From: Oligoflexia bacterium
GTDB lineage: Bacteria > Bdellovibrionota > Bdellovibrionia > JABDDW01
Assembly: GCA_023250675.1 (NCBI GenBank)
Contig: JAHFAE010000002.1
Coordinates: 7,491 to 71,490, forward strand
Direction: 5' to 3'
DNA length: 64,000 nucleotides
Below, one piece after another: positions 1-64,000 of the stretch (its first letter is position 1; every line of letters starts with the position of its first letter). Below the pieces are notes generated by a model. The model saw only the letters and a list, made by a program, of their open reading frames with translations. It was not told where the DNA came from and ran no database searches. A program made the position numbers and the translations under genes.

Positions 1-75
1 GATGAAGCCACACCTGGTCTTATATTCGGGCCCGGGGATCCTGATTTTGAACGCATCGTAAGTCGAATTTCTGAG

Positions 76-1734
76 GTGGGCCGACGTAATATTGAAGACC
101 TTGACATCGGGGCTGCTCCAAAAATTGATAAACTTGTTCGAGGATGGCCGAAAACTTTCAAAGGTAAATACGAAAAACACACAGTTGAAGAAATCACTCC
201 TTGTTTTACTGGTACGGCTCTTGTGCGCATTCGCGTCACAGTGGCCCATGATAGTTTCGAAAGACTCATCGAAGTCAATTGCGCTCCCGGGCAAGACACG
301 GTTTCGCAAAAAGGAGGCCTTGAGCCTCTCCCTAAGTTTATTTCAAATCCAGAAATCTTAGGCATAAGTTCTGAATTTCTTCTTGAACAAACAAAACAAG
401 AGCCGGGTATTGCCGAGTTCTGTCGGTTTTACGGTGAAAGATTTGCCCATGAAGTACAAAACGTCGGAACAAATAAAAGATTAAGAAAAAAACTAGAAGG
501 TGATTTCTTACCCCGTTTTCATATCGAACTTGTGGGTTTCAAAGGTCAGTTTTACCGCCAAGTAAAAGCAAAGATTTCTTATAGTTTAGGTTCAAAAAAA
601 GATTACAGTTCTGAATTGTTAATGATTCCGTCAAAAAACGAAATTACATCGGCAACCAAGATGGGAACATGCGCTGTCACAAAGCAAATCGCCCCTGAAG
701 ATTGTCTTGGACTCTGCGCTATCACTGGCCTAACTGTGATGAAACATTTATTAGAAAAATCAGCTTTAAGTGGTCGGGAAGCTCTGAGTGAAAAACTTGT
801 CACCTGTCATTTAAGCAAAAAGAGACTATTCCCCGATGAAGTTGAAAAGTCTGCTGTCAGCGGCAAATTTGTGGAAAAATCATTGTTAAAAAAATCAGAG
901 ATTAGTGGAAAGCTTGCAGAGCCAGAATATTTCGAAAAATGTTCGTTCACCCGGGAAGAGGCATTAAAAGACGAACTTATGGCAAGTCAAGTTTCAGGTA
1001 AGAAATTTAGAATGGATCATGTGATGAAGTCTGAAGTTTCAGGCAAAGTCGGGCATCCAAAAGAATTTATAGCCTGTGCCGAAACAAATTACCCTCTCAT
1101 TCCATCAGAAGCAGTGCAATGTGAAGTTACGGGTAAAAAAGTTTTGCCCTCAGAGTTAGTAGAATGCTCAGTAACCCAGAAAAAAGTGCTCAAGAGTATC
1201 TGTGTTACAAGTAGCATTTCAAAAAAATGGATTATTAAAAACAAAGCGATCAAGTCAACTACGGGCAAGTTTTGTAGCCCTCAAGAAGCCATGGTTTGCG
1301 ATTGGAGTCATCAAAGGATTCACCCCGAGGATGCAGCGGTCTGCCTCATCACGGGTCTCAGTTTTAATAGAGAATTGATAGATCAGGAGCGAGGCTATTT
1401 TCTTAATCTGTTGAAAGCACTAAGTGGCTCGGTAGTCAAAAAAGATGAGAAGAGATCCTGGGATTCTATAGTCAACCAAGAGAATATCATTTTTGGAACT
1501 TACAAGAAAACCGTTGAATCCGTAGAGAGATCCCCTAAAGGTACGTTAGTCAGTGTTTGCATAAAGCTTAGTTCACGATTTGGCTTGGGCGTAAAATACG
1601 CTGGTTTTATTTATTCATTAAAGGATAAAGTCGTAGTTGGTCAAATTCGTATCGGTAAACGTAAGGGCAGTACTTGGAAAATCGAAACCGAAAAGGAACC
1701 TAGCAACTCGCCACCCCAAAAAGCCGCTTCATGA
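76..1734 (+). CDS. Tandem-repeat protein of unknown function. The central region (~aa 205-420) is about 14 consecutive 15-residue repeats with consensus [C/S]-x-[V/I]-[S/T]-G-K-x-[V/F]-x-x-x-E-[L/F]-[V/I]-x, flanked by globular N- and C-terminal regions. The start is GTG at 76, but the frame stays open to the window's 5' edge, so the gene may begin upstream of the window.
   Basis: 552-aa ORF; repeats such as SAVSGKFVEKSLLKK / SEISGKLAEPEYFEK / SEVSGKVGHPKEFIA / CEVTGKKVLPSELVE are read directly from the translation. Frame 1 has no stop between nt 1 and 76. Confidence 0.6.
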   Translation: MGRRNIEDLDIGAAPKIDKLVRGWPKTFKGKYEKHTVEEITPCFTGTALVRIRVTVAHDSFERLIEVNCAPGQDTVSQKGGLEPLPKFISNPEILGISSEFLLEQTKQEPGIAEFCRFYGERFAHEVQNVGTNKRLRKKLEGDFLPRFHIELVGFKGQFYRQVKAKISYSLGSKKDYSSELLMIPSKNEITSATKMGTCAVTKQIAPEDCLGLCAITGLTVMKHLLEKSALSGREALSEKLVTCHLSKKRLFPDEVEKSAVSGKFVEKSLLKKSEISGKLAEPEYFEKCSFTREEALKDELMASQVSGKKFRMDHVMKSEVSGKVGHPKEFIACAETNYPLIPSEAVQCEVTGKKVLPSELVECSVTQKKVLKSICVTSSISKKWIIKNKAIKSTTGKFCSPQEAMVCDWSHQRIHPEDAAVCLITGLSFNRELIDQERGYFLNLLKALSGSVVKKDEKRSWDSIVNQENIIFGTYKKTVESVERSPKGTLVSVCIKLSSRFGLGVKYAGFIYSLKDKVVVGQIRIGKRKGSTWKIETEKEPSNSPPQKAAS

Positions 1735-1871
1735 TGTCTTTGGAATTTAATAAAACCGACAAACTCTTTTCCAATTATGTCAAAAGTTGAGTGGTTTCGA
1801 TTGGATGCACCGTATCAAGTTTCAGTTTTGGCTGCCTAGACCGATACTATTAATATCAAGGACACCAGTTT

Positions 1872-3107
1872 TTGGGCGGAGGTTTATATATGTTTGATAC
1901 AAGCACTTGGATGACGGTTGTTTCTCTCATCTTTTTCCCATCTTATTTCCAAGGCCCTCTTTTGAATTTTGCTTGGGGTGCTCACGATCCAGAAATGATT
2001 GCCATGGCTAAGAGAATTTTTATTCTCCTTCCGTGTTGTGCCCTGATCGCTGCATGTTGGGCTACGACAGTTGCTCTAATCAGCGTGATCGTAAGGCAAA
2101 ATCGAAGAGAATTCATAACTTATCTTTTTGTTACTTGGTGGGACATGGGAAAGTGCATTCTATCTTTTTGGGGTGGCTGTTTTAAATTTTGTATGTTCGC
2201 CATTCACTCTGTATTTCTCTTTTCTCGTCTGATCGTTGTGGGTTTACTCGTTTTTATTAGCGATATATTGTCAGCTCCTTTCAAAGTAGTTCAAGTGGCA
2301 GGTGCAAGTGCTTTTGGTGCGGGATTACCATGGATTGCAATTCTTTTAACTCTAGGTTGGACACTTCTTGAAGCCACAATATTTACTTTCGTTACAACGG
2401 GTCTAGTTACAGACACCCTTTCTAGTGTTTCAGGGATGACGATTAGTCCCCGTGCCATTCGCTTCCCACTGTTTGGTTTTATGCTCTTTATCGTCTTAGG
2501 AAGCTACTCGGTTTTGCTCACACTAGGTGATGCACTCAAAACACGAAATGTAACTACAATAGTTAAAATTGCCGTGGTTGAAGTCATCGCCATGATGGTC
2601 GAAGTAATTTTCTTGTATCGAGAGTTTGTTGATGCATTGGTGCCTTGGTTTGCCCAGCATTCTGGTGGCAATTTTTCACTGGGAATTACAGGGACTTTAG
2701 CCATTGCTTCTTTCACCTGGATGGGTATTAGAAGCATGTCCTGGTTCCTGTTCGCCCAAGCAGGTACCCCCGTTATCATGTCGGTCATTGGCGGCCGAGG
2801 ATTTGCAACTAAGGGCGCTGGGGGCGGAAAAGATATTTCATTTGATATGAAATTGAAATCCATCGAAAGAATGAAAACAGAAATGAAATGGATTATCGAG
2901 TACGGAGATAATTTTTTAGGGGCTTTCTTATTTCCGCCACTTCAAATTGTGGCGGCAACCATTAATTTCTTTGTTTTAGTCATTACTTCAGATCATCTGT
3001 TTGAAATTCCTTTCACCGACTTTAAATCAATATATACAACACGACCTTCTTTGAGAAGAGTCACAGGAACGTCTCGAGGAATCTTCAATGACAAGAAATC
3101 AGCTTAA
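1872..3107 (+). CDS. Polytopic integral membrane protein (about 9-10 predicted TM helices) of unknown function, with a Gly-rich cytoplasmic loop (GGRGFATKGAGGGKD).
   Basis: 411-aa ORF with many long hydrophobic segments. Co-directional with the flanking genes and overlapping the downstream gene by 20 nt. Confidence 0.6.
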   Translation: MGGGLYMFDTSTWMTVVSLIFFPSYFQGPLLNFAWGAHDPEMIAMAKRIFILLPCCALIAACWATTVALISVIVRQNRREFITYLFVTWWDMGKCILSFWGGCFKFCMFAIHSVFLFSRLIVVGLLVFISDILSAPFKVVQVAGASAFGAGLPWIAILLTLGWTLLEATIFTFVTTGLVTDTLSSVSGMTISPRAIRFPLFGFMLFIVLGSYSVLLTLGDALKTRNVTTIVKIAVVEVIAMMVEVIFLYREFVDALVPWFAQHSGGNFSLGITGTLAIASFTWMGIRSMSWFLFAQAGTPVIMSVIGGRGFATKGAGGGKDISFDMKLKSIERMKTEMKWIIEYGDNFLGAFLFPPLQIVAATINFFVLVITSDHLFEIPFTDFKSIYTTRPSLRRVTGTSRGIFNDKKSA

Positions 3108-3861
3108 GAAGATCGTTCTAATCGTCGGTTTTTCTTTATTCACTTTTGCCGGTGTCTCTACGGCAGAAGAGAAGGACCCTCCCAGACTCACGATGTTTAT
3201 TGGTGTAGACGTCAGCGGTTCATTTATGAAGAGCCGTTACTTCGACGACTCTCTGAATTTTCTAGCCCACTACATTTATGGGCATCTCAAAGGTATTGCG
3301 GGGTTAGATGTTCCCAAGATTTTGTTTGTGGGATCTTTAGGGGGAATGAAGGGCGGAGAGCCTCAAACCATGTACCCTATTCAAAATTTCGAGCATAAGT
3401 CAGTTGAGGGAATCCACAGCGAACTGAAAAGATTATTCCCCAAAACACATAATGACCGCTACACTGATTTTAACGCGTTTTTTAAACAGGCCCAGACTAT
3501 ATGCAAATCAAAAGGTCTCATACTGCGTCCGATTTCTATCGTGCTCATTAGTGACGGCGAACCCGATTACCCAGGACAAAAGGGCCACGATGTGAGCAAA
3601 ATAGAACTACAACCCTTTGAACTGATTTCTCGAAATGTGACCATAAGACTTCTGTATACAGACGCCAAAATTGGGGACCAGTGGTCAACCAAAATTAAGA
3701 GATCGAGGGTAAAGGTTTTAACCCAAGACGCCAAAGTTATGGTGTCGTGGAAGGACGCAGCCATTTTACAACCAGGTAAGAGTTTCCAAGACCAATCCCG
3801 TTTCTTTGATTGGCTTAAAGACAATGTGGATTCGGATGCTCATTCCCAAACTGTAGACTAG
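3088..3861 (+). CDS. Secreted/periplasmic von Willebrand factor type A (vWA) domain protein with a MIDAS motif.
   Basis: N-terminal signal peptide (LIVGFSLFTFAGVSTA). DxSxS MIDAS motif in FIGVDVSGSF. Conserved vWA strand ISIVLISDGEPDYPG. Confidence 0.6.
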   Translation: MTRNQLKKIVLIVGFSLFTFAGVSTAEEKDPPRLTMFIGVDVSGSFMKSRYFDDSLNFLAHYIYGHLKGIAGLDVPKILFVGSLGGMKGGEPQTMYPIQNFEHKSVEGIHSELKRLFPKTHNDRYTDFNAFFKQAQTICKSKGLILRPISIVLISDGEPDYPGQKGHDVSKIELQPFELISRNVTIRLLYTDAKIGDQWSTKIKRSRVKVLTQDAKVMVSWKDAAILQPGKSFQDQSRFFDWLKDNVDSDAHSQTVD

Positions 3862-3874
3862 TTGAGGCGAAGAA

Positions 3875-5227
3875 TTAGTTGAGGCTGGTCCCTTTTATTA
3901 CTTCAACACTATTGGCAATATCCCAAAGATAAGTCTGATATAGATCGCGAATAATACTTGGTCGGGTGGTAAAGAGCATAGTCTCAATGTGTTTATCCCA
4001 TGAATTTGGCGAGGCATTGTAGGTTCCTGCTCCTCCCTCACCGATGTAAATGGAGGGCTCCTGGCCGATTTTTAGAGCCTCCGAAGTCTCTCGTCGCAAA
4101 AGTAAAAAGGCTTTTGCATGCATGGGACCTTTGGGGCCAGAATACTCATAAAGATGGGCCGGATTGTTTGATGAGAGAGTGAGAAGGGGGCCATAGGACT
4201 GCCTTGCTTCACGATACAATTTATTGGCAATGACCCGTCTTGTGAGGGGTTCAAAAATAAAAAACAGCTGTTTGACTAAATTTTCTTTTGAATTAGAAAG
4301 AATCGTAATCTTAACTCCTCGTTTTGCAGCACCTCGCAATGCTTTCAAATGGGGTGGTTGAACTCTAAAAGAAAAAGATTGCCAATATATTTGATCTCCT
4401 GCTTTCGCACTATCGATGAGCTGGGCAATCTTATCATTTATTGGTGTTTGCCCATTTCTTAACCAAGGGGCCTGCAAGTAAAATTCGTCGTTAAAATCTT
4501 GGGGTACTTGAGAATAGTCATATATTTTTTTTGCAGTTCCAGTGCACTTTGTGATTTTTTTTAATGTGTCAAAGACCCAATAAAATTCTTGGGAAACTTT
4601 TTGAGCTATGGGCCCAGAAACGTAGATGTCCGTATCTCTCCACGATTGAACATGTTTTGATTTACCAAGCATCCAGTTATAACCGCCAGTAAAAACATGC
4701 CAACCATCAACAACCATTACTTTTGCATGACTTAATTTTTCTAAATTAATGGTCCATATGGCTTTTAATGATTTTTTGGCAAATTCGAAGAAATAAGGAG
4801 GTGTACCAAAAAAACGAATATCCACCCCGGCTTTTATCATGCGATGAATTTCGGCACGGGTGGTGGGAGGATTACCCCAATAATCAGTAAATACCTTTAC
4901 TTCAATACCTGCTCGGTGTTTTTCGATTAATATATCGGCAAGACTTTTACCTATTTCGTCGTGGGCGTACCATGCGTCAGGTTTAATGGTAAAAGTTGAA
5001 ATGAGAATGGAGTATTTGGCGTGTTTCAAAACTTCAAATTTATGCTTAAACGTTTCGTCAGCCGAAGTGTAAATGGCCGCATTTGAGGTAAGCTGAGTCC
5101 CCTCTATTCTCACGGCGGAGCCTGTAACATTCAAATTTTCTCGGCAATCGGACCCCGAAGAAAAGGCCGTTTCTCCATGGGACTGGAGAAAGAGCACACT
5201 TAACAAGACTTGAACTAAACTTTTCAT
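3875..5227 (-). CDS. Secreted phospholipase D family protein (HKD superfamily). The first HKD motif is intact; the second is divergent.
   Basis: Signal peptide MKSLVQVLLSVLFLQSHG. HAKVMVVDGWHVFTGGYN matches HxKxxxxDxxxxxxGGxN. Second copy reads MHAKAFLLL...GEGGAGTYN. Confidence 0.65.
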   Translation of the reverse strand: MKSLVQVLLSVLFLQSHGETAFSSGSDCRENLNVTGSAVRIEGTQLTSNAAIYTSADETFKHKFEVLKHAKYSILISTFTIKPDAWYAHDEIGKSLADILIEKHRAGIEVKVFTDYWGNPPTTRAEIHRMIKAGVDIRFFGTPPYFFEFAKKSLKAIWTINLEKLSHAKVMVVDGWHVFTGGYNWMLGKSKHVQSWRDTDIYVSGPIAQKVSQEFYWVFDTLKKITKCTGTAKKIYDYSQVPQDFNDEFYLQAPWLRNGQTPINDKIAQLIDSAKAGDQIYWQSFSFRVQPPHLKALRGAAKRGVKITILSNSKENLVKQLFFIFEPLTRRVIANKLYREARQSYGPLLTLSSNNPAHLYEYSGPKGPMHAKAFLLLRRETSEALKIGQEPSIYIGEGGAGTYNASPNSWDKHIETMLFTTRPSIIRDLYQTYLWDIANSVEVIKGTSLN

Positions 5228-5302
5228 GAATACCCTCTATTTTATGCTTCAAGCCATCTTCATATTGAAACCAAAGTCTATGCGTGTTCCAATATTTAAA
5301 GC

Positions 5303-6268
5303 ATGCATTCAATACAATTCAAAAAGAGCCTGGCGCTGGTATTAGTCGTTGTTGCTTTTACCTATGCAACGGCATTGCAAAATGATTTTGTCAATTTTGA
5401 TGATGAGCTTATACTCTTAGAGAATAAACCGGTCAAAGATTTTGATATTTATACCATTTTTACAAAGCCTTTGGCTGAAGACTTTGTCCCCCTTACACTT
5501 CTGACATTTGCCATTGAATATAAGTTCTTTGGACTAAAGCCCTTTATTTACCACCTGGATAACATTATTCTTCATCTACTCAATTGCATTTTGGTATTTT
5601 TTCTCATCATTGAGCTTTCAGGTGAAGATACGAGAATGAGTTTCATTTCAAGCTTGCTCTTTGGGATTCATCCCCTTCATGTAGAATCGGTTAACTGGGT
5701 GGCCGAGAGAAAAGATGTTTTATCCTGTTTTTTCTACCTTTTAAGCTTATTGGTCTATTTGAGGTATTCGAAAACTAAGAAAGTCAGTTTTTATTGGGGT
5801 GCTTTCATTTTTGGAGCAATGGCCATTCTAGCTAAATCTTTTGCCCTGACTCTACCCTTTGTTTTCTTACTTATTGACTATTACCAAGGCGTTAAAATTG
5901 AACTAAAAATAATAATAGAAAAAATTCCTCTTTTTATCGTGTCTTTTTTGAGTATTTTGATTGCTTGGCCTCTTTTGCATGTGATGAGTAACACAGAGAG
6001 CGCAATTTCTATTCAAAATATTATATACGTTGTACCCGCTTTTTGTTTTTACATCAGTCGGTCCGTATTGCCCGTTGGGCTCAGTGTTCTCTACGAAACC
6101 GGGGCCACTCGAATAGGTTTTCTAGCCTATGTCATAACGGGATTGGTAATTTGGGGAATAAATGAATTTGTAAAAACTCATCAGTCTCGAAAAAACCTTA
6201 TCATTTTTGGCTTGGGCTTTTTTCTCATATCTGGTCTCCCTGCATGTCAATTTATCAGAATAAAATGA
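5303..6268 (+). CDS. N-terminal (membrane, DUF1736/GT-C-like) fragment of a TMTC-like O-mannosyltransferase-family protein, terminated by an in-frame TGA. Probably a pseudogene fragment.
   Basis: FVNFDDE...HPLHVESVNWVAERKDVLSCFFYLLSL matches the DUF1736 region of TMTC-like proteins. Same reading frame as the 6335..7006 ORF. The conserved ADRYFYVPSVG motif is encoded between the TGA and the next Met. Confidence 0.55.
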   Translation: MHSIQFKKSLALVLVVVAFTYATALQNDFVNFDDELILLENKPVKDFDIYTIFTKPLAEDFVPLTLLTFAIEYKFFGLKPFIYHLDNIILHLLNCILVFFLIIELSGEDTRMSFISSLLFGIHPLHVESVNWVAERKDVLSCFFYLLSLLVYLRYSKTKKVSFYWGAFIFGAMAILAKSFALTLPFVFLLIDYYQGVKIELKIIIEKIPLFIVSFLSILIAWPLLHVMSNTESAISIQNIIYVVPAFCFYISRSVLPVGLSVLYETGATRIGFLAYVITGLVIWGINEFVKTHQSRKNLIIFGLGFFLISGLPACQFIRIK

Positions 6269-6334
6269 CTTTTCTCTTATGCCGACCGGTATTTTTATGT
6301 TCCCAGTGTAGGACTTCTCCTTTGTTATGGGGTC

Positions 6335-7006
6335 ATGCTTCGCGATTTTTCAAATAAATTATTTAAGCCTTTACTTGTCTTAGTATCTCTATTTTTCGTG
6401 GTACTCAGTGTTGAACGAGTTAGCATTTGGCGAAATACGGGAACGCTATGGGCCGATGTGGTTTCGAAATACCCCACAAGCTCTTATGCGCAGAGAAATT
6501 TGGGAACTTACCTGCATAAGACAGGCAACATGACAGAAGCAAGAGTTCACCTTGAAACGGCCTTAAGACTCAAACCCGATATTCCTGATGCTCATTACAA
6601 CTTAGGTGTAATTTGGATGGACCAAGGTGATTTTGACAAAGCTCTTGAGGAGTTTGATTTAGCCACTGGCTATAAACCAGAATTTGTAGAACCCTTAGCA
6701 ACTTCAGCTTTTATTTATTCTAAAAAAGGCGATCTTGAAAAATCTATTGAGCTCTATAAAAAGGCGCTTATTTGGGATCCTCAAGGGGGATATCTGCATT
6801 TAAATTTAGCCATCGTCTATAACATGAAGGGTGAAAAAGACTTAGCTCTAAATGAATGTTTGCAGGCTATTAAATTAGAATCAAAGTTAGTGAAGGCCCA
6901 TGAAATGCTTGGTCAAATCTACAAAGAATTCGGGAGACAAGCTGACGCTGATCAAGAGTTCATTGTCGCCGATAATTTAGTCAAAGAGGGTAGGGGGATC
7001 CGTTGA
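6335..7006 (+). CDS. C-terminal TPR-repeat fragment of the same TMTC-like gene (in frame with 5303..6268).
   Basis: TPR-like repeats (AHYNLGVIWMDQGDFDKALEEF..., GYLHLNLAIVYNMKGEKDLAL...). Frame continuity with the upstream ORF across a single TGA at 6266-6268. Confidence 0.55.
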   Translation: MLRDFSNKLFKPLLVLVSLFFVVLSVERVSIWRNTGTLWADVVSKYPTSSYAQRNLGTYLHKTGNMTEARVHLETALRLKPDIPDAHYNLGVIWMDQGDFDKALEEFDLATGYKPEFVEPLATSAFIYSKKGDLEKSIELYKKALIWDPQGGYLHLNLAIVYNMKGEKDLALNECLQAIKLESKLVKAHEMLGQIYKEFGRQADADQEFIVADNLVKEGRGIR

Positions 7007-8211
7007 AGCAATTATTGAAAGCTCCAGTTATTGTGGCAGCACTTGGTTATTTCGTCGACATCTATGATTTGCTTTTATTTAACATTGTTCGCGTGCCGAG
7101 CCTTCAATCCATCGGTCTTCACGGTCAAGAATTAAAGATGGGACTTTATCTTAATAACACTCAAATGACGGGGATGATGATAGGCGGAGTTATGTGGGGA
7201 ATCCTCGGAGACAAGAGGGGTAGGCTCTCTGTACTCTTCGGATCTATATTTATTTATTCTGCAGCAAATCTTGCAAATGCTTACGTGACCACATTTCAAC
7301 AGTATGCTTTTCTAAGGTTTGTGGCTGGTCTTGGTTTGGCGGGGGAACTAGGTGCAGGAATAACTCTTGTTTCAGAAATAATTCCAAAACATATGCGAGG
7401 TCTAGGTACCATGTTCGTGGCTACAGTTGGCGTGTCAGGCGCTGTAGTGGCAGCTTTGCTGGCTGAAGTTTTCACATGGCGCACTTGCTATATTATTGGT
7501 GGAGTGCTGGGGCTACTTCTCTTGTTATTACGGATAGGAGTGAGCGAGTCTGGGATGTTTGATAAATTAAAATCCAAAAAAATAAAAAGAGGAAATTTCT
7601 TTCAGCTCTTTATCAGGGCAGACCGACGTCTCCGCTATTTTTGTTGTATCCTCATCGGAATTCCCATTTGGTATATTATCGGGATTCTCGTGGCCTATGC
7701 CCCCGAGTTCAGTAATGCCATCGGTGTCGTTGGAAACATTACTTCTTCCCGGGCCATCATGTTTTGTTACTCAGGCCTTATATTGGGAGACTTTTCTAGC
7801 GGGTATTTGAGCCAGTTATTAGAAAGTCGCAGAAAATCTGTGGCATGGTACTTAGTTATTTCATCGATATTTGTCTTTTGTTATCTCTTCATGCCTATTA
7901 AGTCTGAAAAATTATTTTATGGAGTCTGTTTTGGTTTAGGAATCGCAGCAGGCTATTGGGCAGTTCTGGTGACCATTGCTGTAGAACAATTTGGAACAGA
8001 CTTGCGCGCGACGGCGGGGACTACAGTTCCTAATTTTGTGAGAGGATCTGTAGTACCCATGAGTTTGGCGTTTCTAGCCTTAAAACCTTTTCTTGGATTG
8101 ATTTGGGCTGCAGCCGCCGTAGGAATTGTGGTGCTTTCTATCGCATCCATATCGTTGTTTGGACTCCAAGAAACCTTCGGGCGTGATTTAGATTTTACAG
8201 AAAATACTTAA
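7003..8211 (+). CDS. Major facilitator superfamily (MFS) transporter.
   Basis: 402 aa with 12 predicted TM helices and MFS-like loop motifs (GDKRGR). Start overlaps the upstream stop (ATGA-type coupling). Confidence 0.6.
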   Translation: MKQLLKAPVIVAALGYFVDIYDLLLFNIVRVPSLQSIGLHGQELKMGLYLNNTQMTGMMIGGVMWGILGDKRGRLSVLFGSIFIYSAANLANAYVTTFQQYAFLRFVAGLGLAGELGAGITLVSEIIPKHMRGLGTMFVATVGVSGAVVAALLAEVFTWRTCYIIGGVLGLLLLLLRIGVSESGMFDKLKSKKIKRGNFFQLFIRADRRLRYFCCILIGIPIWYIIGILVAYAPEFSNAIGVVGNITSSRAIMFCYSGLILGDFSSGYLSQLLESRRKSVAWYLVISSIFVFCYLFMPIKSEKLFYGVCFGLGIAAGYWAVLVTIAVEQFGTDLRATAGTTVPNFVRGSVVPMSLAFLALKPFLGLIWAAAAVGIVVLSIASISLFGLQETFGRDLDFTENT

Positions 8212-8215
8212 GGGG

Positions 8216-8542
8216 CTAATTTCCAAAAGTCTTATCTAACTTCGTTTTCATCTTTGAAAACCCTTTGGCACGGGCAATGGCATTGACAATAGCATCACCC
8301 TGCACATCAGCTTCTAGGTTTTCCCAAAGTGTTTTATTACAAGAATTTTGAATATAATGGATTATTCGATCAGAATTCTTTGAATTGATGAGAGCCATCC
8401 CTGTACCATCTTGAACCAGAGCTTTGTACGCACAATTTTCAAAATCACCTCGGGTGTATTCCAATGCACTTGTCTTCGAAGGAAAACTCGAAACTACCAA
8501 GAATACTGCCATCACGATCAATACTGGTCTAAGGGGCTTCAT
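8216..8542 (-). CDS. Small secreted protein of unknown function (signal peptide, 3 Cys).
   Basis: 108-aa ORF with an N-terminal signal peptide MKPLRPVLIVMAVFLVVSSFPSKTSA. Confidence 0.4.
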   Translation of the reverse strand: MKPLRPVLIVMAVFLVVSSFPSKTSALEYTRGDFENCAYKALVQDGTGMALINSKNSDRIIHYIQNSCNKTLWENLEADVQGDAIVNAIARAKGFSKMKTKLDKTFGN

Positions 8543-8678
8543 AGAAATTATTCCTTTCGTCCATTTAGAATATTCTAGTCAAAGATCTATTCGACAACTT
8601 CGACGAAAACTTTAGCCCCAAACCCTACTAAATACCATACTGCGCAGCGCTAGAGGCACAACGTCATTTTTTACTTAA

Positions 8679-9563
8679 TCAAAAGACCATCATTTTCATG
8701 CAGAAAACCGAGCCGCCTGATTTTAGAAATTCGGAGGTGTCTAAAGCGTGAACATTAAAACCATTTTTCAAAAGTTTCTTTTCAAAGTCGGCATTGCCAC
8801 GCTGAAGCAAAACGTCATGATCATTGGCGCCATGACAATTCGCGGTAAAACTTTTGGAGCATTCTTCTAACCCGGTTTCAATTACATTTTCAAAAACGCT
8901 GCGAATCAGTTTCATCGCTTGGGGTGCCATTGCATCGGGTTGAACAACGGCAGTTTTCGAGTCGATGATAGAAAAGCAAGTATCTAAATGATAAAACTCG
9001 GGGCGAGTGAGCGGAACAAGAATGACATCCCAACCGGTGATTTCTGAAATCTCATTGTAAACTCCTGGATCAGTTCTTGGCCCACATCCTCCCCAAATAA
9101 GTGGGCGATCGGGGTGCTTGAATGCATCTCCGTTTCCCTCAAAACTAAATTTTTCAGAAACGTGATAAATTTCATAGCCCTGATTTTCGTACCAATTTTC
9201 AAAAATACGGACCTCTTCTTTTCTAAAATCAGATCTCATATTACTGATGATGACAGCCGCTCGATTTGTTTTTTGGTTCCAAAACGGAAAACTCTGATTG
9301 GCGCAAAATACAAAGTCTGGGTAGCCTTCAAGTCCCTGTAGAATTTTAACGTTAAACCCAAGTTCTAAATATTTATCGTAAACCGCTTTCCATTGAATTT
9401 GAGCCAATTCTTTATTTGGCTTATTCAGGTGTCCGTCTGCGGTTTTCATATAGGGATTAATCGCATATAAAATATCGTAGTACTCAGGATTTGCCATCAA
9501 GATTTTAGAGGGTAATCTCGTTTGATGTAGTGGCGGAATTTGATCCAGGGTTTCGATGATCAT
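8679..9563 (-). CDS. Amidinotransferase/DDAH/arginine-deiminase superfamily protein.
   Basis: 294 aa with a C-terminal catalytic-Cys context (GGSVFCMKMM), typical of the guanidino-group-modifying enzyme fold. Translationally coupled (ATGA overlap) with the downstream paralogue. Confidence 0.5.
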   Translation of the reverse strand: MIIETLDQIPPLHQTRLPSKILMANPEYYDILYAINPYMKTADGHLNKPNKELAQIQWKAVYDKYLELGFNVKILQGLEGYPDFVFCANQSFPFWNQKTNRAAVIISNMRSDFRKEEVRIFENWYENQGYEIYHVSEKFSFEGNGDAFKHPDRPLIWGGCGPRTDPGVYNEISEITGWDVILVPLTRPEFYHLDTCFSIIDSKTAVVQPDAMAPQAMKLIRSVFENVIETGLEECSKSFTANCHGANDHDVLLQRGNADFEKKLLKNGFNVHALDTSEFLKSGGSVFCMKMMVF

Positions 9564-10342
9564 AGATGACTTTCAAAAATAAGGCTTCGACACGTAAGGC
9601 CGCCTTCAGCTTTCGCAAATTCAAAATTTGGCACTTGGATCAATTTAAACCCTGCATTTTCTATCAGTTTAGTGGTTTTTGGATATTCTTGGCCATAGAT
9701 AAGTTTATCGTCTATGAGCAAGGCGTTTGCCGCAAAGTGTTCTTCTGGGTTTATATTTATGACTTCAAACTCTTTAAATTTTTCCATGTCAATCCACTTT
9801 GGATTTGCCAATACAAAACCGTTTCCTAAAAACGTAATTCCACTTTTTAAATGCAAGCAATCTTGAATATCAACAGCGATAACTTGATAATCACAGGGCA
9901 GCACAAGGTTTTGCAATTGAGTTATGCCAGAATCATTAGTTCTTGCCGAACGTCCCACGTAGAGACGACGCCCGATCATTAATACATCTCCTCCATCAAG
10001 AGTGCCCGGTGATGCAATGGTTCCTATAACTTTTCTCTTTGATAATAATATATTGGCAATACTTGGAACTTCGATGAGTCGTGAAGGAGTCCCAGGCCTA
10101 CAAATGACCGCAATTTCGTTTAGTACGATTGCCCCATCCTCTACAAAGACTCCGTCGGGCGCAAAGTTCAAGGCCTCGAGAAAACTAACCTGTATACCCA
10201 ATGTTGAAAGCGTATGACAGTAATACTCATGTTGTTTCACCAGGAGATGAAAATCAATTGGCCGTCTTTCTAAAAAACTAAGTTCACAATTGACAATAGA
10301 AGGAGAAGGCTTTCGGACAAGGGCTTCGATTCGACTGTTCAT
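9560..10342 (-). CDS. Dimethylarginine dimethylaminohydrolase (DDAH)-like amidinotransferase-superfamily protein.
   Basis: 260 aa with a DGGDVL motif and a C-terminal GGLTCRSL catalytic cysteine. Confidence 0.55.
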   Translation of the reverse strand: MNSRIEALVRKPSPSIVNCELSFLERRPIDFHLLVKQHEYYCHTLSTLGIQVSFLEALNFAPDGVFVEDGAIVLNEIAVICRPGTPSRLIEVPSIANILLSKRKVIGTIASPGTLDGGDVLMIGRRLYVGRSARTNDSGITQLQNLVLPCDYQVIAVDIQDCLHLKSGITFLGNGFVLANPKWIDMEKFKEFEVININPEEHFAANALLIDDKLIYGQEYPKTTKLIENAGFKLIQVPNFEFAKAEGGLTCRSLIFESHL

Positions 10343-10695
10343 TGAATCGATTTTGGAACCTCAAGTTCTATGAAGTAGTCAAAACCAACTCTAATATACC
10401 CGGAGATGTTTGAGTCTAGTGTAGGGCAAGTTTCTGTATGAATAAAAACCCAATCCGTTTCACTGATATCGCAATGACACCCAATATGAGAATTACTACT
10501 AATGAACTTTATTTGAACAAAGCACTTTTTTTCTTCGACTTTGGTTGCCTTAACTTTGCCTTGGAAATTCAAGAAACCCCGGTACTCGTCGCACTCTTGA
10601 AAATGAATTGGTCCGCCGCGGGCGCACTCTGCCGCCTTTAAAGACAGGGGAATCAACATGATGGCCATTAGAATTTGCATCGTTTTAAGTTTCAT
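10339..10695 (-). CDS. Small secreted Cys-containing protein of unknown function.
   Basis: 118 aa with signal peptide MKLKTMQILMAIMLIPLSLKAA and 6 Cys. Confidence 0.4.
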   Translation of the reverse strand: MKLKTMQILMAIMLIPLSLKAAECARGGPIHFQECDEYRGFLNFQGKVKATKVEEKKCFVQIKFISSNSHIGCHCDISETDWVFIHTETCPTLDSNISGYIRVGFDYFIELEVPKSIQ

Positions 10696-10873
10696 AAATT
10701 TATCCTCATCGCAAATGATGTATTTCTAAACACTTACCTTAGCAATTACTATTCCATTTTCTATGCCTGTAGGCTTTGCTGTGGAGTTATTCAGGGACAT
10801 CTAGCTATTTGATTTGTCTATAGTTTTTACACAAGTGACAATTGGAGGATCAGATGATAGGCCATAGCTGCGC

Positions 10874-11527
10874 ATGACAAACTATTTTGAGACAAGAATG
10901 GCTCCCCACGTGGCAAGGGATGCTGTTTGGAATCACATCACTCGTTTCTTAGAACCCTATTGGGAGTTAAATTCTAAAAGTCATGTTTTAGAACTTGGAA
11001 CGGGCTACGGTGCTTGGATTAAGTCTATCAAGGCAAATCAAAGAGAAGCTTTGGATTCTTATCCAGAACTTCACCAATTATTTCAAAAAAATGGAATAAA
11101 AGATGTGGCAGCACATGTGGGTGATTGCACGGATCTAGGCCGATGGAAAAGTGAAACATTAGATTTAGTTCTTGCCAGTAATTTGCTTGAACATCTTGAC
11201 CATGATGAGTTAAATTCTTGCATCAAAGAAATTTTTAGAATCTTAAAGCCCGGTGGACAACTTTGTCTGGTACAGCCCAACTTCGCTCTTTGTCCTAAAG
11301 AATATTTTGATGACTATACCCATAAAACTGTCTTTACCCATGTGAGTTTAAGTGATTTTGTGTCAGCCCATGGTTTTCAAGTCATTAAATTGTGGAAGAG
11401 GTTTTTGCCCCTTACTTTAAAGTCAGCCGGATCTCGGTTAACATTTTTAGTACCGTTTTATCTTCGAAGTCCCATTAAACCATTGGCGGGGCAAATGTGC
11501 CTCTTGGCTCAACGAAGAGACCATTAG
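10874..11527 (+). CDS. Class I SAM-dependent methyltransferase.
   Basis: Motif I LELGTGYGAW and the post-I LKPGG motif. Confidence 0.6.
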   Translation: MTNYFETRMAPHVARDAVWNHITRFLEPYWELNSKSHVLELGTGYGAWIKSIKANQREALDSYPELHQLFQKNGIKDVAAHVGDCTDLGRWKSETLDLVLASNLLEHLDHDELNSCIKEIFRILKPGGQLCLVQPNFALCPKEYFDDYTHKTVFTHVSLSDFVSAHGFQVIKLWKRFLPLTLKSAGSRLTFLVPFYLRSPIKPLAGQMCLLAQRRDH

Positions 11528-13221
11528 TGGCAGTACTCTCGGTCATTGCGGTCTATATTATTCTTTGTGTTTTGCAGTGGCATCGCCTTCCTATTCAAGA
11601 TGAGATTTTTTTTCATCGAGCTGCTTTCAAATGGGCCGTTGGTGGACCTCAGGCCGACGGGCTTTGGCACACACCTTTTTATTTAGAGGGCCTTAGAATT
11701 TGGCAAAAGCTTTTTGGCATCGCCGACCCAGGACGCCAAGGAAGTGTATTTATTCTTAGATCGTTTGGCGTATTTACCGGTTTATTGACCGCGTTCTTAT
11801 TTTTAAAAGGTGCAAAAAGAAAAGAAGGATTTCTGAGCTCTTACCCAGCAATAGTTTTAGCGCTCTTGTTATTAAATCCTTATTTTATTCAGTGCTCCTT
11901 ACTTTTAGATATCGACAATACTCTTATGATTCCGGCACTTGTTTTGTGGGTTTTGGCCGTATTGAAGTGGGACGATGCTAAAAATGGAAGCTGGAGTCAG
12001 ACCGTCGTCATAGCCTTTATTTCAGCTTTTGCGCTCATGGTAAAAGAGCTAACGCCGCTTATCTTAATACCAACTTGGATTTGTTATAGTTTTCTTCGGC
12101 CTTGGAGAAAACCTGCTGAGTCTTCATTCACACATATCATTCAATCTATTATTGGAATTATTTTGGGACTCTCTTTATTTGCATTAGTCTTGATTATTTG
12201 GACTCAAGCTCATCATATGAGTTGGCGTGAACCATTGGAATTAACATTGGGAAAGTCCAAAGGTAAGATCGGTCAGTATACCCCTTGGGACGTTCTTGGA
12301 ATTGTTCGGTGGATTTTTCTTAGTTACCTACCTCTTGTTTGGCTTCAAATTCCAACCCTGTTTTTTTTGACAAAGATGGCTCTAGAAAAAATTTCAGCTC
12401 ATAAATTTTTTTCTATCCCTCTTCCCTTCTTGTTCGCCTTGGCCGTTTATCTTTGCTATAGCTGGCTTATCCAAGGCTCGTTTTATTTTGCCAAGTACTC
12501 AGCAGTTGTTTGGCCTATGCTAGTCTTGGATTTTTCTATGGTGATCCCGTTGAATCTAAAAAAAGCCACTGAATGTTTAAATGAGTTAAAGAATTCAAAA
12601 AAATTCATTCTTGGTTTTCTTTTTGTTTGGCTTTTTGGTATCTGTTTTTTCAATTGTTTTGAACCCCTTTACATTATCGAAATGAGGCAAGATCCAAATC
12701 TTAATAAATTGGGGTGGCACTTTGTTTCAATAGCGTTGCCTATTTTTCTTATTTTAATGGGCGTCAAAATTATAAAGTATCAAGAAAAGGGGATCCAGAA
12801 TGCCGTTGTGGTTTTCGGGATCATTGTCACTTTTTTAGGACATTCTTTAAGCCAAGCCACCATGGATTCGCCGGGTTACCTGTTTGGCGAAGAGGGGCTC
12901 GCCCAAACCATTGAAGAGGTTAAGCAACTTAAAATCAAAATTTCAAGGGGCAAACCTGTATTGACAACGGCTGTTGATGTTCAATGGGCATTTCAAAACG
13001 ACGCTAAACTTTTGGTTTTTGAAAAAGAAGATTATTTAAAAATATTAGATCAATACGATATTTTAGTTTCAAGAACCTACGATAATTATTCAGTACGATA
13101 TAATCCACAGTGGCTAACGGACGTCAATTCTAGATTTAGATGTCACCAGGTTATAAATTTGCCTCGCGAGCGATTTGAATGGTGGTGGAAGCCATTAGCT
13201 AAATGTGAAGAAGGCCTTTAA
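11497..13221 (+). CDS. GT-C family polytopic membrane glycosyltransferase (ArnT/PMT-like). GTG start.
   Basis: 574 aa with many TM helices and an N-terminal region resembling 4-amino-arabinose / dolichyl-phosphate-mannose transferases. Gene neighbourhood includes a GT2 polyprenyl-phosphate sugar synthase. Confidence 0.5.
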   Translation: MPLGSTKRPLVAVLSVIAVYIILCVLQWHRLPIQDEIFFHRAAFKWAVGGPQADGLWHTPFYLEGLRIWQKLFGIADPGRQGSVFILRSFGVFTGLLTAFLFLKGAKRKEGFLSSYPAIVLALLLLNPYFIQCSLLLDIDNTLMIPALVLWVLAVLKWDDAKNGSWSQTVVIAFISAFALMVKELTPLILIPTWICYSFLRPWRKPAESSFTHIIQSIIGIILGLSLFALVLIIWTQAHHMSWREPLELTLGKSKGKIGQYTPWDVLGIVRWIFLSYLPLVWLQIPTLFFLTKMALEKISAHKFFSIPLPFLFALAVYLCYSWLIQGSFYFAKYSAVVWPMLVLDFSMVIPLNLKKATECLNELKNSKKFILGFLFVWLFGICFFNCFEPLYIIEMRQDPNLNKLGWHFVSIALPIFLILMGVKIIKYQEKGIQNAVVVFGIIVTFLGHSLSQATMDSPGYLFGEEGLAQTIEEVKQLKIKISRGKPVLTTAVDVQWAFQNDAKLLVFEKEDYLKILDQYDILVSRTYDNYSVRYNPQWLTDVNSRFRCHQVINLPRERFEWWWKPLAKCEEGL

Positions 13222-13373
13222 TCAGGTTAATTACTTGAGAATGTTTTTGCGTCGGTATTAGATTGAAGTTTTTAGACGAACTGCTATAAACAAACTCAAA
13301 ACAATTGAGCGTTGAGATTCATAATACAGTTAGTACGACTGCGAATGTGCAAAAGGATTTTAGAGGAATTTAA

Positions 13374-14144
13374 ATGTACCAGGGCAAAAAAGTTTCAGTT
13401 GTTATTTCTACCTATCAAGAAAAAAACTCTATTAAAAAATTCGTAAACGATTGTTTTTCAACCCAACTTGTGGACGAGGTCATTGTTGTTAACAATAACG
13501 CAGAAATAGGAACAAACGACGAAGTAAAGCAAACAAAAGCTACATTGATCCACGAATCCAAGCAGGGCTACGGTCATGGTTACCAAAGAGGGCTTCGAGA
13601 AGCTTCGGGGGATTTAATCATTATGACCGAAGCCGATGGAACATTCACTGCTCATGATTTTGAAAAACTTCTCGTATTCTCAAAAGACTTCCCCGTGATT
13701 TTTTGTACGCGCACGGCGACTCATGCCATTCACGATGGGGCAAATATGGGAATTTTCTTGAAATGGGGAAATTGGGCCGTGGCCAAAATGATTGAAGTTT
13801 TGTTTTGGACGACAGAATTAAGTGACGTGGGTTGTACCACAAGGCTTTTACGTCGCGATGCTCTCAATAAGATTCAACCATTATTTAGTGTGGGAGATTC
13901 TTATTTCGGATTAGAAATGATTCTCCTCACCGTTTTGGCTCGAATCCCATTTGTAGAACTTCCCATTCATTATTTGCCTCGCGTAGGAGTGAGTGCTGTG
14001 ACAGGTTATTTCCATAAGACTTTTATTCTGGGAATGACGATGATCTACTACACGCTAAAAACCAGAATAAATATTCCACTGAAGAAAAAGGTCACCTCAC
14101 TTGAGGTAGGCGACCTCATTAAAGCTACTGCGGCTATAAGATAG
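13374..14144 (+). CDS. Family 2 glycosyltransferase, polyprenol-phosphate sugar synthase (DPM1/ArnC-like).
   Basis: N-terminal VSVVISTYQE motif and DxD-like TEADG. 256 aa with C-terminal TM helices. Confidence 0.6.
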   Translation: MYQGKKVSVVISTYQEKNSIKKFVNDCFSTQLVDEVIVVNNNAEIGTNDEVKQTKATLIHESKQGYGHGYQRGLREASGDLIIMTEADGTFTAHDFEKLLVFSKDFPVIFCTRTATHAIHDGANMGIFLKWGNWAVAKMIEVLFWTTELSDVGCTTRLLRRDALNKIQPLFSVGDSYFGLEMILLTVLARIPFVELPIHYLPRVGVSAVTGYFHKTFILGMTMIYYTLKTRINIPLKKKVTSLEVGDLIKATAAIR

Positions 14145-14194
14145 TTGAAAAGTCGCTGCATACGTCGGTGCAAATCACCAAAACCTCTTTTCGA

Positions 14195-14707
14195 TTAATT
14201 AATGAGGGTTTTGATATCTTGAATTACTTCTTCAACATGGGTGGTCGGATCAACACTTTCATAGACTCGTGCAATTTTACCTTGGGCATCGATAAGTGCA
14301 CTCCGGCGCATTAGAATACCTGTGAGCGGAATTTCTGGTATACCATAAGCTTTCGAAATTGAACCATCGTCAACCAATAAATCAAAGGGCAGCTTGTGGT
14401 TCTGAATAAAAGCTCGGTGGCTTTTCTCATCTTGTTTTGAAATCCCAAAAACCACGGCACCAAGGTCTTTTAATTTTGAAAACTGATCCCGAAAGCTGCA
14501 AGCTTCTTTAGTACATCCTGGTGTTTCATCTTTGGGGTAAAAGAACAAAACTACGGGCTTTCCCCTAAAGTCTTTCAAATTAACCATTTTGCCACTTTGA
14601 TTTTTAGCAGAAAAATCTGGTGCGATTTGCCCCTTAGACAGCGCTACAAGAAAAAACGAAGAAAACATTGTGAGAGTTCCAACAAGAAATCGTTTCATTG
14701 CTGGCAA
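14195..14707 (-). CDS. bcp: Secreted thiol peroxidase of the Bcp/AhpC-TSA peroxiredoxin family.
   Basis: FYPKDETPGCTKEACSFRD peroxiredoxin active-site motif. N-terminal signal peptide. Confidence 0.7.
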   Translation of the reverse strand: MPAMKRFLVGTLTMFSSFFLVALSKGQIAPDFSAKNQSGKMVNLKDFRGKPVVLFFYPKDETPGCTKEACSFRDQFSKLKDLGAVVFGISKQDEKSHRAFIQNHKLPFDLLVDDGSISKAYGIPEIPLTGILMRRSALIDAQGKIARVYESVDPTTHVEEVIQDIKTLIN

Positions 14708-14874
14708 TTTACAACGTCAAATCCCTTTCAGTCAAAAGTAAACACCTCTCGACGCTACGCATTTGAACTGTAGACATGCGTATACACTAAGCGTAAATCC
14801 TAAAACAAATTTGGTTGCACCGGTGACTTAGTATAGGCATCGTATATTTAGTAAAACGATCCATCGGAGGCGCC

Positions 14875-15696
14875 ATGAGACCATTACTGCTTTTGACTTT
14901 GGGGATTTTTGGTTCGTTAACACTTTTTGCAAACGAACTCACTCAAACTTGTTCTGACAAAGAAGTTTATTCGGATAAGTATAATTACTGCAACGTCATT
15001 TATCCTGGTGTTCGAGATTTAGCCGGCCGCTATTGCATTAATAGTTTTGGTGTCGTTCATGGTGGATACATTGTTGACAACAGATGTTTTTACTCTACCG
15101 ACGGTGCTTACCAAGGAATGCGAGAGACTTACGGGTGTTCTTTTCCGAGCCCCGTCACTATCGGTGCTTGCGAGATTTTTTATCCTTCTCAGCGAGATCT
15201 CACGGGTCACTTTTGCGCCAACAGTTATGGGGTTGGTTACGAAGGTGTCATCACAGATAATTCCTGCTTCCAAGCGATGGATGTGGCAATCCGCCGCATG
15301 CAAACATCTAATTTCTGTCAAAACAATGGTGGAGGAGGGGGGGCGGGGCAATATTACTATTGTCATCTGATGACTCCCGGTGTTCGCGATAGAGCCGGTC
15401 GCTATTGTGATGGTGGATATGGTTATGAGTACGAGGGATACATTGCGGATAATTCCTGTTACCCGACCACCAATAGAGCTTACGCAGAGATGTCACACCA
15501 GACCATGTGCGAAAATCGCCCTCCGTATTTTATGGGAAGATGCGGAGTCTTTAATCCAGATGAAAGAGACAGGCAAGGACACTACTGTAACAATTCATAT
15601 GGAATCGACGTAAACGGCTATATCCTACACGATCTTTGTTATGAAACTCTTGGCCAACTGAGATTGGTTATGGAGCAAAGTCCCTCTTGTCATTAG
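14875..15696 (+). CDS. Secreted cysteine-rich protein of unknown function, made of four ~55-aa internal repeats.
   Basis: Signal peptide, then four repeats: YPGVRDLAGRYCINSFGVVHGGYIVDNRCF / YPSQRDLTGHFCANSYGVGYEGVITDNSCF / TPGVRDRAGRYCDGGYGYEYEGYIADNSCY / NPDERDRQGHYCNNSYGIDVNGYILHDLCY. Confidence 0.55.
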   Translation: MRPLLLLTLGIFGSLTLFANELTQTCSDKEVYSDKYNYCNVIYPGVRDLAGRYCINSFGVVHGGYIVDNRCFYSTDGAYQGMRETYGCSFPSPVTIGACEIFYPSQRDLTGHFCANSYGVGYEGVITDNSCFQAMDVAIRRMQTSNFCQNNGGGGGAGQYYYCHLMTPGVRDRAGRYCDGGYGYEYEGYIADNSCYPTTNRAYAEMSHQTMCENRPPYFMGRCGVFNPDERDRQGHYCNNSYGIDVNGYILHDLCYETLGQLRLVMEQSPSCH

Positions 15697-16349
15697 TTTC
15701 GAATTGCTTGAATTTGCTTTTCTAGAAGCTGGCGATCAAAGAAATGTTCGTGTTCAATTTGTTTGACCAACGAATCGGTGACTTCGAGAGTTTGGCTTGT
15801 TGCTTTTCCTGCAAATAGTCGCGCTCCAAAAATTCCAGGATCTGTAAATAGTTGAGTAATGAGAAGAGTGTTACCTTTATGTGGGGTGAAAATCGATCGT
15901 CCCCAAGATTTCTTCATTCTCTTGGCTCTAACTAACGACCATTCAAGATCAAATTGATTTCGAGCCTCATTAGTTGACCAGTCGTAACGAAGTGTAAATT
16001 CCTCATCGGGCAGAAATAAAACACTGAGAAGGTAGTCAACCTCAGTTTGCGAGCCGGGTCCTGATTTAGAAATTTTTGCCGATTTAAATTCATGGGAGTA
16101 CTGAGGTTTTAATTCGTAGTCTAGGGATACGGCGGCACATTCTTCTGGAGTGGCTTTTATAAGTTGAAAAATCGTAATTTGCGGCCAAGGGGCATCGGCA
16201 ATTTTTTCTGTGGCGTAGACTTGCTCGCCAGAAAGAACTTTCATTCGTTGCTCTGAACTTAATTGATCAAAAATCCGCGGATCAATGCTCTGAGCTTTGG
16301 TCACAGAAAAAGAAAAGAGAAACCAAAAGAAAAGAAAAAATTTTGTCAT
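15693..16349 (-). CDS. Secreted hypothetical protein.
   Basis: 218 aa with signal peptide MTKFFLFFWFLFSFSVTKAQS. Confidence 0.45.
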   Translation of the reverse strand: MTKFFLFFWFLFSFSVTKAQSIDPRIFDQLSSEQRMKVLSGEQVYATEKIADAPWPQITIFQLIKATPEECAAVSLDYELKPQYSHEFKSAKISKSGPGSQTEVDYLLSVLFLPDEEFTLRYDWSTNEARNQFDLEWSLVRAKRMKKSWGRSIFTPHKGNTLLITQLFTDPGIFGARLFAGKATSQTLEVTDSLVKQIEHEHFFDRQLLEKQIQAIRN

Positions 16350-16428
16350 ATAAAACCCCTTACTAAAAACTGGGCTCCTTATAACAGAAAGTTGGTGGCA
16401 CCTGCAATGAGATATACCAGTTAGTAGG

Positions 16429-16656
16429 CTACGCCCTGCGATGGTGGCGCCTCACACGACGGTCATGGCGAATCTCTCGTCGATCGTGCCGGCGCTTTCG
16501 CCGGTCTTTTCTCAATTCGTGACGATCTTTCTTTAGATTTTGCCGATCTTGCTCGATCTGCTGTTCGTCGTTGACGATTCCCCCTGCTTGCCCCAATGCC
16601 ACAGAACAACTTAAAATCAGAATCGAAAGTAAAGCTGTAGTCATGAACTTTGCCAT
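16429..16656 (-). CDS. Small secreted, extremely basic (Arg/His/Asp-rich tail) protein. Low-complexity, so the call is tentative.
   Basis: 75 aa: signal peptide, then RHELRKDRRKRRHDRREIRHDRRVRRHHRRA. An overlapping alternative-frame ORF (16463..16663) exists. Confidence 0.3.
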   Translation of the reverse strand: MAKFMTTALLSILILSCSVALGQAGGIVNDEQQIEQDRQNLKKDRHELRKDRRKRRHDRREIRHDRRVRRHHRRA

Positions 16657-16890
16657 TGCCCAATCTCCTTGTGAGACCCTATCGGAACGGATCGTGAGTG
16701 TATTAACATTGGTCGGCTGACTAAATCCTTCGATTTTTATATTCTCTTATTAATTCAATAGTTTATATGGTTTTTAACTTTGTCCCCGTTAAATTGTCTA
16801 ACCGATGGCCATAGCAAAATGAGCTAACTAGTTGAAATCACAGTTGGTATTCAAATTGCTATTTATAGGATTGTAGGAGGCGGGTGAAAA

Positions 16891-17493
16891 ATGAATTCAA
16901 AGAAAATAAATAAGAAGGTTGTAGTGCCAAGTGTTCTTTTGGCTGCGTTTGTTGCTGTACCTTTAGTCATAAATGGCTTGAGAAGCATGAGCGATGAACC
17001 AAAAGATTCTGTCCGCTCTCCCGCAAGTCGTTGGATCGAAGAAATTAGATCAGGATCCGTAAATTTAGAACGAAATCTGGCCGTTCAGGTGGCGGAACTT
17101 AAACAAAGGACCTTAGCAAGTATTGGACGACCTGCTGATCCCCTTGAAAAATTAAGATTCGGAGTCCTTGAAGGAAAATATTCTTTAACAATGGCCGGCG
17201 ATTTTATTAAAGAGATTTCATTTATAGATAATCCCAATACTGAAGGCCGCCCTGCCACCATCGCCGATCGCAAACAATTCATTAAAGATTTCGGTCAATT
17301 TTTTGAATTAGGAAGTCGTTTAGAAAGAATCAGCACCAATATCAAGGGCAGTAAGATCATTGAAAACTATCTTGTAAAGACAAGTTCGGGGCAGGACACG
17401 ATTTTAAGTTTTGTCCTAGACGATATGGATCGCCTCTTTGCAATCCATTCAGAAAAGTCCCAACATCAGCTCACTCGAAATCAAATCAACTAA
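16891..17493 (+). CDS. Secreted hypothetical protein.
   Basis: 200 aa with an N-terminal hydrophobic signal/anchor (VVVPSVLLAAFVAVPLVING). Confidence 0.45.
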   Translation: MNSKKINKKVVVPSVLLAAFVAVPLVINGLRSMSDEPKDSVRSPASRWIEEIRSGSVNLERNLAVQVAELKQRTLASIGRPADPLEKLRFGVLEGKYSLTMAGDFIKEISFIDNPNTEGRPATIADRKQFIKDFGQFFELGSRLERISTNIKGSKIIENYLVKTSSGQDTILSFVLDDMDRLFAIHSEKSQHQLTRNQIN

Positions 17494-17537
17494 ACGGCGT
17501 CCGAGGCCACTTCTTGAGGATCTCCCCTGGCACTGAT

Positions 17538-20510
17538 TTAAATAAGGGGGCTAATAGCCTCAGATACCGGTGCGAATCCCCGACGCAACGTATTTTCGGT
17601 TATGGTCTTTGGTTCCATAAATTGGAGAAGATAATCGGGCCCTCCGGCTTTGCTTCCAACGCCAGACATTTTAAATCCACCAAAGGGATGCCGTCCCACT
17701 ATGGCGCCCGTAATAGCTCTGTTAATATAAAGATTGCCCACTTCAAACTCATCTTTGGCCTTTTGAATATGGGTGGGGCTTCTAGTGTAAACTCCCCCTG
17801 TTAGGGCAAACTCCGTGTTATTGGCAATTTGAAGAGCTTCATCAAAATTCTTAGCAGAAATTACAGCTAAGACGGGTCCAAAAATTTCTTCATTGGCAAG
17901 GCGAGCTGTGGGTTTTATTTCTGTGAATATGGTTGGCGGAACAAAGAATCCTTCTTTGGGTGCAATTCCTTGAAAGGCCAATTGGCCTTCTGATTTTCCC
18001 ACTTCAATTATTGCTAATATTTTCTTCTGGGCCTCTCCATCAATAACGGGTCCAATGGCCGCCGACGCATTCTCAGGATTTTGAACGACCAGACTTCTAG
18101 CTGCTTCGATAAGTCGATGAACAAACTTTTCGTAATTTTCTTCTAAGACGATAACTCTTGAACAGGCAGAACATTTCTGACCTTGAAATCCAAAGGCAGA
18201 GTGAAGTGTGCCAAGGACCGCTTCATCTAGATCAGCGTCACTGTCAATGATGATGGCGTTCTTGCCTCCCATTTCGGCTACTACTTTTTTTACAGATCTT
18301 TGGCCCGGTTGGGTTTGGCCAGATTTATTGATAATGCTTAGTCCTACATCTTTTGAACCCGTGAACACGATAAAATCTATTTGCTTGTGATTGACGAGAT
18401 AATCGCCGACTTCTTCTCCTCGTCCCGGTAAAAAATTTACTACGCCTGGTAAGAGCCCCGCTTCTAATAATATAGACATGAATTCAGAAGCAATGACGGA
18501 GGATTGCTCTGCGGGTTTCATGATGACCGAGTTGCCGCAAATGGCACTGCCTACGACCATTCCGGCTAAAATCGCAAGGGGGAAATTCCACGGGGCTATA
18601 ACAACTCCCACACCTCGCGGTTGGTAAGAATAAAAACTTTCTTCACCGGGAATCAAACTTGTGGGGCTCGCCTTAGCAAATTTTTTGATCTGTTCAGAAT
18701 AATAGCGGCAAAAATCGATGGCCTCGGCTACTTCGCCATCGGCTTCACGCCATGTTTTTCCAACTTCTAGAATGGCCAAAGCCATAAGTTCAAATTTTCT
18801 TTGAATCATAATGGCGGCCGCTTTTTCAAAAACAGCACAGCGTTCATCGGCTGATTTTTGAGACCAAATTTTCTGAGACGTTTTGGCAGCTGCAAGGGCT
18901 AGCTCTGCTTCTGGTTGTTTGGCCAAAGCCATTTTCCCGATTACAAGTGTAGGTGATGATGGACAAACTGACAGATGTTCTTCAGAGGTCTTAATTTCTT
19001 TTTTGCCAATCACGAGGGGATGGTATTTCCCCAAATCTTTTTTTACTTGAACCAAAGCGTTTGTAAGAGCTTGACGATTTAAGAGCAAATTAAAATCAAC
19101 AGGTGGTTCGTTTACAAAAAAATGGTTGGCCGTCGTATGGCTAGGAGAATGTGTCAGTGAAGCCGGATCTCTAAGTAATTCGGATGTAGAAGTATTTGCT
19201 GAAAATTTGGCTCTTAAAAAGGACTCGTTAGAGGTGTTTTCTAGGAGTCTTCGAACCAAGTACGCCATTCCGGGAATGAGCTCACCAATGGGTGCATATT
19301 CCCGCACTCTCAATCCCATTTTAACAAGTGCTTTTTTAATTGGCTCGGCCATGCCGTATAGCATTTGTATTTCGAAACTTCGTTTGTCGATTCCAAGTTT
19401 TTCCGCCTGCACCAGAACATTGGCGATGGAGCGGATATTATGGGACCCGAACGCGGGCTTAATAAATTTGTGATTTTGAAGCATCAGCGTCGACAATATT
19501 TCATAGTTGGCATCGGTCTCACTTTTATTAGTAAAGACAGGAATGGGCCATCCCCTTTGCCCCGCCAAAACAGTTTCATAGTCCCAATAGGCCCCTTTCA
19601 CCAGCCGAATTGTTATTTTGCCTTGGCGCTTCTTAGCCCATTCGATGAGGCTTTCAAGATCTTTTTGAGAATCTTTGAGGTAGGCTTGAATGACAATTCC
19701 AACGTTGTGATGATCTTTAAATTCCTCTTCTTCCATTAAACTTTTAAATAGAGCCAAAGTGAGATCTTTATGAAAATAAGACTCCATATCAAGATTAATA
19801 AAGACATCTAGTTCCATGGCTCTTCGAACGATTAGACGAAGTTTTTCATTTACAGAGTTGATGGAATTCACAGGATCAATGGAATCAAATTGAGAATAAA
19901 GAGAGCTGGCCTTTACAGAAACATTGACCTTAGAAATTTCACCAGAAGAGTCTTCATCTATATGGGGAAGTTTGGGCCATTTTTGAGAACTCTTCCAGAG
20001 TTTATCAATGAGTTCCATGTATCGTTTTTGATAGGCCCAGGCTTCAGCTTCGCTCACAGCGGCCTCACCTAATAGATCAGCCGTGAAACAAAGTTTTTCG
20101 GCCCTCATTTTTTCTAGGTTTTTAATGGCATCTTCTGGTGTGCTACCGGTGATAAACATTTTTGCCATTTGAGTGACATTTTTTTTGATACTAGAAGCAA
20201 GCAGTCCTGGAGCCAGAGCTCCCAGCCCCAAACCCCAACCCAAAATAGAAGGCATTTCTTGGCCCTCTCCTGAGAAATACTCTTTAAGGTGTCTAGCGAC
20301 TTCGTCTGAGGAATCAAGATAGGGGAGTACATCGACGAACCGAAACATTTGAGTTTTAAATTTTTCGTTTTGCATGGACCAATCCATAATTCGTCCATAC
20401 CACCAATCTTTGTTAAATATAGAACTTGTCTCATTTTCCATGAGATCAAATATCTGCTGTCCTCGGGCGAAGATTTCAGCTTGAATGTTTTGGATATCGG
20501 AATTGGCCAT
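17538..20510 (-). CDS. putA: Bifunctional proline dehydrogenase / delta-1-pyrroline-5-carboxylate dehydrogenase (PutA, short form lacking the DNA-binding domain).
   Basis: 990 aa with an N-terminal PRODH barrel region and a C-terminal ALDH domain carrying the catalytic Cys context FGFQGQKCSACSRV and the EAGLLPGVVNFLPGRG motif. Confidence 0.8.
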   Translation of the reverse strand: MANSDIQNIQAEIFARGQQIFDLMENETSSIFNKDWWYGRIMDWSMQNEKFKTQMFRFVDVLPYLDSSDEVARHLKEYFSGEGQEMPSILGWGLGLGALAPGLLASSIKKNVTQMAKMFITGSTPEDAIKNLEKMRAEKLCFTADLLGEAAVSEAEAWAYQKRYMELIDKLWKSSQKWPKLPHIDEDSSGEISKVNVSVKASSLYSQFDSIDPVNSINSVNEKLRLIVRRAMELDVFINLDMESYFHKDLTLALFKSLMEEEEFKDHHNVGIVIQAYLKDSQKDLESLIEWAKKRQGKITIRLVKGAYWDYETVLAGQRGWPIPVFTNKSETDANYEILSTLMLQNHKFIKPAFGSHNIRSIANVLVQAEKLGIDKRSFEIQMLYGMAEPIKKALVKMGLRVREYAPIGELIPGMAYLVRRLLENTSNESFLRAKFSANTSTSELLRDPASLTHSPSHTTANHFFVNEPPVDFNLLLNRQALTNALVQVKKDLGKYHPLVIGKKEIKTSEEHLSVCPSSPTLVIGKMALAKQPEAELALAAAKTSQKIWSQKSADERCAVFEKAAAIMIQRKFELMALAILEVGKTWREADGEVAEAIDFCRYYSEQIKKFAKASPTSLIPGEESFYSYQPRGVGVVIAPWNFPLAILAGMVVGSAICGNSVIMKPAEQSSVIASEFMSILLEAGLLPGVVNFLPGRGEEVGDYLVNHKQIDFIVFTGSKDVGLSIINKSGQTQPGQRSVKKVVAEMGGKNAIIIDSDADLDEAVLGTLHSAFGFQGQKCSACSRVIVLEENYEKFVHRLIEAARSLVVQNPENASAAIGPVIDGEAQKKILAIIEVGKSEGQLAFQGIAPKEGFFVPPTIFTEIKPTARLANEEIFGPVLAVISAKNFDEALQIANNTEFALTGGVYTRSPTHIQKAKDEFEVGNLYINRAITGAIVGRHPFGGFKMSGVGSKAGGPDYLLQFMEPKTITENTLRRGFAPVSEAISPLI

Positions 20511-20544
20511 AAGTTCAATTATCTAGATCTGATACCAGTAGTTT

Positions 20545-21147
20545 TCAAGTGGCAAATCGCCAAAAGCCTTTGCTTAATCCCAGTAATTCAGCTTTTAGCT
20601 CATCACCGGGTTTAACAGGACCTACTCCCGACGGTGTGCCGGTAAGAATTATATCCCCTGGTTCTAACGGAAAAGTGCTCTCTAAATACTTAACGAGTTG
20701 GGAAACTTTGAAAATCATATCTTTTGTGAAACCGTGTTGAACTACTTTCTCATTAAGAAAAACCTTAATTTCAAGGTTAGAAAGGTCCACTCCTGATGCA
20801 GATACCCAATTTCCAATTCCGCAACTTTGCTTAAATCCCTTAGCGAGAGCCCAGGGACCTTTTGAGTCTTGGGCTTCTTTTTGTATGTCGCGGGCGGTGA
20901 GATCGTTGCCAATGGCAATTTCTGAAATTTCTAACTCCCGCCCAAGTTTTACCGCCAGCTCCCCTTCGTAGTGCACATTTTTTGAAAATGGGGGAAGGTG
21001 AACTGTGCCGCCGCTCAACACAATACTTGAGTGGGGTTTAAAAAACACCATAGGGGATTCGCTTGCTGCTGGCGGGGCTTGGTTGCCCAATTCCTTGGCG
21101 TGGTCGGCGTAATTGCGCCCAATTCCATAAATCATAACATGATCCAA
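20545..21147 (-). CDS. Fumarylacetoacetate hydrolase (FAH) family protein.
   Basis: 200 aa with IYGIGRNYADHAKE...YEGELAVKLGRE, characteristic of FAH-family hydratases/isomerases. Confidence 0.65.
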   Translation of the reverse strand: MDHVMIYGIGRNYADHAKELGNQAPPAASESPMVFFKPHSSIVLSGGTVHLPPFSKNVHYEGELAVKLGRELEISEIAIGNDLTARDIQKEAQDSKGPWALAKGFKQSCGIGNWVSASGVDLSNLEIKVFLNEKVVQHGFTKDMIFKVSQLVKYLESTFPLEPGDIILTGTPSGVGPVKPGDELKAELLGLSKGFWRFAT

Positions 21148-21596
21148 AAACCGTCTTCGTATTTAAAGACTAGTGCTTGGCCTTTACCAATATTGGTGAA
21201 GTTACCTGTGAGTTCGTCTATAGCTTGGGGAATTACATCGCCGTGACTGCATAAATAGTGAGTTCTTGGGTCTTCCTGATTTTCTTTTAAAAATTTTTCA
21301 ATACGTTTCGCAAAAATGCCTTCTGACTCTCCTGATTTTTGTTCGTCTAAAGACGGTTCAATTATAAGTATGGATCCTGCTCTTTGGCTCAGAGGCTCTA
21401 TGGTTTCAATGCACCGGCGCTTGGGGCTCGTCATAAAAACATCCCCAGGTGGTAGCTCACCATCTTCGTATTGTTTGAGTAATTCACTGGTTTGTTCTTT
21501 GCCTTTCGAAGATAAACCGTTGTCTTGGGATTTATCAGCCGTGTCTCGGTGAGCATGTCTTACAAAGACGATGTGTTTAACTAATTTCTTTGGCAT
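21132..21596 (-). CDS. sixA: Histidine phosphatase superfamily protein (SixA-like phosphohistidine phosphatase).
   Basis: RHG-type catalytic motif VFVRHAHRD. SPKRRCIET and SHGD motifs. 154 aa. Confidence 0.6.
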   Translation of the reverse strand: MPKKLVKHIVFVRHAHRDTADKSQDNGLSSKGKEQTSELLKQYEDGELPPGDVFMTSPKRRCIETIEPLSQRAGSILIIEPSLDEQKSGESEGIFAKRIEKFLKENQEDPRTHYLCSHGDVIPQAIDELTGNFTNIGKGQALVFKYEDGFWIML

Positions 21597-21758
21597 TTGG
21601 CCGACCTCGTACTTGGCAGCTGGCTGATATTATGCTATAAAATAACAAAAGCCACACTCAATTAGCGATGGCGGGTGCTTTTTTGGGGCTCTCGTAGCTA
21701 ATAAACCTAAGGGTGGTTTTTTTATTTATCGACGCCACCCTTTTTACAAGGAGTGTCT

Positions 21759-22787
21759 ATGAATATGCGAAAAGAACTACTCAAAGAAACCATCGAACAT
21801 TATGACATCAAAAAAATCGACGTAGTCCCCATAGTTGACGCCATGTCAAAAATGGCTTTTCAAGCGAGAAACTTAGGCCGAGCCGCTAAAATTTACGATC
21901 AAATGTTAGCCGAAAAAGACTGTGCAGTTATTTTATGTATGGCTGGAAGTCTTTTTAGCGCAGGTCTAAAAAAGATCGTCTACGATTTGGTTTCAAATAA
22001 TATGGTGGATGCCATTGTATCAACTGGTGCCATTATTGTTGACCAAGATTTTTTCGAAGGCCTGGGTTTTAAGCATTATGTCGGAACTCAGTTTGTCGAT
22101 GACAATATGCTTAGAGAAAATCATATTGACCGCATCTATGATACCTATATTGATGAAGATGAATTGCGTAACTGCGATATGACGATTTCTGAGATTTGCA
22201 AAAGTTTAGAGCCACGCCCCTATTCATCTCGTGAATTTATTAATGCTATGGGTGCCTATTTAGATAAAAATGGTAAGAACAAAGAATCAGTTGTCTTGGC
22301 TGCCTATAAAAACCAAGTGCCCATTTTTGTTCCTGCTTTTTCAGATTGTTCTGCTGGCTTTGGTTTGGTGCACCATCAATGGAATAATTCGAAGAGCCAG
22401 GTGAGTATTGATTCTGCCAAGGATTTTTTGGAACTCACCAAAGTAAAATTGATGGCTAAAGAAACGGGTCTTATGATGATTGGCGGTGGCGTGCCTAAGA
22501 ACTTTGCCCAAGATACAGTAGTGGCGGCAGAAATCTTAGGTAAGGACGTGCCCATGCATAAATATGCGGTGCAAATCACCGTTGCAGACGAGCGCGATGG
22601 AGCCTTATCCGGATCTACTTTGAAAGAGGCGAGTTCTTGGGGCAAAGTCGATACCGCCTATGAGCAAATGGTTTTTGGTGAAGCGACGACATTGTTGCCC
22701 CTGTTAGCGGGATATGCCTATCACAAAAAAAGCTGGCAGAAACGTTCCCCGTTTAAGTTCACTGATAAATTGGCCGCGCCAAAGTAA
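21759..22787 (+). CDS. Deoxyhypusine synthase-like protein (DHS/homospermidine-synthase family). The ORF track starts at GTG 21753; ATG 21759 is preferred because AAGGAG lies 5 nt upstream.
   Basis: Strong similarity pattern to the DHS family (VDAMSKMAFQARNLGRAAKIY..., AIVSTGAIIVDQDFFEGLG). RBS acaAGGAG at 21746-21753. Confidence 0.6.
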   Translation: MNMRKELLKETIEHYDIKKIDVVPIVDAMSKMAFQARNLGRAAKIYDQMLAEKDCAVILCMAGSLFSAGLKKIVYDLVSNNMVDAIVSTGAIIVDQDFFEGLGFKHYVGTQFVDDNMLRENHIDRIYDTYIDEDELRNCDMTISEICKSLEPRPYSSREFINAMGAYLDKNGKNKESVVLAAYKNQVPIFVPAFSDCSAGFGLVHHQWNNSKSQVSIDSAKDFLELTKVKLMAKETGLMMIGGGVPKNFAQDTVVAAEILGKDVPMHKYAVQITVADERDGALSGSTLKEASSWGKVDTAYEQMVFGEATTLLPLLAGYAYHKKSWQKRSPFKFTDKLAAPK

Positions 22788-22856
22788 TATTTTAGGGGCC
22801 CTGGAGAACGGTACTGAGAACTTTTACGTAAAGGTCTAGTCTGACCTTCCCGTTTT

Positions 22857-23735
22857 CTATTGCTGAACTATGTTGGCCTGTTTCAAACTTTCTTTTAGTT
22901 TAGTTTTTAAGTAGGGGTAAAATCGGGCCGTGTCGATGGCCAAATTTGAACGGGGATAACTGTATTCCTTTAAATGCAAACCAATGTTATTTCCTTCAGG
23001 CGACAAACGCGCGCCTTCGTTTACTGCAACGATTGTGTATTTTCCATCCGGACTTAAATAATAAATTGGTGCGCCCGAACTCCCTTTGTTCATGTCGCAG
23101 TCATGACCTATTTTTGAGGACGTAGCTTTTATTTCACAGTCTTTTTGAACGGTCAGCACTTCAGCCTCATCAATATCTCCATTGTAACCAGCAAGATCTA
23201 CTAAGTAACGTGCGGGTTTAGATAGTCCAACAAATTCGCTCAACCATTGGGAATATGTTTTCTCGATCTTTGCAGTTGAAGCAACTTCGAACCAACCTAA
23301 ACGAAGGCCTATTGGATTTTCTAGTTTTAAAATGGCCCAATCATTATAGCCTTCATAGGAGATAGCGGCCTTAGTCAATTGATAGTCAGCGAAAATCTCA
23401 GTAACAGGAGAATCAGCTAAGGATCGTCCTTTGTGATAAAATGCCTGAAAGTAAATCTTGGTATCATTCTTATTGGTTAAAAATTGGTCAACACAGTGTA
23501 AATTTGTAAGAGCAAGATCCGGCCCCACTAACGAACCTGAGCAAAATAAGACTTTGCCTCCAGTTTCAATTCTAATCCGGCCCACCATGCTGTAGGGAGG
23601 CGATGGGAATAGTACTGGGCGCCGGTCATCTTTTCCGAAAATATGACCGGCAAACAAAGGAAAATTTAAGAAAGCATCAATAATAACAAGGACCGCAATA
23701 CAAAGAACAAAAGTACGAGTAGACATAGAATTCAC
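22857..23735 (-). CDS. Secreted trypsin-like serine protease (S1 family, V8/glutamyl-endopeptidase-like).
   Basis: Signal peptide, His-region motif LALTNLHCV, and Ser-region NKGSSGAPIYY (equivalent to GDSGGP). Confidence 0.6.
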   Translation of the reverse strand: MNSMSTRTFVLCIAVLVIIDAFLNFPLFAGHIFGKDDRRPVLFPSPPYSMVGRIRIETGGKVLFCSGSLVGPDLALTNLHCVDQFLTNKNDTKIYFQAFYHKGRSLADSPVTEIFADYQLTKAAISYEGYNDWAILKLENPIGLRLGWFEVASTAKIEKTYSQWLSEFVGLSKPARYLVDLAGYNGDIDEAEVLTVQKDCEIKATSSKIGHDCDMNKGSSGAPIYYLSPDGKYTIVAVNEGARLSPEGNNIGLHLKEYSYPRSNLAIDTARFYPYLKTKLKESLKQANIVQQ

Positions 23736-23959
23736 ATACTATGCAATTCCATGCCAGCCAGGATTTAGAAGGTAAATCGTATACAAAATGGTCATTCAAA
23801 GTGATTTTCTTTTCAAGCAATTGGATTAATTCTTTGAATTTTGACTAGGTAGCTCGGTCTGCCAAAATTGGGTCTGAAATTGTAAAAAAAATGTAGTTGA
23901 CGCTTAGGGTTTGTTCCCACGGTTTGAGCGAAAGACTTGCCATTTTGAAAAACGGCCGA

Positions 23960-25366
23960 TTAAGTCGGAGTATTTTGAGGTCTTACAACTTTATTCAAAC
24001 CATTGAATGCGGCTATCTTGTAAGCTTCTGCCAAAGTAGGATAGTTGAATATATTTTTGACAAGGGTTCGCATATCACCCCCCAATGTCATTACCATTTG
24101 ACCCAGGTGGACTAATTCTGAAGCCGAATTCCCAATGATGTGAATTCCATAAATTTCAGTGGTCTTTGGACAAAAGCAAATTTTTAGCAATCCAACTGAG
24201 TCGGCGATGATTTGGCCTCGAGCTGTTTCGCGATACTCGGCACGACCAATTTGATATTCAATATTTTCAGCGATAAGTGTTTCTTCGGATTTTCCTAAAC
24301 TGCTGATTTCCGGAATCGTAAAGATTCCGTAGGGGAATTGAGCCGGAAATTCATCATGGGGAATATTAAAAGCATGACAAGCGGCCAAGCGGCCTTGCTC
24401 AAAACTTGAGGAGGCAAGACTTGGAAATCCAATAACATCTCCTACGGCGTATATATTAGGAGTCGCTGTGAGATAATTCTTGTCCACTGCGATTTGTCCG
24501 CGCGTATCGGCAGTCAACCCCGCTGCCGACAAATTCAAAGGACCGGTCATGGCGTTTCTACCCATAGCGTATAAAAGCGTAGAAGAAACAACTTTTTTTC
24601 CACTCATCAAAGTTGTTTCAATCTGCCCGTCTGGGAGTTTGGAGATTTTGACAAATTCATCTCCCAGATGCAGGCGACACCCTTGTTCTATGAGAGTTTT
24701 CTTTAGAACCTCAGTGATTTCTTGGTCTATAAATGGAAGAATATCATTTTTCTTGTCGACCAAATGTACATTCACACCAAGGGCCGCGAACATACTTGCG
24801 TACTCACAGCCGATAACTCCGCCGCCGATGACAGTAAGAGACTCTGGAGTTTTTTTAATATTTAAAATGCTATCGCTGTCGCAAACCGTTTCGTCGTCAA
24901 AGGGGATTTGACTGGGGCGCACGGGTCGAGAACCAGTGGCAATGACAAAGAACTTTCCTTCGACAACAGTTTCTCCGCCTTCTGATGTGAGAACGTTTAA
25001 TTGATTTTTTGAAGCAAAGGAGCCCGTGCCATGATAAACGCTAATTCCATTTGATCGAATTTGTGCCGAAATAATATCATTTTCATTTGAAACCACGTTT
25101 TCTTTTCGTGCAGTGAGCTCCTGCATCGTGACCTGTTGTCTCACTGCTCGGCGAGTAAGTTCGGTTGAACCCAATCTAAAAGTAAATACATTGTAAATGC
25201 TTTCACGGAGAGCTTTGCTGGGCAAAGTGCCTGTATGAATGCAGGCTCCTCCGAAAACCGGTTCTTTTTCAATGAGAGCCACTTTTTTTCCAAATTTTGC
25301 GGCCTGAATGGCTGCCCGTTGGCCCCCCGGGCCCGATCCAATGACAATCAGATCAAAGGTTTTCAT
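23960..25366 (-). CDS. sthA: Pyridine nucleotide-disulfide oxidoreductase, probably soluble pyridine nucleotide transhydrogenase (SthA/UdhA) or a dihydrolipoamide-dehydrogenase-like enzyme.
   Basis: FAD-binding GSGPGG and GGACIHTGTLPSK (SthA-like; no redox disulfide CxxxxC). 468 aa. Confidence 0.6.
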   Translation of the reverse strand: MKTFDLIVIGSGPGGQRAAIQAAKFGKKVALIEKEPVFGGACIHTGTLPSKALRESIYNVFTFRLGSTELTRRAVRQQVTMQELTARKENVVSNENDIISAQIRSNGISVYHGTGSFASKNQLNVLTSEGGETVVEGKFFVIATGSRPVRPSQIPFDDETVCDSDSILNIKKTPESLTVIGGGVIGCEYASMFAALGVNVHLVDKKNDILPFIDQEITEVLKKTLIEQGCRLHLGDEFVKISKLPDGQIETTLMSGKKVVSSTLLYAMGRNAMTGPLNLSAAGLTADTRGQIAVDKNYLTATPNIYAVGDVIGFPSLASSSFEQGRLAACHAFNIPHDEFPAQFPYGIFTIPEISSLGKSEETLIAENIEYQIGRAEYRETARGQIIADSVGLLKICFCPKTTEIYGIHIIGNSASELVHLGQMVMTLGGDMRTLVKNIFNYPTLAEAYKIAAFNGLNKVVRPQNTPT

Positions 25367-25459
25367 AGAGATTAAACTCTACTTAGAGTTAAGTGGCTTT
25401 TGCAAGTGTCTAAATGGTGGCTCATGTTGACAACTTGGGCTTGAGACATCAGACTTTGC

Positions 25460-26068
25460 TTGGAGGTTATTGCTATGAAGGGTTACTTTGTCGGTATCGG
25501 GATAGTTGTCGGAATCGTGCTTCTTTTTGTCCTGTTTTACATGGGGTCCTATAATGGCCTTGTTTCTCGCCAAGAAGCGGTGAACGAGAAATGGAGTCAG
25601 ATTCAAAACGATTACCAGAGAAGATCAGATCTGATTCCCAATCTTGTCAATACAGTTAAAGGTGTCGCGAAATTTGAACAAGACACGCTAACGGCTGTAA
25701 TTACGGCTCGTTCAAAGGTCGGGTCTATGCAACTTGACAAGAATTTGCTTAATGATCCATCTCAATTTAGAAAATTCGAAGAAGCGCAAGGTCAGTTGAG
25801 TTCCGCACTCTCTCGATTGATGGTGGTCGTAGAAAAATATCCAGAACTCAAAGCCACTGCGAATTTCAGTGAGTTGCAATCTCAACTTGAAGGCACAGAA
25901 AATAGAATCACCGTGGCCCGTCGCGATTTCAATTTAGCTGTGAAAGAATATAATACGGCGTTACGAACTGTTCCTACAAACTTTGTCGCCGGTATATCTG
26001 GATTTAAAGAAAGACCGTACTTTGAAGCAGTCACTGGTTCTGAAAAGGCGCCGGAGGTTAAGTTCTAA
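25460..26068 (+). CDS. lemA: LemA family protein.
   Basis: Single N-terminal TM followed by the conserved LemA sequence YNGLVSRQEAVNEKWSQIQNDYQRRSDLIPNLV. Confidence 0.75.
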   Translation: MEVIAMKGYFVGIGIVVGIVLLFVLFYMGSYNGLVSRQEAVNEKWSQIQNDYQRRSDLIPNLVNTVKGVAKFEQDTLTAVITARSKVGSMQLDKNLLNDPSQFRKFEEAQGQLSSALSRLMVVVEKYPELKATANFSELQSQLEGTENRITVARRDFNLAVKEYNTALRTVPTNFVAGISGFKERPYFEAVTGSEKAPEVKF

Positions 26069-26074
26069 CTAGTA

Positions 26075-26971
26075 ATGGCTAGAGCCGATGGGGTCATCGA
26101 AAGATTTATTACCACTGATGGCACACTTCGCCTATCGGCCGTGATTTGTACAAAAGTAATTGAAGAAACAAGAAATATCCATAACTCCTTTCCGGTAGCC
26201 ACGGCTGCCTTGGGCCGATCACTTATAGGAGCAGGACTTTTAGCAAGTTTTCTTAAAAATAAAGGTAGAATTGGTTTGTATTTTAAAGGTGATGGACCCT
26301 TGGGGCCCGTTTTTGCCGAAGGAGATTTTTCGGGACAGGTGAGGGGCTTTGCTTCTTTTCCTCAAATTCATTTGCCAAGTAAAAGTGGCAAACTAGATGT
26401 GGGTGGTGCAGTTGGAAAGGGCGTTTTAAGTGTGGCGACTTCAACGGTCGATAATAAAAAACCTTATATTGGTACAGTCCCATTGCAATCTGGGGAAATC
26501 GGAGACGATATCGCCCATTATTTATTTCAGTCCCAGCAAGTACCGTCAGTAGTTGCCTTGGGAGTTTTCATTGAAGCCGATAATTCTGTAGGGGCAGCTG
26601 GGGGTACGATTTTGCAAGCTATGCCGGGTGTGAAAGAAATCACTTTGAAAACTTTAGAAGAGCGGGTCAAACAGATGCACACAGTTACCGAACTCATCAA
26701 AGCTGGCGGAACAACCAGTGACCTCGCCTACGAGGTTTTAGAAGATTTTAACTTTCGAAAACTAGACGAACGCACAGCGCTTCAGTTTGCGTGTCATTGT
26801 TCTTCAAAAAGAGTGGAGCGGTCTCTTCTTCTTTTGGGCGAAGTTGAACTTCAGGCTTTGGTAGATCGAAATATTGATGCTGAGGTCAATTGCGATTTTT
26901 GCGGCCGTAAGTATCTTGTTGATCTGAACACCCTTAAGGGTCTTTTGAGTCTTTCAAAAAAAAGGGTCTAA
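26075..26971 (+). CDS. hslO: Redox-regulated chaperone Hsp33.
   Basis: C-terminal zinc centre CHCSSK...(x28)...CDFCGRKY (CxC...CxxC). 298 aa. Confidence 0.75.
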   Translation: MARADGVIERFITTDGTLRLSAVICTKVIEETRNIHNSFPVATAALGRSLIGAGLLASFLKNKGRIGLYFKGDGPLGPVFAEGDFSGQVRGFASFPQIHLPSKSGKLDVGGAVGKGVLSVATSTVDNKKPYIGTVPLQSGEIGDDIAHYLFQSQQVPSVVALGVFIEADNSVGAAGGTILQAMPGVKEITLKTLEERVKQMHTVTELIKAGGTTSDLAYEVLEDFNFRKLDERTALQFACHCSSKRVERSLLLLGEVELQALVDRNIDAEVNCDFCGRKYLVDLNTLKGLLSLSKKRV

Positions 26972-27135
26972 TATTAGGGCGTCTCCCCATTTCGTCAAAT
27001 TAACCAAGGCTGTCAAAATGACTTCACAGTTAACAGAATAAATTAATGGCTTTAGTCATGACGCCCCGCCACAGACAACAGTCTTGTTTTCGAAGTTAAC
27101 TATCAATATTCACTGGAGAATTCCGATAAAATATT

Positions 27136-29256
27136 ATGTCCACTTACACTCGAAAGTTAGTATATGCAGCGGCCCTCAGCTTGAGCGGAATCGCGGCCAC
27201 TTTCGGTTGGTACAATTATGACCTAGCTCGTTCTCAACGATCCGATAATTCTCAAAAAACTCTCTTAGGACAAATTGCTTCTGCAAAAAATGAAGTTCAA
27301 AAAAGACAAAAGGGAAGAGTCATTTGGAAGCGCGTTGAAGAACAAGAGCAACTCTTTGCAGGGGAAGCAGTTCGAACTTCTTCTGATAGTGAGGCAAAAA
27401 TAAAATTTAATTCGGGAGCCGAAGTTGATTTAGATCCCGATTCTGTCGTCACTATTGCAAATGAAGGCGACAAACCTAATTTGGACTTTGTGCAGGGGAA
27501 TATCTTTGTAAAAGGCGGCGCCGAAGCTGATTCTCTTGCACTTAAATCAGGTGAAACAAAGATTGATATTAAAAACGCTAATGTGTCATTAGGTTCTTCA
27601 GGAGGAAAAACAGCAGTTCAGGTTTTGAGTGGCACAGCTCTTGTTACAAATGGAGACAAGAAAATCACCTTGGATCAAACCCATTCTGGCGATATTGGAT
27701 CAAACGGGGTGAACATTTCACAAAAATTACTAAACGTTTTAAAACCATTAGCGAATGACCGAATCTACATTCGTTTTGATAAAAAAGAATCAAGTGTATT
27801 TGCGTGGGCGCCAATTTCTGCTGATTATGATGTTCGAATTGAAATGGGACAAAAAAGAGAATTGCTAAAACCAGTAGGGGATTTGGTGGCGGGCTCAAAA
27901 GGTTCTGTGAATATGGCGCTAAAACCAGGTACCCAATACTGGCGGTTTGTCGCTACAAATAAGAAAAACCCCCAGGAAATAAGTTATTCTTCGATAAATA
28001 AACTTGTAGTTATTGCAAACGTGCCACCCCACCTGCTTGCTCCGTCGGCTGATTCTCTCGTGACTCTATCGTCAGATACAAAGAACTTAGAGTTTCGCTG
28101 GGCCAATCCGGCACGTCTTATAAATCTTCATCTTGATGTTGCGAAGGACCCTGGTTTTCAAACTTCGATTTTTTCAGAAGAAATTGAAGACACCGGGCAA
28201 AAAGCTATTACGCCCGAAGACGATGGCGATTATTATTGGCGTATTATCGGTTTTCAGCCCGAGACCAATGTCAAAATTGAAAGTATGGCTCAAAAATTTA
28301 CGTTTAAAACCAAATATGAACTTGTTCCGCCTGAACTAAAACTTCCCGCTACAGAAACGACACTTTCGTTTGACAAAGTAGCCACCGGTGCGGTGTTTCT
28401 CGTTTGGAATCCTCAACCAGGTGCCACCGGTTACTCAGTTCATATAGAAGAAGAAAACAAAAAAGGTGGTTTTGCCATCGACAAAGAAGTGAGTGACACA
28501 ATCGCCAAGATTCCACAAGATGCCAAGCCCGGTCAATACAAGTGGTATGTAGTTTCAATGGATACTGAAGGTCGAAAATCTACTCCAAGTAAATCTAGAA
28601 TTTTTAAGATTCAAGATGTTCCCAAAATCGAATGGTCTGACAATAGAATGCAAGAGAATTATTTTTATATAACATCAAATCCAAGTTTTAAAGTTTCTTT
28701 CAAACCGCCAGCAAAAACTGGAGGAGTGGGTCCCCATCACTTCAAAGTTTTTTATCGCGTCGAGGGGACAGAAAAACCAGAAAGTATGCTGGTGCCAGGT
28801 CCCGTGGATCAAATCCTTAAAGTTTCTAGCAATGGTTTATACCATGTGTTTATCGAAGAGTTTGATTCTAAAGAAAATCTTATGAGTAAATCCGATGTGC
28901 GAGATGTGGTGGTAGAACCAAAGCCATTATTACCAGCACCCCAGTTCGCAGCGCGTATGCCAGCTGCAGTGCAGGCTTCAAAAAATGGCACGGCGCCCTT
29001 AGCTTGGAATCCTGTGGCCGGGGCAAGGGCTTATCTTGTTCAACTTAAAGATGAGAGTGGCAAGGTCAGAAAAGAAGAAAAATTTACGTCTGATTCTGTT
29101 GTAATGAAAAACTTATTACCGGGGCAATATAAATTAACAGTGAGTTCCGTAGATGAACATGGACGATCGGGACCATCAAGTGAAGAAAGGGCACTCAAAG
29201 TACCAGAGGTGAGCGATTTGAAGCCGCCTCAGTTTAAAAAATTTAAAATTCATTAA
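27136..29256 (+). CDS. Membrane-anchored envelope protein: N-terminal TM helix, a FecR-like domain, then multiple Fn3-like repeats.
   Basis: TM helix LVYAAALSLSGIAATFGWY. FecR-like region VIWKRVEEQEQLFAGEAVRTSSDSEAKIKFNSGAEVDLDPDSVVTI. Repeated W-x-P-x-x-GA-x-x-Y Fn3 signatures (LVWNPQPGATGYSVHI, LAWNPVAGARAYLVQL). Confidence 0.5.
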   Translation: MSTYTRKLVYAAALSLSGIAATFGWYNYDLARSQRSDNSQKTLLGQIASAKNEVQKRQKGRVIWKRVEEQEQLFAGEAVRTSSDSEAKIKFNSGAEVDLDPDSVVTIANEGDKPNLDFVQGNIFVKGGAEADSLALKSGETKIDIKNANVSLGSSGGKTAVQVLSGTALVTNGDKKITLDQTHSGDIGSNGVNISQKLLNVLKPLANDRIYIRFDKKESSVFAWAPISADYDVRIEMGQKRELLKPVGDLVAGSKGSVNMALKPGTQYWRFVATNKKNPQEISYSSINKLVVIANVPPHLLAPSADSLVTLSSDTKNLEFRWANPARLINLHLDVAKDPGFQTSIFSEEIEDTGQKAITPEDDGDYYWRIIGFQPETNVKIESMAQKFTFKTKYELVPPELKLPATETTLSFDKVATGAVFLVWNPQPGATGYSVHIEEENKKGGFAIDKEVSDTIAKIPQDAKPGQYKWYVVSMDTEGRKSTPSKSRIFKIQDVPKIEWSDNRMQENYFYITSNPSFKVSFKPPAKTGGVGPHHFKVFYRVEGTEKPESMLVPGPVDQILKVSSNGLYHVFIEEFDSKENLMSKSDVRDVVVEPKPLLPAPQFAARMPAAVQASKNGTAPLAWNPVAGARAYLVQLKDESGKVRKEEKFTSDSVVMKNLLPGQYKLTVSSVDEHGRSGPSSEERALKVPEVSDLKPPQFKKFKIH

Positions 29257-29261
29257 TTAAA

Positions 29262-30959
29262 ATGAAAATGTCATGGATGTCATTGATTACGATTTTAACG
29301 TTGTCTTGTCTGTTCAGCCCGCGCAGTTATGCCGAACTACCTCGGCGTGCTTTAGAATTGGAACTAGAAGCGGTCACGGGAGTTTCAGGTTACGAAATCC
29401 AAGTTATTCGAATCTTAGAAAATAATAAACGTAAACCGCCAGTACTTTTCAAAATTAAAACAACCACTTGGCGTGCGAAACTTGTTCCGGGTCGCTATGA
29501 ACTTCGCGTTCGATCATTGGATTCCAGAGAAGTTCCAGGGGAGTGGAGTGAATCTCAAGATTTTATCGTCAAACTTCCTCCCGCAACTTTGACTAAGCCC
29601 TCAACAGATGAAGTAGTAATGTCAGATCAAACTGAGAAAGAAAAAGTAAATTTTCAATGGCAGCCGGTAGAAGGTGCTGAAAAATATAAGTTAAGAATTC
29701 TAGATTCAAAGGGTTCTATGGTTCTTGAAACCATGGAAAAAGACTCCAGCGTAAGAGTTGAGCTCCCTGTCGGCAAAACATACAGTTGGATTCTTATCCC
29801 TGTTATGCCTGGGGATTTAGAAGGGGAGGCCAATGAACCGGCTAATCCGTTTCAACTTCATGGTGGAAAATTGAAACCTCCTAAAATTGGAGCTGTCGAT
29901 GATACAAACACCGAAGATTTTGAGTGGGCCGAACACTCCCTTGCCGATGAGTTTTCAATAAAAATTGAAAAAAGGGACTTAAAAGGAAATTGGATTGCAC
30001 ATTACGAAGCTAATAAAATTTCTGGGACCAAACATAAGACCGATAAAATTCTTCCGACAGGCAAGTACAGAGTCTTATTGTCTTGCGTGAGCAAAATGTG
30101 GCAAGAATCTGAATTTTCCATGAAGGAATTCAGTACTCGCGATTTAGGTACGAGAGCTCCTGCCGCCATTGAACAGATAAAAGCCGAGGCAAGTTACGAT
30201 TCAAAGAGTCGCATCTTTGCAGTAGCAAGTTATTATTTTTCGTCTATCGATTTTAGCAGTAAGAATGCAGATGTTGGTAATGAGACTAAATTTAACGCAA
30301 TCAGCGGCACGGGGAGATTGGGAGTGGGAACTTGGTTTGGCGATGATTCAAAATGGGGTGCATTGTTGACGGCTGATCTATCTGGAATTCAAATTGCGAA
30401 TTCTGGTTCAACGCAAACCTCCACCTATGCATCGGCTGCAATACTTGGGGTTTACAGAATGCGGCTTGAATCCATTGGTCAGCTTAGATTTTATATGGGA
30501 TTAGACTATAAAGAATTACCTGAGACGGTGAAGAAACCAGGAAGTCAAATCCAAATTGTCCAAAGAAAGATCACCACTGCGGGTCCAAGTTTAGGCGTTG
30601 GTTTCTATCATGGGTTTAGTCAGAACATCGGCATTCAATTTAACTTAGGACTACGTCATTCTACATTGGGATTAAGCACGCCTGAGTCCGCACGATCTGC
30701 ACTCGGCATCTCCCCAAATGGGGGCAATAATGGGGCAACAGATTCAAGTGGCCATGGTTCTAACATTGGCCGCGTTAGTTATCAAGGCGGCGTTCTAGGT
30801 TCTCTAAAGTTAAAGACCGGCCTCGTAGGATTTCTCGGTTACGTCTATCGAGTAGAAAACGCTGCGTATACGACAACCTCCGGTTCTCGCGGAATTGGCG
30901 ACAACTCCGTTTCTCTGACCGGCCATTATCTGAACCTCATGTTAGAGTACGGCTTCTAA
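29262..30959 (+). CDS. Secreted protein with N-terminal Fn3-like repeats and a C-terminal outer-membrane beta-barrel (ends ...LEYGF).
   Basis: Signal peptide. Fn3 signatures (FQWQPVEGAEKYKLRI). C-terminal alternating hydrophobic beta-strand pattern and a terminal aromatic residue typical of OMPs. Confidence 0.5.
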   Translation: MKMSWMSLITILTLSCLFSPRSYAELPRRALELELEAVTGVSGYEIQVIRILENNKRKPPVLFKIKTTTWRAKLVPGRYELRVRSLDSREVPGEWSESQDFIVKLPPATLTKPSTDEVVMSDQTEKEKVNFQWQPVEGAEKYKLRILDSKGSMVLETMEKDSSVRVELPVGKTYSWILIPVMPGDLEGEANEPANPFQLHGGKLKPPKIGAVDDTNTEDFEWAEHSLADEFSIKIEKRDLKGNWIAHYEANKISGTKHKTDKILPTGKYRVLLSCVSKMWQESEFSMKEFSTRDLGTRAPAAIEQIKAEASYDSKSRIFAVASYYFSSIDFSSKNADVGNETKFNAISGTGRLGVGTWFGDDSKWGALLTADLSGIQIANSGSTQTSTYASAAILGVYRMRLESIGQLRFYMGLDYKELPETVKKPGSQIQIVQRKITTAGPSLGVGFYHGFSQNIGIQFNLGLRHSTLGLSTPESARSALGISPNGGNNGATDSSGHGSNIGRVSYQGGVLGSLKLKTGLVGFLGYVYRVENAAYTTTSGSRGIGDNSVSLTGHYLNLMLEYGF

Positions 30960-31018
30960 GGTGCCAGGCACCTTTTCCGCAAATATAGAGGTGCCTGCTG
31001 GTTTTTCCGCAAATGTAG
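30957..31018. repeat. REP-like doublet (left copy): palindrome GGTGCC(A/T)GGCACC plus two direct TTTTCCGCAAAT(A/G)TAG units. Inverted relative to the copy at 32441-32505.
   Basis: The reverse complement matches the 32441-32505 copy at about 57/60 positions. Lies immediately after the stop of the upstream gene. Confidence 0.75.
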
Positions 31019-31077
31019 TTGATCTGAGGCTTAAAGTTTAACTTTTAGAAATGTGCTGTGTGGTTATTTTTGGCCCG

Positions 31078-31512
31078 CTACAAACCTTCACAATCCCGAA
31101 CAAAGTATGTTTCAATCTGACTCTTTGAACCATACTTGGGGTTGTACAAATAGAATTCAAGGCGAGGATAGTAGTTCTCGAGGTTTATTGCCAAAGCCTG
31201 TAGGTAGGTTCCGGTAGTAACAACATAATGGCGACCAGCCCAGGTAGCCAGTGGCAAAACAATTTCATGTTTAGAATTAATATTTTTTTCGGACAGTAGG
31301 CCCTTTTCAAATACTAGCCAGTTAACCAAGTGACCCCTAAAAATTATTTGTCTAGACGGGCTTGTTGTATCGTAATCAACGGCAAAAATCCCTTTGTCGC
31401 AGTTTACAGCATTTTTCCATGGTTCGGAAAAAGCAACCAAAGGTGCTAAGAAAATTGCAAAGGTTAATAATCCTAATATCAAACTTGGCCTCTTAATAAT
31501 TGAAATTGTCAT
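31078..31512 (-). CDS. Small secreted hypothetical protein located inside the REP-bounded segment.
   Basis: 144 aa with signal peptide LILGLLTFAIFLAPLVAFS and 2 Cys. Confidence 0.4.
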   Translation of the reverse strand: MTISIIKRPSLILGLLTFAIFLAPLVAFSEPWKNAVNCDKGIFAVDYDTTSPSRQIIFRGHLVNWLVFEKGLLSEKNINSKHEIVLPLATWAGRHYVVTTGTYLQALAINLENYYPRLEFYLYNPKYGSKSQIETYFVRDCEGL

Positions 31513-31669
31513 TTGTAACTCCCTGGAATAAATTCAAAACGTGGGCTTAAAACCGTCTCATTTTTTGGCCATTTACCCACCATTGTTGAATTAGTGCTAA
31601 TTGAGACTTCTGAGGCTTACTATTGAAATAATCGTGCCATCAGAATTTGGGAAGTGATTTCTCTCAAAA

Positions 31670-32410
31670 ATGTCCGAAATTGTCCGACGTGGATTCGGAC
31701 ACTTTATGCTCAATATACCATATATTTCATTTGGGAAGTTGGTACGCTTTGCATTGTCGATTCGCATGACGAGAAAATTGGCAGTTACTTCTGAGTATTT
31801 CCCTTTTCATATTACCGCACGCACGGTGAACAGAGACCTTTTTCCTATTCCACTACCAATCCTTTGGCAAGTTTATGAAAACTACCTTTACTATATACAC
31901 TTGGCATACGGGACAAAATTACTTTCATTTGTATTAATGCCAAATCACTTTCATCTACTAGCTCAATTTCCAAAAGGTAACATGAGCGAAACAATGGGTT
32001 TTTTCATGGGCGAAACAAGTAGGCGGGTTGGGGAAAAATCCGGGCGGATAAACCAATTGTATGGTGGCCGTTACCATCGCTCTCTCATATCTAATGAGAT
32101 TTATTTTAGGCACGCATATAAGTATGTCTACAGTAATCCAGTAAGAGCAAATTTAGTAAATAGAGTGGAGGACTATCCATTCTCAAGCTTGCACGGCTTG
32201 TTAGGCAGACGCACACTCGTAATTCCGATTGAAGAAGATACTTTGCTTTTTAATCAAGAATTCAGTTGGAAAACAGTGAACTGGCTGAATCGAAATCCCC
32301 AAAAAACCCATTTGGAAGAGGTTCGTTGTGCGCTTCGCAAAAAGTCATTTTCACTTCCCATAAACAAATTTACAAGAATTCCTAGTCAATTAGAACATCA
32401 AGATTTTTGA
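31670..32410 (+). CDS. REP-associated tyrosine transposase (RAYT / TnpA_REP, IS200-IS605 Y1 HuH family). The true start may be the internal Met at about 31766.
   Basis: HuH motif NHFHLL. RAYT motifs YGGRYHRSLI (compare wqrRFwdH) and YVYSNPVRANLVNRVEDYPFSS (compare YIHxNPVKxGLVxxxxDWPWSS). Flanked by inverted REP doublets. Confidence 0.75.
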   Translation: MSEIVRRGFGHFMLNIPYISFGKLVRFALSIRMTRKLAVTSEYFPFHITARTVNRDLFPIPLPILWQVYENYLYYIHLAYGTKLLSFVLMPNHFHLLAQFPKGNMSETMGFFMGETSRRVGEKSGRINQLYGGRYHRSLISNEIYFRHAYKYVYSNPVRANLVNRVEDYPFSSLHGLLGRRTLVIPIEEDTLLFNQEFSWKTVNWLNRNPQKTHLEEVRCALRKKSFSLPINKFTRIPSQLEHQDF

Positions 32411-32440
32411 ATTTAACTTAGAGAAATTTTCGCCAAATGC

Positions 32441-32505
32441 CCCTATATTTGCGGAAAAACCAGCAGGCACCTCTATATTTGCGGAAAAGGTGCCTGGCAC
32501 CTAGG
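32441..32505. repeat. REP-like doublet (right copy), inverted relative to 30957-31018.
   Basis: CCCTATATTTGCGGAAAAACCAGCAGGCACCTCTATATTTGCGGAAAAGGTGCCTGGCACCTAGG. Abuts the stop of the downstream minus-strand gene. Confidence 0.75.
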
Positions 32506-34357
32506 CGGCTTTGATCTTGTCGGCATGTTCGGCTTCATAAGCAGAGTAGGGTGTTGAAATCTCAATTGCCCTCCCTGTCTCATCGATATAACCGGTAACT
32601 TTAAATAATTTAAGAGGTTCTGATTTTCCTTTCACTGTGGCCGTGCCTGCTTGAACAAAAGTAAAAAATTCTTTTACTTTTTCATAAGTAACTTCGCTCA
32701 CAAGAAAATCTGTACCGTAAGCCTTAGTTGCGGCTTCAATTCTTGAGGCCATGTTAACTGTATCTCCGATGACAGTGTATTCCATACGATCATCGCTTCC
32801 GATAGTTCCTGCGATAAGGTCTCCGGAATGAACACCCATTCCAATTTTAATGGGACTTTGTTTTCGCTCGATTCGCGTCGCGTTTAGTTCGGCAAGTGCC
32901 TGCCTCATTTCTAAGCAAGCTTTAAGCGCGTTGGCAGCATCATTCCCAAAACTCTCTGGCGCGCCCCATACCGCCATGATGGCGTCTCCTATGAATTTGT
33001 CGACGACACCTTTGTTTTTTGTGATAATAGCAACCATAACTTTAAAATATTCATTGAGCATATCCACTACTTCTTGGGGAGTGGCTTTTTCGCTGGTAGC
33101 CGTAAATCCTCTGATATCACTAAAAAAAACAGTGGCCTCTCGAAAATCACCACCCAGTTTCATTTCACCAGTGATGAGTTTGTTCGCGATGCCGGTGCCG
33201 TGGAATTTATTAAAAAGAGTTTTAACTTTGTCGCGTTCTTTGAGACCTACCACCATTTTATCAAATGCTTGTGCTAATTGCCCCACTTCATCTTTGGTTT
33301 TGATAGACGCATTAGCTTCAAAATTACCTTTGGCTACTTCTTCTGTGGCCCGCAACAATACTTCGAGGGGTCTTGTGAGTGTCGTAGAAAATAAAATAAT
33401 GAAGAATAACGCGCCAAAGAGGACAATGCCTGTTATTAAAAAGGCGTTTCGACGAACGTTTAATGAAGGTTCAAGAAAAATGCTTCCAGGTATTTCTGAA
33501 ATCACAATGGGACCATACAGTGTTTTTGCGTAGGCACCAACTATTGTCTCTTTATCTTCATTTTCAAACCGACTTTGAAATTGATTTACTTTTTGAGACA
33601 AAGCTTTAACTACCATGGGGTCAGCAGATAAATTTTGGCCGTGTATGGCAAACTCTTGGTTGGAATGGGCCAATGTTCTTCCAAATTTATCAACTAAGAA
33701 GATTGTTCTCTCACTCATTCTTTCGGCCAAGGTGTCAAATATGGCTTGAAATCGGCTTAACCGTATATCCGCTAGAACCACATGGGTGATTCGACCGGTT
33801 TCATCATCTTTGACCAGGGGCAAACTAATAGACAAGAGTGGGGCTCCACCCTCAAGAGTTGAATTTCGAACCTCGACTTCTCCTATTTCAAAAGACAACC
33901 TTGTAGAAAACGGTTTATTAGCTCTGAGCGACGAAATGTACTCGCTGTCCACCTTGTATTGTTTTAAATATTCCTCATTGATAACTCGCTTTACCAACAC
34001 ATCTTTATTGTCAACACGGGTTATAACTTCGACGGCAACAAGATCGTGGTCACCACGAAACGCAAGATCTAGAGCGGCTTCTCTATTTTCTTCAGAAGGA
34101 AAATTTCTATAGAGAATTCCACCCACTACTTTTTCTTTATTAATAATATCTTGAAAATTGTCTTGAATTTCTTCGGCAATAATTTTGGCTTGACTACCGT
34201 TGACGTCGTTTTCTCTTGCGGTTGAAACGTCTTTAAACAAAAACGTCGATCGCAATGCAATTGGAATGGTCGCTGCGAGCATCAGTAGACTAGTGATAGT
34301 CACAAGTTTTACTGCGATAGGGATTTTCATATTTTTGATTTTATCAAGCATCTCCAA
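32501..34357 (-). CDS. Membrane-bound class III adenylate/guanylate cyclase with an extracytoplasmic sensor region and a HAMP linker.
   Basis: Cyclase core FSDIRGFTATSE...GDAIMAVWGAP...GVHSGDLIAGTIG. Two TM segments bracket a ~250-aa periplasmic domain. Confidence 0.7.
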   Translation of the reverse strand: MEMLDKIKNMKIPIAVKLVTITSLLMLAATIPIALRSTFLFKDVSTARENDVNGSQAKIIAEEIQDNFQDIINKEKVVGGILYRNFPSEENREAALDLAFRGDHDLVAVEVITRVDNKDVLVKRVINEEYLKQYKVDSEYISSLRANKPFSTRLSFEIGEVEVRNSTLEGGAPLLSISLPLVKDDETGRITHVVLADIRLSRFQAIFDTLAERMSERTIFLVDKFGRTLAHSNQEFAIHGQNLSADPMVVKALSQKVNQFQSRFENEDKETIVGAYAKTLYGPIVISEIPGSIFLEPSLNVRRNAFLITGIVLFGALFFIILFSTTLTRPLEVLLRATEEVAKGNFEANASIKTKDEVGQLAQAFDKMVVGLKERDKVKTLFNKFHGTGIANKLITGEMKLGGDFREATVFFSDIRGFTATSEKATPQEVVDMLNEYFKVMVAIITKNKGVVDKFIGDAIMAVWGAPESFGNDAANALKACLEMRQALAELNATRIERKQSPIKIGMGVHSGDLIAGTIGSDDRMEYTVIGDTVNMASRIEAATKAYGTDFLVSEVTYEKVKEFFTFVQAGTATVKGKSEPLKLFKVTGYIDETGRAIEISTPYSAYEAEHADKIKAA

Positions 34358-34473
34358 TACTTCTCGGTACTTAGAAGCAAAAACATGACGGAGCGTCCTA
34401 CTGGACCAAAAACTGGTACCGACGCGCCGCTACTTATAAATCGCAGTCGCAGTTGACCCAAGTTTATGCTTGA

Positions 34474-36180
34474 ATGAAGATGCAAGAGCAAAACAACTTG
34501 AGGGGGCAACCAATGGCCAGATCTTTGACTTACATTATTTTCGTTGGGTATTTATTCACTTCAGTCCAAGCCTTTGCGCAGAGTCAGAAGTGCTTTGATT
34601 TTAAACCTGTTAGCCAATTCAACGACGAGAAATGTTCAGCGGTTCGAGCTGAACTGCAGATGAAAGATTGCGCGACCGGTGCCAATCAAGGAGAGGTATC
34701 TAAAGTTTTTGCCAACTTTGAATGCAAACGTCCAGTCAAACGTCTTAAATATTGGTACAAAGATCAAATGCTCTACGGTGATTTAGAGAAGGATGGCAAT
34801 TCGTATAAGGTTGTAAAAACTTACACAAATCCAGCTACGCCATCTAATAAAACCACCAAAGCATCAACGGCGAAACCCCCATTAGTCGTAGGTACAACCA
34901 AAGCTGCTTCATTACCAATTCCTGTAAATTTAGGGGCGGGTCCCTTAGATACGAAATCAATCAAAGCAGATCTTGCTAGAGATAATTTAAAAGTTACACC
35001 CACCGCTACACCAGCTAAAGAAGAGAAAGTAGCCGTGGCATCAACGCCCGCTCCCGCACCAGAAGCGGCCAAGCCAAGTCCTACTCCGGTTGCTGTTTTG
35101 GCGCCCGAAGAAGTCAAATCCGCAGTGGATATTTCTAAAATAAAATTTTCTGGTCTTGTTGATTCATATTATTCTTACAATTTCAACGAACCAACGTCAA
35201 AACCGGGCCAAGCCGCATACGGGGCCTCACCTGCCAAAGATCAACAAAATAAATTGGTGGCACCTAATTTTTACCACGATTCGCCAACGCTCAATTTACT
35301 TGAGCTTTCTTGGGATCAAAAAGCTGAACCCGTTGGATTTCGAATTGATTTGGGATTTGGTCCTATTTCAGATTTTGTAGCAGGAACGGGAAGTGATGAA
35401 AGTACGAGAAGGGTAATGCAAGGTTACTTGAGCTACCAAACTCCCTTTGGCCTTCAAGTCGATGCGGGAAAATTTGCTACCCATATGGGTTTTGAGTCTA
35501 TCGAGGCAGCGAGAAATTGGAACTATTCTTATTCAAAACTTTTTATTTATGCGCTTCCTCTATGGCATAACGGCGTTCGTGCGACTATGCCCGTCGGAAA
35601 TAATTTGTCTATCAGTGGGTCTGTTGCCAACGGTTGGAATACTTTTTATGAAAACAACTACAATAAAACGTACGGCGGGCAGATTAAGATCAAACCGGGT
35701 ATGGGATTAGAAACAACACTTAATTATATTGGCGGAAATGAAACCGCCGGTGTTGGAAATTCAAGCGATAACCGAACGGTATACGAAGGTATTGCCAGTT
35801 ACTCCGGCTTAAAGTTCCTCAAAGTCGCAGTTGACTATGCGGTGGCCAAAGAAACTATGAACGGGTCACCGATTAACCAACTGACCTCGACGGTATTCTA
35901 TGCACGTTTAAAATTAGGAGAAAAATTTGCGATCAGTCCTCGGTATGAAATGTTTTCTGACGACGGAGTGATTTCAACGGGGACACTTTCTGGCTATACG
36001 CTAGGAAGTGGGCAAACAATCACTTCAGGAACACTGTCTCTAGATTACGAGCTAGGTACGGGTCTCATTGTAAGAGCTGAATACGGCAATGATTCAAGTT
36101 CGTTGCAGGCCTACACGAATAAAGATGGTGTAACTGGCTCACAATCTATCGCCACAATTGCGGGGTTATTAAGTTTTTAG
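34474..36180 (+). CDS. Secreted outer-membrane beta-barrel (porin-like) protein with a Pro/Thr/Ala-rich N-terminal linker.
   Basis: Signal peptide. PT-rich low-complexity stretch. C-terminal ~380 aa of amphipathic beta-strands ending in a terminal Phe (…AGLLSF). Confidence 0.5.
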   Translation: MKMQEQNNLRGQPMARSLTYIIFVGYLFTSVQAFAQSQKCFDFKPVSQFNDEKCSAVRAELQMKDCATGANQGEVSKVFANFECKRPVKRLKYWYKDQMLYGDLEKDGNSYKVVKTYTNPATPSNKTTKASTAKPPLVVGTTKAASLPIPVNLGAGPLDTKSIKADLARDNLKVTPTATPAKEEKVAVASTPAPAPEAAKPSPTPVAVLAPEEVKSAVDISKIKFSGLVDSYYSYNFNEPTSKPGQAAYGASPAKDQQNKLVAPNFYHDSPTLNLLELSWDQKAEPVGFRIDLGFGPISDFVAGTGSDESTRRVMQGYLSYQTPFGLQVDAGKFATHMGFESIEAARNWNYSYSKLFIYALPLWHNGVRATMPVGNNLSISGSVANGWNTFYENNYNKTYGGQIKIKPGMGLETTLNYIGGNETAGVGNSSDNRTVYEGIASYSGLKFLKVAVDYAVAKETMNGSPINQLTSTVFYARLKLGEKFAISPRYEMFSDDGVISTGTLSGYTLGSGQTITSGTLSLDYELGTGLIVRAEYGNDSSSLQAYTNKDGVTGSQSIATIAGLLSF

Positions 36181-37253
36181 CGATAACCTTTGAGAATTTT
36201 TTCCATAGCGCCTGTATCGGGGCGAAGATCACTCTCTTTGAGATGGCAAAGAGGGGTGTCGATCACGTTCAATGTTTCTGTCAAATCTTTGTTTTTAAGA
36301 TTGACGTAAAATAGCCCAGTCATGAGAGTTCCGTTTTTCTTGGATTCTTCTAATGTTTTGAGTGCATTTACTTTATCATTGGGGTCGTAGTCGTGGTTGA
36401 GCTTTTTTAGCGCGACCACACTTCCGTCGGGAAATTCAACTTCTTTCACGGTTCCTTCTGCGTAATCCACAATAATATCTTCATATGACGGAATATAACT
36501 TATTTCATGAATAGGTTGATCCTTGTCTTTTACGGCAAGATAACTTCGAGAAGAACCTTCGTGGTTATTAAATGTCACGCAAGGAGAAATGCAGTCAATG
36601 ATGGCTGTACCTCTATGACTGATTGCCCCTTTTATTAAGGGTACGAGTTGTTTAGCGTCACCCGAAAAAGATCTTGCCACATAAGAGCAACCTAAAATAA
36701 TTGCCACTTCGCAGATATCGACTTGTTCAAATGAATTTACTGCTCCGTATTTAAGTTTAGAATCTTTGTCAGCTGTTGCTGAGAACTGACCTTTTGTTAA
36801 ACCATACACACCATTATTTTCTACGATATAAACCATATCGAGATTTCTACGAATGAGATGGCAAAATTGCCCAAGGCCAATGCTTGCGGTGTCACCATCT
36901 CCGCTTACTGCGATCATATTAAGATTTCTATTAGCAGACTTTGCCCCGGTTGAAACCGAAGGCATTCGACCATGTACCGAATTAAATCCATGGGCCTGAC
37001 TCATAAAATAAGCTGGCGTTTTTGATGAGCATCCGATACCAGACATTTTGGCAACTTCGTGGGGGTTGATTCCCAACTCATAAAATGAAGTAATAATATG
37101 ATTTGTAACGCTATCATGGCCGCAACCAATGCAGAGCGTGCTTGGTGCGCCTTTGTAATCGGCTTTAGAAAGTCCAGCCCGGTTTACGGTAGCAGGTGGT
37201 GGTACTGGCGCGGCAGATGAAGCAGGGGCAGACGGGGATTCAGGGGGACTCAT
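36177..37253 (-). CDS. korB: 2-oxoglutarate/2-oxoacid:ferredoxin oxidoreductase beta subunit (TPP-binding), with an unusual Pro/Ala/Ser-rich N-terminal extension.
   Basis: LCIGCGHDSVTNHII...GIGCSSK motifs and the GDG TPP-binding loop (AVSGDGD). Start overlaps the korA stop. Confidence 0.75.
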   Translation of the reverse strand: MSPPESPSAPASSAAPVPPPATVNRAGLSKADYKGAPSTLCIGCGHDSVTNHIITSFYELGINPHEVAKMSGIGCSSKTPAYFMSQAHGFNSVHGRMPSVSTGAKSANRNLNMIAVSGDGDTASIGLGQFCHLIRRNLDMVYIVENNGVYGLTKGQFSATADKDSKLKYGAVNSFEQVDICEVAIILGCSYVARSFSGDAKQLVPLIKGAISHRGTAIIDCISPCVTFNNHEGSSRSYLAVKDKDQPIHEISYIPSYEDIIVDYAEGTVKEVEFPDGSVVALKKLNHDYDPNDKVNALKTLEESKKNGTLMTGLFYVNLKNKDLTETLNVIDTPLCHLKESDLRPDTGAMEKILKGYR

Positions 37254-39124
37254 GAACTTTCCCTTTCTTGGGTCAAGATACCTTCGGCAATAGAACTCGC
37301 ATCGATGGGCATTCCATCATAGTGAGTCACCGACCGAGATTTAGAAAAATTCTTTCCAATTCCAACACGGATCAACTGTTCCATTTGACCATCTCGGTTT
37401 TGTTCTACGACATACACCCGATCGTTTGATTCAAAAAACTTAATGACATCGCTAGAGCAGGGCAGGGCTCTGACCCGAAGATAATTTGTTTTGATCCCTT
37501 GGCTACGTAACAGGTCTCGTGCCTCGGCCATGGCGAGATCTGTACTGCCATAAGCCAATACTCCAATTTTTGCCCCCGACTCGGTTTCTAGAACAGGTTC
37601 GGGCATATACTTCGTCGCTGTTGCTATTTTGCGCTTTAATCGGTCTACGAGATTGACATAGTCTTCTGATTTTTCGGTGTATTTGGCGCCTTCATTATGA
37701 CCTGAACCTCGAACAAAGTAGGCAGCCAGTTTATGGTTTGTGCCAGGAAGAGTGCGGTAGGGGATGGCGTCGCCATCGATATCTCGATATCTTTCAAATT
37801 TTCCTACCTTTTCAAGGGCGGCGGCGTCTAATACTTTTCCACGATCAAAAGGCTTGGTTGGATTTTTAAATTCGTTTGAGGTCCAAAAATTCATTCCCAA
37901 ATCTAGATCGCTCAAAACGAAGACGGGTGTTTGAAGTCGGTCAGCCAGATCAAATGCCGATTGGGAAAACTCAAAACATTCTTCAGGATTTGCCGGGAAC
38001 AATACCGGATGATTGGTATCCCCATGACTCAATTTATATGAAAAATCCACGTCGCCCTGCATGGTGCGCGTGGGTAATCCCGTTGAGGGGCCAACTCTTT
38101 GAACATCAAAAATGACCGCGGGTACTTCGGTGAAATATCCAAAACCTGCAAATTCAGCCATGAGACTGATCCCCGGCCCGGCCGTCGCTGTCATGGCCCT
38201 TGCGCCTGCCCATCCCGCTCCCATGGTCATTCCGATAGCTGCTAATTCATCTTCGGCTTGAATCACGGCAAACTTCTTTTTGCCCGTGGCTTTGTCTATA
38301 CGAAACTCCTCAAAATAATCAATCAGGGTTTCGCAAAGTGAGCTTGAAGGAGTGATGGGATACCACGCAACAACTGAACATCCGCCGTAGAGGCAGCCAA
38401 GGGCTGCAGCGCTATTACCGTCTATGATGATCTTACCTTTATTCTTATCCATTTTTTCTAGCCGAAATGGATCAGTTTTTTTAATGCCTGTTTTTGCAAA
38501 ATCAATTCCAACTTGTACGGCCTTGAGATTGCTATCTACGACTTTTTGTTTGCTTGAAAAATTATCAGAAACAGCGCTTTTCAAAACTTCTATATCTAAA
38601 CCAAGCAATTCGGTTAAGACGCCCACGTAAATCATATTGGTTAAGAGTTTTCGCAACTTTACTTCTGTAAAATTTTCTTCAGCTAGTTTTTTGAAGGGAA
38701 CAGGATAATAAACTATGTCATCACGTTTTCCTGCCATTGTTGGAAAATCGCTATTGTAAACGAGCACCCCGCCCTTATTGACCGATCGAACATCATCAGT
38801 CCAAGTGGCCGGATTCAATGCCACTAGAATATCGATTTCTTTTTTTCGAGCCGTGTACCCAGATTTACTCACTCTTAATGTGTACCAGGTGGGTAACCCC
38901 GAAATATTTGATGGAAATAAATTCTTCGCGCCAACCGGAATTCCCATCCTAAAAATAGTTTTAAGCAAGATGTTGTTGGCTGATTGAGAACCACTTCCGT
39001 TGACAGTCGCCGCGCAAATGCTGCAATCATTAATGATTTGTTTCATATGTCCCTTTGTTTCTCGACGTAAATGCCCACTAAATTGAGACATTTTTGTATT
39101 AGACCTAAATAGGGAATTTGACAA
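37250..39124 (-). CDS. korA: 2-oxoglutarate/2-oxoacid:ferredoxin oxidoreductase alpha subunit (fused gamma-alpha type).
   Basis: 624 aa with pyruvate-flavodoxin/ferredoxin oxidoreductase-like domains. Adjacent beta subunit. Confidence 0.75.
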   Translation of the reverse strand: MSNSLFRSNTKMSQFSGHLRRETKGHMKQIINDCSICAATVNGSGSQSANNILLKTIFRMGIPVGAKNLFPSNISGLPTWYTLRVSKSGYTARKKEIDILVALNPATWTDDVRSVNKGGVLVYNSDFPTMAGKRDDIVYYPVPFKKLAEENFTEVKLRKLLTNMIYVGVLTELLGLDIEVLKSAVSDNFSSKQKVVDSNLKAVQVGIDFAKTGIKKTDPFRLEKMDKNKGKIIIDGNSAAALGCLYGGCSVVAWYPITPSSSLCETLIDYFEEFRIDKATGKKKFAVIQAEDELAAIGMTMGAGWAGARAMTATAGPGISLMAEFAGFGYFTEVPAVIFDVQRVGPSTGLPTRTMQGDVDFSYKLSHGDTNHPVLFPANPEECFEFSQSAFDLADRLQTPVFVLSDLDLGMNFWTSNEFKNPTKPFDRGKVLDAAALEKVGKFERYRDIDGDAIPYRTLPGTNHKLAAYFVRGSGHNEGAKYTEKSEDYVNLVDRLKRKIATATKYMPEPVLETESGAKIGVLAYGSTDLAMAEARDLLRSQGIKTNYLRVRALPCSSDVIKFFESNDRVYVVEQNRDGQMEQLIRVGIGKNFSKSRSVTHYDGMPIDASSIAEGILTQERESS

Positions 39125-39140
39125 CGACTAGCGGCTACCG

Positions 39141-39716
39141 CTATGCGTTAATCTGGTTGTTTTTGAGATTTTCTAAATGTGCGAGAACTTTTTGAATTTC
39201 ATTATGACCAGGAGTGTACTGCAGCGCTTTTCTAAATTCGTCAATCGCTTGGCTAATCTTACCTTGGGCCGAATAAATTCGACCAAGGTTCATGTGTGGA
39301 AAATGCTTCACTTCATATCGCTTAGCTTCTTTTGCTTTTTCTAACCAGGGAATGGCCTCATCGAGCTGATTTTTTTGAATGAGATAGCTACCAAGATCAT
39401 TGAGCGGATTTCCAAAATCGGGATCGAGCTCGATTGCCTTTTTGCAAAGTTCAATGGCTTTGTCAGTAAAACCTTTTAGACTTTGCACCCAAGCCAGGTA
39501 GGTATAGGCCTCAGAGTTTTCATAGAATGAATTTGATTTTTCAAAAGTGAGTAAAGCTGCGTCTAATTCCCCAATAGAAATCTGATGTTTTCCATCTTCA
39601 ACAAGTTGTTCTGCTCTGTATTTTGATAGATCGTGCACTGTAGACTTAGACATTCTTTTTTTACTCCAACTCTCCTCTTTGGAGTCTATAGCACTCTTAT
39701 GAGCTGATGTACACAC
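39141..39716 (-). CDS. TPR-repeat protein.
   Basis: Tandem TPR-like helices (AYTYLAWVQSLKGFTDKAIELCKKAIELDP, PLNDLGSYLIQKNQLDEAIPWLEKA...). Confidence 0.55.
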   Translation of the reverse strand: MCTSAHKSAIDSKEESWSKKRMSKSTVHDLSKYRAEQLVEDGKHQISIGELDAALLTFEKSNSFYENSEAYTYLAWVQSLKGFTDKAIELCKKAIELDPDFGNPLNDLGSYLIQKNQLDEAIPWLEKAKEAKRYEVKHFPHMNLGRIYSAQGKISQAIDEFRKALQYTPGHNEIQKVLAHLENLKNNQINA

Positions 39717-40227
39717 GTTGAAAATTCAAAATTGACGACGATACAACTTGTCCGCAGAGAAGTTCGATGAGTTCCAATTGATTCCACTCATCGAGCTTGT
39801 AAAATGTACTCATCAATGAAGGATTTGCTGTCAACCAGTTTGACACAGTGAAAAATTCGGGTAAGTTCATTGTCAAGGGGATCCAACCTTCTAACGAACC
39901 GCCCACAGCTTTTTTGAGATCACGGATCGTCGGCAAACAGCTTAAATTCTTATCAAAGATTCGATTTTCACTGGATTCTTCAGCGGATTTTCTGATGCTT
40001 AATTCGGGATCGTTTCCTCCGGCGGGACACGATAAATCAGTTAAGAGTTTTTCAAGAGTTTCGTTTTGGATTCCGTATTTTTGGCAAAATTCAAGAGCAT
40101 TGAATCCTGTTTTATGAAAAGGTTCCCACCACCATTTGACAGAAATGGAGTCTTCGATCTTAAATTTACCTACGAACTGCTGCCATTCGCCTTGATTCCA
40201 AGGAAACGGTGCAGAAAACAAATTCAT
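39697..40227 (-). CDS. Hypothetical protein (no recognisable domain), in operon context with the TPR protein and korAB.
   Basis: 176-aa ORF that overlaps both flanking genes by a few codons. Confidence 0.4.
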   Translation of the reverse strand: MNLFSAPFPWNQGEWQQFVGKFKIEDSISVKWWWEPFHKTGFNALEFCQKYGIQNETLEKLLTDLSCPAGGNDPELSIRKSAEESSENRIFDKNLSCLPTIRDLKKAVGGSLEGWIPLTMNLPEFFTVSNWLTANPSLMSTFYKLDEWNQLELIELLCGQVVSSSILNFQRVYISS

Positions 40228-41348
40228 TGGCTCACCTCTAAAAGAAATCTTGATTCAACAAGATCTACGATGTCTTCTTTTAATTCGGATCGCCTTAAGA
40301 GTTTTTCTTGAGAAGCTTTAAGAATTTTTTTATGGTAAGAAGTTAGCTTTATTTTTCTTTTGAGAAGTGTTGAATAAATAGTTCTTTTAAACCTGTAGTC
40401 AACCAATGGATTTGCAGTGACAAAATCAAGGGGTCTATTAATTCTCATTTGTATTAGGGGGCCAACCCAGACTGTAAAAGGAGAAGGGAATTGGTCAAAA
40501 GCTTCAAGCCAAAGAATTTTCTCTTCGAAGTTTTTGCCCCAGGCCTTGTCCAAAAAGCTCTTTGTGGTTTCAGAAAAGTCCCAACCATAAATAATTAAAC
40601 CAGCACTCCTTAAGTTTTTTAAAAAAGTTTCGTAAGTAAAGCTTGCCTCCCTCGTATGCAAAAATGCATCGATAAGACCACTAGTAAATGATTTTTCGGA
40701 ATGACTAAGAAAAGTTTTTCTCATGGGATGGTCCGAAGGCAAGCAAAGCGCGAAATTCTTGAGGTTTTTGTATTGATTTTTTGAAGCTGAAGTTACGTTC
40801 AATATATTAGCGATCCTTTGAAATTGTTTGATGCGACGACGATTCGATTGAGAATAGACCATGATTCGCGCAAACCCGTCTTTTTTTAAAACTTTTCTAA
40901 CTGCATCGAAACCACTTTGAGGTTCTGCCAAATGATGGATAACTCCGTAACAATGAACGTAGTCGATCGATTCTTTATTTTCGTCGGCCCATTTCAACAA
41001 GTCTTGATTGAAGAATTGGACGTTTTTGATTCTAGAAAGTCTACATTTGCGTTGGGCTAATGTTAATGACTGTGAGCTAAAATCGACGGCTCGAATATGA
41101 GCATTCTTGTGGGTAAGACCAAAAGCGTAGGGTTCAAGGGTTCCACATCCAAGGAGGGCCAAAGTTTTCTCAGAACTTGAAATAAAGCGCTGGTGAACTA
41201 AAGCAGCACCAGCCTCATAGCAGGCATGAGCTAAACTTGTGGTTACAATTCGCCCTGTCCAGGGAATTGACGGGTAAGGAAACTTTTCATATTGTTCTTG
41301 AACCACGTCCATCTTCGATAGTTTTGCTTTAAACACAGAAATGGTCAA
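40224..41348 (-). CDS. Class I SAM-dependent methyltransferase domain protein.
   Basis: Motif I LALLGCGTLEP. Acidic loop RAVDFS. Motif FDYVHCYGVIHHL. Confidence 0.55.
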   Translation of the reverse strand: MTISVFKAKLSKMDVVQEQYEKFPYPSIPWTGRIVTTSLAHACYEAGAALVHQRFISSSEKTLALLGCGTLEPYAFGLTHKNAHIRAVDFSSQSLTLAQRKCRLSRIKNVQFFNQDLLKWADENKESIDYVHCYGVIHHLAEPQSGFDAVRKVLKKDGFARIMVYSQSNRRRIKQFQRIANILNVTSASKNQYKNLKNFALCLPSDHPMRKTFLSHSEKSFTSGLIDAFLHTREASFTYETFLKNLRSAGLIIYGWDFSETTKSFLDKAWGKNFEEKILWLEAFDQFPSPFTVWVGPLIQMRINRPLDFVTANPLVDYRFKRTIYSTLLKRKIKLTSYHKKILKASQEKLLRRSELKEDIVDLVESRFLLEVSQ

Positions 41349-41407
41349 TTGTGAAGTTTGAGCAAAGGCCTTCCTAGCGCTCTTAAAATCGGTTAAAATG
41401 GGCGGGT

Positions 41408-43525
41408 ATGACGACCGCGAAATTTTCGCCTTTTATAAATAGAGAACTCAGTTGGTTAGCATTCAATGACCGAGTGCTCGAAGAAGCTCAGGACACAAAC
41501 TATCCAATCTTAGAACGGCTCAAGTTTTTGGCCATTGTGAGCTCAAATTTAGACGAGTTTTTCATGATTCGCGTGGCCGGTTTGGAGCGACAAGTCAAAC
41601 GGAGTCCCCATTCTCGTTCGGAGGATGGAATGAAAATAGAGGATACCTTATATCAAATTCGAGAATGGGTTTTAAGTCAAAAAGCTAGACAAGGAATCAT
41701 TCTCAATGACCTTCTCAAGCAGCTTCGCGATAAGGGATTAGATCTTCAAATCCATATTCCTCAGATCGACGAAGCTCATTTGAAAGTTGCCAAAAAAATT
41801 CTACCCGAAGTTAAAATTTACCATTTCAATTCTCCAGATGCATTTCATCAATTGGTAGGAAGTCAGATTTACGTTTTCGTAAGACTTAAAAATAGATTTG
41901 CAGTCTTAGGGTGGCCCGAAAAATTCGATCGCCTTGTGGCTAGTCCGTTGGCTGACAATATTAAATCAAAACACCATTTTATTTTAGCCGAAAAATTAAT
42001 AGCCGCAGCTGCCGGTCTTTATTTCGAAAATGAAACAGTCTTAGAGGCTTTTCCATTTAAAGTCATTAGAGACGCTGAGGTAGATATTGATCCAGAGACT
42101 GATCCCGAAGACCTCTTGTCTACAATTGAAGAGGCTATTTTAAATCGTGCCAAACAAACTGTTGTTCGCCTTGAAGTTGATGCACCAACAATTTCTGATG
42201 GAGCACTGTTACTGGCAAGTTCTTTAAAACTTCGCGCACGATCAGTCTACCGGTATGACGTTCCATTAGATCTTAAAATCTTGTGGAGACTTCACGGGCT
42301 TGAAGAGTTTTCTAATTTACGATTTTCTGTTTCAGGTAAAAAATCTGGCGCCCTTTCGCTTCGAGTTCCGGACCTGGTAAAGGCAGTGAAGGGGCAAGAT
42401 ATTTTACTCCATCACCCTTATGATTCATTTGATACGGTGGTAAAATTGTTACAAGCAGCAGCGCAGGACCCCTCTGTCTTCGCGATCAGACAAACGCTTT
42501 ATAGAACGGGCAAAAACTCTCCCATTGTTGCTGCTCTTATAGAAGCTGCGAAAAGGGGAAAACAGGTTACCGTATTTATTGAACTCAGGGCGAGGTTCGA
42601 CGAAGTTCATAATATCGAACTTGCTAAAGAGTTTAAAAGATATGGTGTAAAGGTTTTAGAGGGATTTTCAGATAAAAAAATTCACTGTAAATTGACCCAA
42701 ATTTTAAGAAGAGAAAAGCAGGAAGTCATTTCATTTGTACACATTGGTACGGGCAATTACAATCCCAGTACTGCGAAACTTTACACTGATCTGGGTCTTC
42801 TCACCACAAGCAAATCATTTGGGCGAGATGCAGAAAAAATCTTTAGGTCTCTGCAAAACAAAACCATTCCTAGAACATTTGAAACATTCGTTGCGGCACC
42901 GGTACAGTTACATAAAAAAATATTAGATTGGATTCGATTTGAAACTAAGCGGTCCTTGGCGGGTGATAAAAAGTCTCATATTATTGCAAAAATCAATGCG
43001 CTTGTTGATGTTCAGCTGGTCGAAGCACTCTATAAAGCATCTAAGGCCGGCGTAAAAATAGATCTTATCGTACGGGGAGCTTGTATGCTTCGACCCGGTG
43101 TTCCGGGTTTAAGCGAGAATATTAGGGTTACAAGTATTGTTGAAAAGTACCTAGAGCACAGTCGCATCTACTTTTTTCAAAATGGTGAGCACCCGCAAGT
43201 TTATCTCTCAAGTGCCGACTGGATGCCTCGAAATTTTCATAAACGAATTGAAGTGGCATTTCCTATTCATGATAGCGATCTCAAAAAGTATATCAGAGAT
43301 GTAGTACTCGAAAACCTTATAAAGGATAATCAAAAAGCTCGACAGCTCATGCCCGATGGCCAGTGGATCAAAATTATTCCCAGGCAGGGGGAGTCAAGTC
43401 ACCGTGCCCAGTTAGTTTTTGATAAATTGGCCGAGAACAACTACGAGGGTACTCCGCTGTATTCTAGATTCGTATTTCAAAAAGACGAAGCGTTTAACTT
43501 ACCCGAAGGAGTCAAGCCTTCTTGA
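41408..43525 (+). CDS. ppk: Polyphosphate kinase 1.
   Basis: 705 aa with N-terminal FINRELSWLAFNDRVLEEA...ERLKFLAIVSSNLDEFFMIRVAGL, characteristic of PPK1, and tandem PLD-like C-terminal domains. Confidence 0.85.
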   Translation: MTTAKFSPFINRELSWLAFNDRVLEEAQDTNYPILERLKFLAIVSSNLDEFFMIRVAGLERQVKRSPHSRSEDGMKIEDTLYQIREWVLSQKARQGIILNDLLKQLRDKGLDLQIHIPQIDEAHLKVAKKILPEVKIYHFNSPDAFHQLVGSQIYVFVRLKNRFAVLGWPEKFDRLVASPLADNIKSKHHFILAEKLIAAAAGLYFENETVLEAFPFKVIRDAEVDIDPETDPEDLLSTIEEAILNRAKQTVVRLEVDAPTISDGALLLASSLKLRARSVYRYDVPLDLKILWRLHGLEEFSNLRFSVSGKKSGALSLRVPDLVKAVKGQDILLHHPYDSFDTVVKLLQAAAQDPSVFAIRQTLYRTGKNSPIVAALIEAAKRGKQVTVFIELRARFDEVHNIELAKEFKRYGVKVLEGFSDKKIHCKLTQILRREKQEVISFVHIGTGNYNPSTAKLYTDLGLLTTSKSFGRDAEKIFRSLQNKTIPRTFETFVAAPVQLHKKILDWIRFETKRSLAGDKKSHIIAKINALVDVQLVEALYKASKAGVKIDLIVRGACMLRPGVPGLSENIRVTSIVEKYLEHSRIYFFQNGEHPQVYLSSADWMPRNFHKRIEVAFPIHDSDLKKYIRDVVLENLIKDNQKARQLMPDGQWIKIIPRQGESSHRAQLVFDKLAENNYEGTPLYSRFVFQKDEAFNLPEGVKPS

Positions 43526-43608
43526 ATTTCATGTCGACGAATCTGTTAAGCAATGTTTTATGAAACTAGTCTATTGCAAATCCCATGGGCCAATCGTATA
43601 AATGATCA

Positions 43609-45327
43609 ATGATAAATATTCTTGGATTGACTTTATCGTTAATTGTTTCCTGCAACACCTTTGCAGACATGGATGTGTCTTTTACGATCAAAACCTCAAA
43701 AATTGATACACTTACCAATGAAATCACTTTCGTAGCACCGCCAAATCACCATTTTAATGGGCAATCCCCCTCCTTGGCTGAAGGACAGGCAGGTGGAAAT
43801 TGGGTCAGGGCACATACGCTAAATACTTCAGGTAATGAAGTGAAAGCATTCTGGGAAGAAAAAATTGAACCTTGCCATCTGCGGGCGCATTTATATATGT
43901 GTGACGATGCAAACACTTATTGTTTACCGATTAAACAAAATTTTAGTTGTCGTGGTAAAGAGTTCTATATCTCTGGCTGGCTTGATGATGAAAAGGATAA
44001 AGTCAAACCAACTGAAGAATCGATTGGATCTCAAGACGGTTTTATATTAAATGATGCTAGAATTGTTTTTGAAAAAGCAAGAGTTGAAAACAAACTGGTC
44101 CTCATTGATTTTTTTGGCATTTGGTGTCCTCCCTGTAACATGTTGGATGAAACAGTCTTTTCTTCAGAAGATTTTTCAAAATTGAAAGGGAGTTTTATAC
44201 TCTTGAAAATTGACGTAGATAAACCATTGGCCTGGGACCTGAAATCCAAATACAAGATTAGAGGTTACCCGACAGTTTTGTTTACCACCCCAAAGGGAGA
44301 TGAGATAGACCGAATTCTTGGAGCCCGCACCCTTCCCGATTTTATCAAAGTAATGAAAAAGGCACTATCTAATAAGACCAATTCATTTGTCGAAGCAAAA
44401 CGTATTGCCGATGAGAAAAACGATAAAAATGCCGCATTGCAGGTGGGCAATATTTATTTAAACCGCAGAGAGTATCATGATGCTCACTTCTATTATTTAA
44501 AGTCTATTTTAAATGGTAGTGCTGGGTCGGCGCGCAAAAACTTAGAAAATAATATCATGAGTGCGACTCTTGGAATTTATGCAAATGCCGCTGATTCGAA
44601 TTCTCGTCAGAGACATGTTGCTCTATTAAAAATGGCAATAGAAAAATTTCCCCACTATATTGAGGCACTGGATCGAGCGGACGAATTGGTTAACCAAACT
44701 AAAGAACTAGAAAATAAATCTGCAGAACGTGAAGTCTTAAATCTTCAGATTAATACGGCCAAGTGGTTTCTTAAGAATCCCAAAGCTTTACAAGGATCAG
44801 AATGGACTTTTGGGGATTTGTACCAGGTCATTGGGGATTCCTACGGCTCACTCACTGAAATAGAAAAGTCGAGGGAATCATATAAAGAAGCTTCAAAATA
44901 CTACTTAAAGCAAATTCAAGATGCACATCTTAATGAAAATTCTGAAAGAGGATTTAATTTGGAGAGAATTTATTGCCTTTGGAAATCTGGCCGGGTTGAA
45001 GAAGCCCGGCAAGCCTATGAAAAATTAGAAAAAATATACCCAGAAGAATTCACATTTTATTATCAGCATGGCCGGCTTTTAGACGAAATCAAACTCCCCA
45101 AAGAAGCTCAGGGTAAAGCGGAAAAAGCATACAAATTTTCTTATGGGGACAACCATCTGCGTTCAGCGGCATTACTTGCAAAAATTCTCAAAGACCTCGG
45201 GGAAAGTGCAGGTGCCCAAAAGATCTTAGATGAAACCATGAAAAACACCGATTTACCGGAAGACAAATCTGTTCGGACCCACCGATATTTTGAAAAGCTT
45301 CAAAAACTAAAAGCAGAACTGAAATAA
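43609..45327 (+). CDS. Lipoprotein/secreted thioredoxin-fold protein (WCPPC active site) fused to C-terminal TPR repeats.
   Basis: Lipobox-like LSLIVSC. Thioredoxin motif DFFGIWCPPCNML. TPR-like helical repeats in the C-terminal half. Confidence 0.55.
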   Translation: MINILGLTLSLIVSCNTFADMDVSFTIKTSKIDTLTNEITFVAPPNHHFNGQSPSLAEGQAGGNWVRAHTLNTSGNEVKAFWEEKIEPCHLRAHLYMCDDANTYCLPIKQNFSCRGKEFYISGWLDDEKDKVKPTEESIGSQDGFILNDARIVFEKARVENKLVLIDFFGIWCPPCNMLDETVFSSEDFSKLKGSFILLKIDVDKPLAWDLKSKYKIRGYPTVLFTTPKGDEIDRILGARTLPDFIKVMKKALSNKTNSFVEAKRIADEKNDKNAALQVGNIYLNRREYHDAHFYYLKSILNGSAGSARKNLENNIMSATLGIYANAADSNSRQRHVALLKMAIEKFPHYIEALDRADELVNQTKELENKSAEREVLNLQINTAKWFLKNPKALQGSEWTFGDLYQVIGDSYGSLTEIEKSRESYKEASKYYLKQIQDAHLNENSERGFNLERIYCLWKSGRVEEARQAYEKLEKIYPEEFTFYYQHGRLLDEIKLPKEAQGKAEKAYKFSYGDNHLRSAALLAKILKDLGESAGAQKILDETMKNTDLPEDKSVRTHRYFEKLQKLKAELK

Positions 45328-45401
45328 TATTTCTCATCTTTTTCGATTCTAAATTGGCTTCTTAAACTAGCCAATTTGCCCTTCGAACTTTTTGCCGGAA
45401 A

Positions 45402-45470
45402 GGCCTTATATTTGCGGAAAAACCACCAGGCACCTCTATATTTGCGGAAAAGGTGCCTGGCACCTAGGCC
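45402..45470. repeat. Solo REP-like doublet, same family and orientation as the 32441-32505 copy, filling the spacer between convergent genes.
   Basis: GCCTTATATTTGCGGAAAAACCACCAGGCACCTCTATATTTGCGGAAAAGGTGCCTGGCACCTAGGCCC. Near-identical to the right REP of the RAYT locus. Confidence 0.75.
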
Positions 45471-47024
45471 CTAATTGAATTCTTGGCGCAGTTTGTATTT
45501 ATTTACCAAACCATGGTCGTCCAAGGGGAGTTCGGAAAGGAAAATAATTTTTTTGGGTCTTTCATGAATTGGTAAACTTTGGTCGATTAATTCTTGAAGG
45601 GAGGCGATTGTAAGTTTGGACCCAGGGGATTTAACTATGAAAGCAGTGAGTTCAAGTTTACCCATTTTATTCTTGATATGGGCCACAGCGGCACGGTGTA
45701 CGCCCTGGCATTTCGAAAGATGCGCTTCAAGTTCACTTGGTAAGACAAATTCTTTAGTACTAAGATTCAGGTTATCCCGACGATCTAAATAAGTAACGAC
45801 TTGTTCTTTGTTTACTTCAACCATATCACCAGTAAAAAACCATGTTCCACGCATATTGGTTTTTGTTGCATCTTTATTTTTAAAATAGCTTGTCGCAACG
45901 CTTGGGCCTGAGACCAAAAGTTGGCCGCGACGTACTTTATTGGTCGGTAAATCGTCGCCGTTTTGATCTGTAACTCTTGTCTTCAATCCCTTAAGAAATT
46001 GGCCCACTGATTCGGGCGATTCTGGATTGTCAAAACTCTGCATGGCGACGGCAAAGCAAGTTTCGACTGAACCATAAAATCTCAATAATCGCAGATTAAA
46101 ATAATCTTGCGATAAAACTTCGGCCTTTGAGCCTAGGGGACCGTGTTCCACCGTAATACTTCGAATGGTTGGTATCTTGAGATTTTCGCGCCTTAAGATA
46201 TCAAGCCACTCTTCGACCATAAGCGACTTCATGAGCACGCGTGTCACTCGGGCTTCTATTAGATCCCGTTGCAATTCTGAAGGAGTTATCTCGTCTGAAA
46301 TGTACACTCCCGCCCCCGTCAAAAGGGGCAACATCAAACCGTGCATAAAATAAAAGGGTTTTGTCAATGAAGACCCGTAAGAAAACATAATATCATTGGC
46401 ACTGAGACGATAACTTGCTGTCAGAGCCATTGCGGCATGATTAAGCATGGCATGGGTGTAGGGTACGCACTTTGGTCTGCCCGAGACTCCTTGGGTATCA
46501 AAATAGGCCACCACGTCTGAATCACCAGCAGACATACTGGGGGGTAATCGGTAAGTATTTTCATACTCGCTCCAACGACGTTTTTCGCATTGGATAATAG
46601 GGATATTGATTCTTTTAGATTTTAGCTCTCTCTTTAAATTTACGACACAATCGTCGCTGGCGATGATCGCGTGCACTGAAAAGTCTGATATTACTTTTGA
46701 GAGTTTTTCAGAGGTCCAGGAGGGATCACCAAAAATAGCGGTATTTTTAGTATTGGCCAAAGCAAAAAAGCTAAATGCCATGTGGGGACAATTAGTCATG
46801 TAAACTAATACATTTTTACCGTGCATAATTTCTTTTTGGAGAAAGTAAGAGTAGCGGCTGATATAATCGTAGGCCTCACGATAACTTGTGGATCTTCCAA
46901 GATATCGAAACGCTGGCTTGGTAGAATTTTTACTTGCCGTAACAGCCAACTTTTGACCGATGAGCATTTTTAAAGAATAATACAGTGTTGAGAAATTGTC
47001 TCCCCTTGGCGCCACAGGGTTCAT
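45471..47024 (-). CDS. AMP-dependent synthetase/ligase (acyl-CoA synthetase-like adenylate-forming enzyme).
   Basis: 517 aa with adenylation-domain motifs (YGSVET, TGD, and a conserved Lys near the C-terminus). Confidence 0.55.
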   Translation of the reverse strand: MNPVAPRGDNFSTLYYSLKMLIGQKLAVTASKNSTKPAFRYLGRSTSYREAYDYISRYSYFLQKEIMHGKNVLVYMTNCPHMAFSFFALANTKNTAIFGDPSWTSEKLSKVISDFSVHAIIASDDCVVNLKRELKSKRINIPIIQCEKRRWSEYENTYRLPPSMSAGDSDVVAYFDTQGVSGRPKCVPYTHAMLNHAAMALTASYRLSANDIMFSYGSSLTKPFYFMHGLMLPLLTGAGVYISDEITPSELQRDLIEARVTRVLMKSLMVEEWLDILRRENLKIPTIRSITVEHGPLGSKAEVLSQDYFNLRLLRFYGSVETCFAVAMQSFDNPESPESVGQFLKGLKTRVTDQNGDDLPTNKVRRGQLLVSGPSVATSYFKNKDATKTNMRGTWFFTGDMVEVNKEQVVTYLDRRDNLNLSTKEFVLPSELEAHLSKCQGVHRAAVAHIKNKMGKLELTAFIVKSPGSKLTIASLQELIDQSLPIHERPKKIIFLSELPLDDHGLVNKYKLRQEFN

Positions 47025-47113
47025 TTTTATTTGAGCCTTAGTTGCAACTCCCGATGTCAGAACATACCCTAATCTTTCGTCTGGTTACGGGATGTTATTG
47101 ACGCCCCAGGGTT

Positions 47114-48361
47114 ATGAAAATAAACTCGATGTTAATGAAAAAATATTCTTATCCTAAAGCTTCTATAAAGATATTGTTGGCAGAAAACATTCATTCTGTG
47201 GCCCATGATCGATTGAAAGCAGAGGGATTTTCTGTAGAAGGGGTTAAGCAAGCCCTTGGAGAATCAGAACTCATCTCTAAGACTCAAGATGTTCACGTGC
47301 TTGGAATACGATCGAAAACTCAAATTTCACCGAAGGCGGTTCGTGAGTCGAAGAAGCTTTTGAGTATTGGCTGTTTTTGTATTGGCACAAACCAGGTAGA
47401 TCTAGAAGCAGCTCGGCTTCAAGGAATACCAGTTTTCAATGCGCCTTTTAGCAATACGCGAAGTGTGGCCGAAATGGTAATGGCAGAGATAGTCATGCTG
47501 TCGCGGCAAATAGGTGATCGAAACACTCAATTGCATAATGGTAAATGGGATAAATCAGCAGCGGGCTGCTATGAGATTCGGGGTAAGTGTTTAGGAATAA
47601 TCGGGTATGGTCATATAGGTTCCCAAGTCAGTATACTCGCCGAGAGTTTCGGGATGAAAGTTAACTATTTTGATATTGTTACAAAAATGCCCTTGGGAAA
47701 TGGACGTCAGATTGGATCGCTTGAAGAGCTCTTGGCCCAATCAGATTTTGTAACTCTTCATGTCCCTGAAACTCCACAAACAAAAAATATGGTTGGACCT
47801 CAGCAACTAAAATCTATGAAGGCAGGGAGCTTTTTAATTAATGCAAGTCGAGGTACAGTTGTAGATCTTAGAGCTTTGAAACAATCACTCGTATCAGGGT
47901 ATACGGCTGGAGCGGCTCTTGATGTTTTTCCGGAGGAACCAGAAAGTAATGATGACATTTTTAAGTGTGAACTTCAAAATGTGCCCAATGTCATCTTGAC
48001 CCCCCATATTGGTGGAAGTACCGAAGAGGCCCAAGAAAATATTGGCATTGAAGTTTCAATGAGCCTTATTAAGTTTATCAATAATGGCAGCACAACGGGT
48101 TCAGTGAATTTTCCCCAAGTTGATTTGCCCGTTCACCAATCAAGCCATAGGATTTTGAATATTCATAAAAACGTCCCCGGAGTTTTAAAAGACATTAACA
48201 GAATTATTTCTGATCTTGGTGCCAATATTCAAGGTCAGTATCTTTCGACAGATCCTGAAATTGGATACCTCATTGTGGACCTAGATAAGCAAGTTTCTGA
48301 TAAAGTTAAGGAACAAATTTCTATTTTGCCAACAAGTATTAGAACAAGAATTTTGTACTAA
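47114..48361 (+). CDS. serA: D-3-phosphoglycerate dehydrogenase (long form with C-terminal ACT domain).
   Basis: 2-hydroxyacid dehydrogenase NAD-binding GIIGYGHIGSQV. About 410-aa architecture with a C-terminal regulatory domain, as in E. coli SerA. Confidence 0.75.
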   Translation: MKINSMLMKKYSYPKASIKILLAENIHSVAHDRLKAEGFSVEGVKQALGESELISKTQDVHVLGIRSKTQISPKAVRESKKLLSIGCFCIGTNQVDLEAARLQGIPVFNAPFSNTRSVAEMVMAEIVMLSRQIGDRNTQLHNGKWDKSAAGCYEIRGKCLGIIGYGHIGSQVSILAESFGMKVNYFDIVTKMPLGNGRQIGSLEELLAQSDFVTLHVPETPQTKNMVGPQQLKSMKAGSFLINASRGTVVDLRALKQSLVSGYTAGAALDVFPEEPESNDDIFKCELQNVPNVILTPHIGGSTEEAQENIGIEVSMSLIKFINNGSTTGSVNFPQVDLPVHQSSHRILNIHKNVPGVLKDINRIISDLGANIQGQYLSTDPEIGYLIVDLDKQVSDKVKEQISILPTSIRTRILY

Positions 48362-48409
48362 CTCGCAGTAAGGCCCATCTCAACTTTATCTTGCAAGTGT
48401 TTCATAAAT

Positions 48410-48546
48410 TTTATGAGTATGAATTAGAAAATTTAATCCCCTTCGCCAAAAGGTCGCGCATCCATGCGCTCAAGCTCGGCAAGATCCCTCCGGGGCCGTA
48501 GCCCTTAAGCTGCAGGGATTGAAATTTTCTAATTCATACTCATAAA
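48410..48546. repeat. Long imperfect inverted repeat (~32-bp AT-rich arms) enclosing a ~70-bp GC-rich core with nested palindromes. Candidate structured RNA, MITE-like element or complex bidirectional terminator.
   Basis: Left arm TTTATGAGTATGAATTAGAAAATTTAATCCCC. Right arm GCAGGGATTGAAATTTTCTAATTCATACTCATAAA. Core contains GCGCATCCATGCGC and CCGGGGCCGTAGCCC. Confidence 0.5.
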
Positions 48547-48612
48547 GACTAGTACAGCCTTTGTAAAAACAAAGTCTCGATAGGTACTTTATTTTGCGAG
48601 AAAAAGTAAAGT

Positions 48613-50079
48613 CTAAAACACTTTGCCGGGATTCATAATTTCGTTGGGATCTAGGTCTTGTTTGATTTTTTTCATTATGCCAATTTCAAGAGGCGATCGC
48701 GTGTAATGTAAGAAGTCCTTCTTTGTTAAACCGATTCCATGCTCTGCTGAAATACTCCCACCATATTTTTTAACTAATTCAAACATTGAGACATCTGATT
48801 TTTTAGCATGGGCAAAGAATTCGTCTTTAGACATTTTTTCAGGTTTCGTAAAATTCACATGAAGGTTGCCATCGCCAATATGGCCAAAAATAACAGCTTC
48901 AAACCCAGGGTATTTAGAAGAAATAATTTCTTGAAGATCCGTACAAAACGGAGTGATTTTTGAAAGTGGTAAGGAAATATCATTTTTATGTGCTACCGTC
49001 AGTGCAGAGAGACTCTCGGCAATATTTTCTCTTAACCCCCAAAAATCCTGGTCTTGCTGTGAACTTTGGCTTAAAACTCCGTCTACGATTATTTTTTCGT
49101 CAAAGGCTTTTTGCACAAACTGTTCTAAATACCCCTCGGTTTTATCACTTATTTTTTCAACCTCGATGAGTGTGTAAAAGGGGTGGAGTTTAGAAAATGG
49201 CGATTTTAATTTTGTATGTTCCTGAACTCGCAAAAGTCCAAAACTCGTAAACATTTCGTATGCTGTGAGAGGTAATGCCATTTTTTGAGTGAGCTCAAAG
49301 AGAGAAGTAATGTCTTCTAGTTTATTCAACGCAAACAAACAAACCATAAGTTCTTTTGGAGGCGTTGTAAGATTCATGATAACTTCAGTAATAATTCCCA
49401 ACGTCCCTTCGCTACCGATAAACAAATGTTTGAGGTCATACCCCGTATTGTTTTTTACGCAGGCGTTGGTCAGTTCAAGAATACTACCGTCTGCCAAAAC
49501 AACTTTAAGGCCCGAAACCCATTGCCGAATGAGGCCATAGCGAATGACCTTTATACCCCCGGCATTTGTCGCCACATTGCCGCCAATATGACTACTTCCA
49601 CTTGACGCAAAATCCACCGGAAAATACAGCCCTGCATCTACCGCCGCTCGTTGAAGTTCTTTTGTCACAACACCGGCTTGGCAATGAATAGTTTTTTCAA
49701 CGGGATTAACGCCAAATATTCCATTCATTTTAGATGTTGAAATGACGACCTCTTGACGAGCCGCGACGGCACCGCCACTTAGGCCCGTTCGGCCCCCTGA
49801 AGGCACTACTGAAATCTTTTTTTGATTACAAAATTGAAGAATCTTAGAAACCTCTTGAGTGGTTTTAGGAAAAACCGCTGCAAGTGGCGAAGGGGTGTAG
49901 GCCTTTGTGTAATCTTTAGCCCAAGCTTTGGCCTCTTCACCGGTTACCACTTGCGTGGTACCAACTATGGATCGAAATACATCTAAAACTTCACTCATGG
50001 AGCTAGTTTCTACCAAATATATGACGGGTGTCAAAAGGATAGACAGGGAGAAACACCCAAAGGAGCCATCGTATGGCAT
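48613..50079 (-). CDS. FAD-linked oxidase (GlcD / D-lactate dehydrogenase-like, FAD_binding_4 + FAD-oxidase_C).
   Basis: 488 aa with a GGRTGLSGGAV FAD-binding motif. C-terminal HGIGL-like motif AEHGIGLTKK. Confidence 0.65.
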   Translation of the reverse strand: MPYDGSFGCFSLSILLTPVIYLVETSSMSEVLDVFRSIVGTTQVVTGEEAKAWAKDYTKAYTPSPLAAVFPKTTQEVSKILQFCNQKKISVVPSGGRTGLSGGAVAARQEVVISTSKMNGIFGVNPVEKTIHCQAGVVTKELQRAAVDAGLYFPVDFASSGSSHIGGNVATNAGGIKVIRYGLIRQWVSGLKVVLADGSILELTNACVKNNTGYDLKHLFIGSEGTLGIITEVIMNLTTPPKELMVCLFALNKLEDITSLFELTQKMALPLTAYEMFTSFGLLRVQEHTKLKSPFSKLHPFYTLIEVEKISDKTEGYLEQFVQKAFDEKIIVDGVLSQSSQQDQDFWGLRENIAESLSALTVAHKNDISLPLSKITPFCTDLQEIISSKYPGFEAVIFGHIGDGNLHVNFTKPEKMSKDEFFAHAKKSDVSMFELVKKYGGSISAEHGIGLTKKDFLHYTRSPLEIGIMKKIKQDLDPNEIMNPGKVF

Positions 50080-50124
50080 GGGTCATGCTTTATTTAATGG
50101 CAAGGGATTGATAGGGGAATTTCG

Positions 50125-50568
50125 ATGAAACCAAAGAAGTCACAACAAGTTAGAAGAAAACGACGGCCATTCAAAGTCGTCGGCAAATTAGCTAGTATCG
50201 TTTTTCTGACGGCCTTTCTTACTTTAGCAAGTGCCGCATTCGTAAAGGAACCTGCTAAGATAAATAGAGCAAAATCAGTTCTCCCTGTCAGAACCGTTCA
50301 AATTCAAACTCGAGTCCCAGAAAAAATCGTATTAGTAAAGAAACAGGTCCATAGGCCCATTGCCCATGTCATTGCCATTGCAAAGCCTGTAAAACAAAAT
50401 TCACCGAAAGTAGCTAGACGTCGAATTGCGACCATCGATTTTAGCGAAATGGAATTGGCCATGGCCGGTAACTTACATAAGCCCATTACCCAAGAAGAAA
50501 TCAACAATGCCGCAAGGGTTACCAGGCATCGTAATATCAATTTTGATGACAATTTCCCTGACGAATGA
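50125..50568 (+). CDS. Membrane-anchored basic hypothetical protein.
   Basis: 147 aa: N-terminal Lys/Arg-rich region followed by a single TM segment (LASIVFLTAFLTLASAAFV). Confidence 0.35.
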   Translation: MKPKKSQQVRRKRRPFKVVGKLASIVFLTAFLTLASAAFVKEPAKINRAKSVLPVRTVQIQTRVPEKIVLVKKQVHRPIAHVIAIAKPVKQNSPKVARRRIATIDFSEMELAMAGNLHKPITQEEINNAARVTRHRNINFDDNFPDE

Positions 50569-51517
50569 GATCTAATTGCTTCTGCAAGTCTTGAAGTTCT
50601 GAAAGCCAATATTTATATGTGTTAAATTCAGGAAAAGCCCTAGGAAACGCCGGATCATCCCATCTTTTTGCTATCCATGCTGAATAATGGATAAATCGAA
50701 GTGCTCTTAGAGGTTCGATGAGGCGAAGCGATGCCATTTCAAACTCTCGCATCTCGCAGTATCCCTTCAAAAATATCTCCCTGTCGCGCTTCCCTTGTTC
50801 GTCACTTCCCCCTGCGATAAGCCAAATATCTTGAACTGGTGGGCCAATGACCATGTCATCAAAATCTAAGAAAAATGGACCATCACCATTGTAAAGCAGA
50901 TTGCCCATATGACAATCGCCATGGATTCTCTGGACATGGATATTTTCAAACCATGGAGCAATGAGATCTACCAGTTCAATAACTTTTGCTTTGTATTGAC
51001 TCGCCAATTCCATGGGCAAAAATCCCTTTTCATCTAAAAACTTAAGAGGTGCTAAGCCATAAGTTTGAGGTGTCAGTGCCATTCGATGTTGCGCGCTCTT
51101 TGAAGCGCCAACCGTATGAAGCCGACCTAAAAACCGTCCCAATTGCAAATATTGTTGTTGATCTAATTCTTGAGGAACCCTGCCCCTCACTTTCGGGAAT
51201 ACGGCAAAAAGAATTCCACTTGCAGTTTTACCAATGGTGGAGCTATTGCCCATAACCATTGGCTGTGCCACAGGTATCTCTGCTTTAGCAAGATCACCTA
51301 AAAACCCATGTTCTTCCAAAATAGCTTCTTTGGTCCAACGATTGGGCCGATAGAATTTTCCGACGAAACGATTTTCGTCTTCCATCTCCACTTCGTAAAC
51401 TCTATTTTCAAGGCTGTTAAGTGCAAAACATCGACCAGTTGAACGAAACCCGATAGCTTCGACGGCCTCCAAAATATGTTGGGGCGTTAGCTCAAAGAAA
51501 TTATTTTGACTCACCAC
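50537..51517 (-). CDS. srkA: Stress response serine/threonine kinase SrkA (YihE/RdoA family).
   Basis: N-terminal LTPQHILEAVEAIGFRSTGRCFALNSLENRVYEV and aminoglycoside-phosphotransferase-like catalytic motifs (HGDCHMGNLL, DFDD). Confidence 0.75.
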   Translation of the reverse strand: MVSQNNFFELTPQHILEAVEAIGFRSTGRCFALNSLENRVYEVEMEDENRFVGKFYRPNRWTKEAILEEHGFLGDLAKAEIPVAQPMVMGNSSTIGKTASGILFAVFPKVRGRVPQELDQQQYLQLGRFLGRLHTVGASKSAQHRMALTPQTYGLAPLKFLDEKGFLPMELASQYKAKVIELVDLIAPWFENIHVQRIHGDCHMGNLLYNGDGPFFLDFDDMVIGPPVQDIWLIAGGSDEQGKRDREIFLKGYCEMREFEMASLRLIEPLRALRFIHYSAWIAKRWDDPAFPRAFPEFNTYKYWLSELQDLQKQLDLIRQGNCHQN

Positions 51518-51572
51518 AACCGAAAAATACTATTTTATTGTTACATTGGCAAAGTTTCTTTAACCTAATCGG

Positions 51573-52805
51573 GTGATCAAATCTGTGTATCTCACTAGAA
51601 AAATGGTTGCCATTTTGCTCACGGGTTTCTCGTCGGGTCTCCCCCTGGCTTTAAGCTGGGGCACTCTTCAAGCTTGGATGAAAGCAGAGAACGTAGACAT
51701 AACCGTGGTTGGTTTGGTCTCTCTCGTGGGATGGCCCTATACGGTAAAGTTCTTGTGGTCACCGCTGATGGATCGTTATTCCCCACCTTTCTTAGGGCGA
51801 CGGCGAGGTTGGATACTTTTAACTCAAGGAGCCCTGGCATTGTCATTGGTGGCCCTGGGTTTTTCTAAACCCTCGGAGTTTCCATTTATGACGGCACTTG
51901 TAGCCGTTTTTGTGGCATTTTTTAGCGCCAGTCAAGACATCGTCGTCGATGCATACCGAACTGTTTTGGTAGAAAAATCAGAGGTTGGACAGGCGTCGTC
52001 TATGTACATTATTGGTTACCGGGTAGGGTATTTGATTTCAACTGGTGGCGCTTTGGTCATGGCAAGTTATATTCCCTGGAAGTGGGTTTATGTCAGCATG
52101 GCTTTACTCATCGGGTTTTGCATGATTGGTACTCTTTTTATGCCTGTGCCGGTGACAAATGCAAAACCTCCTCAATCAATAAAAGACGCTGTTTGGCTCC
52201 CCTTTGTTGATTTTTTTAAAAGAACTGGGTCATTAGAAATCATCGCATTTATTACGCTTTATAAACTTGATACCAACATTGCTCAGGCACTTCTCACACC
52301 GTTTCTCATGGATATGCAGTTTTCACTAACTGATATCGGTGTGGTAAAAAATAGTCTGGGTTTATTTGCGACTATTGCGGGGACACTCATTGCTGGTCGT
52401 TATATGACCCGATTAGGGATCAAAAAATCTCTTTGGATTTTTGGTGCGGTCCAAGGATTTTCAGGTCTTGCCTTTATGGCTCTTGCCCATTTGGGCCATA
52501 ATTATCCCATGCTCGTAGTCGCGACGATTTTGGAATTTTTATGTGGGGGGATGGGTACCGTGGCCTATTCAGGTTTTATCTTAAGCATTTGCAATAAAAG
52601 ATTTTCGGCGACCCAATATGCGTTATTGACGAGTCTTATGGCTCTAACGCGAACCATTGGAATTAGCCCGGCAGGTTACTTGCAAAAATTTGTGGGCTGG
52701 GAAATGTACTTTTTTATCTCAGTGATAGTGATGGTGCCCGGACTCATATTTTTGTTTCGTTATGATCGTTGGGAAGCGCCCAATGAAGATGCTGTCGCTT
52801 ATTAA
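51573..52805 (+). CDS. ampG: AmpG family muropeptide MFS transporter.
   Basis: N-terminal GFSSGLPLALSWGTLQAWM...LVGWPYTVKFLWSPLMDRY closely matches AmpG family conservation. Confidence 0.7.
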   Translation: MIKSVYLTRKMVAILLTGFSSGLPLALSWGTLQAWMKAENVDITVVGLVSLVGWPYTVKFLWSPLMDRYSPPFLGRRRGWILLTQGALALSLVALGFSKPSEFPFMTALVAVFVAFFSASQDIVVDAYRTVLVEKSEVGQASSMYIIGYRVGYLISTGGALVMASYIPWKWVYVSMALLIGFCMIGTLFMPVPVTNAKPPQSIKDAVWLPFVDFFKRTGSLEIIAFITLYKLDTNIAQALLTPFLMDMQFSLTDIGVVKNSLGLFATIAGTLIAGRYMTRLGIKKSLWIFGAVQGFSGLAFMALAHLGHNYPMLVVATILEFLCGGMGTVAYSGFILSICNKRFSATQYALLTSLMALTRTIGISPAGYLQKFVGWEMYFFISVIVMVPGLIFLFRYDRWEAPNEDAVAY

Positions 52806-52812
52806 AAGTTTT

Positions 52813-54426
52813 TTATTTCTTACAGGTAATATTGTGCTCTTTAACCATCAAAACCGCATCGGGATTTTGGGGGTCCAGGTCCATAGACCGACATAAAGAG
52901 ATAATGGCTTTTTGGGTTTGACCTGAACGAAACTGTGCCCCCGCAATGACAGAATAAAATGATGAAAAATAGGCCCATGCCTCTTTGTTAGCTAAAATCA
53001 TTTCATCAGGGGGAAGCCTCGGCGCCACAGTCTCTAGAATTTCTTTATCTTTTTTGAGTCTACCAAGAGCTATGGCATAGTTAGCAAAAGTCACAGCATT
53101 TTCAGGAAAAATATCAGATGCTTTTTTCGCCAGTTTTGCCGCCAGCTCTAAATCGCCATCTTGAGTAGCAAAATTGCTCATTGCGTTTAATGCGCCGACA
53201 CCTGTTGGGTTAATTTTAAGCATGTGGGCGAAAAAAGCGCGGTCGTCCTTCCAGTGGAGGCTCGTGGAAATTGACGTGATGGCCAACCCCCCAATAATTA
53301 AGCCTCCCCCCCAATTTTGGCCCCTATTTTTTGGGTTTAAATCTGCAAAACTTGAAACAATTTGTGCGATAAAAAGGGAGACGCCAAACATGGGAAGGTA
53401 CATATAGTGGTCGGCCACTGTTGAAGTGTGTTGAAATGCAAAAGGTATAAGGCCTAGAACGGGTAAGAGCAAAGCGGCTGAGCTAAAGAATCCCCCATTT
53501 AAAATACGAGAATCTTTATTTTTTCTTGTGAGCAGAAAAATGACGAGAACAAAAACAATCAAACCAGTTAGAAAATAAGTCTGATTTTCTAAGACCCACT
53601 GGGGTTTTCTCCCGTAGTCGGGCCCCAAGTTAAATGGCAAAACCAATTTGACCAAATAAAAACCTAAAGCATCTATTGCTACGAGGGGCCGCTGCCACAG
53701 CGGAGTATCTGGGGCTTGAGCATATCCTTGCGCCATTTTGGTAACGTAGATAAGAGGTAAAGAGACGACAAACCAGGGTATAAGTCTTTTAAATTGTTTT
53801 TTTATTTGTTCACGACAAAGAAAAAAGCTACCAACCAAGATCCCTGCGGGTACTGAAATGATGGACGGTTTTGATAACATTCCAAAGAAAAACAAGCCCG
53901 TGGCCAATAAATTAGATTTTAGACTCGAGTTGCGCAAGAAAATGTAAACAGCAATCAAAGAAAACGTCGCACCGAGAAGATCTCGCATTCCAGATGCCCA
54001 GGCGACAGTTTCTACCTGAAGGGGGTGAACAGCAAAAATAAGAGCACCCGCCAATGCGGGCCTCATTTTTTCAACTTTTTGGACACCATGACGATCAAGA
54101 ATAATTTGCAAAATTTGAAATACTAAAAAACTATTGATGCAGTGAAAAACAATATTAAATAAATGACAAGCCCAACTTAACGGCATGATTTGACCGAGAG
54201 CAAGAATTTTCCAAACAGTAAAGGTTACGGGAATATAGAGTCCGTAATAACTATGAAGCCAAAAGGCACTTAAGCCTTCTGTTTCCATCCACACATTTCT
54301 GAAAATATTGACGTCATCGTCCCATGACAAAAATGTAAAACCGAGTGAAGCTCCGTATATGGCAAAACAAACTATGAGAATGAGAAAAAATATATTATTA
54401 CTTTTTTTGAACATATAAATTATCAA
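52813..54426 (-). CDS. TMTC-like GT-C membrane protein (DUF1736) with C-terminal TPR repeats. Intact paralogue of the disrupted gene at 5303-7006.
   Basis: FLSWDDDVNIFRN...HPLQVETVAWASGMRDLLGATFSL...ADHYMYLPMFGV plus a C-terminal TPR region. Confidence 0.6.
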   Translation of the reverse strand: MIIYMFKKSNNIFFLILIVCFAIYGASLGFTFLSWDDDVNIFRNVWMETEGLSAFWLHSYYGLYIPVTFTVWKILALGQIMPLSWACHLFNIVFHCINSFLVFQILQIILDRHGVQKVEKMRPALAGALIFAVHPLQVETVAWASGMRDLLGATFSLIAVYIFLRNSSLKSNLLATGLFFFGMLSKPSIISVPAGILVGSFFLCREQIKKQFKRLIPWFVVSLPLIYVTKMAQGYAQAPDTPLWQRPLVAIDALGFYLVKLVLPFNLGPDYGRKPQWVLENQTYFLTGLIVFVLVIFLLTRKNKDSRILNGGFFSSAALLLPVLGLIPFAFQHTSTVADHYMYLPMFGVSLFIAQIVSSFADLNPKNRGQNWGGGLIIGGLAITSISTSLHWKDDRAFFAHMLKINPTGVGALNAMSNFATQDGDLELAAKLAKKASDIFPENAVTFANYAIALGRLKKDKEILETVAPRLPPDEMILANKEAWAYFSSFYSVIAGAQFRSGQTQKAIISLCRSMDLDPQNPDAVLMVKEHNITCKK

Positions 54427-54479
54427 AACTCAAACAATGTCATATTGCTATCTTTTAATCTCATTGTTACTATTTTTTC

Positions 54480-56156
54480 ATGAAGAAAAAGGGAATTTTA
54501 GAAGCTACTTTCATCGTGCTCATTACTTCTTACTTTCTATGGTTTGCTTACATTCTTATATTTAGCAATTACTGGGATTGGGATCAGCAATTGAGCCTCC
54601 TAGAAATAGAAAGGCGTTCGTGGATAAATGATTTTCACTGGCCCCTTTGGTCCTATCAACTTTGTGGGGGGGTGAGCAGAGCTGGCGACCCCCAATCCTA
54701 CGGGTTATCTCCCTTATTTTTAATACCCCTAATTTTCGGGTCCTTTATAGGTTCAAAAATCTTGGTTTTTTTCTCAAGCATTTTGGGTTTTTGGTATTTA
54801 AGAAAATTACTTCTTTTACTGGGCTATTGGTGGCTCCCCAATAATGATTCGAGTTCTAAAAACTACGTTGCTACCACACTAAGTCTATTGACGGTTTTTC
54901 AAAATTATTTTTTATGGAATTTTTTTGCAGGCCACCTTGTTTATCTTAATGTTTATCTGAGTTTTGGAGTAATTTATTATTTGGTTTACGCCTATGATTC
55001 TAAACTCACGAGACGAGACTACGTCAAAGCTACTTTACTTTCGATTTGTGTATTCGCAGGGGGAATTCAACTATTAGCCCTTTTTATCTTGGTTCCCCTC
55101 TTCCTTTTTCTCATTTTATTGGTTTTACCTTATTTACTAATGAAAAAAGTAAAACTTCGACATGAGTTATTAAAATCTTGGAGTTTTTTAGGTTTGGGTC
55201 TTTTAGTGGCAAGTATTAAATTCTACTTTATTGTTTCGTACCAAAACAAGTTTCCAAGAGTCTTGGCGGCCCATGATCCAGAATTTTATGACCCCACCCT
55301 TTTGCTTAAATTTTTATTTGTCCCCACTCAAGGATTCAGATTTTGGGATGGTTCAGAATCGCCAGGGCCCTGGTCCATATGGGAGTATAGTTTTTTCAGC
55401 CCACTGAATTATCTTTTTATTTTTTTCTTATTTATTAGAATGCGTTTTTCTAAAACGTATATTCAATTAAAATATTCTCAGAAAAGACTTTTAATACTTT
55501 GGGTGGTGTTTGGCGTACTTTGCGTTTTTCTATTTTTGGGAGAATTTAGCTGGTGGTCGCCGTTTGGTCTTCTTAATAGGGCTTTATTTTCTAACTCTAT
55601 TCGTGCCCCTGTCAGATATATTTTTCCATTTTTGCTGGGGATCCCGTTCGTACTTTATTTTCTGATATTAAACCTTCAAGTTCGTAAAACAGAATATTTA
55701 AAATACTTTTCAATAGCCTTACTCATCGTAGGCCTTTGTGGTTTTAATTCTGTTTCAGACCTTGTTGACAAAATCGGAACAGAAAAAATTTGGAACCTCC
55801 AAAATAGTCCTCTGAAAATGCGACAAATGACTGGAGGCGATCCCGTTCATATGTACAGTCAAATTCTTATGGGACGCGCCATGGTCAATTGTTACCAGCC
55901 CCTCTCCTACCCTTTCTTATTTCCTGAAGTGGGAAGAAACGACTTAGTAGACCTTATCTTCGACTCCCAACGAAAAGAAAACCCTCGTTGCCAACAAGAG
56001 AGTTATTTTACAGAAAACGACATCGTTATTTCGCCAGATTGTTCTAGCCAAGTTTGCGTAAACCTCAATGCCATTAATATTTATAAGAAATCAGAGTTTG
56101 AATTTAATACTCAAAAAAATAGGTACTGTCGCAAGCTCGTTAATCTAGGAAAATGA
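54480..56156 (+). CDS. Large polytopic membrane protein of unknown function (possible GT-C/YfhO-like envelope glycosyltransferase; speculative).
   Basis: 558 aa with more than 12 hydrophobic helices and a hydrophilic C-terminal ~130-aa domain containing 6 Cys. Confidence 0.45.
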   Translation: MKKKGILEATFIVLITSYFLWFAYILIFSNYWDWDQQLSLLEIERRSWINDFHWPLWSYQLCGGVSRAGDPQSYGLSPLFLIPLIFGSFIGSKILVFFSSILGFWYLRKLLLLLGYWWLPNNDSSSKNYVATTLSLLTVFQNYFLWNFFAGHLVYLNVYLSFGVIYYLVYAYDSKLTRRDYVKATLLSICVFAGGIQLLALFILVPLFLFLILLVLPYLLMKKVKLRHELLKSWSFLGLGLLVASIKFYFIVSYQNKFPRVLAAHDPEFYDPTLLLKFLFVPTQGFRFWDGSESPGPWSIWEYSFFSPLNYLFIFFLFIRMRFSKTYIQLKYSQKRLLILWVVFGVLCVFLFLGEFSWWSPFGLLNRALFSNSIRAPVRYIFPFLLGIPFVLYFLILNLQVRKTEYLKYFSIALLIVGLCGFNSVSDLVDKIGTEKIWNLQNSPLKMRQMTGGDPVHMYSQILMGRAMVNCYQPLSYPFLFPEVGRNDLVDLIFDSQRKENPRCQQESYFTENDIVISPDCSSQVCVNLNAINIYKKSEFEFNTQKNRYCRKLVNLGK

Positions 56157-56385
56157 CCAAAACTCCTTCGTTATGGCGACCTTTTGGGATTCGCTCGTAT
56201 TCCCACGGGTACCCGGCTCGTTTGAGGTATTCGATGACAATTTGCCGAACTTTTCCGGTTCCTTTTCCCGTCATAATGCGCGCCCGTTTTAATTTTAAGA
56301 GGTTTACTTTCATAATGAAAGCATCTACCGTGGCTTCTACGTCTTCAGCTATGAAACCATGCAAATCTAATAAGTCGTTTGCCAT
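56140..56385 (-). CDS. Smr-domain protein (stand-alone small MutS-related domain).
   Basis: LDLHG...MTGKGTGKVRQIV pattern, typical of Smr nuclease domains. 81 aa. Confidence 0.55.
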   Translation of the reverse strand: MANDLLDLHGFIAEDVEATVDAFIMKVNLLKLKRARIMTGKGTGKVRQIVIEYLKRAGYPWEYERIPKGRHNEGVLVIFLD

Positions 56386-56393
56386 CTATCACC

Positions 56394-57731
56394 TCAAACG
56401 GTCGGTTCTTGGCCTACGTCTAAGTAGACTTCTTTAGTATCGTCGTTATAACCAAAATATTCTGCAAAGCGACCCCAAGCAATGAGTGTCTCAACGATTT
56501 GATGGGGATTCTCGTTTGGTAACCATTCGCCAACTCTGGTTTCAAGGGTATCTATGGGAACACGTAAACTTTCTTCGGTTCTTAGTAAATTTGAGCTAAG
56601 TTGAACGATCTTCAATGCACCAAAAAGTTCATGGAGTACTCGTTTGCGAGAATTAATATCGCCTTCCGCAAAACGCTTTCCCAATTCTGTGAGAATGACA
56701 TTATGTCTGGGAGTGTCTACTAGATCTAAAAGTTCAGCAGCTTTAACCATATAGAGTGTCGTTCCAAAATCTTTTCCGATTTTCAAAGCTAACTCGAAAA
56801 TGTCCGCCCTTCCCCCTTGGTCAAAAATGACTTCGACAATACCGATAACATCACTAATCTGAACATTGGGCAAAGTTTCAATAGGTGGTTCACGCACAAT
56901 TTTGGGCTGAATCGTCGTCGCACCCGATGTAACTGCAGTCGCCGACGCCGTCGGGGCATCGGGCATATAAGTTTCTGTAATAAGATCATGAATTTTTGTG
57001 ACCATTCGTCGAAAGTTAGGGTCTTTATCATCTCGGGGGTAAGGCAAATCGTTTACGATTTCTGAGCGAATATGCCCTGGGTTTGTACCCATCACCAAAA
57101 TCTTTTTTGCCATATAAACCGCTTCTTGAATATTATGAGTTACCAAAACCAAAGTTTGAACAGATGTGTTTTTGGAGTGCCAAATGTTGACGATCTCCCA
57201 CCGCAACGTGTCTGCTGTTAAAACATCTAAAGCGCTAAAGGGCTCGTCTAAAAATAGAATGGGTCGTTCCATGACAAGGGCTCTTGCAATTCCTACCCGT
57301 TGTTTCATTCCTCCAGACAATTCTCGGGGGTAGGCTTCTTCAAACCCTTCAAGACCAACCAAATCAATGGCTTTTTTTACTCGAGCCCGCATTTCATGGG
57401 GTGAAATCCCCACGGGCCTAAGTGCTAATTCGATATTTGTATAAACAGTTTCCCAAGGAAATAGCGCGAAGGATTGAAAAACCAAAGCCACATCATAGTT
57501 TGTACCCAATAAAGGTTGACCATTAGCCAATACTTCTCCTGAACTTTGTTCAAGAAGCCCGCACATTATTCTTAAGCAAGTGGATTTGCCGGAGCCTGAC
57601 GGTCCAAGCAATGCGATAACGTCTTCACTGGCCACAGAGAAATTCACACCGTTGAGAACCTTGATCTCATTGCCCGATTCTAAAACATAATTTTTAGAAA
57701 CGTTTTTTAATTCAATTCTTGGAGTACTCAT
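56394..57731 (-). CDS. ABC transporter ATP-binding protein (NitT/TauT-type) with a ~180-aa C-terminal extension domain.
   Basis: Walker A LLGPSGSGKST. Signature LSGGMKQRVGIARAL. Walker B ILFLDEPFSALD. Confidence 0.7.
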   Translation of the reverse strand: MSTPRIELKNVSKNYVLESGNEIKVLNGVNFSVASEDVIALLGPSGSGKSTCLRIMCGLLEQSSGEVLANGQPLLGTNYDVALVFQSFALFPWETVYTNIELALRPVGISPHEMRARVKKAIDLVGLEGFEEAYPRELSGGMKQRVGIARALVMERPILFLDEPFSALDVLTADTLRWEIVNIWHSKNTSVQTLVLVTHNIQEAVYMAKKILVMGTNPGHIRSEIVNDLPYPRDDKDPNFRRMVTKIHDLITETYMPDAPTASATAVTSGATTIQPKIVREPPIETLPNVQISDVIGIVEVIFDQGGRADIFELALKIGKDFGTTLYMVKAAELLDLVDTPRHNVILTELGKRFAEGDINSRKRVLHELFGALKIVQLSSNLLRTEESLRVPIDTLETRVGEWLPNENPHQIVETLIAWGRFAEYFGYNDDTKEVYLDVGQEPTV

Positions 57732-59473
57732 AACGCATCCATTCGATACCTTGATTGGGCTAATTTATATAATTTGTCCCAAAGAGTTTGGTTTAATACC
57801 AAAACAACTATGATCATAAGGGTTAGGCTTGCCGCAAGCAAATTGAAATCAGGTTTTCCTGCAGCCGTACTGATGGCTGCTCCTAAACCTTTTGCCGCCA
57901 AAGTCTTGCCTTGATAAGAAATATATTCGGCCACAATACTAGCGTTCCAAGCGCCTCCAGCGGCGGTGACCCAACCGGTAACAAGAGAGGGAAAAACACT
58001 TGGTAAATACAAGGTTGTCCATCTATCCCAATGAGAGTTTTTCATAAGGTTTAAAGAATCCCCTAATTCCTGTGAAATTTTCAATGCACCAGCCAGAACA
58101 TTAAAAAGCACATACCACTGAACACCGAGCATCATCAAAAACATAGAACTCCAATCAAGGCTCATGCCCAAAGAAATAAATATAGCAAGAGCGAGGGGGT
58201 AGAGCATGGGTGCCGGAAACGACGCAAAAATCTGAATTATCGGCTGAGCTACGGCGATTCGTTTTGCCGATAATCCTATCCAAATTCCAACAGGAACGGC
58301 CCAAAGAGAACTTAGCGCTAACGCCCCAACGACTCGTAAAAATGTAAATCCAGTTGCGGAGAGAAGGTAAATCCAGGTTTCACCGTCAACATTGAGAAGA
58401 ATATTGACGAGTCTCATGAAACCCGCCCCCACAATACCTATGGCGACTACCCATAAAATCGGCTCTACATACTTGACCGACGAGTTCCAAATTTTTCTTG
58501 TCTCTCTGGTTGTCAAACCAATCATGCGTGGAAGAGGAATAGACTTTTCTGGAAGTTCAGTTCTAGTTCTTTTTCTTACAAGATATCGTCGATAAAATAC
58601 CTTTACTAAACGAATGAATCGGGACTCTCGGATAGCCAAGGTCATCAATGGCTCTTCAGGAGCAATGCCTGGCACATCTTCTAATCTGAATCGACGAACC
58701 CATGATAAAATCGGATGCCAGATAAATGTATCGAGCACAAAAATGATACAGACCATGGCAATAATGCCATTGAGCATGGCGCCTGTATCGCTTTTACTGA
58801 TGGCAACGGCCATGTAGGCGCCAACTCCGGGGATGCGATATTCTCTTTCGCCCAATGTAAAGGCTTCGCTGACACTTAAGAAAAACCATCCCCCCGCCAT
58901 AGACATAAGACTATTCCAAACCAAGTTGACCGAAGAAAAGGGCATTTCAAGGCGCCAAAATTTTTGCCACCATGTGAGGCCCATAATTTTTGAAGCTTCA
59001 GAGTAATCGCTGGGGAGAGATTTGAGGGACGAGTAAAATGAAAAAGTCATATTCCAAACTTGACCGGTGAAGATCATAATGATGGCTGCGAGTTCTAAGC
59101 CCAAATTTGTTTTCGGAAAAAGTGCAATAAGACCTAACACCAAACCAGGTAAAAATCCCAAAACCGGAATACTCTGTAAAATATCAATAAGAGGAATAAT
59201 AATTCGCTCGGCTTTTTTTGATTTTGCAGCAGAGTAACCAACAACAAGTGTGAAAGCCAAAGATAGAATATAGGCGACAAGCCCTCTCATTGCAGAAAAG
59301 AGTGCATATCGGGGTAGGGCACCTATAGATAAATCGATTTCAGTTACGGGGTGATAGTCGGCCTGCCATTGAGCTCCAATAGCGATAATGCCGTAGATGC
59401 AAGCACCCAACAAAAGAAAAATAAGAATATCGGCCGCAGAGAAATATCTTGGCGAAACAAAAACTTGACGCAT
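57728..59473 (-). CDS. ABC transporter permease with two duplicated NitT/TauT-type transmembrane domains fused in one polypeptide.
   Basis: 581 aa with two repeated 6-TM halves. Start/stop overlap with the ATPase gene. Confidence 0.65.
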   Translation of the reverse strand: MRQVFVSPRYFSAADILIFLLLGACIYGIIAIGAQWQADYHPVTEIDLSIGALPRYALFSAMRGLVAYILSLAFTLVVGYSAAKSKKAERIIIPLIDILQSIPVLGFLPGLVLGLIALFPKTNLGLELAAIIMIFTGQVWNMTFSFYSSLKSLPSDYSEASKIMGLTWWQKFWRLEMPFSSVNLVWNSLMSMAGGWFFLSVSEAFTLGEREYRIPGVGAYMAVAISKSDTGAMLNGIIAMVCIIFVLDTFIWHPILSWVRRFRLEDVPGIAPEEPLMTLAIRESRFIRLVKVFYRRYLVRKRTRTELPEKSIPLPRMIGLTTRETRKIWNSSVKYVEPILWVVAIGIVGAGFMRLVNILLNVDGETWIYLLSATGFTFLRVVGALALSSLWAVPVGIWIGLSAKRIAVAQPIIQIFASFPAPMLYPLALAIFISLGMSLDWSSMFLMMLGVQWYVLFNVLAGALKISQELGDSLNLMKNSHWDRWTTLYLPSVFPSLVTGWVTAAGGAWNASIVAEYISYQGKTLAAKGLGAAISTAAGKPDFNLLAASLTLMIIVVLVLNQTLWDKLYKLAQSRYRMDAL

Positions 59474-59523
59474 GCTTGTTTATACCGCTTTTAAAGATAT
59501 AACTCAAACTCAAGTAAGTTATT

Positions 59524-60873
59524 TCATAACATAGGTCGATTAAGACTCGGCCCGCAGTAGACTGTTGTGAGGGCGGGTGGGCCGGCACCAGCGGCGATCG
59601 GAATTGGAATTGCTAGGGTGCACGCAGAATCGGCGGGTGCTCCGCTTATTCTTACAGCAAGGCAAGTCCAAACGGCCTGTGTGAGCAAAGGCGGAGAACC
59701 CGTTGGAAGGAGGTTTTGCTCATACCGATCGCACCAAATCTGACCTGTAAGTCCCGCTGATGCTGGGTCAGCATTAGGTGTAATTGGAATCTGAATATTG
59801 TTTATGATTTTGACCGGTTGCTGAAAGGTCATGGCGTTACCAGCTAGATCGTTAAAGATTAAATTCTGCATTTGACTTGATACTGTTCCCGCTGCTCCTA
59901 AGTCAGTTGGCCTTTCGCATTGACTGGGCAATAAAGCTGCAGGGTCACAAGCGGGCACACTAATTGTAGAAACTTTGTCGGGCCAATCTCTGACCGCCGT
60001 TGCCACAGCGGTAGTCTGATCTGGTGGGTTGGCCAATGCCTTTGAAATTGGCTGAATATATTTTTCTAATTTAAAGAAAGACCTAAATAGTCCATTCATG
60101 AATCGATCAAAGCGGGCATAGACTTGAGGGTTTCCGTTTTCTCTGATGATCGTACCATTTTCAGAGAGACAATAATTCGTAGCTCGCCCCAACGGATCGG
60201 CGATACATCGAACGTTTCCGGCAGCTGGGACCGCAATACCTGCTGGAATTGGCCAGCATGCCCACGGAGCTGCATTTAGCGGATTGGCATTGTCACCAGC
60301 ACCATTATTAATACCAGTTAATTTTGCAAGGAAAAATCCGGCAGGGCAAAAACTTGCAGCTACAACGGCTGTTGGAGCCACGTTGGTGGGGGGCCAACAG
60401 CCGGGAATACCAGTTGGGCCATAAGCAAACACGTTGACTCCATTCACTTGGTTGCCACAATTAGTGAAGACACAGGTATTAGGTGCAGGAGCACTAAGAC
60501 ATGCCAAATAGGTGTCATAAGCAGCTTTATTGGCAGAATCTAAGGCGTTCATTGTTAATTGGCTTAAGTCTTCTGAAATGTAACTTGCTAAATAGGCTTG
60601 GCGAATAATTTGTTTTCTTTGTATGCGATAGTACATCCAAGACTGCATAGCAATAAAACTAATAGCAAAGACTACAGAGATGACCATGATTACAAGCATA
60701 GTGCTCTGGCCAAAACTGTTTGAAAAAAAACATGATTGTCTACCTAGCTTCACTTCTAAAATTTTTTCAGCAGGCCACAATTTGCTTTTCATATAATAAT
60801 AAAAAACCCTCAAATTAAAAATTCGCCAGGGGTAAAGCTGGCGGTGTAAATTTAAAATAGTAAACATTGCCAT
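59524..60873 (-). CDS. Type IV pilus assembly PilX-like / minor-pilin-associated protein (Gly/Ala/Pro/Cys-rich). An alternative start at Met28 (60792) avoids overlap with the upstream gene.
   Basis: N-terminal hydrophobic helix GQSTMLVIMVISVVFAISFIAM resembles PilX N-termini. Adjacent to a prepilin-type gene. Confidence 0.45.
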   Translation of the reverse strand: MAMFTILNLHRQLYPWRIFNLRVFYYYMKSKLWPAEKILEVKLGRQSCFFSNSFGQSTMLVIMVISVVFAISFIAMQSWMYYRIQRKQIIRQAYLASYISEDLSQLTMNALDSANKAAYDTYLACLSAPAPNTCVFTNCGNQVNGVNVFAYGPTGIPGCWPPTNVAPTAVVAASFCPAGFFLAKLTGINNGAGDNANPLNAAPWACWPIPAGIAVPAAGNVRCIADPLGRATNYCLSENGTIIRENGNPQVYARFDRFMNGLFRSFFKLEKYIQPISKALANPPDQTTAVATAVRDWPDKVSTISVPACDPAALLPSQCERPTDLGAAGTVSSQMQNLIFNDLAGNAMTFQQPVKIINNIQIPITPNADPASAGLTGQIWCDRYEQNLLPTGSPPLLTQAVWTCLAVRISGAPADSACTLAIPIPIAAGAGPPALTTVYCGPSLNRPML

Positions 60874-61732
60874 GAAGCCGCTCTACTACTGCTTCTCCAG
60901 AAATAAGCGATGCCCTTAAGGCATTATTTCTAAAGCCAATATCAATCGTCGTTACGACATCTTTGCCAAAAGGAAGCATTTCTGCATTACCACCGACTAA
61001 ATTTAAATTTGCCGGTGTATAGTCCCATTTGCTCTGGTCTGAATCTAAAAAATAACGACTAGTCAAAACGATTCGGGCACTGCGAGCTGCAGGATTCGTA
61101 AGGCCAGGACCAACAGGCGTCACTTCGACTCGCATACTTACCAATTGGTCAAAAAATATTCCGTCGGGTGAAGGGTGAAGATTTACGCCGGTAGGATCGG
61201 TGGCAATGTATAAAACTCCAGAGCTTGCAGGTCCTTTTAAATTACTATTTGGTTTTTGAAAAAAAATCCCCATGGCTCGAAACAAACTTGAGGTCGTGCC
61301 TACCTCTTCATTGAACACGGCTACTATTTCAGGATTGCCATCTTGAGCAGTGGCACTTGAGTCATAGCCATAACAAGCGCCCGCAGCTGCGGCGGGGCAT
61401 GTATCGGCGCCGCAAGCAAAGGGGGCTGCGGCAGTACATGGCACCCATGGCGCGATGATTCCACCAATCTGACCTTGGGTTGCTCCTGCAGCTGGGGCGA
61501 CAGGGCCACCGGTAACTGCAAGATTCACTGCTTGAATCATATGGGTTCGTAAAAGGTATGAGGCTTCTTGCATATTTGATTCAACGGTATTCATGTCTTG
61601 CAAAAGGGCAAATTGCTGCATTCCGTAAACGGCAATAGACGCCAATGCCATGGCAGCTACAAGGCCTATAGCGCATGTAATGACCAGTTCGATTAAAAAC
61701 TGCCCTCTTTGACTATTCAATTGAAACCCCAC
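60815..61732 (-). CDS. Type IV pilus minor pilin (PilW/PilV-like) with a prepilin-type N-terminal cleavage/methylation motif.
   Basis: QRGQFLIELVITCAIGLVAAMALAS: cleavage after G, Glu at +5, hydrophobic helix. Cys-rich globular part. Confidence 0.6.
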   Translation of the reverse strand: MGFQLNSQRGQFLIELVITCAIGLVAAMALASIAVYGMQQFALLQDMNTVESNMQEASYLLRTHMIQAVNLAVTGGPVAPAAGATQGQIGGIIAPWVPCTAAAPFACGADTCPAAAAGACYGYDSSATAQDGNPEIVAVFNEEVGTTSSLFRAMGIFFQKPNSNLKGPASSGVLYIATDPTGVNLHPSPDGIFFDQLVSMRVEVTPVGPGLTNPAARSARIVLTSRYFLDSDQSKWDYTPANLNLVGGNAEMLPFGKDVVTTIDIGFRNNALRASLISGEAVVERLHGNVYYFKFTPPALPLANF

Positions 61733-61779
61733 ATCAGAAAAGACTAGCCCAAATACTTATCGGAACCTAGACTAAATAC

Positions 61780-62991
61780 TTGAGTTCCAGGTCTAGCCCT
61801 AGTGGTAAAGACGCCCCATTTTTGAAAGGTTTTGCAGCCATGAGTAAATCTAATGGTTTTGATACAAATTCAATTCACGCCGGTGAGCCCAAACCCAGAA
61901 TAAAAGGGGCTATAACATTGCCGATATTTCAATCGGCGACTTATGACCACGATGAAGACTTAAAATACGACGATATCAAATATATGAGGCTGAGCAATAC
62001 GCCCAACCACGAAGCCCTTAATAAGAAATTGGCCATTCTTGAAAATGGAGAAGAGGGGTTTGTTGGTGCAAGTGGAATGGCATCCATTTCTGCTACTCTT
62101 ATTTCGTGCCTTGAAAAAGGGGATCACGTTCTTTTACAAAACGGAATTTATGGTGGCACTTATGGTTTAGTAACCCAACACTTTCCTGCCATGGGAATAG
62201 ATTTTGACTTTATTGATGCCACAAATAAAAATCAATGGTCCTCAAAACTCAAACCCAAGACAAAAGCCATTTACGTTGAAACCATATCTAATCCGCTTTT
62301 AGAAATTCCTGATCTTAGGGCCGTGGTTGAATTTGCAAAGGCAAATCGTCTCATGTCAATTATTGATAATACATTTGCCAGTCCCGTCAATTTTAGACCC
62401 ATTGAAGTCGGGTTTGACTTGGTTGTTCATAGTGCGACTAAATATCTCAATGGCCATAGTGATATTGTGGCTGGTGTCGTTGTGGGGCGAAAATCTCAAA
62501 TTCAAAAAATTGCAAAAAAGCAAAAGTATTTTGGGGGAAGTCTAGATGCCCATGCCTGTTTTTTATTGCAGCGGGGACTAAAGACATTAGGAGTTCGAAT
62601 GCGCTATCAAAATGAAAGTGCCCTCAAGATAGCTCAACACCTAGAAAAACATTCTGAGATTTCAAAAGTTCATTACCCGGGGTTAAAGTCTCATGCTCAA
62701 CATTCACGTGCTCAGGAATTGTTTTCAGGATTTGGCGGAATGATTAGTTTTCGAGTTAAAGACCCTTCTCAAAAAGCTCAAAGCCTCTTAAAGAAATTAG
62801 AACTCATAGCCCATGCGCCAAGTCTTGGTGGGGTAGAATCCCTCATCACAAGACCTGCCCATTCAAGTCACGGCAATCTATCAAAAGAAGACAAAGAAAA
62901 AACAGGAATTACAGATGATCTTTTTAGACTCTCGGTGGGTCTTGAAACAACGTCTGATCTTGTTGCTGAATTGGACTCTGCTCTTTCTTAG
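61780..62991 (+). CDS. Cys/Met-metabolism PLP-dependent enzyme (cystathionine gamma-synthase/beta-lyase or methionine gamma-lyase family). Probable start at the internal Met (MSKSNGFDTNSIHAGE).
   Basis: PLP-lysine context VVHSATKYLNGHSD. N-terminal TxSIHAGE motif. Confidence 0.65.
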   Translation: MSSRSSPSGKDAPFLKGFAAMSKSNGFDTNSIHAGEPKPRIKGAITLPIFQSATYDHDEDLKYDDIKYMRLSNTPNHEALNKKLAILENGEEGFVGASGMASISATLISCLEKGDHVLLQNGIYGGTYGLVTQHFPAMGIDFDFIDATNKNQWSSKLKPKTKAIYVETISNPLLEIPDLRAVVEFAKANRLMSIIDNTFASPVNFRPIEVGFDLVVHSATKYLNGHSDIVAGVVVGRKSQIQKIAKKQKYFGGSLDAHACFLLQRGLKTLGVRMRYQNESALKIAQHLEKHSEISKVHYPGLKSHAQHSRAQELFSGFGGMISFRVKDPSQKAQSLLKKLELIAHAPSLGGVESLITRPAHSSHGNLSKEDKEKTGITDDLFRLSVGLETTSDLVAELDSALS

Positions 62992-63769
62992 AAAGATGAA
63001 GGGCGCGGCCTTTACGCAAAATACTCATATCTAAATAGTGGGAGGGGAGCCCCGAGAAGGCCTGGTCTTCATCTACGAACCAATTAAATTTGACCAAATG
63101 AAAGAGAGCGGCCAAGCCATCCTTCCAATTTATCTTTTTGCCATGCAGCTTTGTTCTGGGGAAATACGAAATAGGAAGTTCAAAAATTCTTACCCGAATC
63201 TTAGCAAGGTAAGCTGTGAGTTCGACCTCAATACCAAATCTTTTAGACTTTAAATTCATATTCTTTAAAAGATCGGCTCTAAATATTTTGTAACAGGTTT
63301 CCATATCGGTCAGATAAATACCTGATAAGAGATTACTCAACAATGTCAGAAATCGATTCACAAAATAATGATAGGTGCGGTGAACTTGCCAAACGGTACT
63401 TTTAAATCGACTTCCATAGACCACATCAGCTTTGTCATCAATTAGGGGTTGAATAAGTGCGGGAATATCCCACGGGTCGTATTCAAAATCGGCGTCTTGA
63501 ATCATGATGAAATCCCCTGTGGCTATTTTTACCCCTTGAACAATGGCCGCACCTTTACCTTGATTTGGGTTTTGAGCTACCAATTTAAAACCATAGGAGA
63601 AACTTAGCCTTTTAAGAACTTGGAGACTTTTATCATTGGACCCATCGTCAATAAAAATCCATTCCCTTTCAATAGGGCAGGGAGCCGACATGAGAAATCT
63701 AATGATTTCTTCTAAATGGGCATCTTCATTATAAACTGGTACCAGTACGGAAAGCTTTGGCATGGGCAT
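62924..63769 (-). CDS. Family 2 glycosyltransferase.
   Basis: LSVLVPVYNE...IFIDDGSNDKS and a DxD-like QDADFE motif. Confidence 0.6.
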   Translation of the reverse strand: MPMPKLSVLVPVYNEDAHLEEIIRFLMSAPCPIEREWIFIDDGSNDKSLQVLKRLSFSYGFKLVAQNPNQGKGAAIVQGVKIATGDFIMIQDADFEYDPWDIPALIQPLIDDKADVVYGSRFKSTVWQVHRTYHYFVNRFLTLLSNLLSGIYLTDMETCYKIFRADLLKNMNLKSKRFGIEVELTAYLAKIRVRIFELPISYFPRTKLHGKKINWKDGLAALFHLVKFNWFVDEDQAFSGLPSHYLDMSILRKGRALHLSKKEQSPIQQQDQTLFQDPPRV

Positions 63770-63820
63770 AGTTCTATATAATTGTATTTGAATTTACAAA
63801 GAATTTGTTTAGATCAACCG

Positions 63821-64000
63821 CCGTTATTCTTAATAGATTGGTGGATATTCTTATTTCTGTCTTTAACAGAAGATACGTTTCTTTCAGCTTGGTCTCTCTT
63901 AGCTTTTAATTTTACAGCTTGGGTTTCAAGTCTTTTAAGTTGAGAATGAAGTACTTTGGTCTCCCCATTGACTTTGTTATATTCTATTTTTAGAGCGTTG
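63821..64000 (-). CDS. C-terminal fragment of a minus-strand coiled-coil-like protein that continues beyond the window's 3' edge.
   Basis: Reverse-strand frame is open from the window end to a TGA at about 63821, translating ...ETKVLHSQLKRLETQAVKLKAKRDQAERNVSSVKDRNKNIHQSIKNNGG*. Confidence 0.3.

Follow-up and report, generated by a model that had tools for sequence, protein, structure and literature searches.

A 137-bp foldback in the spacer between convergent serA and FAD-oxidase genes of an Oligoflexia bacterium: a possible MITE-like element within a lineage-specific insertion

The serA/FAD-oxidase locus

The 137-bp element described here lies at positions 48410-48546 of the window (the whole stretch of 64,000 nucleotides that was analysed), between two convergently oriented genes, i.e. 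serA, which encodes D-3-phosphoglycerate dehydrogenase, and a gene encoding an FAD-linked oxidase. The initial annotation gave the position, the sequence and this convergent setting correctly, and the Pfam domains of the two products agree with it. Alignment to the relatives L007 and L008 places the start of serA at M8 of the listed open reading frame (ORF); the C-terminus of its product (...TRILY*) is the same as in these relatives, the last residue included, and that of the oxidase (...NPGKVF*) is conserved to the final residue as well. The features of the locus are as follows.

47135..48361, + strand: serA, D-3-phosphoglycerate dehydrogenase, 408 aa, with the Pfam domains 2-Hacid_dh, 2-Hacid_dh_C and ACT
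48358..48361: left CTAA of a 4-bp direct repeat, made up of the C of the last Tyr codon and the TAA stop of serA
48362..48612: lineage-specific insert of 251 bp, which is the entire intergenic spacer and is missing from syntenic relatives
48383..48397, + strand: ACTTTATCTTGCAAG, the left-hand member of a pair of 15-nt direct repeats
48410..48440: left foldback arm, 23% GC; its outer 25 nt, TTTATGAGTATGAATTAGAAAATTT, recur without mismatch in the right arm
48441..48514: core, 74 nt, 62% GC, without significant structure of its own and with no homologue found
48515..48546: right foldback arm, 25% GC, in which G48521 is bulged
48556..48577: small AT-rich hairpin in the right flank, AGCCTTTGT-AAAA-ACAAAGTCT, an inverted repeat without a terminator call
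48586..48612: small AT-rich hairpin, ACTTTATTTT-GCGAGAA-AAAGTAAAGT, adjoining the oxidase stop codon
48613..48616: right CTAA of the 4-bp direct repeat, made up of the reverse-strand TAG stop of the oxidase and the base that opens its final Phe codon
48613..49998, - strand: FAD-linked oxidase gene, 461 aa, with the Pfam domains FAD_binding_4 and FAD-oxidase_C

The foldback is placed off centre in the 251-bp spacer, 48 bp from its left end and 66 bp from its right end. The hairpin at 48586..48612 begins with the right-hand 15-nt direct repeat (ACTTTATTTTGCGAG, 48586-48600), which is identical to the left copy at 13 of 15 positions, a match that none of 2000 shuffles equalled in an ungapped test (P=0.0055 by local alignment). 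The two copies stand on either side of the foldback, and neither adjoins it. The termini of the 251-bp spacer are not inverted repeats, the only motif found being the internal ACTTT(A/T)TCT(T/C)GCAA (P=0.038), and the only candidates for a repeat at the foldback's own ends, TA/TA or TCATAAA, are ambiguous.

The inverted repeat and its core

The inverted arms (48410-48440 and 48515-48546) form a 31-bp stem that encloses the 74-nt core. The perfect part of the stem consists of 25 pairs (48410-48434 with 48522-48546), which are followed by the bulged G48521 and then by six more pairs, so that the foldback reads TTTATGAGTATGAATTAGAAAATTT-A-ATCCC ... GGGAT-TG-AAATTTTCTAATTCATACTCATAAA. The AT-rich inverted arms of the initial annotation are thereby borne out, as 31 Watson-Crick pairs with a single bulge. 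The pairs are 12 T-A, 12 A-T, four G-C and three C-G, with no G-U pair among them, which points to a repeat at the level of the DNA, for instance transposase-binding ends or a recent inverted duplication, rather than to an evolved RNA helix. A repeat finder extends the arms to as much as 44 nt at 82% complementarity. Not one of 100 dinucleotide shuffles of the window contained a 32-mer match as close as that of the arms, and among the local inverted repeats of the window the foldback is by far the longest. It also folds far better than its shuffles do, with z = -8.3 as RNA on each strand and z = -9.1 as DNA.

The core alone, on the other hand, is unremarkable, with z scores of -0.49 and -0.48 and with 56 and 54 of 200 shuffles folding equally well. 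Small palindromes exist in it as first described (GCGCA-TCCA-TGCGC at 48456-48469 and GGGC-CGTA-GCCC at 48493-48504), but they are what is expected by chance in a GC-rich 74-mer, and as the core folds like its shuffles, its description as internally palindromic amounts to no more than chance. Its GC content is 62%, not the 65% first given, and that of the window is 41.3%, against the 40% that had been stated for the genome. Since 70-bp windows of at least 60% GC form 17 stretches in the window, the GC richness of the core is not in itself unusual. The only ORFs of the element encode 36 aa and 23 aa and have no protein homologues. The exceptional part of the element is thus the arms only; an inverted repeat of this kind inside a lineage-specific insertion is real and statistically striking.

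The spacer in syntenic relatives

The gene order around the locus, i.e. Trx-TPR, AMP-binding, serA, the convergent FAD oxidase, APH and MFS, is kept in five lineages of Bdellovibrionota/Oligoflexia, and in three of these five the stop codons of serA and the oxidase gene abut or overlap by 4 bp. In L007 the two stops abut with 0 bp between them, while the stops of L008/L009 and L026-L030 share 4 bp, TTAA. If positions 48362-48612 and one CTAA are removed from the window, the stop overlap is restored to the base; the resulting junction, ATTTTGTACTAAAACACTTTGCC, is colinear with that of L027, ATTTTGTATTAAAACACTTTCCC, and the left CTAA (48358..48361) has its counterpart in the single TTAA stop overlap of L008 and L027. 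The comparison of relatives for presence or absence, which the initial annotation had proposed as a check, therefore yields the same gene order with no spacer, and so points to an insertion. The unfilled junction was found, in a comparison between lineages, in relatives whose serA is 73-79% identical; the closest serA proteins are at most 79% identical, those with a name belonging to metagenome-assembled genomes (MAGs) of Oligoflexia, Bacteriovoracaceae or Bdellovibrionota, and two neighbouring proteins encoded in the window form singleton clusters at 90% identity.

Taken together, the empty site in relatives and the CTAA...CTAA pair show that the entire spacer of 251 bp was inserted specifically in this lineage, the alignment of filled and empty sites being that of an insertion flanked by a 4-bp target duplication. 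That CTAA should stand on both sides through a coincidence of codons and stops is hardly to be expected, at an estimated chance of about 5%, a few percent, which is the authors' own reckoning rather than the output of a tool. The corresponding empty-site allele would read ...TTGTACTAAAACAC.... As the stops overlap in relatives, the serA/oxidase pair evidently needs no device at its junction.

An independent sequence is available for part of the spacer. The Logan contig L010 (1.3 kb, SRR14366787) carries an identical serA, left flank, left arm and half of the core before it ends, and is identical to the window for 119 nt beyond serA.

Other sequences are found at the same junction elsewhere. 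In L012 (GCA_016715815.1, an Oligoflexia MAG), two small ORFs occupy it at 4231-4969, encoding a 123-aa FA_hydroxylase fragment and 111 aa, respectively, which resemble a fatty-acid hydroxylase gene that was split or has decayed; that the spacer of the window is a decayed copy of these ORFs was rejected on comparison. In L013 (Logan SRR8424004, serA 73% identical), the spacer is 403 bp long and contains at 4272-4451 an 18-nt inverted repeat (CCGGCTTCTTCGGAAGTA / TACTTCCGAAAAAGCCGG, 144 nt apart) with a weak fold (z = -2.6); its sequence is unrelated to that of the 137-bp element, and kinship between the two was likewise rejected. The contig P0002 carries yet another gene there. The different and unrelated contents of L012, L013 and P0002 indicate that the serA/oxidase junction has been invaded repeatedly.

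Search for further copies

A second copy of the arms or of the core, which the initial annotation had suggested looking for, was found nowhere in the 64-kb window, so that the element is present there as a single copy; apparent matches to arm 11-mers at 4142-4299 fall within the coding sequence of a PLD-like gene and were dismissed as chance. Scans of the GTDB species representatives, the JGI metagenomes and IMG/VR with the arm 20-mer GAGTATGAATTAGAAAATTT returned isolated matches without a second arm, mostly in a coding-like context (translating to EYELENL), and these too were set aside as chance. Core 20- and 21-mers identified no relative in viral (IMG/VR) and JGI metagenome contigs, the single 21-nt core match in the viral contig L011 being attributed to chance. 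It should be kept in mind that these seed scans need 20 exact bases. The comparison of the spacer with plasmids and phages (blastn, distant setting) gave only noise at E>=0.2. All six reading frames of the element were translated and compared with 5.8 billion predicted proteins to detect spurious ORFs over further copies, and none was found; this search needs shared 5-residue words. No transposase with matching ends was found in the window.

Tests for RNA genes, terminators and recombination sites

Rfam 15 gave no match at the gathering score over the whole window, ribozymes, Y RNA, HEARO and CRISPR repeats included, and at E<=10 over 48300-48650 the best sub-threshold scores, E=1.9 and E=9.9, are meaningless; the latter, a match to CRISPR-DR10, was put down to noise, there being no tandem array. 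The Rfam scan proposed at the outset thus matched no family even at this relaxed threshold. A tRNA/tmRNA scan found none, and neither strand of 48362-48612 contains a sigma-70-like promoter or an intrinsic-terminator-like site. With no Rfam match, a core unstructured beyond chance and no promoter or terminator consensus, the idea of a structured RNA, one of those first put forward, is not upheld.

The stem has an A-T rich base, after which comes AAAGAC on the + strand or AAAATTTATG on the - strand; with no U-tract on either strand and no GC-rich stem, the foldback lacks what makes an intrinsic (rho-independent) terminator. The attC boxes RYYYAAC / GTTRRRY are absent from its ends, which read TTTATGAG...CTCATAAA. 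Among the window ORFs longer than 120 aa, Pfam (E<=1e-5) detected no integrase or DDE-transposase domain, the only transposase-like match being that of the RAYT-like Y1 gene described below. There is no turn of the GC skew at the site of the kind that a terminus or dif site would suggest.

The RAYT-like gene and other repeats of the window

At 31670-32410 (+ strand), a gene encodes a 246-aa IS200-like Y1 transposase, which scores 29.9 bits with Pfam Y1_Tnp and 74.1 bits (E=1e-20) with NCBIfam REP_Tyr_transpos, just under the cut-off of 80. The protein seems to represent a lone transposase of the domesticated type, in a genome that is Oligoflexia-like. The window also contains a family of repeats of about 62 nt, with the following copies.

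30956-31018, - strand: copy of the 62-nt repeat
32443-32505, + strand: copy of the 62-nt repeat
45406-45468, + strand: copy of the 62-nt repeat

The unit is CTAYATTTGCGGAAAA-ACCASCAGGCACCT-CTATATTTGCGGAAAA-GGTGCCTGGCACCT, with an internal 16-nt direct repeat and a GC-rich hairpin of 9-10 bp, and the copies at 32443 and 45406 are 90% identical over 80 nt. Each of the three occupies a spacer that separates convergent genes, either at a neighbouring stop codon or close to one, and two of them flank the RAYT-like gene in inverted orientation. Repeat copies flanking a RAYT gene constitute the classical RAYT/REP arrangement (PMC3116915), and the 62-nt repeat is likely the cognate REP of the RAYT-like gene. 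The 62-nt family is a genuine interspersed one and serves as an example of true repeats in this genome; the 137-bp element does not belong to it. The only sign of kinship between the spacer and the repeat, TAT-TTTGCGAGAAAAA in the hairpin 48586..48612, is weak (P=0.034) and was judged unconvincing.

Two further repeats were encountered. In L007 (JGI 3300010230), the closest relative, a 26-bp hairpin (96% complementary, 13-nt loop, no obvious U-tract) occurs at 281-345 between convergent Trx-TPR and phytochelatin-synthase-like genes. In the window itself, a 31-nt direct repeat, AATTGCTTCTGCAA...GAAGTTC..AAA, is present at 27273-27303 and 50574-50604 with 81% identity between the copies, as reported by the repeat finder only.

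Comparison with known elements

The Correia elements of Neisseria (CREE/NEMIS) are non-coding and intergenic, about 100-200 bp long, with terminal inverted repeats (TIRs) of about 26 bp; their transcripts form a long hairpin that is cleaved by RNase III at the TIRs, and they number more than 100 per genome (PMC10969869). The element studied here resembles them in its size, its non-coding and intergenic nature, the length of its TIRs and the long hairpin predicted for a transcript, and the TA that bounds the foldback on both sides would fit a TA duplication. Unlike them, it has been seen in a single copy, shares no sequence similarity with them and has a GC-rich interior, and its sole clear duplication is one of 4 bp (CTAA), located 48 and 66 bp outside the inverted repeat. 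The ERIC/IRU elements of the Enterobacteriaceae are imperfect palindromes of about 127 bp found in transcribed intergenic regions, often at the 3' ends of genes, where they change mRNA stability, 3' insertions having an RNase E effect; the family is conserved, with 30 to 700 copies (PMC10969869). The element is likewise a palindrome of similar size in an intergenic region at gene 3' ends, but no relative of it was found in the GTDB representatives, JGI metagenomes, plasmids and phages.

REPINs are inverted doublets of REP sequences; in ssDNA or mRNA their conserved ends form a hairpin by pairing across a spacer that is less conserved (PMC3116915). The foldback has inverted ends around a spacer too, and a RAYT-like gene is encoded in the same window; however, its arms are without REP features (a palindrome of their own, GTAG), and a target duplication is present. 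The combination that marks a REP or REPIN, the same repeat flanking a RAYT gene and occurring in many copies, is not seen for these arms.

More generally, prokaryotic miniature inverted-repeat elements (MITEs) as defined in the literature fit the size, TIR length, intergenic site and stable transcript hairpin of the element (PMC10969869, sections 2.1, 3.3). The element measures 137 bp (251 bp with its flanks) and has no coding capacity, where MITEs are below 500 bp; its inverted ends are 25 bp long where perfect, or 31 bp with one bulge, where MITE TIRs are about 4-30 bp; and an empty site exists in relatives. MITEs are usually AT-rich (PMC10969869), and in this respect the GC-rich interior is atypical. 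The most defining feature of MITEs is their multi-copy status, and a single copy is present in the 64 kb.

IS5 makes a 4-bp target duplication of the form YTAR, a pattern that the CTAA...CTAA flanking the insert presumably matches. The 251-bp insert, however, has no inverted repeats at its ends, which do not seem to resemble those of IS5; no IS5-family transposase was detected by Pfam among the window ORFs longer than 120 aa.

Interpretation and alternative explanations

The absence of the spacer from relatives, together with the 4-bp duplication, favours the foldback or MITE type among the readings first offered, although the second copy that would go with it was not found in any of the sequences searched. 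We consider that the 137-bp element is, with about an even chance, a MITE-like inserted foldback that is now probably inert. According to this model, the 251-bp DNA (48362-48612), with the 137-bp element at its centre, would have been inserted in this lineage at the site where the stop codons of serA and the FAD-oxidase gene overlap by the 4 bp YTAA, and the insertion would have duplicated these 4 bp (CTAA...CTAA), leaving the exact ends of both genes; owing to the duplication, an insertion into overlapping stops would have left both genes intact. The anatomy would be that of a small non-autonomous foldback transposon, i.e. short, non-coding and intergenic, with complementary AT-rich arms of 25-31 bp and an interior that seems foreign in composition and without structure of its own. 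Read-through from either convergent gene would be expected to fold the element into the 31-bp stem, which, by analogy with Correia and ERIC elements, might be a target of RNase III, an obstacle to 3' exonucleases or a hindrance to convergent read-through. A one-step MITE insertion does not fit neatly, as the duplication flanks a 251-bp spacer without inverted termini and the foldback is internal to it, and a nested or multi-step history is likely. We infer that the element may be mobile, may have such a history and may affect the mRNA.

A rather less probable explanation is that the foldback is a non-mobile 3' hairpin serving both convergent genes, either by blocking or insulating transcription in both directions or by stabilising the 3' ends of the mRNAs, in which case the arms would have arisen by a local inverted duplication within the inserted DNA and then been kept by selection. 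The exact position between two convergent stops and the equally good folding of both strands would suit such a role, and hairpin-bearing sequences do occur at other convergent junctions of this genome (the 62-nt repeat at 32443-32505 and 45406-45468) and in a relative (the 26-bp hairpin of L007 at 281-345). Against it, the stem base is almost pure A-T, neither strand has a U-tract past the stem and no terminator was called; relatives with overlapping stops and no spacer show that the device is unneeded; and the 4-bp duplication indicates an insertion. RNase III, moreover, cleaves perfect RNA duplexes of 25 bp, which do not look like typical terminators. It is improbable that the element is instead of the REPIN type, with inverted conserved ends around a poorly conserved spacer, moved as ssDNA by another RAYT, even though a RAYT-like gene lies 16 kb away (31670-32410) and the layout of inverted ends pairing around a spacer resembles that of a REPIN. 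The repeat that flanks this gene belongs to a different family, the 62-nt CTATATTTGCGGAAAA...GGTGCCTGGCACCT unit with its three copies; the arms of the 137-bp element are absent from the gene and from elsewhere in the window, are not themselves palindromic and lack GTAG; and the NCBIfam score of the gene product is under the curated cut-off of 80. Y1 transposition, as in IS200/IS605, leaves no target duplication, unlike what is seen at this site.

We regard it as still more doubtful that the element is the gene of a novel structured small RNA, in which a long helix would close a three-hairpin junction. The very stable fold (z = -8.3) and the GC-rich core within an AT-rich spacer speak for such a gene, but there is no Rfam match at the gathering score or at E<=10, the core is no more structured than its shuffles, the helix has neither G-U pairs nor mismatches and is equally good on both strands, the spacer has no promoter- or terminator-like site, and the absence of the element from all relatives means that it offers neither conservation nor covariation. 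Very unlikely, finally, is a DNA site for recombination or protein binding (attC-like, Xer/dif-like or a cruciform), or an artefact of assembly. The foldback does share with the bottom strands of attC sites a long imperfect palindrome containing a bulged base, and the assembly is from an uncultured lineage with proteins that are singletons at 90% identity; independent sequence, in the Logan contig, covers just the left arm and half of the core. Yet the ends carry no RYYYAAC / GTTRRRY boxes, the window ORFs longer than 120 aa encode no integrase or recombinase domain besides the RAYT-like Y1 transposase, and the GC skew does not turn at the site; as for an artefact, the Logan contig reproduces 119 nt beyond serA identically, and two intact ORF ends with a clean 4-bp duplication would not be expected from one.

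Conclusions

The element is of a known general kind, and there is no evidence of a new mechanism. It is a long shot that the foldback is the first-seen member of an undescribed family of mobile hairpins of uncultured Oligoflexia/Bdellovibrionota, or else a new structured RNA. Such a family would carry foreign GC-rich cargo and target YTAA at overlapping convergent stops, its target duplication would preserve both genes, and it would act as a selfish transcription insulator. The practical value of the present analysis is one of annotation, in that the element is neither a terminator or riboswitch nor any known small RNA, and is dispensable in relatives. If the MITE-like element were confirmed to be mobile, it would be the first of the MITE type described for a poorly sampled phylum of predatory bacteria, and would provide a tidy case of a harmless insertion, in which the target duplication regenerated both of the overlapping stop codons.
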